Below the pieces are notes generated by a model. It did not search any database and had not been told where the DNA came from. It worked only from the letters and a program-made list of their open reading frames with translations. Position numbers and translations under genes: made by a program. Below are positions 1 to 64,000 of a DNA stretch of 64,000 bases, piece by piece. Source of the stretch: Rhynchobatus australiae. Taxonomy: Eukaryota. The stretch is taken from NCBI GenBank assembly GCA_034780895.1, contig JAUZTB010000076.1, positions 61,452,767 to 61,516,766 on the forward strand. The letters run 5' to 3'. Positions within the stretch are counted from its first letter, which is position 1. Each line of letters starts with the position of its first letter.

Positions 1-275
1 CCCCCCACTCAGTCAAGTTAGTAAAATATGACCTGCCCCACATAAAGCCATGCTGACTGTCCCCAATTAGGCTTAATGTTTTCCAAATGTTCATAAATCC
101 TATTCCTAAGAATCCTCTCCAGTAATCTGCCCGCATATCTGTTCCTCAATGTCCTGATGGCAACTGGGGGGGGTCTGTAGTATAATCCCATCAGAGTGAT
201 TGCACCTTTCTTGTTTGAGTTCTACCCATATAGACTCAGTGGATGAGCCCTCCATTATGTCCCCAGCATCAGTTC
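1..275 (-). mobile_element. CR1 LINE fragment
   Basis: EGSSTESIWVELK, DIEEQICGQI (endonuclease region). Confidence 0.7.
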
Positions 276-1799
276 TGAACAAAAGAGGAATGGTGAAATA
301 ATAAGTTAATGCTTTCAGCGTATATTGGGAAACTCGCACCGAAAATAAGAAGTAGTGCAAATACAAGAGAGGGCACTCTTTGGACTCTCTGATAGATGAG
401 TTAAAATGATCTATCGTTAATTTTGTGAAGAAGAGTAGTGAAGATACATAATATTAAATTGAGGATTGGAACATAATTTTTTGAAGAGACCCAGATCCTG
501 CAGTTTCACAGCGTATGCATTTTAAAGTTGACAACTGAAAGAGGAAAAATGCTTAATAGTATTGATCCCCATGGAGTAATGAAGTAACAGGTGTTATAGT
601 TGACAGAGCAGCTTTCTGCTGTATGTGGAGTAATTGACAGCCATGGCCAAGGGAAATAGTTTAAGACAGTTTTTCCTGGAAGATATATTTAGGAAAATAA
701 ATTCTACATAAGGAGAAAAGATAGTGCTTTATTTGAAAGGGGTTCATTCCCTTGCTTAATATTTGTAATGTCTAATTATTTGGTTACAGTGTTTATGTTA
801 TAATGTGCTAAACCTTCCAAATGTATTCCTGCAAATATTTATGAAACTATTGCCATCAAGGAAAGAAAAAAATAAACAGGCAAAATTTTGTGTCAAATCG
901 ATCCATGAGTGGGCTGCACTGACAAGGACAGCATTTAATGCCTACTCCTAAGCCACCTTGATCTGCGTCACTCCTTATGATGACAATACTCTCATAGAAT
1001 TGTGAGGGCAGGAGTTCTGGGACTTTAACCCAAAATGAAGAAGAGGTAACAATGTATTTTCAAGTCCTGGTGAAAGGCTTGGAGAGCAATTTAAAGGTGA
1101 TAGCATTCCCATACCCTTCTTTGGTAATTAGGGATCAGGGAGGGTCTGTTGAAAAAGTTTTTGCCAAGCTGATGTGGTGCACTTTGTGATTTGCTTGGTA
1201 GCCACACACTGAATGTTGAGGGTGGTAAATACGTTGCTGATCAAGCAGATGTCTTTATCCCAGCTAGTGTTTATCTTCTTGTCGTGTTGCTGGAATCATA
1301 TTCTTCCACGCCAGTACAGAGTGTTCTGTCACATTTCTAACTTGTGCCTTCCAGATGGTAAAAAGGCTTTGGGCAGTTCAGAGGTGACAGAGCACCTAGT
1401 CGCTGACCTGCTCAGCCATAATGATTCATCTGACTAATCCAATTAAATTTCTGGTCTGTGGTGACACTCCACACCACCCCAGCATACTCATAGTTGGTAA
1501 TTTGGTGATGAGGTTATTGAATTCAACGGAGGTAGTTATTTTTGCTTTTTTTTAATCTTTTATTGGAGTTTTGGAGATGGTTATTCCCTACCATTTTCAT
1601 TGCACGTGCGCTATTTGCTACTTATCAACTCATGAATGTTGTCCAGAGCTTACTGCACATAGATACAGAAAGCTTCATTATCACAGTTGGTGACAAATGG
1701 AAATGAATACTAACCAAAACAGCAGGGCAGATCTTGGATGAAGAAAACTGAACTGAGGACAGTGGTAGAGAAATGTCCTCTAATATACATTTTCACATA

Positions 1800-2150
1800 C
1801 ATTAATGTATAGAAACTAGAGTAGGTCATTTGACCTCTTGTACTTGCTCTGCAATTCATTAAAATCGTGGTTGGTGTTTTACAACTTTCTTTCACTAACC
1901 CCATATCCTTAGATTCTCCTAATGTCAGAAGTCTTTTGATCTCTGTCTTTAATATACTCAACAGCTGAGCCTCTTGGGCAGAACATTCCAAAGATTCACC
2001 ATCTACCAAAGGTAGAATTTTCCCCTCAATTCTGTCCTGAGTAATTGATCCTTAACTCTGAGACCATGGCCCCTGATTTAGACCCTCTTATTAGAGGAAG
2101 TATCAATTTCTAATCTTTCATTGAGAATACCTCTCATTCTCTGAAAGAGT
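1800..2150 (-). mobile_element. CR1/L2 3' fragment
   Basis: Reverse-strand CR1 3' signature (ccaaagattcacc; gtaggtcatttgacc). Confidence 0.6.
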
Positions 2151-3014
2151 ATAGCCTGCATGGACAGACATGTATCTACATATAGGAAGCTCAGCAAAAA
2201 ATAACACATGATATGCTGAAAGTTCAAAATGCTTAAGGGGCTACCAAGAATAAATGCCGAATTGATGCTTCCCCTGTATAAGTTGTCCAGAACCAGGGGA
2301 CTGAGGGATGTTGACTCCTGTGCACAAAAAGGCTGCATGGATTATTGACTATAATTGGAACTTGCAAGAAAGTACTTGAATCCTGAATAATGAATAATTT
2401 TTATCATGCATTAATGTCAAATGAAAATTATTTACCCTTGATGAATTTATGAAGTTAGGGTGATGTTGCGTTTTAATAACACTACTGAGGATGTGGAGAG
2501 AGCCCCTTATAGAGGTTGATTTGTGGCTTCAACTCTAATTTCCCACTACATTTTGTGTGAGATGTGGAAAATTACCTTTGCTGTCAATCTTCTCCCCTCT
2601 TCACTTGGCCAATGTTTCCTCACTAGTTTTGGCTTGCATAAAAAAAAAATTGTCAGTTAAGTGGAGTAACTCTTGGTACTGTAACTGTAGCCCAGTAAGG
2701 AGTCAGTCTGTGGTAGGGTTGAGAAATTGACAAAAAACTGGTGTTTGTCCAGCTGAATCACGTTCTTAATTGTGTATTAATTTTAATTTAATTGAAGCTT
2801 TTTATGTATATTTTTAAGTATTTTGTAATTATTTTCTTCTTTTAACATATCTATTTGAACTTTTTTTTCAATATGTCTTATTCAGGCTATTAACTATCTT
2901 TTGACAGAGATGTTGCTAGAACTGTACCTTCAACATTTTCAATTTTATAATTGCAGTCAATTGAAGTTCATTTTATTATCTTTGCTGTTAATTCAATGAG
3001 AAAATCCACTTGAA

Positions 3015-4280
3015 ACATGTATTGGTTTATTATTGTCACTTGTACCGAGATACAGTGAAAAGCTTGTCTTACAAATCAATCGCACAGGTCAATTCATTAC
3101 ACAGTGAGTTGATACAAAGTGCAGTACGGGTAAAAACAGTAATGGTACAGAGTAAAGTTTCACAGCTACAGAGAAAGTGCAGTGCAATAAAGTGCAAGGT
3201 CACAACAAGGTAGATCGTGAGGTCATAGTCCATCTCATTGAATAGGGGAACCATTCAATATTCTTATTACAGTGGGGTAGAAGCTGTCCTTAAGTCTGGT
3301 GGTCTGTGCCGTCAGGCTCCTGTATCTTCTACCTGATGGAAGAGGAGAGAGTAACCCAGGTGGGTGGGTGGGGTCTTTGATTCTGCTGGCTGCGACACCA
3401 AGACAACGAGAGGTAAAGACAGAGTCCAAGGAGGGGAGACTGGTATCCATGATGCGCTGGGCTGTGTCCACAACTCTCTGCAGCTCCTTGCAGTCTTGGG
3501 CAGAGCAGTTGCCATACCAAGCCGTGATACATCCAGATAGAATGCTTTCTATGGTGCATCAGTAAAAGTTGGTGAGAGTCAAATGGGACAACAGAAATTT
3601 CTTTAGCCTCCTGAGGAAATAGAGGCACTGGTGAGCTTTCTTGGCCGTGACATCTACGTGATTTGACCAGGACAGGCTGTTGGTGATGTTCACTCCCAGG
3701 AACATGAAGCTGTCAGCCCTCTCGACCTCAGCACCATTGATGTAGACAGATGCATGTACACTGCCCCCTTTCCTGAAGTCAATGACCAGCTCGTTCGTTG
3801 ACATTGAGGGAAAGTTTGTTGCCATGACACCATTCCACTAAGCTCTCTATCTCCTTCCTGTACTCTGACTCATCACTGTTTGAGATACGGCCTATAACAG
3901 TGGTATCATCTGCAAACTTGTAGATGGAGTTAGAGCAGAATCTGGCCACACAGTCGTGAGTGTGGAGGGCTGAGGACGCAGTCTTGTGGGGCACCAGTGT
4001 TGAGAATAATTGTGCCGGGGGTATTGCTGCCTATCCTCACTGATTGCGGTCTGTTTGTTAGAAAATCAGAGATCCAGTTGCAGACAGAGTTGTTGAGTCC
4101 TAGGTCTCAGAGTTTGGTGACAAGCTTGCTTGGAATTATTGTATTAAAGGCAGAGCTGTAGTCAATAAACAATAGTCTATCACAAGTGTCTTTAATGTCC
4201 AGATGCTCCAGAGCTGAGTGTAAGGCCAGGGAGATGGCGTGCACTGTTGACCTGTTTCAGCGATAGGCAAATTGCACAGA
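3015..4280 (-). mobile_element. Rex1/Babar LINE, 5'-truncated
   Basis: RT motifs IYKFADDTTVIGRI, ELVIDFRK, KKAHQCLYFLRRLKKF, LPSGRRYRSL in minus-strand ORFs. Confidence 0.9.
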
Positions 4281-4304
4281 GTTCTTGTACGTTAATGCAT
4301 TAAT

Positions 4305-4530
4305 GATGAACTCTTGACCTCACAATCTACCTCATCATAGCCCTTGCATCTTATTGTTTACCTGCACTACACTTTCTCTGGAACTGTAACACTTTATTCT
4401 GCATCCTGCTATTGCTTTTCCCTTGTACTACCTCGATGTACTGACATGATGAAACGATCTGTATGGATGGCTTGGAAAACTACATTTTTCCACTGTATCT
4501 CAGTACATGTGACAATGATAAACCAATTTA
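4305..4530 (+). mobile_element. Rex1/Babar 3'-UTR fragment
   Basis: Reverse-complement similarity to 3015-3230 (cttgacctcacaatctacc...catgtgacaatgataaacc). Confidence 0.75.
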
Positions 4531-4629
4531 GCCTATTTTATGCATATGCAATGAATATTTCTGCCACCATCTTACCATTATGCTACAGTGGTTATGACAA
4601 TAATAAACCAATTCCAATTAAAAGCATGA

Positions 4630-4805
4630 AATGCCAGATGCTGAAAAACTAAGACAAAAACAGAACACTAGAAATACTCAACATGTCAGTCTGCATCTGT
4701 GGAGAGAGAAACTGGGTCGGCTGAACTCAGATGAAACATAATTGCCTCTCTCTACAGATGCTGCCTGACCTGCTGAGAATTTCCAGCAAATTCTGCTTTT
4801 AATTT
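4630..4805. mobile_element. Penelope-derived inverted terminal pair (hairpin)
   Basis: gcatctgtggagagagaaac pairs with ctctctctacagatgctgcctgacctgctgag; Penelope pLTR end motif. Confidence 0.6.
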
Positions 4806-5469
4806 AAAATAAATTTTCTTGCCGCATTATTCCTACAATCTGAAAATCTCTTCTTAGAAAAGGTCAGTGATTAGGTAGCTTATTGATCTCACTTTCACCC
4901 TTATCAATCTTGGAGATGTCTTATGAGCTTTGACCTTACACTTGGGTACCAGCTGAGATCTTACACACATTTCAATGGGACTAACATGGGAACACCATCA
5001 TCTCCAGCTTTCCTCCCATGTCGTACTCTCTAACTGGGACACAAATTGCTGTACTTTCATCATCACTGGGTCAAAAATCTTGACTTAGCAGCACTGTAGA
5101 GCATCTTTGCCACGTGGATCACAGCAGATCAAGATGATCATCTTCAAGGCAGGGGCTTGGCAGATGATTGTCATCTTTAAGGATTTTCATCTTCAATACA
5201 GCATCTTCAAGGGCAACTAGGGGCAGATAATAAATGCTAGACTCAGCAGCAATGCGCACAAAGGGTTAATTGTAAGAAAAGAAAAATATATCAATGGCTA
5301 ANNNNNNNNNNNNNNNNNNNNNNNNNNNNNNNNNNNNNNNNNNNNNNNNNNNNNNNNNNNNNNNNNNNNNNNNNNNNNNNNNNNNNNNNNNNNNNNNNNN
5401 NATTAGATGAGCAAAGGATCATCACCAAGCAGAATCTATGCAAGAAGCTTTGTTTGGAAAAAAGTTATA

Positions 5470-5670
5470 CATCTCATTATCTTGTTCAATGCACTTTATT
5501 TGTCTACCTGCACTGCACTTTCTCTGCAACTGCAACACTACATTCAGCATTCTGTTTTCTTTTTACTACTCAATGTAATTATGTATGGCATGATCTATCT
5601 GGAAGACATGCAATACAAAAGCTTTTCAACTGTATCTCAGTACACATTTCAATAATAAACCAATACTACT
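5470..5670 (+). mobile_element. Rex1/Babar 3'-UTR fragment
   Basis: Similar to 4305-4530 (ctacctgcactgcactttctctg...aataataaaccaat). Confidence 0.7.
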
Positions 5671-6144
5671 AATAATGTTCACTTTCACATAAAAAGTGTA
5701 GACAGGCAAATAAATTGTAGTTTGAGTAATCTCCAATTAATCATGGTGACATTATACTTACATCAGTATTTTCCAAACATTCTTCACAAGACGTATGTGT
5801 GAAATCTGAGCAATCTGCACAAAACAAATAAAAGCCCATTAGCTAATGAAGGAATTCTTTCTTTCTCTTGAATAGTTTGAAAATTACAAAAGGATTAAGG
5901 ATGCATCTCATAAATGAGAAAGTATTTGTTTAAATAATAGCAATTAGTGATTCACAAAGTGAAAGACTCAGTGTGTTAATGTTCAAAGGAACAAGTCTGT
6001 ACTCAAGTCACTGAAAGCCAATATGCAAGTGCAACAAACAAGAAGGCAAATTTCAATTTCAAACACAATTTCAGAACACAGATCTAGGCACCTGAACACA
6101 TAGCTGCCAACAGTGGGACAATGTGTTTTTTCAAATTAAACACA

Positions 6145-6775
6145 GTTCTGAGTGTATAGGGAGTAGAGTAGGGGGTTAAGGACACAGTTTTGTGGGGCAG
6201 CAGTGTTGAGAATAATCGTGGCAGAGGTGTGCTGCCTATCCTTACTGATTGTAGTCTGTTGGTCAGGAAGTCAAGGATCCAGTTGCAAAGGGAGGTGTTG
6301 AGTCCCAGGTCTCAGAGTTTGGTGATGAGTTTGCCTGGAATTATAGTATTGAAGACAGAATTGTAGCCAGTAGTCTAACATAGGTGTAGGGCAAGGGAGA
6401 TGGTGTCCACCATAGACCTGTTTCGGCCATAGGCAAAATGCAGTGGGTTAAGATTGTCTGGGAGGCTGGAGTTGATACGTGCCATGTCCAACCTCTCAAA
6501 GCACTTCATGATGGTGGATGTCAGAGCCACTGGTCGGTAGTCATTGAGGCACGTTACCTTGCTTTTCTTTTGTACCGGGATGATAGTGGCTTCTTAAAAG
6601 AGGAGGGAACCTGAGATTGAAGCAGGGAGAGGTTGAATATGTCCTCAAATACTTCTGTCCTCCACTGTGATCACAGGTTCAGCTTCATTGATGGCTGTCA
6701 GGATGGATGGTGACAATCCACTTCCCTTTTGTTCAATCTGCATAGAATGTGTTAAGTTCATCAGTAAGGGATGAA
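6145..6775 (-). mobile_element. Rex1/Babar LINE internal RT fragment
   Basis: Similar to 3960-4270 and 33930-34460. Confidence 0.8.
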
Positions 6776-8199
6776 ACATGTTTCATGTATCAGGAGGAAT
6801 CTTGCATGAACTCAGATTTCATGAGATTATTTCAGTATTTAGATACTACTTTTTAAAGAACAGTTTGTACGCAAATGCTTCTTATTCAAATTTATTTCTC
6901 CCTAATAATTGAAGGAGAATAAAGAACAATTTTTTTTTGAGTCTCTGCATCTCAACGTACTGCAGAGTGTGATGCAGGTTTAACTTTCTTGTGCTAACCC
7001 CAATAACCTTACTCATTGGAGCTTTCCTTACAATAGCTTTGTGGGAAGCAGCAAGTTAAGGAGTGGTGAATTATTCAGGATCATTCCATGAATCCCCTGA
7101 GGATCAGATTTTCCCACCCATAAACAATCATGGCCTGTGGAGTTTGGAAGGAATTATCAGGCTTGCGTCCACTCACATTATAGGTTTGAGAGACGGTGAT
7201 TGGGAAATTTCCACATGCACACTGTTACAAGAAGGTATGACTTGTACTGACCAAAGTGAAGTTGAAAATCAGTGCTGGAAAATGTTTTCCACCCAACAAC
7301 CCCCCCCCCTTTTTTTGGCCATTTTTTGTATCGAGCACCCCACAATTTTTGAGTGCTTAGAGTCAAACTCCGTTACACAGTAGCCATGGTACAGACTTCA
7401 ATAATCTTTGGTGTGAAGTTCACTGCTTCCATAGCAGCCAACGGCAATGCCTTCCTCAAATTCCTATTTTATTGCCAATCAAGGTTAGTTCAGAAACTGG
7501 CAGGTCCTATAAATTACTTTGAAAAGAGGTCTAAATTCTCAGACTGCAGTGTTCATTTAATTCTTTTCCAAGTATCATCTATTTAATGATTTCAGTGTAG
7601 TAATTTTTTGATCTGGTACAGTGTTCAGTGCTGAACTTAATCAAATACTCCTGTTCTGCCAATATTGAGGGAATGAAAAGAGTTCAGTTATGCAATTGTA
7701 ATCATTAACAACAAAGCTGCTCCTTATGGCCCTGTAAAGTTGAAACCATTTGGCAATTGTTATTAAACATTATAAAATAAGGATACAATTGCAGGAATTC
7801 AGTTTTCATCCTCTCCAGGGAATTGCATGATAGCTATTTAGTAATTTAATTCTTTCTTAATGGGAGAAGATAAATTAAATTGTAACAAAGCAAATATAAG
7901 AAATTTCAGCTCTTGCAAGTATGAACTGTGAGAGAAAACAGCTTTTTCACCGACCAGCTGCTTAACATATCTGGCTCCAATGGCATGAGTTTGAAAAACG
8001 GTCTCTGAATCCCCAGAATTTCTGATGTTCATATTTATATGGCAGCAAGGTCTGTTCAGGTGGTGGAGGAGGACTGGAAGGATTTGTAAAATTTGTCTCT
8101 TGATTATCTTGACCAATTAAAATTGGCAACCATCTGTGCAAATAAGCATGGATTTCTGATCTATCACTTATAAAATGTTAAAAACAGACCGAGCTTTAA

Positions 8200-8885
8200 A
8201 AAAAAAACAAAAATTTCAGGTCATTACTAAATGTTGATGTTTAAAGGGACCTCCATGACCATGTACATGTATCTCTGAAAATTAACATGCAGGTAAAGGA
8301 AGCAATTTGGAAGACAAATGCAATATTGCAAGAGAATTTGATTACAGGAGCAAAGACATATTACTACAATTATATAGCACCCCGGTGAGACTGCACCTGG
8401 ATTATTGTATACCGCTTAAGTTTCTTGAATTAATTATGAATTTTGAGGGACTGCAATGAAAATTCACTAGGTTGATACCTGGGATGGAGAGAATGGTCTT
8501 TGAAGGAGAGATTAAGCATTCTAGGTTATACTTTTTTGAGTTTAGAAGAATGAGAGATGATCTCACTTAAATATGCAATAATTCTTATGGTGTTTGACAG
8601 AGTAGTTGTGGGGTGTATGGAACAAGACATGACAGTCTCTTATAAGGGATTGCCCATTCAAGACTGAAGTGAGAAGAAGTTTCTTCACCTAGAATGTTGT
8701 GAATCTTTGGAATTCAGTGCCCATGTGCGCTGTGGGAGCTTAGTCACAAGTATGTTCAAAACAGGGATCAGTAGATTTTTGGATATTAAGTGACTTGAAA
8801 GATATGGGGGTAGTGGCGCAAAGGTAAATGATCAGTCACAAGTGGCTGAATGGCCTACTCCTACTTGTGTTTCTAATGTTTTCAA
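8200..8885 (+). mobile_element. CR1/L2 3' fragment
   Basis: gtgagactgcacctggattattgt, tttagaagaatgagagatgatctc, gtgaatctttggaattc, gctgaatggcctactcct. Confidence 0.75.
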
Positions 8886-8929
8886 AATATTAAGATTGAA
8901 CTGACCCTGGTATATTTTGTTCAATCCTC

Positions 8930-9715
8930 TGTCCTCTTGGAGCACTTCACATACCTTGGGAATGACCTCTCAGTGAAGGCAGACATTGATGATAAAATTG
9001 ATCATTGCCTTTGGTGTGCCAGCATGGCCCCTGGTTGATTGAGGAAAGGGGTATTTGGCACAAAACTCTTGGTCTACTTAGCTGCAGTACTCCCTTTCCT
9101 CCTATATGCTCTAAAATTTGTAACAGCTCCAGCAGATATCTCAAGGCATTGGAAAAATACCACCAATGCTGACTTCACAAAATCCTCCGAATTCACTAGG
9201 AGAACAAGAGAATAAACATCAGTGTCCTCTCTCAGGCCAACAATCCCAATATGGAGGCTATTATATTCAGTCAATCACATTAGGCAGGCTACATAATTGG
9301 TATGCCAACCACTGGTACCTGAAACAGATATTCTTTTCCCAGCTCTGTCATGGAAATAGGTTACCGGTGGACAGAGGAAAACATTCAGTATGTACTTGAA
9401 GAAGACAACATCCTTACTGACAACTGCTCTGCCATGATCTGTCAGACTGTAGAAGGAGCATTTGGAATGGAATTGGGAACCTTGACCATCCATCAGGAAC
9501 ACACAGAAGCCTTGCACAAACAACAGGTGGAGCAGATTGCCTTTCAAACTACACACTACCTTCCCTATTGGCCACTACCAGCTTCATCTATGCAAGAATG
9601 TACAGTTCCTACCTCAGTACCCACCTCGGAAACCAAACAACCAGAGTCAAAGTCATCCTCGATCCTGAGGGACTGCTTAATAAAAAAATGTTCATTGGAT
9701 TTAAGTCCTTGAATT
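8930..9715 (+). mobile_element. RTE LINE 3' portion
   Basis: Decayed RTE RT C-terminus (ctcaaggcattggaaaaataccaccaatgc); similar to the reverse complement of 52600-53200. Confidence 0.7.
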
Positions 9716-10189
9716 CCCCCAGATTCTTATTCCAATATTCTTATTGTAAAGTACTTCGCTTCAGTGAATTGTTTCATCTGCAGTCATTGGTTACAACACA
9801 CTGATTAGTCAACAGGGCTCCCCAGAGCAGATGAAAATTTCCTTCAGATATGGATTTTAATAGCTGAACTATTTCATGCACTGGGAAACTTGAAAGAAGG
9901 GCTTGGATTTGAAAGAGCACAGCTGGAGGTTTGGAAACATGTTATTTGCAATTTTGTCCCAATAGAAAATCAGACCTCAAGAAATTTTTGTATCCACAGT
10001 CTGAGGTATATGCAGATCACTGGGATTAGGTTTAAATTTATGGAATGCCAGACAACCAGTTGAGGAGGAACTTGGTGGTGACTTTCTATGTAGAAGACTT
10101 CCTATGGAAGACCTCTCTGTAGTTACTGTCTCCTTTCTCAAAGAATATGGTTTCCATTTGCAGAAAATAAACCTTGGATTGCAACTATT

Positions 10190-10390
10190 TTTTCGTTATG
10201 ACCTTGCACCTCATTGTCTACCTGCACTGCATTTTCTCTGTAGCTGTGATGCTTTCTGTATTCTTACTTACTCTGCATTCTGTATTGTTTTACTTCGTGC
10301 TACCTCAATGCACTGTGTAATGAATTGATCCACATCAACGGTGTGCAAGTCAAGTTTTTCCACTGTACCTCGGTAAACCAATTCCAATTC
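10190..10390 (+). mobile_element. Rex1/Babar 3'-UTR fragment
   Basis: Same ctacctgcactgca...cactgtacctcggt...aaaccaattcc tail. Confidence 0.7.
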
Positions 10391-11349
10391 GGCTTGCTCA
10401 CTAACTCATTTGTACTGATGAAAGAGATATTGAATAGCGACTTGAATTATCCTATTTAAGCAGAGAAAAATATTGAAAGATGAATTCAGAGTTGCTGGAC
10501 TTTGACTTCAGCAATGAACTATACACCTGTTCACAAGAAAACAGTAGGTGAAGACTTTTGAGGAAAAGGATAAAGAATTAAGAGAACCTTTTGAGACCAT
10601 TTTTTTAATGTCTTAAATTTGAGTCCTGCTGTTGATTACCTGATCTTATGTGACTTATGGAGTGAGTAGGGCATCAGTATGTGGAAAATTGGCAGTAGTG
10701 ATCTGCAAAGTTGAGCTGATTAGAAGTGTAATTTTGAGAGATGCGCTTCCCAAATTGTGGATGCCAAGACTCTGCAGTACCATATTTTAATTTATTTTGT
10801 TGCCATCTGGGACTAGGGGCCCAAATTCTCAGTGGTTTCTCCAGGACAGTTTGAGACTAACTTCTCAGAGTAGGGGGGAAATAGCCGAAATATTGGAATG
10901 AGAAGAAAAGGTTCATGCTGACAAGAATTAGTAAAGCTGATGTAGTGTTTTCTCATGTGATGATTTAGTGATTTATTATTTACACAAAATAGGCTGCAAC
11001 ATGAAGACTGTGACTGCAGACATCGAGGGAAGGTCATATGGAAATGATAAAACAGACCTTTGAGCACACCTTAACTGCAGGATGTGACTCAATTTTTATA
11101 GTTTCTAAAGATAAAGGTGTCTGCACACAATTATGCTGGTTGCTGTTCTTTGAAGTAAAATTTTTTTAACAGCGGTGGAAAAAGAGAGCTGAACCCCTCA
11201 TCCTTGGCAGACAGAAATCAGATGTACTATAAATTGAAACTGTATGCTTTGGAAAGGAGTATATTCGTATAGCACCTTTCACGTCTTTGTATGTCCCAAG
11301 GTGCTTAATATTAAGGGTAATTAAAATTTAGAGTTAAAATCTTTGATCT

Positions 11350-11981
11350 GAGCAGTCTTGACACATCCCATAGAATATTATCTAGTCCAGCCTTGCCACC
11401 ACCCCGTCCAGTAAAAGTCTAAAAGGCCGTTTGCTTGATGAGAAAGGACAAGGGCTCAGGAACAGACTGTATCAGAGCAGAAGTTTTAAAACTTGGCAGT
11501 GAGGAACTTCAATCACAAATCCATAACCTCTGGGTGTTAAGTGCTTTGGGAAGGGTAGGATATGCTCAGAAAAGCCATAATTGTGAAATGTTTTTCAAGG
11601 GGAGAGACAATTCCCATTTCTTGGGAGCTGCCACTCAACAAAGGCAAAGATTGATGATGATAAATCACATNNNNNNNNNNNNNNNNNNNNNNNNNNNNNN
11701 NNNNNNNNNNNNNNNNNNNNNNNNNNNNNNNNNNNNNNNNNNNNNNNNNNNNNNNNNNNNNNNNNNNNNNNNNNNNNNNNNNNNNNNNNNNNNNNNNNNN
11801 NNNNNNNNNNNNNNNNNNNNNNNNNNNNNNNNNNNNNNNNNNNNNNNNNNNNNNNNNNNNNNNNNNNNNNNNNNNNNNNNNNNNNNNNNNNNNNNNNNNN
11901 NNNTATTGAAGCCCTAATTACACCAACTTTGCTGTATGGGGTAGTACATATTATTTGCACACCCAACACTAGACTCATGAA

Positions 11982-12047
<66 letters not shown>

Positions 12048-12480
12048 CCAAGCTCTGTCACACTAAGAGATTACCAGGTGGACAAGAAAAAGTTTTAAGA
12101 ACATTCTTGGATAAAGTATAATATTCCAACCTACTATTGGGAAACCTTGGTTCTTGACTTTTCCAAACATTTGAGATGGCATTGAGAACCTCATACATGT
12201 ACCAGGAGCATGCAGAATCCCAGCATTAACAGGGAAAGGAGTGCACCACTTCCCAGATTATTTGCCCCGCCAAATATTTGCTTTTCCATCTCTGGCGAGG
12301 TCTGCAACAGGCACAGCAGAAGCCACAGAACTGGAACAGAAGCAAGTTGACCTCAATCCCAAGGGACTGTGCCCCCCACCCCAGAAGAAGACTAATTCTT
12401 CTGAAGTGTGGTCAGTATCGTTATGTAAGAAATGTAGCTGCCAAAATGTGCAGAGGTAGCTCACACAAAGAGTGTTTTGA
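11350..12480 (+). mobile_element. RTE LINE fragments spanning a gap
   Basis: GTDCIRAEVLKLGSEEL motif; 3' part resembles 9340-9700. Confidence 0.55.
11985..12045. repeat. (CA)n microsatellite
   Basis: About 30 uninterrupted CA units. Confidence 0.98.
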
Positions 12481-12909
12481 CGATGATTAGGTAATCTAAT
12501 TTTTGTTTGTAGTAAGGGGGAGCTCTCATGCTCTTCTTCAGAATGGTGGTGTGCGATCCTTACATCCATCTAGAATTGGAGGCCATGCCTCAAGTTAACT
12601 TCAGTGCTGCATTGGCCTGTCAACTTAAATTTTTGTAATTGTTATAAACATAATTTTAATGGCTTTTTGCACTCAGCATGCAGCTATCTGTTAGAATTTT
12701 ATTTGTATTTTGTGTGGAAAAGCTGGCATCTTTTCTCTTTTAAGTGTTTTCTCTGAAATGTTAGTGCTTCAGCAATGATAGTGACCTGTCAATATTTTGT
12801 TGGGCATCACAGCTTAATCTATTTCTGTTCTGAACCAATATCCATACACAAGTCCCTGAAAACAAAACTGTATGGGCAGTAAAAAAAATTACAGCAACAT
12901 GGCATAATT

Positions 12910-13530
12910 CTTCTCCTATCTCATTGTAACAGGTTCATTGATTCCCTTTGTCCCTGATAAGCTTCAGACCACATAGTGCCTCCTTCACCAACATGGCCGA
13001 ATTCTCCTTCACTTTCATTATCTGACCTCAACCCAACTCACTACAGCTTAAACCCTCATAAATGTCATTCTCACGTTTGGACCTGACAATATGAAACATC
13101 TCCTGACCAGCCTGGCATTCTTCCAATCGATAAACTTAAGCTCATCCAAAACTTTACTGCATGTAACTCACACCATTCCATCCACTTTGTGGGTTGGCTC
13201 ACAGTTTAACAACTCTATTAATATTTTAAGCCCTCTGTGGCCTTGCCCTCTCGTTGTCTGTAACGTATTCTAGCCCTACGATGCTGCAAGCTATCTGCAC
13301 TTCTGTTTATGGTCTCTTTTACACCCTGATTTTAATCATTTCGCTATGGGAGGCTATGCTTGTTGCCAATGCTGTTTTCTGGAATTCTCTCTTTAATTCT
13401 ATCATGTTTTATGCTCCTTAAGCAATGTTTCTTTGACTGAGCTGTATCTTCTTATTTGGCTCAGTTTTGTGTCCCATGCATGAAGCACCTTGGAATGTTT
13501 TACCATGTTAAAGGGACTAGTTAAAGACTG
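12910..13530 (+). mobile_element. L2 LINE 3' fragment
   Basis: Decayed L2 RT C-terminus and tail (gaagcaccttggaatgttttaccatgttaaagg). Confidence 0.55.
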
Positions 13531-14364
13531 TTGATGGGATTAAAATAGTTTCTGCTGAAAAAAGTATGGAAAACCAGTGTCTAAATTAAAAAAAAATTAG
13601 AACCATATGATAATGATTTGAGCTGTATACAAATTGTCCTGGCGATTTGAATAACTAGGGGAGTGGTGGAGGCTTTAAATTAAATGGTGGGGAAGATTGC
13701 GCAGAACAGAAATTTAGGAAGTTAAAAAGAACAAGGTAATTCCACATGGTAACAATATGACTCACGAAAACCAGAGTGTGATGGGAAGGAACAGGATGTG
13801 CCGTGGTAAACCTCAGCAGTAGATAGGGTCAAAACAGAGACTAATGATAAAATGAAAAAGTAAAAGTGAAGTCGTTGCTAGTTCCTAAAGCAATGAAAAG
13901 TTTGTGAACATGGTTAGTAGAGGAAATGTGGCTACTAATAAAAGGCCTATTGAGTACAAATGACTTTTGGAGGGATGTGATGTTGATTATTTGTTTCAGT
14001 CAAAGGGATGTTTCATTATAATCAGATACTGAGCAGGAGTCTCATCTCAGGTTAGTCAAGGAGTAATCGTTAAATGTTAGTAGATTGGACAAGGAAATGC
14101 TCAACTACAATGTGTAACCTTAGAATTGGATGTTGCAGGGTTCTGTGATTATGCTTAGGGTAGAATCACTGCCTTAAATCACAACACATACAGTGATTAT
14201 GCTTAGGGTATAATCATCTTAGAACACTGTGTATGGGTGGCTTCCTTGTATATGCTTCATTATGTTGGTTACTAAAGGAACTGAGCTTTACTGATTATTG
14301 CAGAGTGGAAAGGGAGAATTGAACTCCCACGGGAATCTTTTAAACTGGGAGAAGTTAAAAATGA

Positions 14365-15235
14365 AATGAAATTAAAATTGCATTGAAAGTTAAGAGAGAT
14401 GTAGAGGCTGGAGGTCTGTGATAGGGTCGTGAGCAGGAGAGGTTGGGTATAATATAAATGGTGGTGGTGCTGGCTGAAAGAGGGTGATAAAGACTGGTAA
14501 ATGACAAAAGGTGTGCTAGAAACAAAAAAAAGCAGATGCTGGAAATCTGAAACAAAAAAATGAAAATGCTGGAAACATTGAGCAGATCAGGCAGTATCTG
14601 TGGAAAGAGAAACAGAGCTAATGTTTCGCATCAAAAATCCTTCGCCAGAACTGGGAAAGACAGAAAACCAAGTTAATTTTAATTTGCCGAGAAGGTTGGG
14701 GAGGGATGGAGAGAAAATCTGTGTTAGAGCGACATGATGGTTGTTGTGGGGTTAAGTTGAAGAAGTCCTCTTGTCAATTGGGTTAATGGGGGCAGTTAGA
14801 GGCTTATAATAAAAACAAAGTAGTGTAATGTGTTGATAATGGGCAGGGAACATATCCAGCAGGTCAGTTGTGCTAATGGAGAGTGAAAGACTGAGCCAAT
14901 ATCACAGATGGATGACTTGAGCAGAAATGGCCAGTTCGAATCGAAACAAAGCAAGTTACTTGGGGTGTGTTGGAATTCGTGTAAGTACAAAGGGACAAAT
15001 GAAATCTGAAATTACCAGAAAAGGATGAAGGGAAAAAAATCAAATGTTGGATGTGTGAGAAACAAGACTGAAATTATCTGATTTGATGTTGAGTCCAGAA
15101 GGCTGTTTGTATCTTGTCAGAAAGCGAGATTCTGTTCCTTAAGTTTGTATTGAGTTTCATTGGAACAGTGTAGTAGGCCAAATGTGGGGATTGCAGAATG
15201 GAAGTGGTTTGGAGAATTAAAGTAACAAATGCCTG
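14365..15235 (-). mobile_element. Penelope-like element 3' end / pLTR
   Basis: cagatgctggaaatctgaa terminus; decayed GIY-YIG C-terminus (QPSGLNI) near 15085-15140. Confidence 0.7.
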
Positions 15236-15539
15236 TGTTGGTGAAGAGAGTATAAACAGCTACAGTAAGTAATGAGCAATGTTAATGTTTAATGCAAAGG
15301 GATGGAATACAAAGGTGGAGAAATTTTGCTACAGCAGTTCACCTGTGAGATCATGTCTAAAGTACTCTTGCAGTTTTCAGGAAGGATAAACTTGTACTGA
15401 AAGCTATGCAAAAAACATTCGAGGTATGAGAAAATAATTTTATGAAAAATGATTAATTGGGAGTATATTTTCTCTGGAGTTTACAATAATGAGAATATAA
15501 AAGATCCTATGCATCTTGCTTAGGAAGCAATATCTCAGA

Positions 15540-16260
15540 ATCAGATTTATTATCCCTAACATATGTTGTGAAATTATTTTTGCAGCAGCATTACAGTGCA
15601 AGACATAAGAATTACAATAAGTTACAAAATAACTAGCACAAAAGAGGAATAACGAGGTACTATTTATGGACCATTCTGAAATCCGTTGGCGGAGGGGACG
15701 AAGCTGTTCTCGAAACTTGGAGTGTGGGTCTTCAGGCTCCTGTACTTCCTTCCCAATGGTAGTAACATGAAGAGGACATGTCCCGAGTGGTGAGGGTCCT
15801 TAATGATGGATGCTGCTGCCTTGAGGCATCACCTCTTTAAGATGTCCTTGATGGCGGGGAGGGTTGTGCCCGTGATGGAGCTGGCTGGTCTACAACCCTC
15901 TGCAGCCTCATTCGATCCTGCACATTGGAGCCTCCTTACCAGGCAGTGATGCAACTAGTCAGAATGCTCTCCATCATACATGTGTAGAAATTTGCAAGAG
16001 TCTTTGGTGACGTACCAAATCTCCTCAAAGTCCTAATGTAGTAGAGGCGCTGGTGTGCCTTCTTCGCAATTGCATCAATGTGTTGGGCCCAAGATAGATC
16101 CTCTGAATTGTTGTCACCCAGGAACTTGAAGCTGCTGACCCTTTCCACCGATGACCCCTCAATGAAGACTGCTGTGTGCTCTCCTGACTTCCCCTTCCTG
16201 AAGTCCCCAGTCAATTCCTTGGTCTTGCTGATGTTGAGTGCGAGGTTGTTGTTGCGACAC
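15540..16260 (-). mobile_element. Rex1/Babar LINE nested in a CR1 fragment
   Basis: NNLALNISKTKEL, FKFLG, KKAHQRLYYIRTLRRF; CR1 3' sequence resumes at 16261. Confidence 0.88.
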
Positions 16261-19188
16261 AGGATTAAGGGCCACCCACTTAATACTGAGATGAGGAGAA
16301 AATTTCTTCTCTGAGGGTTATTGAATATTTGTAATTCCCTGCCCCTGTAAAAAAAAAAGTGGAGAATTAACCATTGAATACATTTGTGACAGAGATACAT
16401 TATTTTAGACCTCAGGAGAATTAAGGGTTATTGGGACCATACAGAGTATCAGATCAGCCATGACCTTACTGAGTTGCTAAGCAGGTTCAAGGGGCTATGT
16501 GCCCAACACCAGCTTCTATTTCTTATGTTTGTATATTCAAGTTTTTTGTAATGAAAAGTTCTGATTGGAATTAGATTTGGGAGGGCTGTTCATTATGTGA
16601 GTANNNNNNNNNNNNNNNNNNNNNNNNNNNNNNNNNNNNNNNNNNNNNNNNNNNNNCAAAATGTAAGAGTGTTTAGTCTGTTTTGCATTAACCAAACTTG
16701 GCTTGAATTTGAAATAATCTTAGTGAATTTACTGAATAATTACTAAGGGATGGATTAAACTGTATATTGTTATGAATATTCAAGAATTCAAAACATCAGA
16801 GAAACCTTGATGCTGAATTTTCCTAAAATTTGTAATTGATTATGTAGAGCTATTTTGGTAACAAGTTATGGAGCCACTTTGATAACAATCTTTTAGTAAT
16901 CGATTGAACATTTTTCTTCTTTTTCAAATGTAATTTCTAAGTATGTGAAAAATATATTCACTTCATGTCAATCGGCATATGAAAAAAAAGATGCAAAAAG
17001 CTACTCATATACTGCTGTTCCTTCTGACCTTCAGGAACTTCGCCTGCAACTATACATAGGATGGTCCTGTTTGAAGCCATTAAACCTTGAGGCCTGAAAC
17101 CTTGTGGAGAATGGGAACATTATGCATTGTATGGTACTTATGCTGCTGCTTATCATGAGCAGTGCCATGAAGGGTCACCTGTTTAAATTTATTCAGTCTC
17201 TTTAAAATAAACTCCAGAACATTTCAATTTCCCTCAATTTATTTACTTTAACCCTTCATTTGGCTTAGTGTTTTATTGCTTGCACAATGTATATAAATTA
17301 TCTGTTTCAGCCAGCAGGCAGCCACCTAAAATTCTGTAACTGCCATTATTAGCCCTGGATTTTAGGCAGATGCTGCTTTGCATTATGCACTAAGTCCTGG
17401 TTATTCCCAAGGGATAGGGGTATGGACTAACTATGGATAACAAACAGACATGGATGTTATTAAAGCTACTGGCAGTGACACTAAGACTGCACTGACACAT
17501 GATAGTCAATCCCTCCATGAATATAACAATTTCTCTGCAAGTTTCTCCTTGCCAACACTCCGTATCCTGGCTTCGGCTGCAACAATAGCCACATTCCTGA
17601 CTTTCAATGTCCCTGACCCCAACCCCAGCTCTGGCCACACACACTTTGGACGCAGGCTCCACCTGCACACAGCATACACTCTGGACCTTGGCCCAAATTC
17701 CTGATGCCAACCCTGGATGTGACCGCATACTGACTCTGGATATTTCACTACTTTAAATACAATTCATCTTAAAGCAAGCAGGAGCAGGCTCTGGAGGAAG
17801 CTGCCAAATTTACCAAAATTCTCAGTTATGATTGGCCATCCTTGCAAGTACACAATCCACAAATAGTGTCAGCTGAAACAAGGACTTAGTGCAGTGAAAA
17901 CTCTTCCTTTTATAATCTTGCTGGGTTACAACCTTTCCTATCTCAGTTATGTTCTGACAAGAACTACAGAGTAGTGTTCTGAGGCTCCTTCTTTTAAGGA
18001 AACTGTCAAGAGACTGATGTCAATTTTCCATTGACTAGCAAGCAGTCTACCAATCACCAGCCCTCAATGCCTGGAGTTGGCTGTCATCTTCCACTGGTTA
18101 GCAGGGTCCCAACACTAAGCCTAGCTCAGGGCCTTTATAATCAAACTGACAGGTCCTGCTCTCAGAGTTTCTTTGAGAGTTGGTTCAGGCCCACCCACAG
18201 GCTTTATCAACTGATAAAACTGTCAAGGAGAGTGAATGTCTGACATTTATAAGCTTTCCAAAGTATTCAAAGGCTATGAAAAGAAGCTTGTTGAATGTAT
18301 CAAAAAAAAGCAGTTAAAATGCAGAGAAACAATTAAAAACATTTAAATCAATTCCATTAACTCAATGAAAAGAAAATTAGCTTTCATTTATCCCTTCTCT
18401 TGCTGATTTTCTCCATTACAACCAATGGGCCTGCTGGATTTATTCCACGATTACTTGATGCAGGTTCAGCAAGCAGTTTCCCAAGCCTGTGCAAGGAAAT
18501 CTGTTGGAATTTTGTGCTCCCCAGCTGGACTCCAAGAGGACTCCAGTGGCGGAGAGCATTTGTTCCATCACTGGTATCAAGCTTATGGAAGTTTGGTATT
18601 TCCACCTTCATGTGGAGACCTGAACTTCCCACACAGTTACATGGATAAAAGCCGGTAGTTATGAGTGGAACTACTGGCTTTTTAATTGGATGATCCCAGC
18701 TGGTGTCCTCGGGGTAGTGTTGAAAAGAACAATGCCAGCTATAAAGCTATACCTCCAGGAGGTTTTTGTTTTGCCAAATGATTCTTTTTTAGAAAATGTT
18801 GAATTTTACTTTGCATTTGTATGTAGCTGTAATGTCATTACTGATACACCACCATCCTATATACTGACTTCATGAAATTTAGTCAGCTCAAGACAGGAAG
18901 TTAGACCTCTTTTTTTGCAAAAGTTAATCACCTCGAGACAGGGAGTTAGTTGTTTCAAGCAGTTTTTATCCATTGAAAGGTACCAATTATGATCTTGGGT
19001 GAATCAGCCGTGAACTAGCCACAGTTCAAGTGTATGGTGTTGGTGTTGACGTTATGTCAATGATATAACATAGCTCTCCAGATTTCACACATCTCTTTAT
19101 AAGGTATCTAAATCCCTATGTGGTCTATTCTCACTAATGCACATGTTCAGTAATCAGATCAGTTACCAGTCGTGTTTTTTTTGTGCAG

Positions 19189-19281
19189 GTTGCATCATGG
19201 ACCAAGTACTGGGTGGCATTATGTGGAACAAAACTTTATTACTATTCAGCCAAATCTTTAAAACCAACAGAAAGAAAACAT
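19189..19281 (+). CDS. RALGPS2: RALGPS2 (Ral GEF with PH domain and SH3-binding motif 2) internal exon, PH domain
   Basis: Acceptor ttttttgtgcag and donor gtaagt; 93 nt, phase 0/0; encodes VASWTKYWVALCGTKLYYYSAKSLKPTERKH, matching the RALGPS2 PH-domain segment (VASWTKYW..LCGT.L.YY.AKSLK.TERKH). Confidence 0.95.
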
Positions 19282-19899
19282 GTAAGTTCCTCTCTTCCCA
19301 GAACCTTATTTGTTTCAAGCTGCTAAGTGTCCAATGAAAGCAATCTGCTGCATTAAACATAATCAGTCTTAGTCAATGACAGTAGACACTCCCATTGGAA
19401 AGTTTTGTCCGACAGATCTTAAGGGAGAACATCTGTATTTCACATTACATTGGCACAATGTAACACATTTGCTGCCTCTCATGTTGCTATGGAAGTTACT
19501 AGGTAATGTTCTATGATAAAGAATTAAAAGAAAACACATTTATAATGTGCCTTTGTGCATAAGGATGTCCCAGAATGCTTTATAAGCAATTAAATACTGT
19601 TTTGAGTGTTGTCACTGGTGTCATTCAAGTACACAGATATGAATACATTCAACCTGCAATGGATGTTATTGAGGATCTGCATCAAGTTTACAGTAATGAC
19701 AAAAACTGTATATGTTTGGATCTGATGCTGACTATTTGTATTTGTAATTTTCATTGAACAACATTCCCATTGCATTTTTTTAATCATTGATTTCCTAAAC
19801 AATCAGTGATATCTCAATTAATGAAAATATAGTCAACGCTTGTCTTAACTTAAGTACAAAGTTAATTAGTTAAATTAAAATTACCTGTGACTCCTGTGG

Positions 19900-20245
19900 C
19901 TGAGGGGTGATCTGATAGAAGTATATAAGATTATGAGAGGCATAGATAGTCAAAATCTTTTTCCCAGTGGAGGGGTATCAAAACAAGAGGAAGTAGGTGT
20001 AAGGTAAGAGTAAGGAGTTTTAAAGAGGATCTGAGGAGTATGTTTTTATTTTAAAATACAGTGTGTGGTTGATATCTCCATCATGCTGTCAGAGGAGGTG
20101 CTGGAATCAGATACAATTACATTTAAATAGAAAGGCATGGAAGGATACGGGTCTACTGCTGAAAAATGGGATTTGTGTAGATGAGCTAAGAGATTGGCAT
20201 GGACATGGTGGGCTGAAGGGTTAGTTTCTGTGCTGTATGACTCCG
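19900..20245 (+). mobile_element. CR1 3' end
   Basis: ctgaggggtgatctgatagaagtatataag...gggctgaaggg...tctgtgctgtatgactc. Confidence 0.8.
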
Positions 20246-21519
20246 CGATGATGGGTAGCATCAGAACATGGCAGTTAGTGCACTAGCTATTTTATGACCA
20301 ATAAGCAGCCCTTGGGAGTCTGCACTACTTTCAGTGATTACTTTGTTTAGTTTTGAGGATCAGTCCTTTAAGGAAACAGCTGCAGTATTTGATCCTTTTC
20401 CATTCTCTGGAAAAGGATAGGTTTCTTCAGGCTGTGAAAAATGAAGAAGGCACCTGTTGAACTATATCAAATGAGGTTTAAAAGTACTTGCTTGTTTAAA
20501 AAAAAGCTACTTTGTTCTTCCTGTGTGAGTTCATTGCTTGATATTTCCTATCTAACCTATTTCCCTTTCCATTGAGATCCTCGTGTGTGGCTCTCTACTG
20601 GTTTCACACTTCTGGAAAAGAGATGACTAATTTTCCTAAAGGGGACTGAATTATGAGAATGAACTTAACAGTTAATTATATATACATTTTTGAGAATGCC
20701 ACCTGAGGCAATGCCTCAGATGTGGGTTTTCTCAGATGATATATGAAGAGTGAACGCAGCAGGATGTTCTCTGCCTGATACCTGATAATTCTTGAATATA
20801 TGATATGAATATCAATTTATATGTGGTCAAGGGGATTTAATACTCTTGAGTGAAGAAATTTTTCCTCATCTTGGAGCTAATGGATGACTTATTCTGAGTT
20901 TAAATACGCTGATTGTAGCCATTCCATGCATTCTCAGCATCTACCTAGCCAGTTCCTTTCAAAATCTTGTATTTTTCATTGATATCAGTTGTCAGTCACA
21001 CAAGCATACTATCTTCAACAATCCATCTTCATGGGTCAGTCTCTCATCCCAGAAATTAGCCTAGTGAATTTATATTGCACTACCAGCCTCCAAGTACAGA
21101 GACCAAATCTGCATGTGTATACTTGAAATGGTGCCACCAAAGTGCTGTGCATGAATTCCTTATCCTTGTACTGCAGCCTGTCACAAGAATGGCTCTATTG
21201 TTTTTTCCTAATTGTTTATGATACCTACAAATTAACTTCCTTTGCACCAAATTTTACTAATTTCTTGTCTTTTTTAAAAAGAAATAGAATAACTTCACAT
21301 TTTACCATTTTATAGTTTATCTGCATTCTGCCCCCTTGCTTGCTTAACCTAATTGTATCTGTTGCCAGTTTCTTTGCCCTCACCCCTATCTTCCATCCTT
21401 ATAATGCATTTCACTGCCTAACTTTGTATTGTCAGCATATGTCNNNNNNNNNNNNNNNNNNNNNNNNNNNNNNNNNNNCACACACTCGGTCTGCTGACTG
21501 TTTATTACTATTCTGAATC

Positions 21520-21925
21520 CAATAGTTGCGTAGTACCTAAATTACCAGATTAGTAAACTGAAGGGCTGGATTAACAATACAGAAAACCAAATTCAAATTC
21601 CACCATGGCAGCTCTAGAAGTTAAATTCTACACATAATTTGGAATTTAAATTCTGCAAATAATCTCAAATTCTTAAAACATACAGTCATAATGATAATAA
21701 CCAGAAAACTACCGGTTTGTCAAAAAATCTCATCTGTTACACTTAAATTCTTCAGTGGAGGAAATATGATGTCCATATCCAGTTTGACCTTTCTGTGGTT
21801 CCAGATCCACTCGTGTACATGCTCTTAAATACCCTCTAAAATGGCCACTCAGTTTGAGGACCATTAAGGGTGGGCAATAAATGCTGGCCTTGCCAGTGCA
21901 CCAAGAGCCTGAAGAAAATAAATAC
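21520..21925 (+). mobile_element. Elasmobranch SINE-like repeat
   Basis: B-box-like ttcaaattccaccatggcag; tail gggcaataaatgctggccttgccag also seen at about 5220-5250. Confidence 0.55.
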
Positions 21926-22305
21926 ATATTTGGTTTCTTTAACCAATTAATTTTAATATTTGCATATTTACAGTCTTCTATGATATATTTGTAAAACTTT
22001 CTTCATACTCATCTCTTCAACCAGCCATCAGTCACTTTTCTCCATTGTGAATCAACATCCATTTCCCTTTTTGAGGTGCCTCAGGATGTTTTTCTACAAG
22101 TTGAAGCAAATTTTTGTTTTCAACTGTACTGGTGTAGCAAGAAACCATTAATTTAGCCTAATGTGTTCAAAAAATCACACTTTTTTGTTTTTTACATTTT
22201 AGTAATACACTGTTAGAACAATACAGCTTCCCTGCTTATCCCAATTCGAATTAGTCCTTTAATAATCCCAGTCTTATTGATGTTTCTAACTTTTCTGTTA
22301 TTCAG

Positions 22306-22411
22306 TTCAAATCAAGTTTGAGTAAGAGTGTTTCTGTTGTGGGTTGGATGGTGATGATGGCTGATGATCCAGAGCATCCAGATGTTTTCCAGCTTACAGA
22401 CTCTGAAAGGG
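22306..22411 (+). CDS. RALGPS2: RALGPS2 internal exon, PH domain
   Basis: Acceptor ttttctgttattcag and donor gtgagt; 106 nt; FKSSLSKSVSVVGWMVMMADDPEHPDVFQLTDSER+g; GWMVMMADDPEHPD is RALGPS2-type. Confidence 0.95.
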
Positions 22412-22659
22412 GTGAGTAATGGATGGAAAAAGGTCTATTTTCCTCTCACTTTATATCTGTTTCAATTTCCCCCCGTGGCTGAGTACTGAGAAATGAATTG
22501 CTTTTTTTATGTTTATAATTACTCAAGTTCTTTCCAATTCTTAATGGGATAATCAATTTTCCTAACTGCAAAAGAAAGCCAGTTAAAGTTGAATTCAGTG
22601 CCATGTCAGAGCAAAATAACATTGCTTTANNNNNNNNNNNNNNNNTTCTTCATTTTCAG

Positions 22660-22751
22660 GAAATTCTTATAAATTCCAAGCTGGTAATAGAGGGAATGCA
22701 ATGCTGTGGTTTAAGCATTTGAGTTCTGCCTGCCAAAGCAACAGACAACAG
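22660..22751 (+). CDS. RALGPS2: RALGPS2 penultimate coding exon
   Basis: Acceptor ttcattttcag and donor gtacaa; 92 nt completing the phase-1 codon; (G)[30 protein letters not shown]. Confidence 0.95.
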
Positions 22752-23509
22752 GTACAATCACTCTCATGATTGATAGTGTAGCTTCCCGAATGTTAAGACA
22801 AGATTGTAATAGATACAGATGCGTAATAGATAAATCTGGATTCACTTTTTCATGATAAAGGATATATATTGGTGAATATCTTGATTCTATACTTTAAGAG
22901 AAATTACTTTATCTTTCCATTGCTTGATGGTATCCAGTAATGGTCTTTATATTATTAACAGCAATCACTGGAAGAATCCATAAAAATTTGTGCAGATTGT
23001 AAACTTCGGGGGGGGAGGGGGACTCAAACAGTCTTAACGAGGCAGAAAAAATCTAACTTGGGCATGAGGTCACTTAATGACACATTCAAGTTTCTTTCGC
23101 ATGGCTTGCAGTAAGGGGGCTTTCTTCATGCCAGCTATATCTAGGGTTACAAGTGAGCCAGGATCATCCCAGAATAAAACACTTTCCCTTGGCATGTTTG
23201 TGTTTCATTTGAATATGTTTTGGATAATCAAAATTTTTATAGAAATTTGCCACTCTTATGGACTGATAAGTTTGTTCGGCATATACATGTGAGAAAAGAC
23301 AAAACATTATTCAGCTTATATTTTGCTTTGGGTGATCNNNNNNNNNNNNNNNNNNNNNNNNNNNNNNNNNNNNNNNNNNNNNNNNNNNNNNNNNNNNNNN
23401 NNNNNNNNNNNNNNNNNNNNNNNNNNNNNNNNNNNNNGTTTGTTCGGCATATACATGTGAGAAAAGACAAAACATTATTCAGCTTATATTTTGCTTTGGG
23501 TGATCTGTT

Positions 23510-24100
23510 TAGGCATTCTGCTGATGTGCTATTCCTCATGCTTACGTTGAACCTCATTGAAACAGTTCAGGCGGACGCGGACAGAGAAATGATTGGGTTG
23601 AAGAATTAAAGTGACATGAGATTGGGAGCTCAGGGTTATGCTTGTGGATTGAAAGCTGATGCTACCACAAAACGATCACCAATCTGTAGTTGGTTTCTCC
23701 AAAGTAGGCAAAAGCAAAGTCAAAGTTGAGTTTATTGTCATATGCACAAGTACATGTATGCACATGTGCAAAGGAAAACTTGCTTGCAGCAGATTGTGAG
23801 CCATGAATTTGCTAAATTGTAAGATACAAGTTAAGTGTGGTTCATCTGGTAAGCATGTTTGGAGCCCTGTAAAGAGAGAGGAGAGGAATTAAGTGGAATT
23901 GGTGTTGCATCATCTGCAGTTGCACAAGGAGTTGCCATGAGAAGGGAAGGGTTTGTGATGGAGGTATAGACCAGAGTTTCCTGGAAGGAACAGTCACATC
24001 AGAATGCTGAAAGGATAGGGGCACCAGTGCATGGTGAGACAGAACCCCTGTGAAGTCAGGTAACCCTTCTTCACCTGTACTACTTCCAAAAAAGAAGTAT
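23510..24100 (-). mobile_element. Penelope-like GIY-YIG endonuclease fragment
   Basis: Reverse strand ggagaaaccaactacagattg-gtgatcgtttt resembles GET..RLGDRF with a frameshift. Confidence 0.6.
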
Positions 24101-25124
24101 AATTGATTTTTTTGTTGGAAACCTCGGACTCAGCCAAAAGAATCTGTTCTACTTCTCTAAACCACAGACTGTTAGCAATTAAAGAATTATCCAACACAGT
24201 CTGAGAGGTGCTTCTGCAAAAAATTGATTACTTGCTTTCTTTTCTAGGAGCTTCTGATAACCATGTTGACCTCTTTCATCCCGAAGCCTTTGTTAAGATT
24301 TGTTGGTTTTGATAAACAGCATAAAAGAACTTATTTTTCCCAACTCTTGTCCAAAAACATCAGAAGCATCATCTCGGAAAGAAACTCACTTTCCTATTTT
24401 ATGCTTATAGTTTCCACCAAAACAAATCTTCAGTCTGAGATTGAAGATGCACTAAATATTCAATACTATTTTAATTTAAAATGTTAATTTGAATATTGTG
24501 CACTGGTATGGAGAAACAAAATGTCATTACCAGTACTGTACATGATTGAAACACTAGAGTCAGGACTATGGTAAACACCTTGTTTCTTTATCACATCAGT
24601 GATACTTTCCATTTGGAATCATTGGTAAAGCTTGCTTTGATCCTTCTAAATATATTTGACGGTTTGTCTCAAAAATAAAATTCCTTTTGCTAATCATTGT
24701 AGCTCACCATAGTTGAATAATCTGCAGACACTTGCTCAACTTTTAATTTAAGCATTCCTGTGTGATCAGGAGAGTATTGGACTGCTGTTGCATGTGTGCC
24801 CAAATATTAAAGTAGGTCACTAACTTGAATTTTAAAGTTTAAGCTGTCTTACATTTTAGTTTGAAATTAAAGAAATTTATGTAGTTTACTTTGTATCTAG
24901 TGGAGGAGGATNNNNNNNNNNNNNNNNNNNNNNNNNNNNNNNNNNNNNNNNNNNNNNNNNNNNNNNNNNNNNNNNNNNNNNNNNNNNNNNNNNNNNNNNN
25001 NNNNNNNNNNNGTTACTTGATCAGTTTAGTAAACTCTGTGCCATTTCTTTTATTGTCATCACAACCTCAACTTGTAGAATATACTCATAATCACACAGTT
25101 CTTCAATCTTGTATATCTCTGAGT

Positions 25125-25545
25125 GTCATAGAGCTACATAGCACAGAAAACAGTCCCTTCAGCCCAATTCATCCATGCAAACTAAGTTGCCAAACTTTGC
25201 TAGTCCCATTTGCCTGCATTTGGCCTATATCCTTCCCATCCATGTACCTGTCCAAATGTCTCTTAAATGTCATAATTGTACCTGACTCTACCACTTCCTC
25301 TGGCAGCTTGTTCCATATATGGATCACCCTCTCTGTGGAAGAGTTGTGCTTCAGGTCCCTTTCCACTCTCACTATAAACTTATGCCCTCTAATTTTGGGG
25401 TCCTCTACCCTAAGGAAAAAACTGGCCATTCACCTTATCTATGCCACTCATGATTTTATAGTCCTCTATAAGGTCACACCTCAGCCTCCTATACTCCGGG
25501 GGGGAAAAGTCTTAGCCTTTCCAGCCTCTCCTTGTAACTCAACCT
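25125..25545 (-). mobile_element. CR1 3' end
   Basis: RGHKFIV, ERVIHIWNKLPEEVVE, FKRHLDRYM. Confidence 0.85.
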
Positions 25546-26689
25546 GGTGACATAGTACATGGTACAAAAGAGGCACCAAAGTTGCAATACTAAGACAGAC
25601 CCATCAGCAAGATGACATTACATTTGGCAATAATAAACCAATTTACCATTCTCTCTGACAGTCTTGCTTAACTTCTGATTACTAGTTCCAAATTTGTAGC
25701 ACTCCACAGTTTCTGATGGTTTAGGATTCAAATGATCCTGTAATGTGCACTGACATGCTAAATTAAACATTGATTTTCATGGCACTAAAAGATTTACTAA
25801 CATAGTTGTACATTTCAGAACCCATTCCAGTTAAAAGAATGGCTTTCTTATGATCATACAAAGTAACATTTTCTGCAGGCGCGTTCTCCCTTCTGCTACA
25901 ACTTTTGCATCACAACACATGATGTTTTACCTGCCTTTGCAGTGCCTGTCCAGTTCACTGGCTACAACCTCAAAATCATTAAACTAACTACAGTGACTTT
26001 TCTAGTGTGACCTACTTGCTGATGAAAGTATCTTGAGACTCCTGTGCACACCCAGAGTCACTCTGCTTGCTGCACCATTATCTGCCTCTGTCACCTTTAA
26101 CAAAAGTACTCAACCAGTAGATATGCAAGAGGCAGTTTTTATCCTTTTCATGTATCTTTGGCCAGTATTCCCTCTTATGCTTGTATTTGCTGGTACCTAC
26201 TCAGGACAGCTGCCATTTAGCTCAGCAACATTGCCAGTAGCTCAGACGAATGCTGTTGATCACATACAAGACTTTTGCCTTGACACACAAAGTCCATTTA
26301 AAAATTTTTTTGGCAAAGTCTTTTCTGTACATCCTATTGCCAATTTGTAATATGTTTCCATCTCTAACTCTAGGGGTAGGGTTACTGATAAAAAGGAATA
26401 TTCAGAATGAAAAACTTGTAACTGCAAGAATGTATGCTGCACTGTCCATGTGCTCATACATATACAGAACAACAACAATAAAATTTAAATTTATTAAGCT
26501 TTATCTGATGTGGTAATTATTATTTATCTAACTACATGTCTGTTATTTAATATAAATATGCAAGTGTTAGTCCTAAATTGATTTTAACATGCAATACTTA
26601 TGGAAGCTATGGCACATACACAGATGCTGCATTATTGTCAGTTGTGTGAGGTCATGATTTGGTAATTATGCTCTCTCCATATTCTTAAG

Positions 26690-27010
26690 TCTCATATGGA
26701 GGCTTCAGCATAGTGATGAGAAAGTGCTGCAATATAAAGATTTTTAACAGATGCCCAGCCTGCCTTCTCAGATGATACCACTTTATTGGCAAAATTATAA
26801 AGATGCTCATGGAGCTCTTCCTGTTACATTGCTAATATTTATCCAACAACAAATATTACCAAAGGAGATTATCCAGACCATTATCATAATACTGTTTATG
26901 AAATCTTCCTGTGTGTAAACTGAGTGCCATCTTTTCTCCATTAGAGCAATGATTCCAATTTATTGGCTGGAAAGTACTTTATGATGTCATGAGTCAGGAA
27001 AGTGGGTGCT
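26690..27010 (+). mobile_element. Deu-domain SINE (SacSINE1/AmnSINE1-like), old copy
   Basis: Collinear with remembered DeuSINE motifs: gtgctgca, ctgccttctcagatg, aatattttatcc, cattatcata...tgtttatgaaatcttcctgtgtgtaaa, attggctggaaagtacttt. Confidence 0.6.
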
Positions 27011-28639
27011 TGCAAAGAGCGATTCAGAGTTTTAATGCTGACTATTAACAATTGTTTTGCAAAATTGCCCAGAACTTTGAGTTCGCAAAAGAATTTTTTG
27101 TAGGTGGAATACTGTAGGTACTGGAAGTGTAAGTTCNNNNNNNNNNNNNNNNNNNNNNNNNNNNNNNNNNNNNNNNNNNNNNNNNNNNNNNNNNNNNNNN
27201 NNNNNNNNNNNNNNNNNNNNNNNNNNNNNNNNNNNNNNNNNNNNNNNNNNNNNNNNNNNNNNNNNNNNNNNNNNNNNNNNNNNNNNNNNNNNNNNNNNNN
27301 NNNNNNNNNNNNNNNNNNNNNNNNNNNNNNNNNNNNNNNNNNNNNNNNNNNNNNNNNNNNNNNNNNNNNNNNNNNNNNNNNNNNNNNNNNNNNNNNNNNN
27401 NNNNNNNNNNNNNNNNNNNNNNNNNNNNNNNNNNNNNNNNNNNNNNNNNNNNNNNNNNNNNNNNNNNNNNNNNNNNNNNNNNNNNNNNNNNNNNNNNNNN
27501 NNNNNNNNNNNNNNNNNNNNNNNNNNNNNNNNNNNNNNNNNNNNNNNNNNNNNNNNNNNNNNNNNNNNNNNNNNNNNNNNNNNNNNNNNNNNNNNNNNNN
27601 NNNNNNNNNNNNNNNNNNNNNNNNNNNNNNNNNNNNNNNNNNNNNNNNNNNNNNNNNNNNNNNNNNNNNNNNNNNNNNNNNNNNNNNNNNNNNNNNNNNN
27701 NNNNNNNNNNNNNNNNNNNNNNNNNNNNNCCTCCCTTGCCCTAAATTGATTCTTGCAGAATCAATAATCTGGTCTTGTAATTTTCCCAGTTTTCCTTTCC
27801 CTAAAGAACAAATCTCCCATTGAACTTGGTTTTCTGAGGTTATATTTCAGGAAGACTTTTTTGGCTTGGTATCCAAATGCAATTCATGTAATTTTGGTAT
27901 TTCAAATGAAAATCATGATTAACTTTGTAAAACATAACCCATCTCACCAGTTGTGTGTTATATTCCCAGTGTGCAAAACCTTCACTAGGTATTCAGGTTG
28001 GGGATTAGGTTATTCATTATAAAATGAACATGTGTGGCTGTTAAAGCTGGACTTCTTGCTGTAGAGAAAACAAAGATACACTATGCCCAACAAGATGAAA
28101 TCCTAAGGTTTGCATGTGTAATTTTCCTTTCTGACTGGTATTGCCAATAATAAGATCTCTGATGATTGTTTAATATTGGCCAAAGGAAAACACAGTTTCC
28201 TCTGTTTTATGAAGCCATCTGTGGTTTTTGTCTTAGATTTGGCTTTGGCTCCATTGTTGGAAGTTTTTTTTCTCCTTTTTGAAAAAAACTGCAGCATTCA
28301 ACATGTACTACTCTCATTTATTTGACATTAAAAGTGGTCAGAATCTTTGTAGCAGCAAAGGGAATATTAATCTTTAATGTCATGATAAGAAAGGAAACTT
28401 ATACTGGCCATATTTTTATTTTGATGCATGAGGCAGCTTTTGTTGAATTAACTGTGATGAACCTAAGGAACACGTGAGTGCCACAGTTGATGAAGAAACA
28501 TATAAAAGTTAGACCTAATCAACAAATCATTAAATTTGTCACAGATAACAAGTTGGATCTTGTGCAAACAATATATCCTATTATTGTAGTTTCTTCATTG
28601 AAAATTGTCATCCTTGTGTACCCTAGTGTTAGCCATTCC

Positions 28640-30545
28640 TTGTTTTAATCCAAATGTACTTTATTCATAAAAAAATCTAAACTATATAATTCCAGAAATG
28701 TCATCAACAATTTTACAACAAGTAATATCACTCCATTTTCTAACATTTGTGGGTCATCAATTATTATCCATTTTCAGACTTAAGGTAAGTAGTTCATAGG
28801 TTCTTAAACAAAAATTTCAACTAATATGTATGCAATGGGAGAAAGGCTGTAAATTGTGGCCCTTCCCCATGGAACCCCTCCTGTTTTTAAAAAATATTTT
28901 GTTTACTTATTTTAAATCATGAGTATTGTAAATTAAAGGGTGATCCTTGCTATCCAAGATATAATCGAGCCCATGCAGTGTCCACCAATCCCAGAAGGTC
29001 TCAGCAAGCCAGCAGACACTGCAGGCTCCCTGACCATGGACACCCGGCCATGACATATCCTCAGAAGAGGGACAGGCAGTTGGCTCAGACAGATCTGTGA
29101 ATAACCACCCTGTCCAGACCCAGGAGCAAACCAACAATGGGGTCCACTGGCCACCACATATATCAGGAGCATGGGGCAGAAATGCAACCAGAACTTGAGG
29201 AGCATACCCTTCAAATACGTAAATGGGTGTGCAGCCTCTGACACTCCATATAAATAAGGAACACAACACTTCTAGACCACAGAAGTAGAAGGTAGCCCAG
29301 GAGTCCATGAAATAATTTCAAAATTTGTTGCAAGCAACTGCTGGTGCAACAGCCAACACTCTAGGTCCTTGATGTAAAGGGACAGGACTTCCACGTGGAG
29401 AAACCTGCTCTGGGGACATCCTTTGCTGTCAGATGGCAGAACCGACCACCACAGTGTGCAGTGTGCCCAGATTACAGACAAGGAAGTAGAGAGTGTGCAA
29501 GAACAGCATATGCAGGAAACACCTCCTATCGGTATGGAGGGCACTCTGACTGGATTCATCCATGTTCCAGGCTCTGAAGAATTAAAAGACTGGCAACTCC
29601 TGCAAAGCAGCACAGCTGATGCTTGCCATTGGGAGCTGCATGTCATTCTGAAGGCAGGGCGCCTGGCAGACAAAATATGTTGCCAGTGCACATTGTGGCT
29701 TGTAGTATGTTCTGCATACAAGTATCCCTGCAGAGTCTGAAGGGGAAAAGTCACCACTTGAGTATGAATGCACACCAACAACTGACCACCGTTACTCCTC
29801 AGCTGGGATACTCAAGCCATGGCTGGGATCCAGTGTTTCCTCTTGCCCTTGAAGAAATCCACAAGCTTCTTCTTGACTTTGGCTGTAAAAACAGGGGGCA
29901 AGAGCAAGTGATTAAATGGTTCCACAGCACAGAGATATCTAGTTGGTTTATGACCAGCACTTAGCCCTTGTGGGAAAGCAATTGGAGCAGTTCTGTTCAG
30001 TGCCTTATACAGGTGCTGACTTCAGTTTCCAATTCCTGCCANNNNNNNNNNNNNNNNNNNNNNNNNNNNNNNNNNNNNNNNNNNNNNNNNNNNNNNNNNN
30101 NNNNNNNNNNNNNNNNNNNNNNNNNNNNNNNNNNNNNNNNNGCCTCTTCAGTGGAAATCAGGGAGACTCTCAGATAGAGGAGATGAATGGTTATCCATGT
30201 GAATGGGCTCACCTCCTCCAGCATGAAGTCCAGCTGTCATTCCCTGTGAGAGCCTGGAACATTTCTCCCAATTGATCTGTGTGGATGTACATGGCCAAAA
30301 AGACCTTCTGACACTAGCACATCATCTGCAGATCAATGGGCTCTGTGACCATGAGATGCATATCTGGTCAGTGTGAGCCAAGAGTTTGACCTCCATGCCT
30401 GGTCCATACAGAGCCAAGCTGTCAACCTTTTCCACCAAGGATACAGGAACAACTCCACTCAACTGGAATATAGCTAGCTGGACATTGGGTGTACCTGATA
30501 CATCCTCTTTCAAAGTGAAGGGGTGCCATCGATAACCCATTATCT
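28640..30545 (-). mobile_element. Tx1/L1-clade LINE fragment, decayed
   Basis: GC-richer block with RT-like remnants (gtgtacctgatacatcctc; cagcacatcatctgca, YxDD-like on minus) and a 3' tail near 28650. Confidence 0.5.
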
Positions 30546-31319
30546 TACAAATTAATGATCATTTAACACCTGACTAACTAATTTGTTTGTAGATCTATTT
30601 CAGAGTCATATTTTACCTTTAGTTAACATAAATTTCAAATAAAATGAAAATTCTATAAAAACAGATATGATAGCTTTTAACTTAATTTGGACAGCATAAA
30701 TATTAGATAATCAGTTAAATTTGAAAAAGACAAATAATACCCATGCAAAAATGTCATCAAGTATACAGAGGCTTCTCATTGGTAGGCGGTTTCATTACTG
30801 ACATGCAAGTATCCCCAGAAAGAAATATTTTCTCCACTATCAATAATTCCTGTGTGTACTAATTCCTGGCAATATTATGTTTACAAGTCTATCACACAGA
30901 ATAAATCTCTCTCTTCAACTAAACAACTTTGCTTGGATCAAAAAAGGAATGTTGTTTGGTTCTGGGTCTTTGCTTCTTTTGGAGATAAATGGCCAGAAAA
31001 CAACTCATTGACAAATATGATGTTCCTTGAAGGAAGTTATTCACAAATTTTCCATCTTGGCTTTGGGTTTACGATTTGTATTATGCAGAATATTTCATTA
31101 TTAACAAAATAATTTCTCTTGGTTATGTCTGACAATGATTGTTTTTGGCATGTTTATGCAGCAAAACCTATACTTCAGATTTATTTCTTATGCTGTCAAG
31201 ATTCTTCATTGAAAATTGCAGAAACAAATGTAACTGATAAATGTTGCTGAAGTAAAGCTGCTGTGATCAAAATTCGATATTTTGCCTTGTTTTATGATGA
31301 GTTAGACTCATAAAACATT

Positions 31320-31780
31320 TATAACATGGAAGGAGGCTTTTCAATCCATTGTGTATAAACTGGTTGTAAAAGAATTGACAAATATAATCTTGCTTTCCAA
31401 CACTTAGACCAGAGCTTTGCAGGTCAGATCTCTTCATGTAAACATCCAAGTACATTTCAACTGTAGTTAGGGTTTCTGCCTCTAGCATCATTTTAAGTGG
31501 TGAGTTCCTTTCACCCTCTGGCTGAAAATAATTTTCCTCCTAATCGTTTCAACAATTATTTTAAATCTATTCTCCCTTGTTTTTGAACTTCTTTCTGAGA
31601 AAAGTAGGTTGTTCGTATTTACCACGTCCCTTCATGATTTTATACACCTCAGTTAAATCTCCCTCCTGTTTCTCTGCTCCAAGGAAGACAACCCCAACCT
31701 ATCCAATACTTACAGCTAAAATTTTCCACTCATGGCACACTTTGCAAATCTCCTGTGCAGTCTCACCAGTGCAATCACAA
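31320..31780 (-). mobile_element. CR1/L2 3' fragment
   Basis: ccttcatgattttatacacctc, caccctctggctgaaaa (reverse CR1 motifs). Confidence 0.65.
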
Positions 31781-31814
31781 GGGGTTCCATGATTAAGTAA
31801 TCAAAAGCTGCTGT

Positions 31815-34800
31815 GTTTCAAATGTAAGTGCCGAGGCTTTGATTCAAGAGCTTTCAGCATGTCAGAACCTGTCAGATGTGTGCCCAGCTGCAGCTCCTGG
31901 CTGACCACCTTGAGTGGCTGGAACTGCAGTTGAACTTGCTCAGGAGCTTACATGGTGCTGAGAGTACCAGTGAGGTGATCACCCCAAAGGTGCAAGCAGC
32001 AGGTAGTTGGGTGACCACCAGGAAAGGTAGAGGGGATAAGCAGAATGCAGGATTCCCCCAAGGCGATTCCCCTCAGGAACATGTGTCTTGTTTGGGATAC
32101 TGTTGAGGAGGATACTGGCCTTTCAGAGGAGAGCAACAGCAGTAGCCAGATCTGCAGCATTTCCACTCATGGCATACTTTGCAAATCTCCTGTACAATCT
32201 TACCAGTGCAATCACAGGGAGTTCATGATTAATCAAAAGCTGCTGGCTCTGATACACAGCAGGGGAGAGTAGAGACAGAGGGAGCTGTGGTGGTAAAGAC
32301 CCAATAGTTTGGGGGACAGGCAGCAGTTTCTGTGGCCGTGAACAAGACTCCAGGATGGTATGTTGCTTTCCAGGGTGAAGGATGCCTCCAAGCAGTTGTA
32401 GAATATTGTCAAGGGGAAGGTGAGCAGCCGGAGGTCGTTGTACACATTGGTACCAATGACATTGGTAGAAAAAGGGATGAGGTCCTGCAGAGTGAATGTT
32501 GGGAGTTATGCAGAAGGTTAAAAAGGAGAATCTCAAGTGCTTTCGTCTCTGGATTACTCCCATTGCCATGTGCTAGTGCGGGTAGGAATAGGAGGATAGA
32601 GCAGATGAATGCAGACTGAGGAGCTGGTGCAGGAGGGAGGGATTCGGGTTTTGGACCATTGAGAACTCTTCTGGGGTAGAGGTGACCTGTACAAGAGGGA
32701 CAGATTACACTTGAACTGGAGGGGGATCCAACATCCTGGCAGTGAGATTTGCTAATGCTGCTTGGGAGGGTAGTCTGGCAAGGGTTGGGAACCAAAGCAG
32801 GAGTGTGGCAGTTGAGAAAGTTAGGCAGATGAGCTTAGGGCATGGAATGGTACATGGGACTGGAACATTAGAGCTATTAAAGAACCATGGTTAAGGGTTG
32901 GGCAGGTGCGGTTGCATTTATGATTAGGGAGAATATCATGGCAGTACCTGGAGAGGAAATTCCTGGGGAATTGTTCTGTGAGGCTATATAGGTAGAATTT
33001 GGAAGTAAGAACAAATTGGAAATATTCTTTTATTGTCACATGTACCAAGGTACAGTGAGAAACTTGTTTTTCATGCCATCCTTACAGGTCATTTTCATTT
33101 CATTACAACAGTGTGTTAAGGTAGTGCNNNNNNNNNNNNNNNNNNNNNNNNNNNNNNNNNNNNNNNNNNNNNNNNNNNNNNNNNNNNNNNNNNNNNNNNN
33201 NNNNNNNNNGAAGTAGATTGTGAGGTCAAGAGTCCATCTTATTGTACTAGGGAACCGTTCAATAATCTTATAACAGCAGGATAGAAGCTATTCTAGAGCC
33301 TGGTGGTATGTGCTTTCAAGCTTTTGTATCTTCTGCCCGATGGGATGGGGGGAGAAGAGAGAATGTCTGGGGTGGGTGGGGTCTTTGATTATGCTGGCTG
33401 GTTTACTGAGGCATCGAGAAGTGTAGAAGAGTCCATGGAGGGGAGGCTGGTTTATGTGATGTGTTGAGTTGGGTCCACAACTCTCCGCAGTTTATTGCGG
33501 AGTTGCCATAACAAGCTTTCTATGGTGTATTGATAAAAGTTGGTGAGGGTCAAAGGGGACATCCCAAATTTCTGAAGCCTCCTGAGGAAGTAGAGGCACT
33601 GGTGAGCTTTCTTGATCATATCGTTGACGTTGTTGGACCAGGACAGGCTATTGGTGATGTTTACTTCCAGGAACTTGAAGCTTTCAACCCTCTCAACAGC
33701 ACCATTGATGTAAACAGGAGCGTGTGCACCACCCCACTTCCTGAAGTCAATGACCAGCTCTTTTGTTTTGCTGACATTGAGAAAAGGTTGTTATCATGAC
33801 CTCATTCCACTAGGCTCTCTGTCTCCTTCCTGTACTCAACTCATTGTTATTTGAGATTCGGTCCACTATGGTGGTGTCATCTGCAAACTTGTAGATGGAG
33901 TTAGAGCAGAATCTGGCCAAGCAGTTGTGAGTGTATAGGGTGCAAAGTAGGGGCTGAGCACGCAGTCTTGTGGGGCACCAGTGTTGAGAATAATCTTGGC
34001 AGAGGTGTTGCTGCCTGTCCTTACTGATTGCAGTCTGTTGGTCAGGAAGTCAAGGACCCAGCTGCAAAAAGAGGTGTTGAGTCCCATGTCTAGGAGTTTG
34101 GAGATGAGTTTGCTTGGAATTATAGCATTGAAGGTGGAGCTGTAGTTAACAAACAATAGTCTAATGTAGGTTTCTTTACTGTCCAGATGCTCCAGAGATG
34201 AATGAAGAGCCAGGGAGATGGTATCCACTGTAGACCTGTTTCAACAGTAGGCAAATTGCAGTGGGTCAAGGTTGTCTGGGAGGCTTGAGTTAATGTGTGC
34301 CATGACCAGCCTCTTGAAGCACTTCGTGATGGTGTATATCTGAGTAACTGGACGGTAGTTATTAATGCACTTGTTTTTCTTGGGTACCAGGATGATAATG
34401 GTTTTCTTAAAGCAGATTGAAGCAGGGAGAGGTTAAAAATTTGTGCAGATACCCCTGCCAGCTGATCTGTGTAGGATCTGAGGACACAGCTGGGAACACC
34501 ATCTGGGCTAAATGCTTTCCATGGGTTCATTCTTTGGAAGACCAACCTTATATCTACTATAGGTCAGGGTCACCTGATTTGAACGCCACAGGGGATGATC
34601 ACTTTGGGATTGTACGAAAGGCCCCCTCTCTTCCGCCCCCCCCCCCCAGATTGCAAATATCTGTAAAAATAATGGGGTTGAAATGATTATAACTTCCCTA
34701 ATATTGACTGGAACTGGGTAGGGTGAAATTTGTTATATGTGTCCAGGAAAGTTTTCTCATACATTATATAGATGGTTCCACTTGAGAGGGGGATCTTTTG

Positions 34801-36560
34801 ATCTCCAGTTGGCCAATGCAAGTGATTGAAACACTTTGGCACCACTGACCATAATTCTATTAGTTTTAAATTGTTATGGGGAAAGATAGGACTGGTCCAC
34901 AAGTTAAAAGTCCTGCATCAGTGAATGGCTAATTCTGATGGCATTAGACAGGAATTTGCATATGTTGATTTGGAGAGTAAGTTTGCAGGTAAAGGGAATG
35001 ACTGACAAGTGGGAGGTGTGTAAAAGTGAGATGCAGAGAGTTCAGGGCCAGCATGTTCCTGTTAGAGTGAAGAGCAAGGCTGGCAGGATTAGGGAACCCT
35101 CGTTGATGAAGGGTATTGAGACTCTGGTCAGGAAAAGGAGGAGGCAAATGTCAGGTATCGGCAGCTGGGATCGAGCAACTCCCTTGAGGAGTATAAGAGA
35201 TATAAGAGTACACAAGAGGGAAATCAGGACAAGCCAGGGAACTAGAGGCCAGTGAGCCTAACAGTGAGAAATTTTGAGAGACTGGATCTACCTGCATTTG
35301 GAAAGGCAAGGACTGATTTGGGATTGTCAGCATGGCTTTGTGTATGGGAAATTGTGTCTCATGAATTTGATAGAGTCTTTTGAAGAGATGAGCAAGAAGA
35401 TTGATGAGGGCAGGGTGGTAGATAGTGTCTCAATGGACTTTAGCAAGCTCTTTTGACGAGGTCCTGCATGGTAGCCCAGCCCGGAAGGTTAGAACACATG
35501 GAATCCAGGGTGAGCTAGCCAAATGGATACAAAATTGACTTGGTGTGTGAGTCAGAGGGTGGTAGTGGAAGGGTGTTTTTCAGCTAAGAGGTTTGTGACG
35601 ACGATCAGTCATGGGTCCAATGTTTGTCATGTATATTAATCATTTGGTTGACAATGTAGGTGGCATGGTTCATAAATTTGTGGATGACACAAAGTTGGTG
35701 GAATGAATGATCAGGAAAGAAAGTTTTTCAAGATTACAGCAGGATCAAGATCAACTGAGAAAGTGGTCAAAGCATGGCAGACAAAGCAGTTTCACAACTC
35801 AGACAAGTGTGAAATTTGCATTTTTGCCGGTTAAACCAGGACAGGACTTGCATAATAAATATTTGGGCCCTGGAGAGTGTTGTTGAACAGAGAGGCCTTG
35901 GGGTATAAGTATATAATTCCCTGAAAGGGACGACATAAGTTGACAGGATAGTGAAGAAGATGTTTGAAACACTTGCCTTCATCGGTCAAGGCATTGAGTG
36001 CAAGGGTTGGGACATCATGTTACAACTGTACACAATGCTGGTGAAACCACACTTGGAGTATTGTGTGCAGTTCTGGTTGCCTGGCTACAGGAAGAATGTC
36101 ATTAAAATGAAAAAGTTACAGAAAAGATTCACAAAGATGTTACTGGGACTGAAGGGCTTGAACTTTTTAATCTGGAGTGTTGGAGGCTGAAGGATACCTT
36201 ATAGAGGTATATAAAATCATGAAGGGCAGAGATAAGGTGACTGGTCACAGTCTTTTTTTCCAGGTTAGAGGAGTCTAAAACTAGAGGACACAGGTTTAAG
36301 ATTAGAGGGAAAAATTTTAAAGGTGACCTGAGAGACAACTTTTTCCCCACACAGCATGGTTGGTAGAACAAGTAGAACAAGCTGCCAGAGGAACGAGTAG
36401 AAGCAGGTACAATTACAACATATAAAAGATATTTAGATAGGTATATGAATAGGAAGGTTTTATGGGCCAAACACAGGCAAATAGGACTAGCTCAGGTAGG
36501 CAACTTGGTCAGTCTGAATGAGTTGAGCCGAAGGGCCTATTTCACTGCTGTATAACTCGT
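31815..36560 (+). mobile_element. Near full-length decayed CR1 LINE (ORF1 esterase and ORF2), interrupted by a Rex1 element
   Basis: ORF1 SGNH esterase VVVHIGTNDIGRKR and VSGLLP; ORF2 QHGFVYGKLCLMNL, MDFSK, LVKPHLEYCVQFW; CR1 3' tail near 36530-36560. Confidence 0.9.
33015..34587 (-). mobile_element. Rex1/Babar LINE nested in CR1 ORF2
   Basis: [34 protein letters not shown] motifs. Confidence 0.9.
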
Positions 36561-36814
36561 ACTTTAATGGGAAGTTCAGCTTAATGAGACCCTAACTTCT
36601 GGTGTATCTTCCATAAACCTTTCTGTATCTTATTTATTTTAAGGCAGTTCTTAAAGCCTAACTCTGAATGAGCTTTTGATGTCTGCAGTGGTATCTCTTC
36701 CTTTGGCTTGATGATGCTCCTGTTCACGTTCTTAAGAATTGCTGGTGTAACAGATTTATAGTCCTCGTGTTGTATTACTGTTTCATTCTGTGATTTAATA
36801 TTTTATCTCCTCAG

Positions 36815-36844
36815 GTCCCTGCAAACTTGATGTCTTTTGAATGA
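36815..36844 (+). CDS. RALGPS2: RALGPS2 terminal coding exon (VPANLMSFE*)
   Basis: Acceptor ttttatctcctcag, then gtc cct gca aac ttg atg tct ttt gaa tga; phase 0 fits the previous exon; conserved RALGPS C-terminus. Confidence 0.92.
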   Translation, partial: VPANLMSFE

Positions 36845-37880
36845 CCGAAACAGTGGCATAATTCAAGACTTGGATGCAGGCTTGATGAATGCATACAATT
36901 CATGAAAGGACCTCATGGAAGAGTTCCACATTTGTTCTTTCTGTGCCAGGATTGAAGCCAGGGATGTGCTTAATATTTTCATGTTGGAGCACTAGCTTCA
37001 CAGTATCAAAGCACCAACCACTAGGACTTTGTGGCAATAATGCAGTTGCCCTGGAGCAGCTGAGAAGCATTTGATAAGCGATCTGAATCTCTGAGAACTG
37101 TGCATCCCAATTGCACTGACTGCCCTGTGGAACCACTGCCTTAAGTAAAAGATTTGTTACACCAAATAGTGTACATGTTATAACCAGTAACGCTGGGCTT
37201 TTTGATACAGAAAATCCAGCTAGATTATAGTTACTGTAGTTAACAGTTTTGGGAGAGCTTACTTAGCTTTTTTTTTGCATTTCCTATCCTTTCATCATTC
37301 ATTCTGCTTATTTGCTCTAGTCTAGTTAACCCATGTTGGGTACGGAAATGGAATGAGCAATCTGTGTAGTCAACAGTATTACCATGTAGAATAATTGCAC
37401 ATCCATAGGTTTTTAATACCTAAAATATTTTATTTTGTTGGAAAAGTGTTTTTTAACTGAACTGTTTTGTACCCATGTAATTTTCTTTTTTTTAATTTTT
37501 ACAATGTGAACAATTTTCCTGTGGATTTTATTACCTGCTGCAATCTTGAATGAAAAAAACCTACCTGTGGTAACTTTGTACTATGAACATTCAGACTTGC
37601 CATTAGACTATTGTATATTTTTCTCGATCTCTCCAGTAATGTATGCAGCTTGCTTTGAACTCTCACATTCTGCTAACACATAGTCTCTACTCTAATAAGT
37701 ANNNNNNNNNNNNNNNNNNNNNNNNNNNNNNNNNNNNNNNTTGTGTGACACATGTCATTTTCACGACTCTGGATGTAGTGTGTGTGTGTATGTTTGCACA
37801 AGCAAGTTTAAAAACTCTTTAGGTACAGATTACAGAAAGTTTTCCTACTTAATAAATGTCTTGCAAGTGCAAGCAGCTTA
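36845..37880 (+). other. RALGPS2: Probable RALGPS2 3' UTR (3' end uncertain, may extend further)
   Basis: Repeat-free, T-rich sequence directly after the stop codon; AATAAA at 37851-37856. Confidence 0.6.
37851..37856 (+). promoter_or_regulatory. Candidate polyadenylation signal
   Basis: Canonical AATAAA about 1 kb after the RALGPS2 stop, followed by GT-rich sequence (ttagtgttgttt). Confidence 0.4.
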
Positions 37881-39094
37881 TATGGCCATTTAGTGTTGTT
37901 TCCACCAATCAAATATGATCAGGAAGGCATCCTAAATTTATGAAGAAGCAAGATCCAAAATGTACCCGCAATTGAGGCCTTCAGTTACCTGAAGGCACGG
38001 AATGGGTCCTACACTAAGCCAAGTAGTCATTTTACTTCTCTTCTGCTTATTTTCTTACTGTATTTTTACTACTTCATCGAAACCAAAATTCGCACCATCA
38101 CTAATGGGTTATACATTTATTACAGAAATTGCAATAATGGGAGCCTAACCTAATGTAGTTTCCACCAGAAGTGCGACTTGAATGATTGTTCTTCTGCAAG
38201 TCTTTTCAAGTCAGATTCGTTCCATTAGAATACAGGCTAGAATTACTCATTAAAGCTGTGTTTATAGATGTGGGAACCAGATGTTTAACCATTTTCTTTC
38301 GAATATTCCCAACCATGCTTGTTCACAATCCAAAAGCAATACTTCACAAAACTGACAGAGGTGATAATCTGGGGAATAGTTAAGGGGTGCATTCGATATA
38401 AAGGCTTTCAAGCCTTGGAAAAGCAATTGTTATGAAATGACAGTCAGTTTCACCCTCCATATCTATGATCTTAACCCAGTTACCAAAGGATTGGAATGAA
38501 CAAAGACTGGGACCTTGGACATGAGCAATAAAAATTTTGTTGTGACAGAGATTGCATAGTTTCTCTGAGGAATATTGAAGAGTAAATATCCTGTTACACA
38601 AAAGAAGGAAAATTGTCATTTTCCTCATTTGAATATATCAGCAAATGATATACAGTGAGGACAGTACCTAAATGAAATAAGTAATATGAAAAATAATCAG
38701 TGTTAGGTTTGTTTTTTTTTGTTTCAGTGTTTTAGAGGATTAAGGGATTACTATATCCAAAATTTAATTAGTAAAGTTGATATAAGCCATTATTTTAAAA
38801 GTCTAAAATTGGGTGAAGATACCAATGACGCTCATTCCGGTGTAGATATTGAAGATCTTAAAGCAAATATTTCCATTATTTGGTGCAGTTGACTTGCAAG
38901 GCCACTATTTTTCAGAACCCTATGTACAGGAATGTGGCACAGGTCAAGCAAAAGCCAGTAGTGACTGCAGCCAGAGAGATCATAGTCTACTGTAAGTTTT
39001 CTTTATGCAACAGGAGTCTGCTCTTTCTGTTTTCTGGCCTGCTTTAATTGGTATTTTGATTTTGGTATCTCAAGACTAACAACTAAATCAAATA

Positions 39095-39560
39095 TAGAAG
39101 GGTGCTACAAGGATGTTGCCAGGACCTGAGGGACTGAGTTACTGGGGGAGGTTGGACAAGCTAGAACTTTATCCCTTGGAGTGTAGAAGACTGAGAGGTG
39201 ACCTTATAGAGGTGTATAAAATTATGAGGGGCATAGATAGGTTGAATGCACTCAGTCTTTTTCCCAGGATTGGGGAATCAAGAACTAGAGGGTATAGGTT
39301 CAAGGTGTGAAGGGAAAGATTTAATAGGAACTTGAGGGACAACCTTTTTATACAAGGGGTGATATCTATCTGGAATGAGCTGCCAAAGGAAGGCGTTGAG
39401 GCAGGTAACTGTTAAAAGATAGTTGGACTGGTAGACAGATTGGAAAGTTTTAGAACGTCATGGGCCAAATTCTGGCAAATGCAACCAGCTTGGATGGGGC
39501 ATCTTGGTCAGCATGGACCAGTTGGGCCTATTTTCGGGCTGTATAACTCTGTGACTCAAA
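39095..39560 (+). mobile_element. CR1 3' end
   Basis: LECRRLRGDLIEVYKIMRGIDR, SRTRGYRFKV. Confidence 0.9.
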
Positions 39561-40964
39561 GTGAAGGATAGAGTTTTGATGGATCAAAGATATTTCAGAA
39601 TCCACTAAAGGAGAATATTAAGTACAGACCTGAAGTAAGAGGAGGCATGATGGATTAACTTCAGCCACCTTCAATATTAAATGTGGATTTCACAAAACAA
39701 TGGCAAAGGATTAAAAAGAAAAAAATTATCTGGTATTATCATGGAATAAGTTGAGTTGGTAGAAATTAATTCTTTTGCTGTGTATGCTAATCAAATGATG
39801 TNNNNNNNNNNNNNNNNNNNNNNNNNNNNNNNNNNNNNNNNNNNNNNNNNNNNNNNNNNNNNNNNNNNNNNNNNNNNNNNNNNNNNNNNNNNNNNNNNNN
39901 NNNNNNNNNNNNNNNNNNNNNNNNNNNNNNNNNNNNNNNNNNNNNNNNNNNNNNNNNNNNNNNNNNNNNNNNNNNNNNNNNNNNNNNNNNNNNNNNNNNN
40001 NNNNNNNNNNNNNNNNNNNNNNNNNNNNNNNNNNNNNNNNNNNNNNNNNNNNNNNNNNNNNNNNNNNNNNNNNNNNNNNNNNNNNNNNNNNNNNNNNNNN
40101 NNNNNNNNNNNNNNNNNNNNNNNNNNNNNNNNNNNNNNNNNNNNNNNNNNNNNNNNNNNNNNNNNNNNNNATCTTTCTGCAAGCTTGGACCGTACACAAA
40201 ACAAAGACAAATGGTTATGGTTGTTGGAGATGAATCACCTCAACCAAGAACCCTCACTTGCAGGAGTTCCTCAAATCAGTGTTCTAGAGGCAAACATCTT
40301 CAGCTGAATTATCAACCATAAGATCAGACTCAGGAATGTTTGGAACAGTCAGGAGTTGACAGCAAGATCTGATCCAATATTTTTTAAATGGTAAGAAACT
40401 AATAAATATTCATTTCCTGAGAGATTTTTGTGTGCATTAGGTGTCATGAGATTGATTCCTGGAATGATGAGATTGCTGAATGAGTAAGATTAAGTTATTT
40501 TCACTGAGTTCAAGAGAATGAGATGTGATTTCATTAAAACAACAGATCATCAGACTCATAATCAATATTTTCAGCCATAGGTATGGCCACAACCCCTAGC
40601 ACTCACACACTACTTGTTCTTCAGGCTGATATTGCAGAAGAGTTCAGCAGTCCACCTCATTGATAAAGCCTGTATGGTTTTGGCTTCATGGACATTAGGG
40701 GGACTAGGTGACAGGTCTTTGTGCAATCTGATGAAGTCAGCCTTAAAGGTACATACCCCATTTGTGACTGGCAGGCGGCTAAATATGAAATTCTAATCCC
40801 CATCCTTCAAGAGTTAGTGTCCAAATAAATGAAAAATGCTCTGAACTGTGGATGGTGCTTTAGAGGTCAGCAGAGATACAAGGTACTCTTCAGCCAAGAT
40901 TTTCCATGTATGAGGATGAAGGAGTTTTTCTTAAAATCATCTTAACTGTGCCACAACAGTGCCA

Positions 40965-41165
40965 AGTATAACATATCTCAGTAGACCCACATTCCATTAG
41001 TCTTACATCTGGAACCATATTCCCAGGAACTATATCTCCGCAGTAGAACCATCCTTCAATGGTTTCACGCCAGCAGAATTATGCCTCTACAGTAACCTAG
41101 CCAAATGGAATTATAGCCCAGTAAAACCATATGCATGCAATACCATATCCTTGTAGATCCATATG
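40965..41165. repeat. Highly degenerate ~16-bp minisatellite (consensus approx. GAACCATATCCCAGTA)
   Basis: Units such as gaaccatattcccag, gaactatatctccgcagta, gaattatagcccagta, aaaccatatgcatgca, ataccatatccttgta. Confidence 0.55.
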
Positions 41166-42239
41166 TAAGCATAGTCCCAACTCAAAAGTGCTTTGTTCCC
41201 ACATGAAATCATGTTATGTGGGAGAGCAAAATAAGTATGCAGATGTAGAAGGTCCAGGTTGGTACGACCGTTGAGGTGATTTACGCAAGCTTAGTGTCTA
41301 CAGGCTAAGGTAGAAGAAAATCAATTCCCATTCACTTCTTAGGGCACGATGAGAGAACAAAAATGCTGTTGAGTTTTGTTATTCCAGGTGATCAAGCAAC
41401 TCCTCAGATTGAAGGACGTAGCCAGGATAGGATAGCAAAACGCCATTAAACTTGTAGTGTGAGTTTGCAATTTCAGCAGTGAAAGAGAAAAAAGGTTGTA
41501 ATGGAAATTTGCAAAAGAAGCTTCTGTCTGGCTTGTTGAAGATTACAAAGCAGTGCTTTCTTTGGTTATGTGCTGACTCATACTTGCACTGCTGGGATTG
41601 CCAGTAGTTCAGTGTCACAATGAGAAACAAGCAGTATCAACATCCAGGGATATCAGATGGTCAATGGTTCAGACTGGTACAGGGGCCAACAGCATAGCTC
41701 TTTCATCTGTAGAATGAAGGCTAAGAGTCTCAGGAGAAAGGGTGGACCAATTAAAACTACGATAAGATATTTCTACGTTCAAATTACTGTGAATCTTTAG
41801 AAATACACAGCCCACAGGGCATGGATTCTCAGCCTGTGAGGATGTACAAAGCTGTGAGGATTAATTTTGTTTTAGGACCAAGGATATCAAAGAGGAAGGG
41901 TTTGGACAGGAAAATGGTTTTGAGGGACAAAATCAGTCATGTTTTTATGGTGTTATGGCTCCCTATGATACAAGATGGACATATAGTTTCTTTACCATCA
42001 TTCAACAAAATAAAATCATCTCCAATTTCTTATCACCAACTAAATTTCTAAAATTCAAAAACAAATTATAACAGAAGAGTCCTCTGCTTGGATTTGAACT
42101 TTTAACATCCCTGTGTACTCACCACTTGAGAAGTTGTGGCACTGCCGCTCTCTTTCCTCATGTAGTCAGACTCCAAATGCATACAGAGAAATGTAGCCTC
42201 TGCTTAAAAATTGATTTGGTATGTTTCCCTGAATAAGAA

Positions 42240-43483
42240 TGGGGACAGCTTCGAAGATGGCCATTTGGTCCATTGTGTCCATACCGGTCATATGTAACAG
42301 CATACAACTAGTCCCACACTCTTGCCCTCTTCCGAAAGCAGTGCAAATTCTCTGTTCTGACATTATCCAGTTCCTTTCTGAATTCTGCAATTGAATCTCT
42401 CTCCACTACCACTCGCTAACCGTGAGGAAAGAAGACTTTTCCTCATGTCATTTTTGATTGTTTCACCAATTACTATCATCCAAAGTCCCATAATTCTTGG
42501 TGTCTCCCCTAAGGAGAATATTTTCTTTCTACTGTCTAAACCCTCCATGATTTTGATTACCTCTGTTGGTTGTCCTGTCAACATCCTCCATTCCAAGGAG
42601 AGCAACCCCAGCTTCTCCAGTCCATCCCTTGTCCCTGGAATCATTTTACTAAATTTCTTCTGCACTCCTCAAAAAGCTTTTGCATCTTTTGTAAAATTTG
42701 ATACCCAGAACTGAGCACATTACTCCATTAATGGTATAAATAGTGTTTTATAAAGTTCATTTCAGTTTCCTCAATTTTGTACTCTGTGCTGCTCTTTGGA
42801 AAGCCTAAGATCTCTACGACTTATTTAACCATTTTGAGTCAGCCCTGCCAATTTCAGTTAACTACTTGCATATATCCCCATACTTCTATTTCGCAGTAGC
42901 TCTAGTTTTGTTTCTTTCTAGCCTCTTCTCATTCTTCCTGCCAGAATGTAATACTTCGTATTTCTCAGAATTGAATTTCATCTGCCTCCCAGGTGCCCAT
43001 TCCAACAGCCTTTTTACACCTCCTCATATTTGGTTCTGCCTCCATGTTTTATGTCATCTGCAATTTTGGAAATTATGTTCTACTCCTGTCATTAATAAAT
43101 GTTAAGAAAAACAGTGATCTTCGTAGCAACTGTTACGGACTAGGACTATTAGTGAGGTTCCTTTAAGATGGAGTGTGTGTGTGGCGTGCTTACGTCAACA
43201 GAAGATAAAGAATGTTATGATGTTGTTGTTGAAACAACCAGTGGAAGTCAGTCTGAAGGAGAGAGAGAGACCAGCCTGCTTGTTTTCTCTATCGATGGAT
43301 GAGAAACAATAACTGTGACTGTNNNNNNNNNNNNNNNNNNNNNNNNNNNNNNNNNNNNNNNNNNNNNNNNNNNNNNNNNNNNNNNNNNNNNNNNNNNNNN
43401 NNNNNNNNNNNNNNNNNNNNNNATTGCAGTGACAGTCACAGTTATTGTTTCTCATCCATCGATAGAGAAAACAAGCAGGCTGG

Positions 43484-43515
<32 letters not shown>

Positions 43516-45350
43516 GTGTCTCTCTCCTTCAGACTGACTTCCACTGGTTGTTTCAACAACAACGTCATGACGTTCTTTATCTTCTGTTGATGTAAGCACG
43601 CCACACACTCTGACGTAAGCATGCCACACACACCATCTTAAAGGAACCTTACTAATAGTCCTAGTCCATAACACAACCACTGAAGAACTTCATTGTACAC
43701 TTCCCTCCAGTTCTAACTATTACTCTCTGTTTCCTGTTACTTCGCCAATGTAGTATCCATGCTGGTGCAGCCCCTCTTATTACATTGTCTCCAAACTTAA
43801 TGAAAATTATGTGGTTTATGCCTTCTAGAAGCACATTAACCACATTTCCCTCTTCAACCCTCTCAGTTACTTAATCAAAAAATGTTATCAAGTTTGTTAA
43901 TGATAATTTGCTTTTAACAAATCCATGATGGCTTTCTCCAGCCAATCTACACAATCTGAATGACTGCCAATGTTATTTTAAGAACATTCCCATCACCAAG
44001 GTCTATAGTTACTGAATTTACACCATACCTTTTTTAAATCAAGGTAACATTTACAGTTTCCTGGTCCTCAGTTTGCACCCCAAACCTATGGATGCATTGC
44101 TATGACCAAGGTCTCTGTCACTTTCTCCCTTACTTCCTGCAGCAATTTAGGATGCAATGTGTATCAAGCTTTTATGGCATTTCTTTATCAATTTTTAGCT
44201 CATTCTTAATATTGATTAATCTTCCTTTTGAGGCTCCAGTTTCCCTCTAGCATGATTATATCTTACTTAATTAGGACCCAGTTCCATTTTCCCTTCCCTA
44301 TTCTCTATTAACACTTTGTATCCTGAATGTTAATTCCTCAGTTCAGTCTTTTTTGAGCTTTGTTTCAGTCATGCAGCTGTATCCTAATCCAAACTGACTT
44401 ATTGTATTTGCAGTTCTGAAATCTGTATATTAATGTACACTCATTTTCTATTCCTTGTATTCTCTGAGTCTGCTCCAACTTAATATTGTATTTCTTATCT
44501 ATCCCTACCAAACATTCCCTTTGCTTTGTGCACTTCTTTTATGTTACCATGTGCTGATAGCCATCACCCTGCTAATTTAATTTAATCCTTCCACAAGAGT
44601 GAATACGAGTCTCAGGCCTGTCATGCTGCAATTTGTCCATCTTGGAGCAGGTCCCTTATAGTCCTTGTGCCCCCAAGAATCTGAAGCATTCCCTTCTGCC
44701 TGATCTTTCTGTTTCTACTGTCACTCTCATTGGAAGTAATCCAGAGATTGCTGCCTTCAAAATCCTGCTTTATAGCTTCTTCCTTGGCTCCTGAAACTCT
44801 GCCTGTAGGATCACAATATATACTCTGCCGTTCCAACACAAACCTCAGCTGCTGGTTCCTCCTGTTCCTCCCTTAGAATGTTCTTCCCAATCCCTGTGAC
44901 ATTTTGCCCTGGCATCAGGAAGCCAACATAATGCACGATGCACATTCAGAGTTACAGAAAAACCCATATGCTCCCTGACCATGGAATCCTCATAACTACT
45001 GCATTCCTCACCTTTTTTTTCTTGTTCCTTTTATCCCTTGGTTCTGTGTTCTGTACTCCCTCAAGGTCTCATCACCTGCAACAATCTCTAAAACCTTGCT
45101 TTGGGAAATAGAGACCTTTCAGTTCCTACCTCTTTTGGATGGCCATCACTTACTATCCTGAATTCTTGAGATTGTTGGGTTTCCACCATCTGGAACATTG
45201 AGAAATTCTCAACTTCCCTTTGTTTCTCAAAAGGTCTAGCTACCCCTCAGACTCAAGAGGTCCTAACCTGAGTTTAAACAACTAGAGTCCACTTTTACAT
45301 GTGTGGTCTGCCAGAACCCATTAAATTGCCACAGGTCATGAATAGCAGAT
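42240..45350 (-). mobile_element. Old CR1 LINE (host of the inverted-arm element)
   Basis: LEKLGLLSLEW, EVIKIMEG, IKFGDN; esterase-like ORF1 remnants at 44600-45000. Confidence 0.7.
43131..43673. mobile_element. Long-inverted-arm element with TGT...ACA ends and 4-bp TSD (Ginger-like or inverted-LTR); centre in an N gap
   Basis: 43131-43322 is the reverse complement of about 43432-43673 with substitutions and indels; flanked by CAAC on both sides; interrupts a continuous CR1 sequence. Confidence 0.8.
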
Positions 45351-46599
45351 GTAGGTTTCAGCTGACCCTCCATGATGTAACAAACCTTTATTTCATTTTA
45401 GTTATTTGCCCTGATTGAATTACTCTGATTCTTTTTCTGTGTTTTCTTTTCCATTTGCAGTTTAATTAACTAATCAGCACTTCCTTTCCATTCTGAATAA
45501 ATACCCAGGATAAACCCTGCCCTCTGTTCCCTTATTTGTAATTCAATCCTGATTTTAAAAAAATTAGAGTATCACCTCCTTCCTCCAACTTGCCAAATTC
45601 CAATTATCATTTGAATTTTGCAGTCCATTTTAAGTTCCCCAGATGAGCCACTTTGTTCTAACATGGGAGTTTATAAAAAATTTCATTGAGCTATTCAAGA
45701 TTTTGTGAGGCTTTCTTCTCTGGCTGAAGAGCCAGAGACATAAACTCAGATGAAGGGATTAGACATTTAGGAGACGAGATGAGATTTTTTTTCTTTTTAG
45801 AATGTCTTTGGAATTCTCCCTCAGTGTGCTATAGATACTCGGTTGTTTATACAGAGCTGAGATCTATAGATTATTGATTTTATCTACCTGAGGATTAGAC
45901 AGTAATGTGAACTTGAGATAATCATCTAAGATGTTACTGATTTGAGGGGCCATGCTGAAAGAGTCATGAGGCTTGCCTCTTTGGTTTCTCATGTCCAGCT
46001 ATGTGGTTTAAACCAATTCTTATTTGCTAATTGAAGTTACTTCTAAAAAATTGGCCCCATCAGAATCAATGACTTAAGACACTTTTTATACCAAGAACCT
46101 AAGCCCGAAGCGGAAAATATTCCACTAACTTTTAGCTTTTATTCACCAAGCATTTATTATTGGATCAATCATTTGGTACAGTTGCATAATAGAAAAGTTA
46201 CTGGACTGACAGCCACAGTTCAGGTACATTGATCCAGAGTCCTAAGCTTAATTCCCATTATAGCCAAATTTCAAATGGCAGCCAATATTTGTTACACCAG
46301 TGAGGTAGAACCATTTAAGTTGCTGTCTGATTGGAATTGGTAGAGAGAGTGAATACCAATATATAGCCCAATCCAGTGATTAATGTTAAGAAAATAGCTC
46401 TATAAATCTTAATTATCTTAAAGGTTTTCTCATATGACTTTACTCCTTTACATACTTTCCATAACATTTAATATTATTTCTTCGCTTATTGCTCAAGTAT
46501 GGTATAATTTAAAGGCTCAGTCAACCTACTTTCCAGGAATACCATAACAAATCTATGGAAACAAAGATTGAAACTTAACCAACCATCCTATTGTGTTGG

Positions 46600-47420
46600 A
46601 TAAGTAGAGGTTTCATCCAATTATTAGGAAAACTGAAACCATCAGTATCAGTCTGGACCATAAACGATAGTCGCTCTGACTCTCTTCCTGACTACTGAAT
46701 TGAAGCTAAACTATACTGTTCACAATCTTGGTGTTGTCTATGACCTGAGATGGGCTTGCCTCCATATATTTAGAAAATCATTAAGACTATCTAGTTCAAT
46801 TTGTTAATAATGCCTGCTTCTGTCCCTGCTTCCTCTTCTTCTCCTGAAGCCCCTGTTGATGCCTTTGTTGCCTCTAGTCACAACTACTCCAAGGTTCTCT
46901 TGGCTGACCTCCATCTGTGGACTTTAAACAAAACTCTTCTGCTAGTATTCTAACTCTGATGAAATCTTGATCATTCACTGTGTTATGCTATAATGCTCGT
47001 ATATTATTTCTTCATCCAGCAATAACTTGCTTTTAAAATTCTCATTCTTGTTTATTAACATTTCCCTCCCTACCACCCCATCCACATCCCATAGCTCCTG
47101 TAATTTAATGACTGTCTGATATCTCTGTACACCTCCATTTCTGATCTCTGTTGTTTCCTTCAATGGCATTTATGCATTTTGCTCAGAAATTTCCTCCCTA
47201 ATTGTCCCTCCCTCTCCCCTTCAATACACTCCTTAAAAGTGGATTGTATGAGCAAGTTTTTGGGTACCTTTATGATTAATGTCTCAGTTATCTCTCCACA
47301 GATGCTCTCTGACTTTCCAGCACACTGTCTGTATTTTTACTGTCTCCTTATAATATAGTGCCATATTTTGTTTGGTAATTGCTCCTTTGAAACACCTCAA
47401 ACATTTCACTATGCTATCAG
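46600..47420 (+). mobile_element. L2 LINE fragment
   Basis: cacaatcttggtgt, gcctttgttgcctctagtcacaactactcc (AFV.SRLDY-like), tttaaaattctcattcttg. Confidence 0.6.
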
Positions 47421-50400
47421 CTTTATATAAATGGCTTTATCTCATACAATTCCAAGCACAGCATAGAAATTGATTACATGGGACTGTGTTTATCAGCATA
47501 ATATGGTTGAATTTTCATGTTTTTAAGTGCAACTCATGAAAATGTGGTCATGTTGAACAGATCATAAAGCTCAAGTTTAACCTGGCTTTTCCAATGCATG
47601 ATATACACTAATGCACAAGATTTCTCACCAGTGGGACATGAGAAGTGACATTACAGAGAATAAAACACTTGATTCTGGTGTTTACAGCTGCTTTAGAACC
47701 ATTCTTGAGCACTTAAGAGCATTCCATTCACTGCAGCTCAGAACTATTTGGTACTTCTGCAGTATATATTGTATTGAACTTTGGAAGCTACTGGGGGGGG
47801 GGAAATCAGAAGTCTGTTTGAATGACTTGGGGTGAATTCCACTGCCAGTTATCCAATTACTACTACTAAGTCGTGAGTACTTTGCTGATGGTCCTTCTGG
47901 GCATTATGCATGAGCTGGAACTACAAACAGACTTTGCCTGGGGTCCCTAAGGGAATAGGAGGTTAAAGGAGAGGTCTCACATTTGTAAACCTATTACTGA
48001 AAAGTCCATTGGAAATCATGTCCCTATCCCAGCTCTTCCCTTTGAAGGGCAATATAAGAAAAGTTTTCTGTCAGTAGTGACAAGAACCCTGAGCTTCTGT
48101 AGGCAGCGCTCTGACCACATACCCATGATTGGACTATTCTGCTCATTCAGGTTAAAGTCACAAACACCGTGATACCTGACAGATCATTAAGGCCACCAGT
48201 GCTGATCGTTGCCATATAACTGAGTTTATGGTGCACCAGGGAAAAGATACTGATGCTGTTGGTCACAGAAAAGAGATGTTATCTTTTTTTCCTTGAATGG
48301 AGGCCATCAAAGGGAATGGCTAAGGGGTTTTGCAAGGTTTATGGTTTTCCCTAAAGTTCCCTAAGAAAGTGAAGTCCTGCATTCATGGTTCTTTATAATT
48401 CCCCTTGAGAACTTGAAACCCTTGTAGTGGCTAGCTACACTGAATAAAGGCACAAGACACTTGTTTGAAGTCCAAGAGTTGAATGAACGACTGGGGTGTG
48501 CTGCCCCTTTAATAAACACAGTTCCCACATGCGGGCTCCACTAGCCCAACAAAGGAGGAGTGCCCCAAGCCATCTTGTGTTGGGGCCTCCAACGACACTT
48601 GCAATCATGGGAGCCAGTTCGTGAAGGGCAAGTCACCACACCCTATACAAATTACAAAGGCTATGGCTCCCAAAACATTCATTTTCAACCATCTGACACA
48701 TTTTCTCAAGATCAATACCATGTCCACGAGGTGATGTCATGTTTTTTTTTAGCTTCAGGCCATTTGTGGTGAATTTGATTTTTCGGTTGCTGTACCATGT
48801 AGAGTGCTGGTTCTCAGAGGATAAAGGGCATCCCCTCCTCCATTGCTTCTCACACCTGCCTTCTCTCTGGATAGTACAACAGGACACTTTTACAACAACA
48901 GACACAGATCTGATACCCTAATAGAGGGTGCCATCAGGATCCTTTAGATGATCTACAAAAAGGATTAGTTACTTCATCCCCACCTGCTTCAGCATTCATA
49001 ATTGTAGTGTCAGGAAGACACAGCCCTTGTCCATGGTGAGGGCAGCAGGGGATGAAGGTGGAGCAGAAAGAGGTTATTAACCATTAAAAGGAGACTTATC
49101 AAGGCATGCCTTATTGTACAGGATTCTCTTTAAAGTCCCCATGCACAGACTCTGCTCTGGCAGTGGCTTCTAATTAGGGAGATATCAGAATGAAGATGTC
49201 TTCTCAGCATAATTTGACCAACTGTCCTCAACTTCCATTCAATTATTTTACCTGTCTGCACTAGTTACTTTGCTGATTACTTTGCCATTAGAATGCTTTC
49301 ACATTTGGAACTCTATGTCATTACTGTCCATACGTCACAATGTTGAGCAAACTCACAGAGAACCCAAATGCAGCACACCAATACAAGACTGGAGTCAGGA
49401 CACTTCCTCAGGACAAACACANNNNNNNNNNNNNNNNNNNNNNNNNNNNNNNNNNNNNNNNNNNNNNNNNNNNNNNNNNNNNNNNNNNNNNNNNNNNNNN
49501 NNNNNNNNNNNNNNNNNNNNNGTCCAGCATGGAATCCATGTGCTGGACAACAAGGCATTAAAGGAGCCAAATTGAGGGCCAGAACTCAGAACCATGGCCC
49601 CATATTAGATTTTGCATGAAGATATTCCCTACTTCCTAGGGACAGCCTTGCATCAACAGCCTCCACTGCAGGGAACAATGTCATCTGTCCCTAAATTAAT
49701 AAAGGGCAGAACAAAAATTCATTATCTCAAGTTATACAATTTAAATTACTGAAAATGTTCAAGCTCCTTGTCCCTGATTATTTAACACAACTGACAGAAA
49801 ACTTAATTCACCTTCACTTGATAAAGATGATGCAGACAAAAGTTATTGCATCATACAATACTTTGTCTTTCTGAACAATCACAGTAGTCTATTTCTTGCA
49901 TCCTCCTGCTCCTAATGAACTGCCGTCTGCTCCCATATGGTATTAAGCAGAGCCATGATTCTACCAAAGAGACCACTGAGCCACAAAAACATTTTGATAC
50001 CTCATTAGAAGCAGAAAGTTGCTATTATCAGCTACTGTACATTGGAAGCTCCATGCCTGCCAGCACTAATGTTCCCTCCATTTCCCTAATGGAAAGAATG
50101 TGCTCCGAACTCAGTCGAAGGCCCTGCAAGAGGTTGCAGACGTACATTTCTCATGTTCATTGAAATCATCTCCCTCGTGTTATTAGGCAGGCGGACAACA
50201 CAGCAAACATTCAATGTGCATCTGTAATAGCCTCCTATGTATGCTCACTTATCATTATCCTCAAAGTTCTTTGAGACAGAACTGATTTGTAACTTCTCCA
50301 GGGGAGATATCCCACTAACTTCCCTATCTCTCTGCCTAACTGCAACCTGCAGTGCCAGATGTCTTTCCATTTGAAATACGCACCTCCAACTTAGATTCCC

Positions 50401-53400
50401 GAATCCTTAGAGTTCCTGTGTCTGAACTGACACTGGGTGGTGTCATGTGCTTTAAATGGTCTTCTTTGCATCTTCCTGTTCCCTCTCCAATCCAACTTTA
50501 TGTGCTGCACCTGTATACAGTGAGGTGGGCGGATGGGTTGGTGGTGGTTGTGTGACACTGCAATACTGTTCTAGCCTCCCAGAGAAGGCTCTGGAAAAAT
50601 TCTGGAAATATTCCAGATGTTGAGGTTTAATGAGCTGACCCTCCATGCCCAGTATGCATCCAATGAGGGTGAGTGGGCTCCACACTGTGAGTAAATGACA
50701 GGCACCATATCTGGACCCCCTTATCAGGGATGCCAGCTACCAAAGGCTGTAGAAGGCTTTTTTTAACAGTTTTTAAATCTGATAGAGATAATTAAAACTT
50801 TTAAAATGTATTTAAATAACAATAAATATATTACAATGTTTAAACTTATTAATATAATATTTTTGTTATTAAACTTTAAACTTTAAGTAAGTAAGTGAGG
50901 CACTTATCTTTTTCCTCAGAGTATGAATAGATTGATAATTCTATGCCTTTTCTTCCTGACCTAAAGTTGAGGGCCAGATGTGGAAAAAAACTGTTATCCT
51001 CTCTGAGACTCACTGATCTGTCACTGTTGCCCAATGATTGAGCAGAAACCCAACGTCTGACTGCATGTGCAGAGAAGTTAGAATTTCTTAGGAAAGGTGA
51101 CCGAGAACCACTATTTCTCATCAAAACCACCAGCAATGAGTCAGGACAATTCAATCTGATAAAGGTGAGAAGATCATAGCAATTTAAGTGTCACAGGGCA
51201 TCTAGATGCACACAGACAGACAATTTATTGCAATGAAGTAAAAAGGCATCATAAGGGGCAGATAGAAGGTTGCATATCTTCTTCACCTCTGACAGCCTTA
51301 ACGGCAGTCAAGAGTTAAACTTGAATTGTATATTTAATGCTCCTGTTTAGAACCAATTGCATTTCCAGGCCTTATACTTTCCAGCTGCTGGTACTTTTTT
51401 TTATAGAATGCCATGTGTAAATAAATGACAACAAGTTAATGTGCAGCACATTTACAGTAAATGTGTGATCAATTATCCATAATGTGTTTTTGATTCCAAA
51501 AACCATTAATTGCATTAGCATAAAGAGACTAACATTTGTTATTTCACCCGATCTTTTTAGGAATGAGTGGAGAGACCTGAGAATATCAACCTTTCTTGAA
51601 AAGACCCAAGTATATCAGAGTCTAATCCATAGACTAAGGTAAAGTTTAATTAGATAGTTCTAATGAAGTAATGGATGAGTTTCTCTATTTTGAGCATGTT
51701 AATCTTTTTGGAAGAAAACAGATAACTGGAAGTTAGTATTATATCAGTATTCTGATGTGTCTCTATATTTCCATCAATTTAGAAATAAATGTCTGATGTT
51801 TATCTGTGGTGGGATTGTTTTAATCTCTTTGGAAGGCCAACAATTATGTTAAATTGGAAGCTAGAAAACAAAATAGATAGGTGCTACATTGTAGCATTAT
51901 ATGCCCCACTAGAAGTTTCCCTGCATATCATGGGTTACTGATCAGGTATCCTTCTTGGTTAAGGTACACCAGAATTATGTTTCTTGTTTGGCTTGGGGGT
52001 GTAGTATTNNNNNNNNNNNNNNNNNNNNNNNNNNNNNNNNNNNNNNNNNNNNNNNNNNNNNNNNNNNNNNNNNNNNNNNNNNNNNNNNNNNNNNNNNNNN
52101 NNNNNNNNTGTAGTATTTGTATATCCTTAGAACAGTCTTTGTGAGCCTCGTTTGCCTCTATTACTTGGCAGGCTAATGAATGAAGAAAGGTCATCTGATG
52201 ATCCCACAAAACATAAATCTACTAATTGGCTGGGAGGGTGCATGGGTGAATGTAATGCATTTGTACAAAATCATGGAGAGATACAGCACCAAAAGAGGCC
52301 CTTTGGTTTATGCCAAACATCAAGCACCCACTTTTACACTAATCTTACCCTTACCCATTTTATTCTGCTCACACTCTCATCAATCTCCTCCAGATGTGAC
52401 TTACATCATATTACCTGTATTCTTTAATGCAACAAAAACTACTCAAGGCTCTTCTTCTTAGGCAGTCCTTAGACTTCCACTCTGGTTGTTTGAGTTCTGG
52501 GTTGGCTAATGAAGCCAGTATGTAATCCACAGATGAGGCAGGTGGTGCCTGACAGGCAGGTAAGTTGGTAAGTGGGTAGTTTGTGAAGAGGTTCACTCCT
52601 TCTGCCACTTACACAGGGCATCTATGTGCATCCATGCATGGCATGGTCTCGAGGTTCTCAACACCATCCTGAATGCTCCTTCTCCACTTTGGTTAAGAGA
52701 TAAGAGATTCCCAGGAGTTTGTGGGGATGTTGCATTTCTTCAAGGAGGTTCTGAGCACATCCTTGAATCTTTACCTCCGTCTGCCTGGTAAACTTCTCTA
52801 GTGCTGTTTTGGGAGTCTGGTATCGGGCATTGCAAGCAACGTGGCCTGTCCAGTGTAGCTGAGTGTAACTAGGACTCAGTGCTGGGTATGTTGGCTTGGG
52901 AGGGAATATGACTTTGTTTTGCTTATTCTTCCACTGAATTTGGAGGATTTTGCAGAGACAGCATTGGTGGTATCTTTCTAGTGCCTTGATATGACCAGTG
53001 GATAATCCAGGTCTCAGAAGCATTTGGTGGGCATGGATTACTGCTGCCAAATTGACCATGACTTTTGTGCCAGGTCTAAGGTCTTGATCTTCAAGTAGTC
53101 TTTTCCTCCATTGACCAAAGGCTGTGCTGAAGCCTTGAAGGTGTTAGTGAATTTCATCATCAAGGACTGTTTTCACCAAGTAGTCCACATTCTCCACAAT
53201 CTTGCCATGAGTCTATATTATTGGGGGGCCTGTGTGGTGCAGTGGGGGCAGGTTGACAGAGACCTTTGCCTTGCATATGTTGAGAATAAAGCCCTTTTTT
53301 TTGTGCTTCAATTAACAAGTCAACAAAGGTTTGGAGCTTGGCCTCCAAGTGTGGGCAGATGCAAGCATCATCTGCAGCTTGACTAATGAGGTTTGGATAG

Positions 53401-53518
53401 TCTTGGTTCTGGAGTGTAGTCACCATAGGTTGAACAGTTTCCCAGCAGTTCTGAAGGTCAACACCACTCCTGTGGGAAGTTTGTTAAAGGTAAGATGCAA
53501 CACTTCAAGAAATATTGA

Positions 53519-54150
53519 ACATAGAAAGCCTAGAGCACAATTCAGGCCCTTTGGCCCACAAAGCTATGCTGAACATATAGTGTACCTTGCGCTAACATGT
53601 GCCTTAGAGACCCATAGCTCTCTATTTTTCTCAGCTCCATCTACCTATCCAAAAGTCTCTTAAAAGACCCTATCGCATCCGCCTCCACCACTGTTGCTGG
53701 TAGCCCATTCCACGTACTCACCATTCTCCAAGTAAAAAACTTAGCCCTGACATCTCCCCCATACCTACTCCCCAGCACCTTAAACCTGTGTCCTCTTGTG
53801 GCAACCATTTCAGCCCTGGGAAAAAGCCTCTGACTATCNNNNNNNNNNNNNNNNNNNNNNNNNNNNNNNNNNNNNNNNNNNNNNNNNNNNNNNNNNNNNN
53901 NNNNNNNNNNNNNNNNNNNNNNNNNNNNNNNNNNNNNNGACGATGCAAAGATCATCGTCAGAGGCTCCGCAATCTCCTCCCTCGCCTCCCACAGCAGCCT
54001 GGGGTACATCTCATCCGGTTCCAGAGACTTATCCAACTTGATGCTTTCCAAAAGCTCCACCACCTCCTCTTTCTTAATATCTACATGCTCAAGCTTTTCA
54101 GTCTGCTGCAAGTTACCATTACAATCACAAAGATCCTTTTCAATAGTGAT
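53519..54150 (-). mobile_element. CR1 LINE nested in RTE (gap inside)
   Basis: PRLLWEAREEIAEPL, TRGHRFKV, WNGLP, FKRLLDR. Confidence 0.88.
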
Positions 54151-54564
54151 TACTGAAGAAAAGTATTGAGACTATGATGTTGCCTTGCTTGACCCTGACC
54201 TTCACTGAGATTTGTTCCATATAGATCCATTGGTAAGTATTGTGGCTTGTGTGCCTTTGTGGAGCAAAACTGAGATGGAGATGACTTACTGTCAGCAGCC
54301 AGATTGCAGGAAGGAGTTCCATAGTCGCTTCCAATTGATGAAATCGAAAACTTCAGTGAGGTGAAGAATGTTGGTGTTGATCCTGTATTTTTCATAGAGT
54401 TGTCGTGCAGCAAAGTCCACGCCCACTGTACCTCTAGATCAATGGAATCCATATTGCAATTTAGGGAGCAGTTCTTTGGCCACTGGAAGGAGGTGGTTCT
54501 GAAGGACTATAGTAATAATTTTCCTTGTGGCATAGCAGGGAAACTGTTACAACAGTTGGACCTC

Positions 54565-54849
54565 TATGGCGAGCCACCTTCGATGCAAGCAAACTGGCTC
54601 CGAAAGCGGAGCACACGTCAGCAGGAAGGCCGGCCGCAAAATGGCGCTGGGCCTTCTTCAACAGCAAGGAGAGAAAGCCTGTGCGCGGGAAGAGTTTGGT
54701 AACGCACCGTGGGCATCACTTCCGCCAGGAGAGGGCAGGAAGTTAACGGTTTAAAAGCTAGCGCGGCAAGTTGAAAATAAACCAGTCTCAAGTTCAACAT
54801 TCTGACTGCGTGCCTTTATTCTTAGCTCAATGCGTAGCACTTCGCTACA
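54565..54849 (+). repeat. Gypsy 5' LTR
   Basis: tatggcgagccacc...cacttcgctaca; direct repeat of 58629-58911; TG start mutated to TA; contains AATAAA. Confidence 0.93.
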
Positions 54850-54850
54850 T

Positions 54851-54863
54851 CGATGACCCCGAC
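54851..54863 (+). promoter_or_regulatory. Primer binding site, tRNA-Trp type (degenerate)
   Basis: cgatgaccccgac matches TGGTGACCCCGAC (complement of the tRNA-Trp 3' end) at 11/13 positions, just after the 5' LTR. Confidence 0.75.
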
Positions 54864-54879
54864 AATTCAAATAGGATTT

Positions 54880-57800
54880 GGACTGAAGGTGATCGACTCT
54901 TCAGCTGTTTACGCAGTTTCACTTAAACTTCCAACTTTCTGGACGCTGCAATCACAACTGTGGTTTGACCAAGCAGAGGCACAGTTCCAGAGTCAGCAGA
55001 TATCTTCCAACTCCATGCACTACTATTACGTGGTGAGCTCCCTCAAACAGGAAACAGCTGCCCAGGTTGAGGTCTTCATTTAGTTGCCCCTGGAGGAAGG
55101 CAAATATGCAGCATTCAAAGCACTGCTCATAAGGACCTTCGACCTCTCCCGGCGGGAGCGAGGTGCCCACTTACTGCACCTGGATGGTTTGGGAGACGGG
55201 CCACCGTCAGCACTAATGAACGAAATGCTGGCCCTGGCTGACGGACACAAGCCCTGCCTCATGTTTGAGCAGGCGTTCCTAGAGCAACTGCCCGAAGACG
55301 TAAATCTGCTACTCGCCGACGCAGATTTCAGTGGCCCCCTCGGAAGGTGGCGGCCCGGGGCAACGTGCTGTGGAAGGCCAAGAGGGAAAGCGAGGCATCC
55401 GTCACACAGATCAGCAGGCCACGGCCCCAGTGGCAGGCCAGACCAGGCCCGGCGACGAAGCGCGCACAACCTAGAGGCAGGAGTGAGGGGGCCAATGTAC
55501 AGTGGTGTTTCTACCACCAACAGTGGGGCACAGAAGCCTGCCAGTGTTGCCCGCCCTGTGAGTTCCCAGGAAACGCCGAGGCCAGCCACCGCTGATGGCT
55601 ATGGCGACTGGCTACCAAGACAGCCTTTTGTTTGTCTGGGACAAACAATCGGGAAGCCGCTTCCTGGTCAACACCAGAGTGGAAATCAGCATCTTACCGC
55701 CGATGGGGCACGTCACCTGCAACAGGGAGCCAGGACCCGCCCTCAGGGCCGCGAATGGCAGCACGATACGGACCAATGGCACCGTACAATGCAGCTGCAG
55801 TTCGGCGCCAGCCGGTTCATGTGGGACTTCACACTGGCTGCCGTGGCCCGGCCACTCCTAGGGGTGGACTTCTTGCGGGCCCACAGCCTACTGGTTGATT
55901 TATGTGGGAAAAGACTGGTACATGTCAAGACTTTCCAGATGTTCTCCTTGGGCGAAGCCAAGTTGCTGGTCCCACACCTGGACTCTGTCATGCTGTCAGA
56001 CAACGAATTCACCGGAATCCTGGTGGACTTCCCATTGGTTCTGGCACCACAATTCACGGCAGCCATACCCAGACACAGAGTACAGCACCACATACCGACC
56101 AAGGGATCACCCCTCCATGCCTGTGCATGATAGCTGCCCCCGGACAAGCTCCGCCTGGCGAAAGAGGAGTTCAAGCGGATGGAAGAATTGGGGATCGTAC
56201 AGAGGTCCGACAGCCCATGGGCGTCCCCACTGCACTTGGTGCCCAAAGCAGCCGGAGGCTGTGCGGCAACTACCGTAGGCTGAACGAGGCTACAACCCCA
56301 GACCGCTACCCCGTACCTCACATACAGGACTTTGCAGCAGACCTGCACAGGGCAAGCATCTTTTCCAAAGTGGACCTCATCCAGGGATACCATCAAATCC
56401 CAGTACACCCTGAAGACATCCCCAAGACAGCGCTCATCACCCCGTTCGGCCTTTTCGAGTTCCTCCAAATGCCATTTGGCCTGAAGAAGGCCGCACAGAC
56501 GTTCCAGCGGCTAATGGATGCAGCAGGACATGACCTGGACTTTGCATTCATCTATTTGGACGACATCCTCTTGGCCCGCTGTAATCGTCAGGAGCACCTG
56601 TCCCAACTCCGCCAGCTCTACTCCCACCTGAATGATTTTGGCCTCACCATCAACCCGGCCAAATGCCAGTTTGGACTTGACACCATCGACTTCCTGGGCC
56701 ACAAGGATTACCAAAGATGGGGCAACACCCCTGCCCGCCAAGGTAGACGTGATCTGCCACTTCGCCCGGCCCAACAGTCAAAGGCTTGCAGGAATCCGTT
56801 GGTATGGTCAACTTCTACCGCCATTTCCTCCCCTCAGCCGCCCGAGTCATGTGCCCTGTGTTCACCCTGATGTCGGGTAAAGGCAAGGGCATTATTTGGG
56901 ACAAAGAGGCTGTGGCCACTTTCGTTAAAGCCAAGGAAGCCTTGGCAGACGCCGCGATGCTGGTGCACCCCAGAACGGATGTTCCAACCGCCCTCACAGT
57001 GGACGCGTCCAACATGGCAGTCGGTGGGGTGCTGGAACAACTCATCGAGGGGCGCTGGCAACACTTGGTGTGCCGCTGGCGACACAGCAAGCGCCTGCGG
57101 CAATCGGAACTCAAGTACAGTGTTTTCGACCGGGAGCTGTTGGCACTATACCTGGTAATCCGACATTTCCGGTAGGCCGTTCACCGCATTCACAAGCCAC
57201 AAACCATTGACTTTCACCTTCATGAATGTGTCCAATCCTCCCTGGTCGGCCAGTCAGCAGTGACATCTGTCCTACATCTCCAAGTACATGACGGACATCC
57301 AGCATGTCTCGGGAAAGGACGATATCATGGCGGACGCACTCTCCAGACCAGCTATCCAGGCCCTGTCCCAGGGAGTGGACTACACAGCACTAGTGGAGAT
57401 ACAGCAGGCGGACGACGAGTTGCCCAGCTACAGGACCGCAGTCTCAGGTTTGCAGCTGCAAGACTTCCTAATAGGCCCAGGTGGGAGGACCCTCCTAAGC
57501 AACATAGCTACCAGCCAACCTCACCCCAAACTGGCAGCAGCGAGTTTTCGGCCATACGCAGTTTGGTGCACCCATCCCTTAGGACAACCGTCCGGATGGT
57601 CTCCAGCGGGTTCATATGGCACAGACTTCACAAGCAGGTTAGCAAATGGGCCAAAATATGCGTGCAGTGTCAAATGACCAAAGTGCAGCGACACACCAAG
57701 GCCCCACCGCAGCAGTTTGAATCTACCCACCAGAGGTTCGACAACGTTCATGTGGATATTGTGGGGCCCCTGCCAGTGTTGAGAGGAGCACAGTACTTCC

Positions 57801-58570
57801 TAACTATGGTAGACCAGTTCACGAGGTGGCCAGAGGCAGCCCCACTCACTGACACCACCACCGATTCCTGCGCCCAAGCACTGATTGCAACCTGGGTAGC
57901 ATGCTTTGGGGTACCGGCCCACATTACCTCTAACAGAGGCACCCAGTTCACCTCCAGCCTGTGGTCGGCTGTGACCAGCCTGTTGGGAGCATGTTTACAC
58001 CACACAACCGCCTACCGCCTACCACCCACAGTCGAATGGGCTAGTGGAACATTTCCACCGCCACTTGAAGTCGGCTCTCATGGCCCACCTAAAAAGGCCT
58101 AACTGGGTGGATGAGCTCCTCTGGATCCTGCTGGGAATCTGCACAGCACCCTAAGAGAATCTGCACACCTCATTGGCCAAACTGGTGTAAGGCGCACCTC
58201 TGGTCATCCCAGGGGAGTTCATACCAGCCCCAAGGGGGCAAGAGGAAGAACCAGCGGCAGTCCTGGACAGACGACATGTCAACCTGGTCCCCGTTCCGAC
58301 TTCACGACACGGACAAACCCCGACCTGCGTACCCAAAGACCTGCAGAACTGTAAGTTTGTTTTTGTTTGAAGGGGCGCACACCAGACACTGCTACAGTGG
58401 CCGTTCAAAGTACTGAGGAACAACAGGTCCATGTACATTCTGGACATTGAGGGGAAAGAAGAAATTTTCAAGGTGGACCGGCTCAAATTGGCGCACGTGG
58501 ACTTGTCGCAGACTGTCGAGGCTCAGGCTCCACGACACAGAGGCAGACTGCCCAAACAGCGACTGTCCCA
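54880..58570 (+). pseudogene. Disrupted Gypsy gag-pol (Gag, protease, RT, RNase H, integrase)
   Basis: Gag SLKLPTFW..WFDQAEAQF and CFYH..C..PC; protease FLVNTRVEIS (decayed DTG); RT DRYPVPHI, GLFEFLQMPFGL, YLDD; RNase H TVDASNMAVGGVLEQ; integrase HVDIVGPLP, TSNRGTQF; several stops and frameshifts. Confidence 0.93.
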
Positions 58571-58610
58571 GACTGTGGACTTTGGGGGGGGGGTTTATTG
58601 CTGGTTCTTC

Positions 58611-58625
58611 GGGGGGGGGGGGGGG
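58611..58625 (+). promoter_or_regulatory. Polypurine tract of Gypsy element
   Basis: G15 run ending 3 nt before the 3' LTR start tgtggcg. Confidence 0.8.
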
Positions 58626-58628
58626 TTA

Positions 58629-58911
58629 TGTGGCGACCCACCTTCAATGCAAGCGAACCGGCTCTGAAAACGGAGTGCGCGTTGTCAGGAACGCCAGCCG
58701 CAAAGTGGCACTGGGCCTCCTCCTTCAACGGCGAGGGGAGAAAGCCCGCACATGGGAAGTTACTTTTGCCCAGAGAGGGCGGGAAGTTAACGGTTTAAAA
58801 GCTAAGAATAAAGTTGGAATCTTTAAATGAAGTTGAAAATAAACCAGTCTCGAGTTCAACCTTCTGACTGCGTGCCTTTATTCTTAGCTCAGTGCATAGC
58901 ACTTCGCTACA
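58629..58911 (+). repeat. Gypsy 3' LTR
   Basis: tgtggcgacccacc...cacttcgctaca; TG...CA termini. Confidence 0.93.
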
Positions 58912-59554
58912 CCTCTCACCTTTCTTGAAGATTGTTATTACAGCATCTTTGAACTCCTCAGTATTTTGGAGACACTTAATAGAAACATCACTAAACAAGA
59001 AGTTGACACTGAAGCATATAAAGACGTGGTAGGCCAGTACCTAAAAACTTCATCAAAGAGATGGAAGCAGAAAAGAAGAAAGGTTTTTTAAGTAAATTTC
59101 AGAGCTTAGTGCCTTGGCAGCTGGTGACACAGCTAACATTTTAGTATGCGTTTATCAATTTTCAGAGTACAGTAGGGGACATTGGTTGTGTTCACTGGAA
59201 ACATATGATTTAAGTATCAGAGCTCTAGCATTAGTTTGCAGTAAGCAAATTTTATGAGCTCCAAAACTAAAAAGTGAAAATTTAACAGAGAATTCTTACC
59301 TGAATTTTATCTAAACAAAATTGAAAGCTCGCTACAGGGTCAGCTTTCTTTAGAAGTAGTACTTTAGAACTGAAGGAAATACTGAATTAAACAAATCTTT
59401 AGCCCTCAAAGTTTGTTTTTTACAGTCAATCTGTTGCACAGATTGTAACATTAAATATACCTAATTTACTTAGTTGTCCAAAGGAAACAATTGCAATTAA
59501 AATTCCAAGAAGGTGAAGCTCTTCAAATGTTCCATCAACTTTATGAGTAACACA

Positions 59555-60760
59555 AGTATTGGTATTGGTTTATTATTGTCACTTGCACTGAGGTACAGTA
59601 AAAAAACTTGTCTTGCATACCATTTGTACAGATCAATTCATTGCACTATGCATTGAGGTAGTACAGGGTAAAAACAATAACAGAATACAGAGTAAAGTGT
59701 CACAGCTACAGGGAAGTGCATTGCANNNNNNNNNNNNNNNNNNNNNNNNNNNNNNNNNNNNNNNNNNNNNNNNNNNNNNNNNNNNNNNNNNNNNNNNNNN
59801 NNNNNNNNNNNNNNNNNNNNNNNNNTGCAGTTACATTGAGTTAGTACAGAGTGCATTGATGTAGTACAGGTAAGAACAATAACAGTACAGAGTAAAGTGT
59901 CAGAGCTACAGAGGAAATGCAGTGCAGCTACACAATAAGGTGCAAGGTCACAACAAGGTAGATTGTGAGGTCAAGAGTCCATCTCATCGTTTCAGGGAAC
60001 CATTCAATAGTCTTATCACAGAGGGATAGAAGCTGTCCTTGAGCTTGGTGGTATGTGCCCTCAGGCTCCTGTCTGTTCTACCCAATTGAAGAGGAGAGAA
60101 GAGAGAATGACCTGGGTGGGTGGGGTCTTTGATCATGCTAGCTGCTTCACCAAGGCAGCAAGAGGTAAAGACATGGAGGGGAGGCTGGTTTCTGTGATGT
60201 GCTGACCTGTGTCCACGATGCTTTGCAATTTCTTGTGGTCCCGGGCAGAGCAGTTGCCATACCAAGCTGTGATGCATCCAGATGGGATGCTTTCTATGGT
60301 GCATTGATAAAAGTTAGTGAGTGTCAAAGAGGGCAATCTGAATTTCTCTAGCCTCCTGAGGAAGTAGAGGTGCTGGTGAGCTTTCTTGGCTGTGGCATCT
60401 ATGTCATTGGACCAGTACAGGTTATTGGTGATGATCACTCCTAGGAACTTGAAGGTCTCAACCTTCTCGACCTCAGCACTGTTGGTGCAGACAGGTGCAT
60501 GTACACCACCCACTTTCCTGAAGTCAATTACCAGCTCTTTTGTTTTGTTAACATTGAGGCAAAGGTTGTTATCATGACACCAAGTCACTAAGCTCCCTGT
60601 CTCCTTCCTGTACTATGTCTCATCATTATTTGAGATACAGCCTACTACGGTGGTATCATCTGCAAACTTGTAGATGGAGTTAGAGCAGAATCTGGCCACG
60701 CCATCATGAATCTATAGGGAGTAGAGTAGAGGCCTGAGGACATAGCCTTGTGGGGCACGT
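59555..60760 (-). mobile_element. Rex1/Babar LINE, 5'-truncated
   Basis: WCHDNNLCLNVNKTKELVIDFRK, FKFLGV, LYFLRRL motifs. Confidence 0.9.
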
Positions 60761-62924
60761 TTGAATACAAGGGAGAGAGGTAAAGTGGATTTTGGAAGGG
60801 AGATCTGGAGTTCAGGAATAAATTGCTTGGAAGAATGGCCAACATCAATAAAGAGGATGGGAGGAAATAATTTCAATTTTGGAATGAGTTGTATGTACCA
60901 AAATCACAATTTTTTGTAGCTATGAAGCAATGAAACAATAACAAAATTTCCCTTCCGTGACTTTTAATGAAAATTCTTATAAATAAGAGAACTGCCTCAG
61001 TTTTTACTTGAAGTGCCTTGAACTGATTAAGGCAAATAACCATTGGGTAAGGCCTTAATTAATTCTCCTATCTTTGTTATGGCAGATAACCTGTGGATCA
61101 TTATTTCAGAAAAATACTTCTTAGACTTCAAAAATACCAAATACTATATCAATTTAACAGTAGAAGGATGCAACTCAGTAATTTTTCTTTGACCTCTTTT
61201 TACATCATTTTCTTTTTCCATTATCTGTACATGACCTTCCAAATCTTTAAACCTTGGAATCTTTGAATGTTAAAATAGGTTTCTTGTTTTCTAATATGAA
61301 AGTTCATTATTATTTAAAAGTGAAATTATTATGTGATCATATCACTTGACTGCAAGTAAATGTGGTTTATGTAATAATGCATCTTTGAGCTTTGGCAGCA
61401 TTGGTCAAATTTGTTATGATTAAATGTAAATTTGCTTATGATTGGCTTTCCATTTTTTCCAAAAATATTAGATTAACGTGATTCTCACTATCATTGAACT
61501 GTCCTTCCTTGCTGCGCAATTGTTTTGTCTTAATATCCAAACAGCAGAAACAACACAATTGCTTTAATTGATTGTAAGCATCACTCTGAAATCCTATCCC
61601 ACAAAGGTCACTATTATTCCAAATTTTGCCAACATCCATTGGCTGTCTCTCTCCCAGTTTTTTGTTATTTTAAGAACCTCATCTTTATTTTTTAACCCAT
61701 CTCCAGACTCAGCTCTTCCTTCATCTGCAACCTTTATTGCCCAGCTTCAGCAGTCCTTCTGTCAACTCTGCTCTTGCAACAATCTGAGACCGTACTGTGA
61801 AATATTCTCTAAGTCACTTTGTCTTGGTACATCTGCATAAGGCCCACATGCCTCCCTCAATTTCAAAACTTGCCTTTTGGGTTTGTGCATTTTGTGTTCA
61901 TATTATCTGAAGGACTCATTTGCTATGGATCTGATACTGGAGCTGTTTTTCATAAAATGCAAAGTTTACATTTCCATACTTGGGCCTCAGAGTTGCATAT
62001 ACTTTTCTCAAATAGCAAAATTGTGCAGGTATTTAAAGCTGCCACAGAATTATTTAACACTTATAATGTATTGAGGTGAAATTTCTTGAAAAAAATCCAT
62101 TTTGATTTTATAGTGCCTTTTGGATGTCTGTATTTGCTTTTCTCCTTGTGACATTTTCCAATGTTTTGACTGCTTTCCAAAACTTTGCTCAGTTGTATTC
62201 ATAGGGGACTTTTATTTCCAGTAGTTAGTTGCTCAACTATTTCACACTCGGGCATGGCAAAGGGTGTGTAGTATTTGGTGTGAAGGAATGCAGACATTGA
62301 TTCACTCAGAAAGTGACTACAAACTACAAGTTATTTGACAAAGTCATGTTCTGTTCTGTGATTTTTTTCTTGGTGGGCAGAGCAATCTGCCTGGAATGTT
62401 TGGCACTGAGGTATTTTTAGAATGCTGCATTAATTATATAAATTGTCAGATACCTTCTGATTCACATATGCCTTTTGTGAGATCTTATTCGGCATTACTG
62501 TGAACACACTAGTTCCCTAGACCAGACAGTTACAAGAACCATTGAAGTCCTTCATTTGACCTATTATAGCTTTCAGTGAGAAATCTTCATCCTCTTATGA
62601 AGTTGGCTGTGTCCCAACACTTGAAATAAAAAGTCAAGTGCTGAATCACTGTAAATTATACATATTACTGTATTCTTTGACAAATGCAATAACCAATGGG
62701 CATCTTTGGAACAATATATTCCTGCAATGAGGAAGGGAAGAAAAGCAACCAAGTACAAATTGTCCCAATTCTCTTAAAATCTATTTGCTGCACAAAGTTT
62801 TTAGAAAAAGATCATTTTTTTCAGGAATGAAAGAATTTAGATTAAAAACTTAGTAGCTTGTGGTAGTCAGTAATGTAGGGTAATTATGATATATTCAACA
62901 AATAAGCCTCAACATATAGAAGAA

Positions 62925-63085
62925 AATCAAAAAAACTGCAGATGCTGGAAATCTGAAATAAAGAGAGAAATGCTGAAAATACTCAGAGGCTCAGGCAGAA
63001 TCTGTGGAGGGAGAACATTCTCCAGAACTGAAATGTCATCAATCTAAAACATTAACTCTGTTTCTCTCTCCACAGATGAATGTTT
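62925..63085. mobile_element. Penelope-derived inverted terminal pair
   Basis: Same family as 4630-4805 and 14520-14650; atctgtggagggagaac pairs with tttctctctccacagat. Confidence 0.6.
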
Positions 63086-63094
63086 TTATCATTT

Positions 63095-63615
63095 GCAATC
63101 CAACCTTTTTCAATCTTTTTTATTAGTTTTCAAATCAATACAGATTAATATATAGCATCAATGTTCATATATGTATTACAAAGAGATCTGGATAACACAT
63201 GTCTTAGATTATCATACAATAAAATATTTTAAAAAACAATTTGTAGGTCCAACGATCTTAGTTAATGAATGAAGTATAAAAGAAAGGAAAGAAAAGTTTA
63301 TTATATAAATTAACAAAAAGAAAAATAAACCCCAAATCAATAAAAAAATATCATAAACAATGTAAAGTACATTAAACTAAGAAAACAAAAACTTAAAAAA
63401 ACAAAACAAAAACTGGGCTAAAATTTCTCAGTAGAAACAGAGCAATATTATGTCATCAACTCTGTCCTCTAAATTAAAAAAATATTGAAGGGGGATCTAC
63501 ACCATGTGAAAATATTGAATAAATGGACTCCAAATGTCTTCAAATTTAAGTGAAGGATCAACAGTACCACTCCTAATCTTTTCCAGGTTTAAACATGATA
63601 TAGTTTGAGAGAAAT
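63095..63615 (-). mobile_element. L1-clade LINE 3' end
   Basis: Minus strand reads FSQTISCLNLEKIRSGTVDPSLKFEDIWSPFIQYF, followed by a T-rich 3' UTR. Confidence 0.65.
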
Positions 63616-63699
63616 TTTCTAAATTATTAGCTTCTTCTTTGATTATAGATTTGAGTATCTTCTCAACAGCAGATGTTATGCTAAGCGATATAGAGTTTC

Positions 63700-64000
63700 C
63701 CCCTTTTTTATCTCTCTTTCAAATTTGCAATTTTCCAATCCACTGGTACCATCCCAGAATTGAGTTTTGAAAAGCTTCAATGAATGGCTCTGATATTTTT
63801 AAAAATCTTGGGTGCAGGTAATTGGGTCCTGGCAATTTATCTGCCTTTAGGCTCATTAGATTTTCCAACACTTTTGCCCCTTGTCATTGGGATTAGTACA
63901 AGTTCTTCCTTCCAATCTCAAACCACCCCATGTGTTATCCTTGGGACATTTGCAGTACCCCCCACTGTGAAAACTGATGCAATGTATTGGTTTAATTTAT
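63700..64000 (-). mobile_element. CR1/L2 RT N-terminal fragment
   Basis: gggtcctggcaatttatctgc (DK.PGP-like), gtgaaaactgatgca (FASVFT-like). Confidence 0.55.

Follow-up and report, generated by a model that had tools for sequence, protein, structure and literature searches.

The insertion described here carries the same end of an LTR on both of its sides. It lies in a stretch of 64,000 nucleotides from Rhynchobatus australiae (we call that whole stretch the window). Its two ends are both U3 ends of a common Gmr1-type Gypsy LTR, the second one inverted, inside an intact target-site duplication (TSD), and both come from a single template. We believe it is probably a failed product of reverse transcription, one that overran into the primer tRNA-Pro, turned back to U3 and was integrated through two U3 ends. 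The tRNA centre would lie within an assembly gap, and we place it there by analogy with sister loci. In our opinion this is a known kind of element, the Gypsy LTR, that misfired, in a form that we did not find described in the literature searched.

Anatomy of the insertion

Table 1. Features of the insertion and its flanks (positions in the window)
Feature	Position	Strand	Remarks
Host interspersed repeat, left flank	42860..43126	-	Old; only one near-identical place in genome
Left TSD copy, CAAC	43127..43130	.	4-bp target-site duplication
Left arm	43131..43322	+	U3 end (first ~190 bp) of a Gmr1-type Gypsy LTR, truncated by the gap
Assembly gap, N100	43323..43422	.	Run of 100 N
Right arm	43423..43673	-	First ~200 LTR positions (U3 end), inverted; same subtype as left arm
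GA/CT tract, long form	43484..43527	-	In right arm; long form common in LTR family
Tandem duplication, 23-bp spacing	43588..43631	+	In right arm
Right TSD copy, CAAC	43674..43677	.	4-bp target-site duplication
Host interspersed repeat, right flank	43678..43977	-	Collinear with left flank

The arms are reverse complements across all 192 columns of the left arm, with seven substitutions between them, four of which are of CpG type (blastn within the 64-kb window, E 4e-56). Both have the terminus TGTTA. Up to the gap they measure 192 and 251 bp, and the right arm reaches 9 bases deeper into the LTR than the left. Two indels also separate them: the right arm has the long form of the GA/CT tract where the left has the short one, and it alone has the duplication with 23-bp spacing. 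A preliminary description of this DNA had reported CAAC on both sides, inverted arms with a gap between them and just these differences between the arms, and all of this holds. The locus itself is probably inert.

The run of N is a placeholder and not a real length; the window has 17 gaps, and 10 of them measure exactly 100 N. Elsewhere in the window (23270-23505) an N100 gap is flanked by a 68-bp exact duplication, so such gaps can have a negative size. A palindromic MITE without a core was considered and rejected, since the apparent palindrome centre at the inner end of the right arm is simply LTR position ~200.

The host repeat is presumably LINE-like, judging by its motifs. Both flanks were matched in 7 of 24 host-repeat loci, on the same strand in all seven. 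The implied gap between the flanks is -6 to +10 in four of these loci; in the other three it is 31-54, a value extrapolated across long unaligned stretches. The earlier claim that a host CR1 reads continuously across the site is therefore right about the continuity, closely so in four loci, but the name CR1 is unconfirmed, with no Pfam hit to the flanks in six frames. The window also holds diverged copies (70-80%) of another interspersed repeat at 3019-4527, 33032-34440 and 59549-60758, in both orientations, some of them adjoining gaps.

Contigs from a related species

It could be argued that the structure is an artefact of assembly or haplotype, either a mis-joined solo LTR or merged alleles in opposite orientation. 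There are grounds for the suspicion: an N100 gap lies within all four loci where only the outer arms are seen (the window, L027, L048 and L079), and the assembly is fragmented at most LTRs. Contigs from other sequencing runs speak to this directly. Run X10 is from a different organism, with flanks ~97% identical to the window. One of its contigs spans 42598-43153 and another 43651-43938, and each carries 23 arm bases at its junction, the 5′ arm at both. This is less than the 31-base bridging rule of our tool, but 23 bases suffice to distinguish U3 from U5 because only about 7 terminal bases are common to the two. At the right junction there is at most one difference in the 23 right-arm bases. 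Run X9 gave the left junction only, with no differences, and flank coverage in runs X1 and X2 is too thin to inform; the comparison covered these four of the 10 runs listed.

The presence of the 5′ arm at both junctions in a related species argues against mis-assembly, and hence against the mis-scaffolded solo LTR that had been named as a finding that would overturn the preliminary description. No other place in the assembly is near-identical to the left flank, the arms are separated by seven substitutions and two indels, and the junctions from tRNA to arm are ungapped in six sister loci. We regard an artefact as very improbable.

The arm: 5′ end of an ordinary LTR

A first genome search by similarity to the arm returned 2,769 candidates. 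The exact 26-base motif at its 5′ end has 1,405 matches in the genome against none for the control, and by this exact count the LTR family has at least 1,405 copies. Ungapped copies are 624-860 bp long, and their far end has a polyA signal and a U5 that is unlike the U3 end. The family has TG...CA ends, the polyA signal, a 4-bp TSD, a PBS after the 5′ LTR and a purine tract before the 3′ LTR, all of which are features of Gypsy LTRs.

Two samples of copies were compared. Among 57 distinct loci picked for their likeness to the arm, 20 are ordinary copies in 5′→3′ order and 3 are inverted (the window, L027 and L048), each of the three with a perfect TSD. The other sample was picked by the motif, whose seed fixes one subtype marker, and comes from one chromosome-scale contig; the first 84 of the 1,405 matches gave 79 copies once 3 already in the set and 2 in L060 were omitted. 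In it 38 copies are ordinary, 24 of them with a perfect 4-bp TSD, one is inverted (L079, whose TSD has one mismatch) and 40 have no visible far end. Where the far end can be seen, then, 38 of 39 copies are ordinary LTRs and 1 of 39 is inverted, a frequency that rests on the 79 motif-picked copies only. The TSDs at the other gapped inverted loci are ACTA, CTAC and ATTG/ATTT. The window insertion is not an ordinary solo LTR, which has U3 on one side and U5 on the other; both of its ends are U3, in the assembly as well as in the X10 contigs.

The preliminary description had offered an LTR-derived element with inverted termini as its second option, with insertion by a Gypsy-type integrase, and both ideas are borne out. 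It had also proposed asking genome-wide whether the arm occurs in inverted pairs or as the 5′ end of direct LTRs, and the 38 resolved copies answer for the latter. Two loci met along the way deserve mention. L060, taken as a candidate full-length element, was rejected because it is two separate solo LTRs. At L015 (1460-1910) an LTR is cut at about position 363, with ~45 bp of flank duplicated on both sides, as in one-ended integration.

The parent retrotransposon

The end of the LTR followed by a PBS occurs at 81 places, against 0 in the control. The coding region in L163 has the layout SCAN, zinc knuckle, protease-like motif, integrase, purine tract and second LTR. The domain matches are SCAN PF02023 (E 6e-8), Integrase_H2C2 (E 3e-13) and rve (E 6e-9); the zinc knuckle is weak (E 0.015) and the protease-like motif was read by eye. 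No RT was found in L163. In related loci, where integrase identity is 76-78%, rve lies upstream of RVT_1 in two of the four scanned (L211 and L212). The 3.3 kb of these two RT-bearing relatives gave no match to the LTR.

In the literature, integrase before RT is given as a mark of the Gmr1 clade (PMC8220671), and in frog SCAN turned up in Gmr elements only (PMC4131045). A SCAN-bearing gag, integrase right after protease, RT after integrase in relatives and a 4-bp TSD are all shared with that clade, and judged by these domains and their order the parent of the arm LTR appears to be a Gmr1-type Gypsy element. An endogenous retrovirus would have the order PR-RT-RH-IN and an env; here integrase directly follows protease, and the scanned frames gave no env hit. 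Gmr1 elements have U3...U5 ends, whereas the window insertion has inverted U3 at both ends and no coding sequence is seen in it.

L163 (G000:C5382), L207 and L214 each have gag, protease and integrase and then a 3′ LTR, without an RT domain, and may form an RT-less non-autonomous subfamily. Just past the PBS, the leaders of L163 and others contain several short repeats similar to the 3′ half of the PBS.

One template for both arms

Leaving out CpG sites, the window arms differ by 3 substitutions. Unselected copies differ by at least 8 from the left arm (24 copies) and at least 9 from the right arm (30 copies), and even the best genome-wide matches differ by at least 4 from the left (53 compared) and at least 5 from the right (57 compared). 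Of all the copies compared, then, each arm has its nearest relative in the other, which means that one template gave rise to both. Among the inverted loci the two arms are of one subtype in 7 of 7, where two random copies would agree with a probability of 0.27-0.40, and in L150, which falls outside the marker classes, both arms have the same rare spelling. Between loci there is no such agreement, for they span at least three subtypes and have different junctions. It follows that each inverted locus arose separately from one LTR template. They are not an amplified TIR family, and the copies compared gave no sign of an inverted family that spreads. Each inverted product appears to have arisen afresh and to lead no further.

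One could instead suppose that integrase took one U3 end from each of two separate cDNAs and inserted both at a single site, and that the centre was joined or deleted later. Such an event would yield two U3 ends with a normal TSD, and integrase can use two donor molecules in vitro. The difficulty is that with 7 of 7 loci of one subtype both cDNAs would have to come from one source every time, and the centres that can be seen are short RT-switch junctions and not two elements. We find this scenario improbable.

Sister loci with a copy of tRNA-Pro

All 81 loci with an LTR end and a PBS were taken as sister loci and their sequences retrieved. Past the PBS, 35 of the 81 follow the complement of tRNA-Pro for 24-69 nt instead of the element's leader, and the points where the copy stops cluster at 34-41 and 63-69 nt. 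Since the first bases of the tRNA are missing from the copies, ARAGORN called a tRNA-Pro in just 1 of 12 loci. Six of the 35 (L150, L159, L160, L180, L183 and L197) switch from the tRNA copy to an inverted U3 end, ungapped in the assembly; the inverted stretch is the reverse complement of the first ~100-210 LTR positions, out to the U3 terminus. Both ends are visible in three of them, L150, L159 and L180, and all three have a matching 4-bp TSD, with the terminal bases altered in L180. Read by eye, L145 and L147 have the same kind of ending, on very short arms. The unplaced contigs L250 and L261 run from an LTR end through PBS and tRNA copy into inverted LTR; pieces of this sort would be lost from such loci in a short-read assembly. 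By eye, L250 and L248 are seen to switch onto a 6-base match within the leader. Of the remaining read-through copies, most run out into host DNA and have no second LTR end.

The wobble column of the tRNA copy reads C in 17 of 21 copies, A in 3, G in 1 and T in none; as tRNA bases these are G34 in 17, U34 in 3, C34 in 1 and A34 in none. According to PMC4446420, the base read for inosine-34 is G, and where A34 genes exist there are none with G34. Taken together with the dominance of C, this suggests that the tRNA piece was likely copied from mature tRNA-Pro, the inosine reading being drawn from that literature. Misincorporation opposite A58 is 3/29 against 2/29 at the next position, which is not clearly raised.

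The main competitor of our reading is that one copy of the LTR was folded back without any tRNA. This could have happened in two ways. Plus-strand DNA might have changed strands within the LTR ahead of integration. Or else a solo LTR already in place might have lost its 3′ part to a copy of the 5′ part, by a template switch during replication at the terminal inverted repeat of 7 bp. A single template and an intact TSD are explained equally well by such a fold-back. The LTR contains a perfect 14-bp palindrome, L159 has a fold-back near it, and L133 passes into inverted LTR after 27 bp without tRNA. Against this, among the 7 PBS loci with inverted U3, a sample selected by the PBS, 6 have a tRNA copy ahead of the visible junction and the seventh is gapped. 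The tRNA-centred loci were all selected in this way, so the frequency of other centres cannot be inferred from them. The seven arm substitutions, together with a site common to a second species, fit an origin at or near insertion. On balance we think a fold-back unlikely, although it deserves to be taken seriously.

Two further comparisons bear on the hidden centre. Of 137 arms picked by their 5′ end, 0 run ungapped into tRNA sequence, where a rough count would lead one to expect fewer than 1. L250 and L261 share only 11-19-base repeat matches with the gap edges of the four gapped loci, and this gives no tie to the window gap.

The sister loci also show other arrangements. Inverted U5 ends adjoin tRNA read-through copies in L147, L194 and L155, and L147 has a matching TSD (CATT) with outer U3 and U5 ends around an internal inversion. 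In L177, L172, L169 and L151 the tRNA copy or leader gives way to the U5 end once more, in direct orientation, with matching TSDs in the first three. L260 (G000:C78013) passes from a 69-nt tRNA copy directly into same-strand sequence of the gag region. An ARAGORN tRNA-like call at L149 (8678-8752) has the anticodon TTA (stop) and is probably a pseudogene or SINE.

How the insertion may have formed

We propose that plus-strand strong-stop DNA overran its stop in the primer tRNA-Pro. The overrun strand would have annealed through a short match to plus-strand LTR sequence, perhaps its own or that of a sister strand, and would then have been extended to the U3 end and made double-stranded. The strand switch presumably took place in the particle, before integration. 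Integrase would finally have inserted the product through its two U3 ends, leaving the 4-bp TSD. Since the sister loci show the order LTR, PBS, tRNA complement, inverted U3 and TSD, we predict that the window gap holds the rest of the LTR, the PBS, the tRNA-Pro complement and the switch point, up to ~1.2 kb if it is like L250.

The first of these steps has precedents in the literature. Plus-strand strong-stop DNA is normally halted by m1A58, and read-through adds foreign sequence so that the second transfer fails (PMC11251516; m1A58 read-through is also treated in PMC8599865). In Ty3 a strand with a tRNA tail is displaced and builds up as a dead end (PMC5371799).

Comparison with Ginger and other known systems

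The first option of the preliminary description was a Ginger-like element. More broadly, one may think of a DNA transposon family, Ginger-like or MITE-like, whose TIRs are long and whose transposase would lie unseen in the gap. As described in PMC2836005, Ginger1 has TIRs of 40-270 bp, TGTNR ends and CCGG/CCGT targets. The likeness is real: the visible arms, at 192 and 251 bp with the gap hiding their full length, fall within that range and have TGTNR ends, the TSD is 4 bp, and as in Ginger1 and Ginger2 the inserting enzyme would be a Gypsy-type integrase. The target is another matter, for it is CAAC here and none of the 24 solo-LTR TSDs is CCGG or CCGT/ACGG. Nor does the same TIR pair recur at many sites, as only 1 of 39 resolved copies is inverted; the arm is an LTR end in the other 38, and the inverted loci span several subtypes with differing junctions. 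The window insertion is therefore not classed as Ginger. The integrase that we did find sits in an LTR element with gag and protease, and the visible centres of the sister loci contain no integrase-like transposase ORF. Since those centres hold LTR, PBS and tRNA-derived sequence, a transposase in the window gap is unlikely. The Ginger-like reading is largely refuted, and we would now give it scarcely any credence. What sets the insertion apart from Ginger1 and Ginger2 is that no transposase is seen, there is no amplified family and no CCGG/CCGT target, and its arms are LTR ends with a PBS elsewhere in the family.

Other systems share parts of this structure. The dead-end strong-stop DNA of Ty3/Ty1 and the m1A58 read-through of HIV-1/HTLV-1 (PMC5371799, PMC11251516, PMC8599865) have the same combination of an LTR, a tail copied from tRNA and a failed second transfer. 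Those forms are unintegrated intermediates or laboratory products, whereas the sister loci are integrated, heritable and frequent (35/81 PBS copies). Unlike them, the sister products extend into the tRNA by up to 69 nt, and in some the switch to U3 restores a second end for integrase. The inversion circles that arise by autointegration (PMC7197481) are likewise rearranged LTR DNA made in particles, but they are extrachromosomal and keep the inverted part between LTRs. The TRIM Helenus (PMC10886601) likewise joins tRNA-like sequence to an LTR element; unlike the window insertion, its LTRs are direct and contain the tRNA-like part, and it forms an amplified family. The RT recombination of PMC6894440 is also to be set apart from the window structure. 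We found no description of integrated products with LTR, tRNA and inverted U3 in the largely open-access literature searched, and older Ty and retrovirus work likely has related junctions.

Implications

Bao et al. 2010 (PMC2836005) regard the steps by which an LTR retrotransposon becomes a DNA transposon with TIRs as unclear and suggest two independent LTRs in opposite orientation. The window insertion resembles the missing intermediate proposed there, with one template in place of two independent LTRs. The sister loci point to a route to LTR-derived TIRs that needs one template and one round of replication and ends in a normal integrase TSD. If this is true, a retrotransposon could gain inverted ends like those of a DNA transposon in one step.

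In the sister loci a mature primer tRNA would also be preserved as germline copies, likely with a trace of inosine, and the share of PBS-bearing copies with read-through, 35 of 81, suggests frequent failure of the tRNA stop in this lineage. There is a lesson for annotation as well, in that such loci mimic TIR elements or tRNA genes and break short-read assemblies.

We can take the argument further, to an idea that we think rather improbable. Read-through of the tRNA with a strand switch might be a recurrent one-step route to TIRs, some of whose products, having switched in the interior, captured an integrase ORF or moved again as DNA. The LTR family would then hold real proto-Ginger1 elements. 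Among the loci examined, none was seen to be an inverted copy that had been re-mobilised or that bears integrase. Switches into interior sequence do occur (L248, L250 and L260), and integrase-bearing copies without RT are present at L163, L207 and L214.
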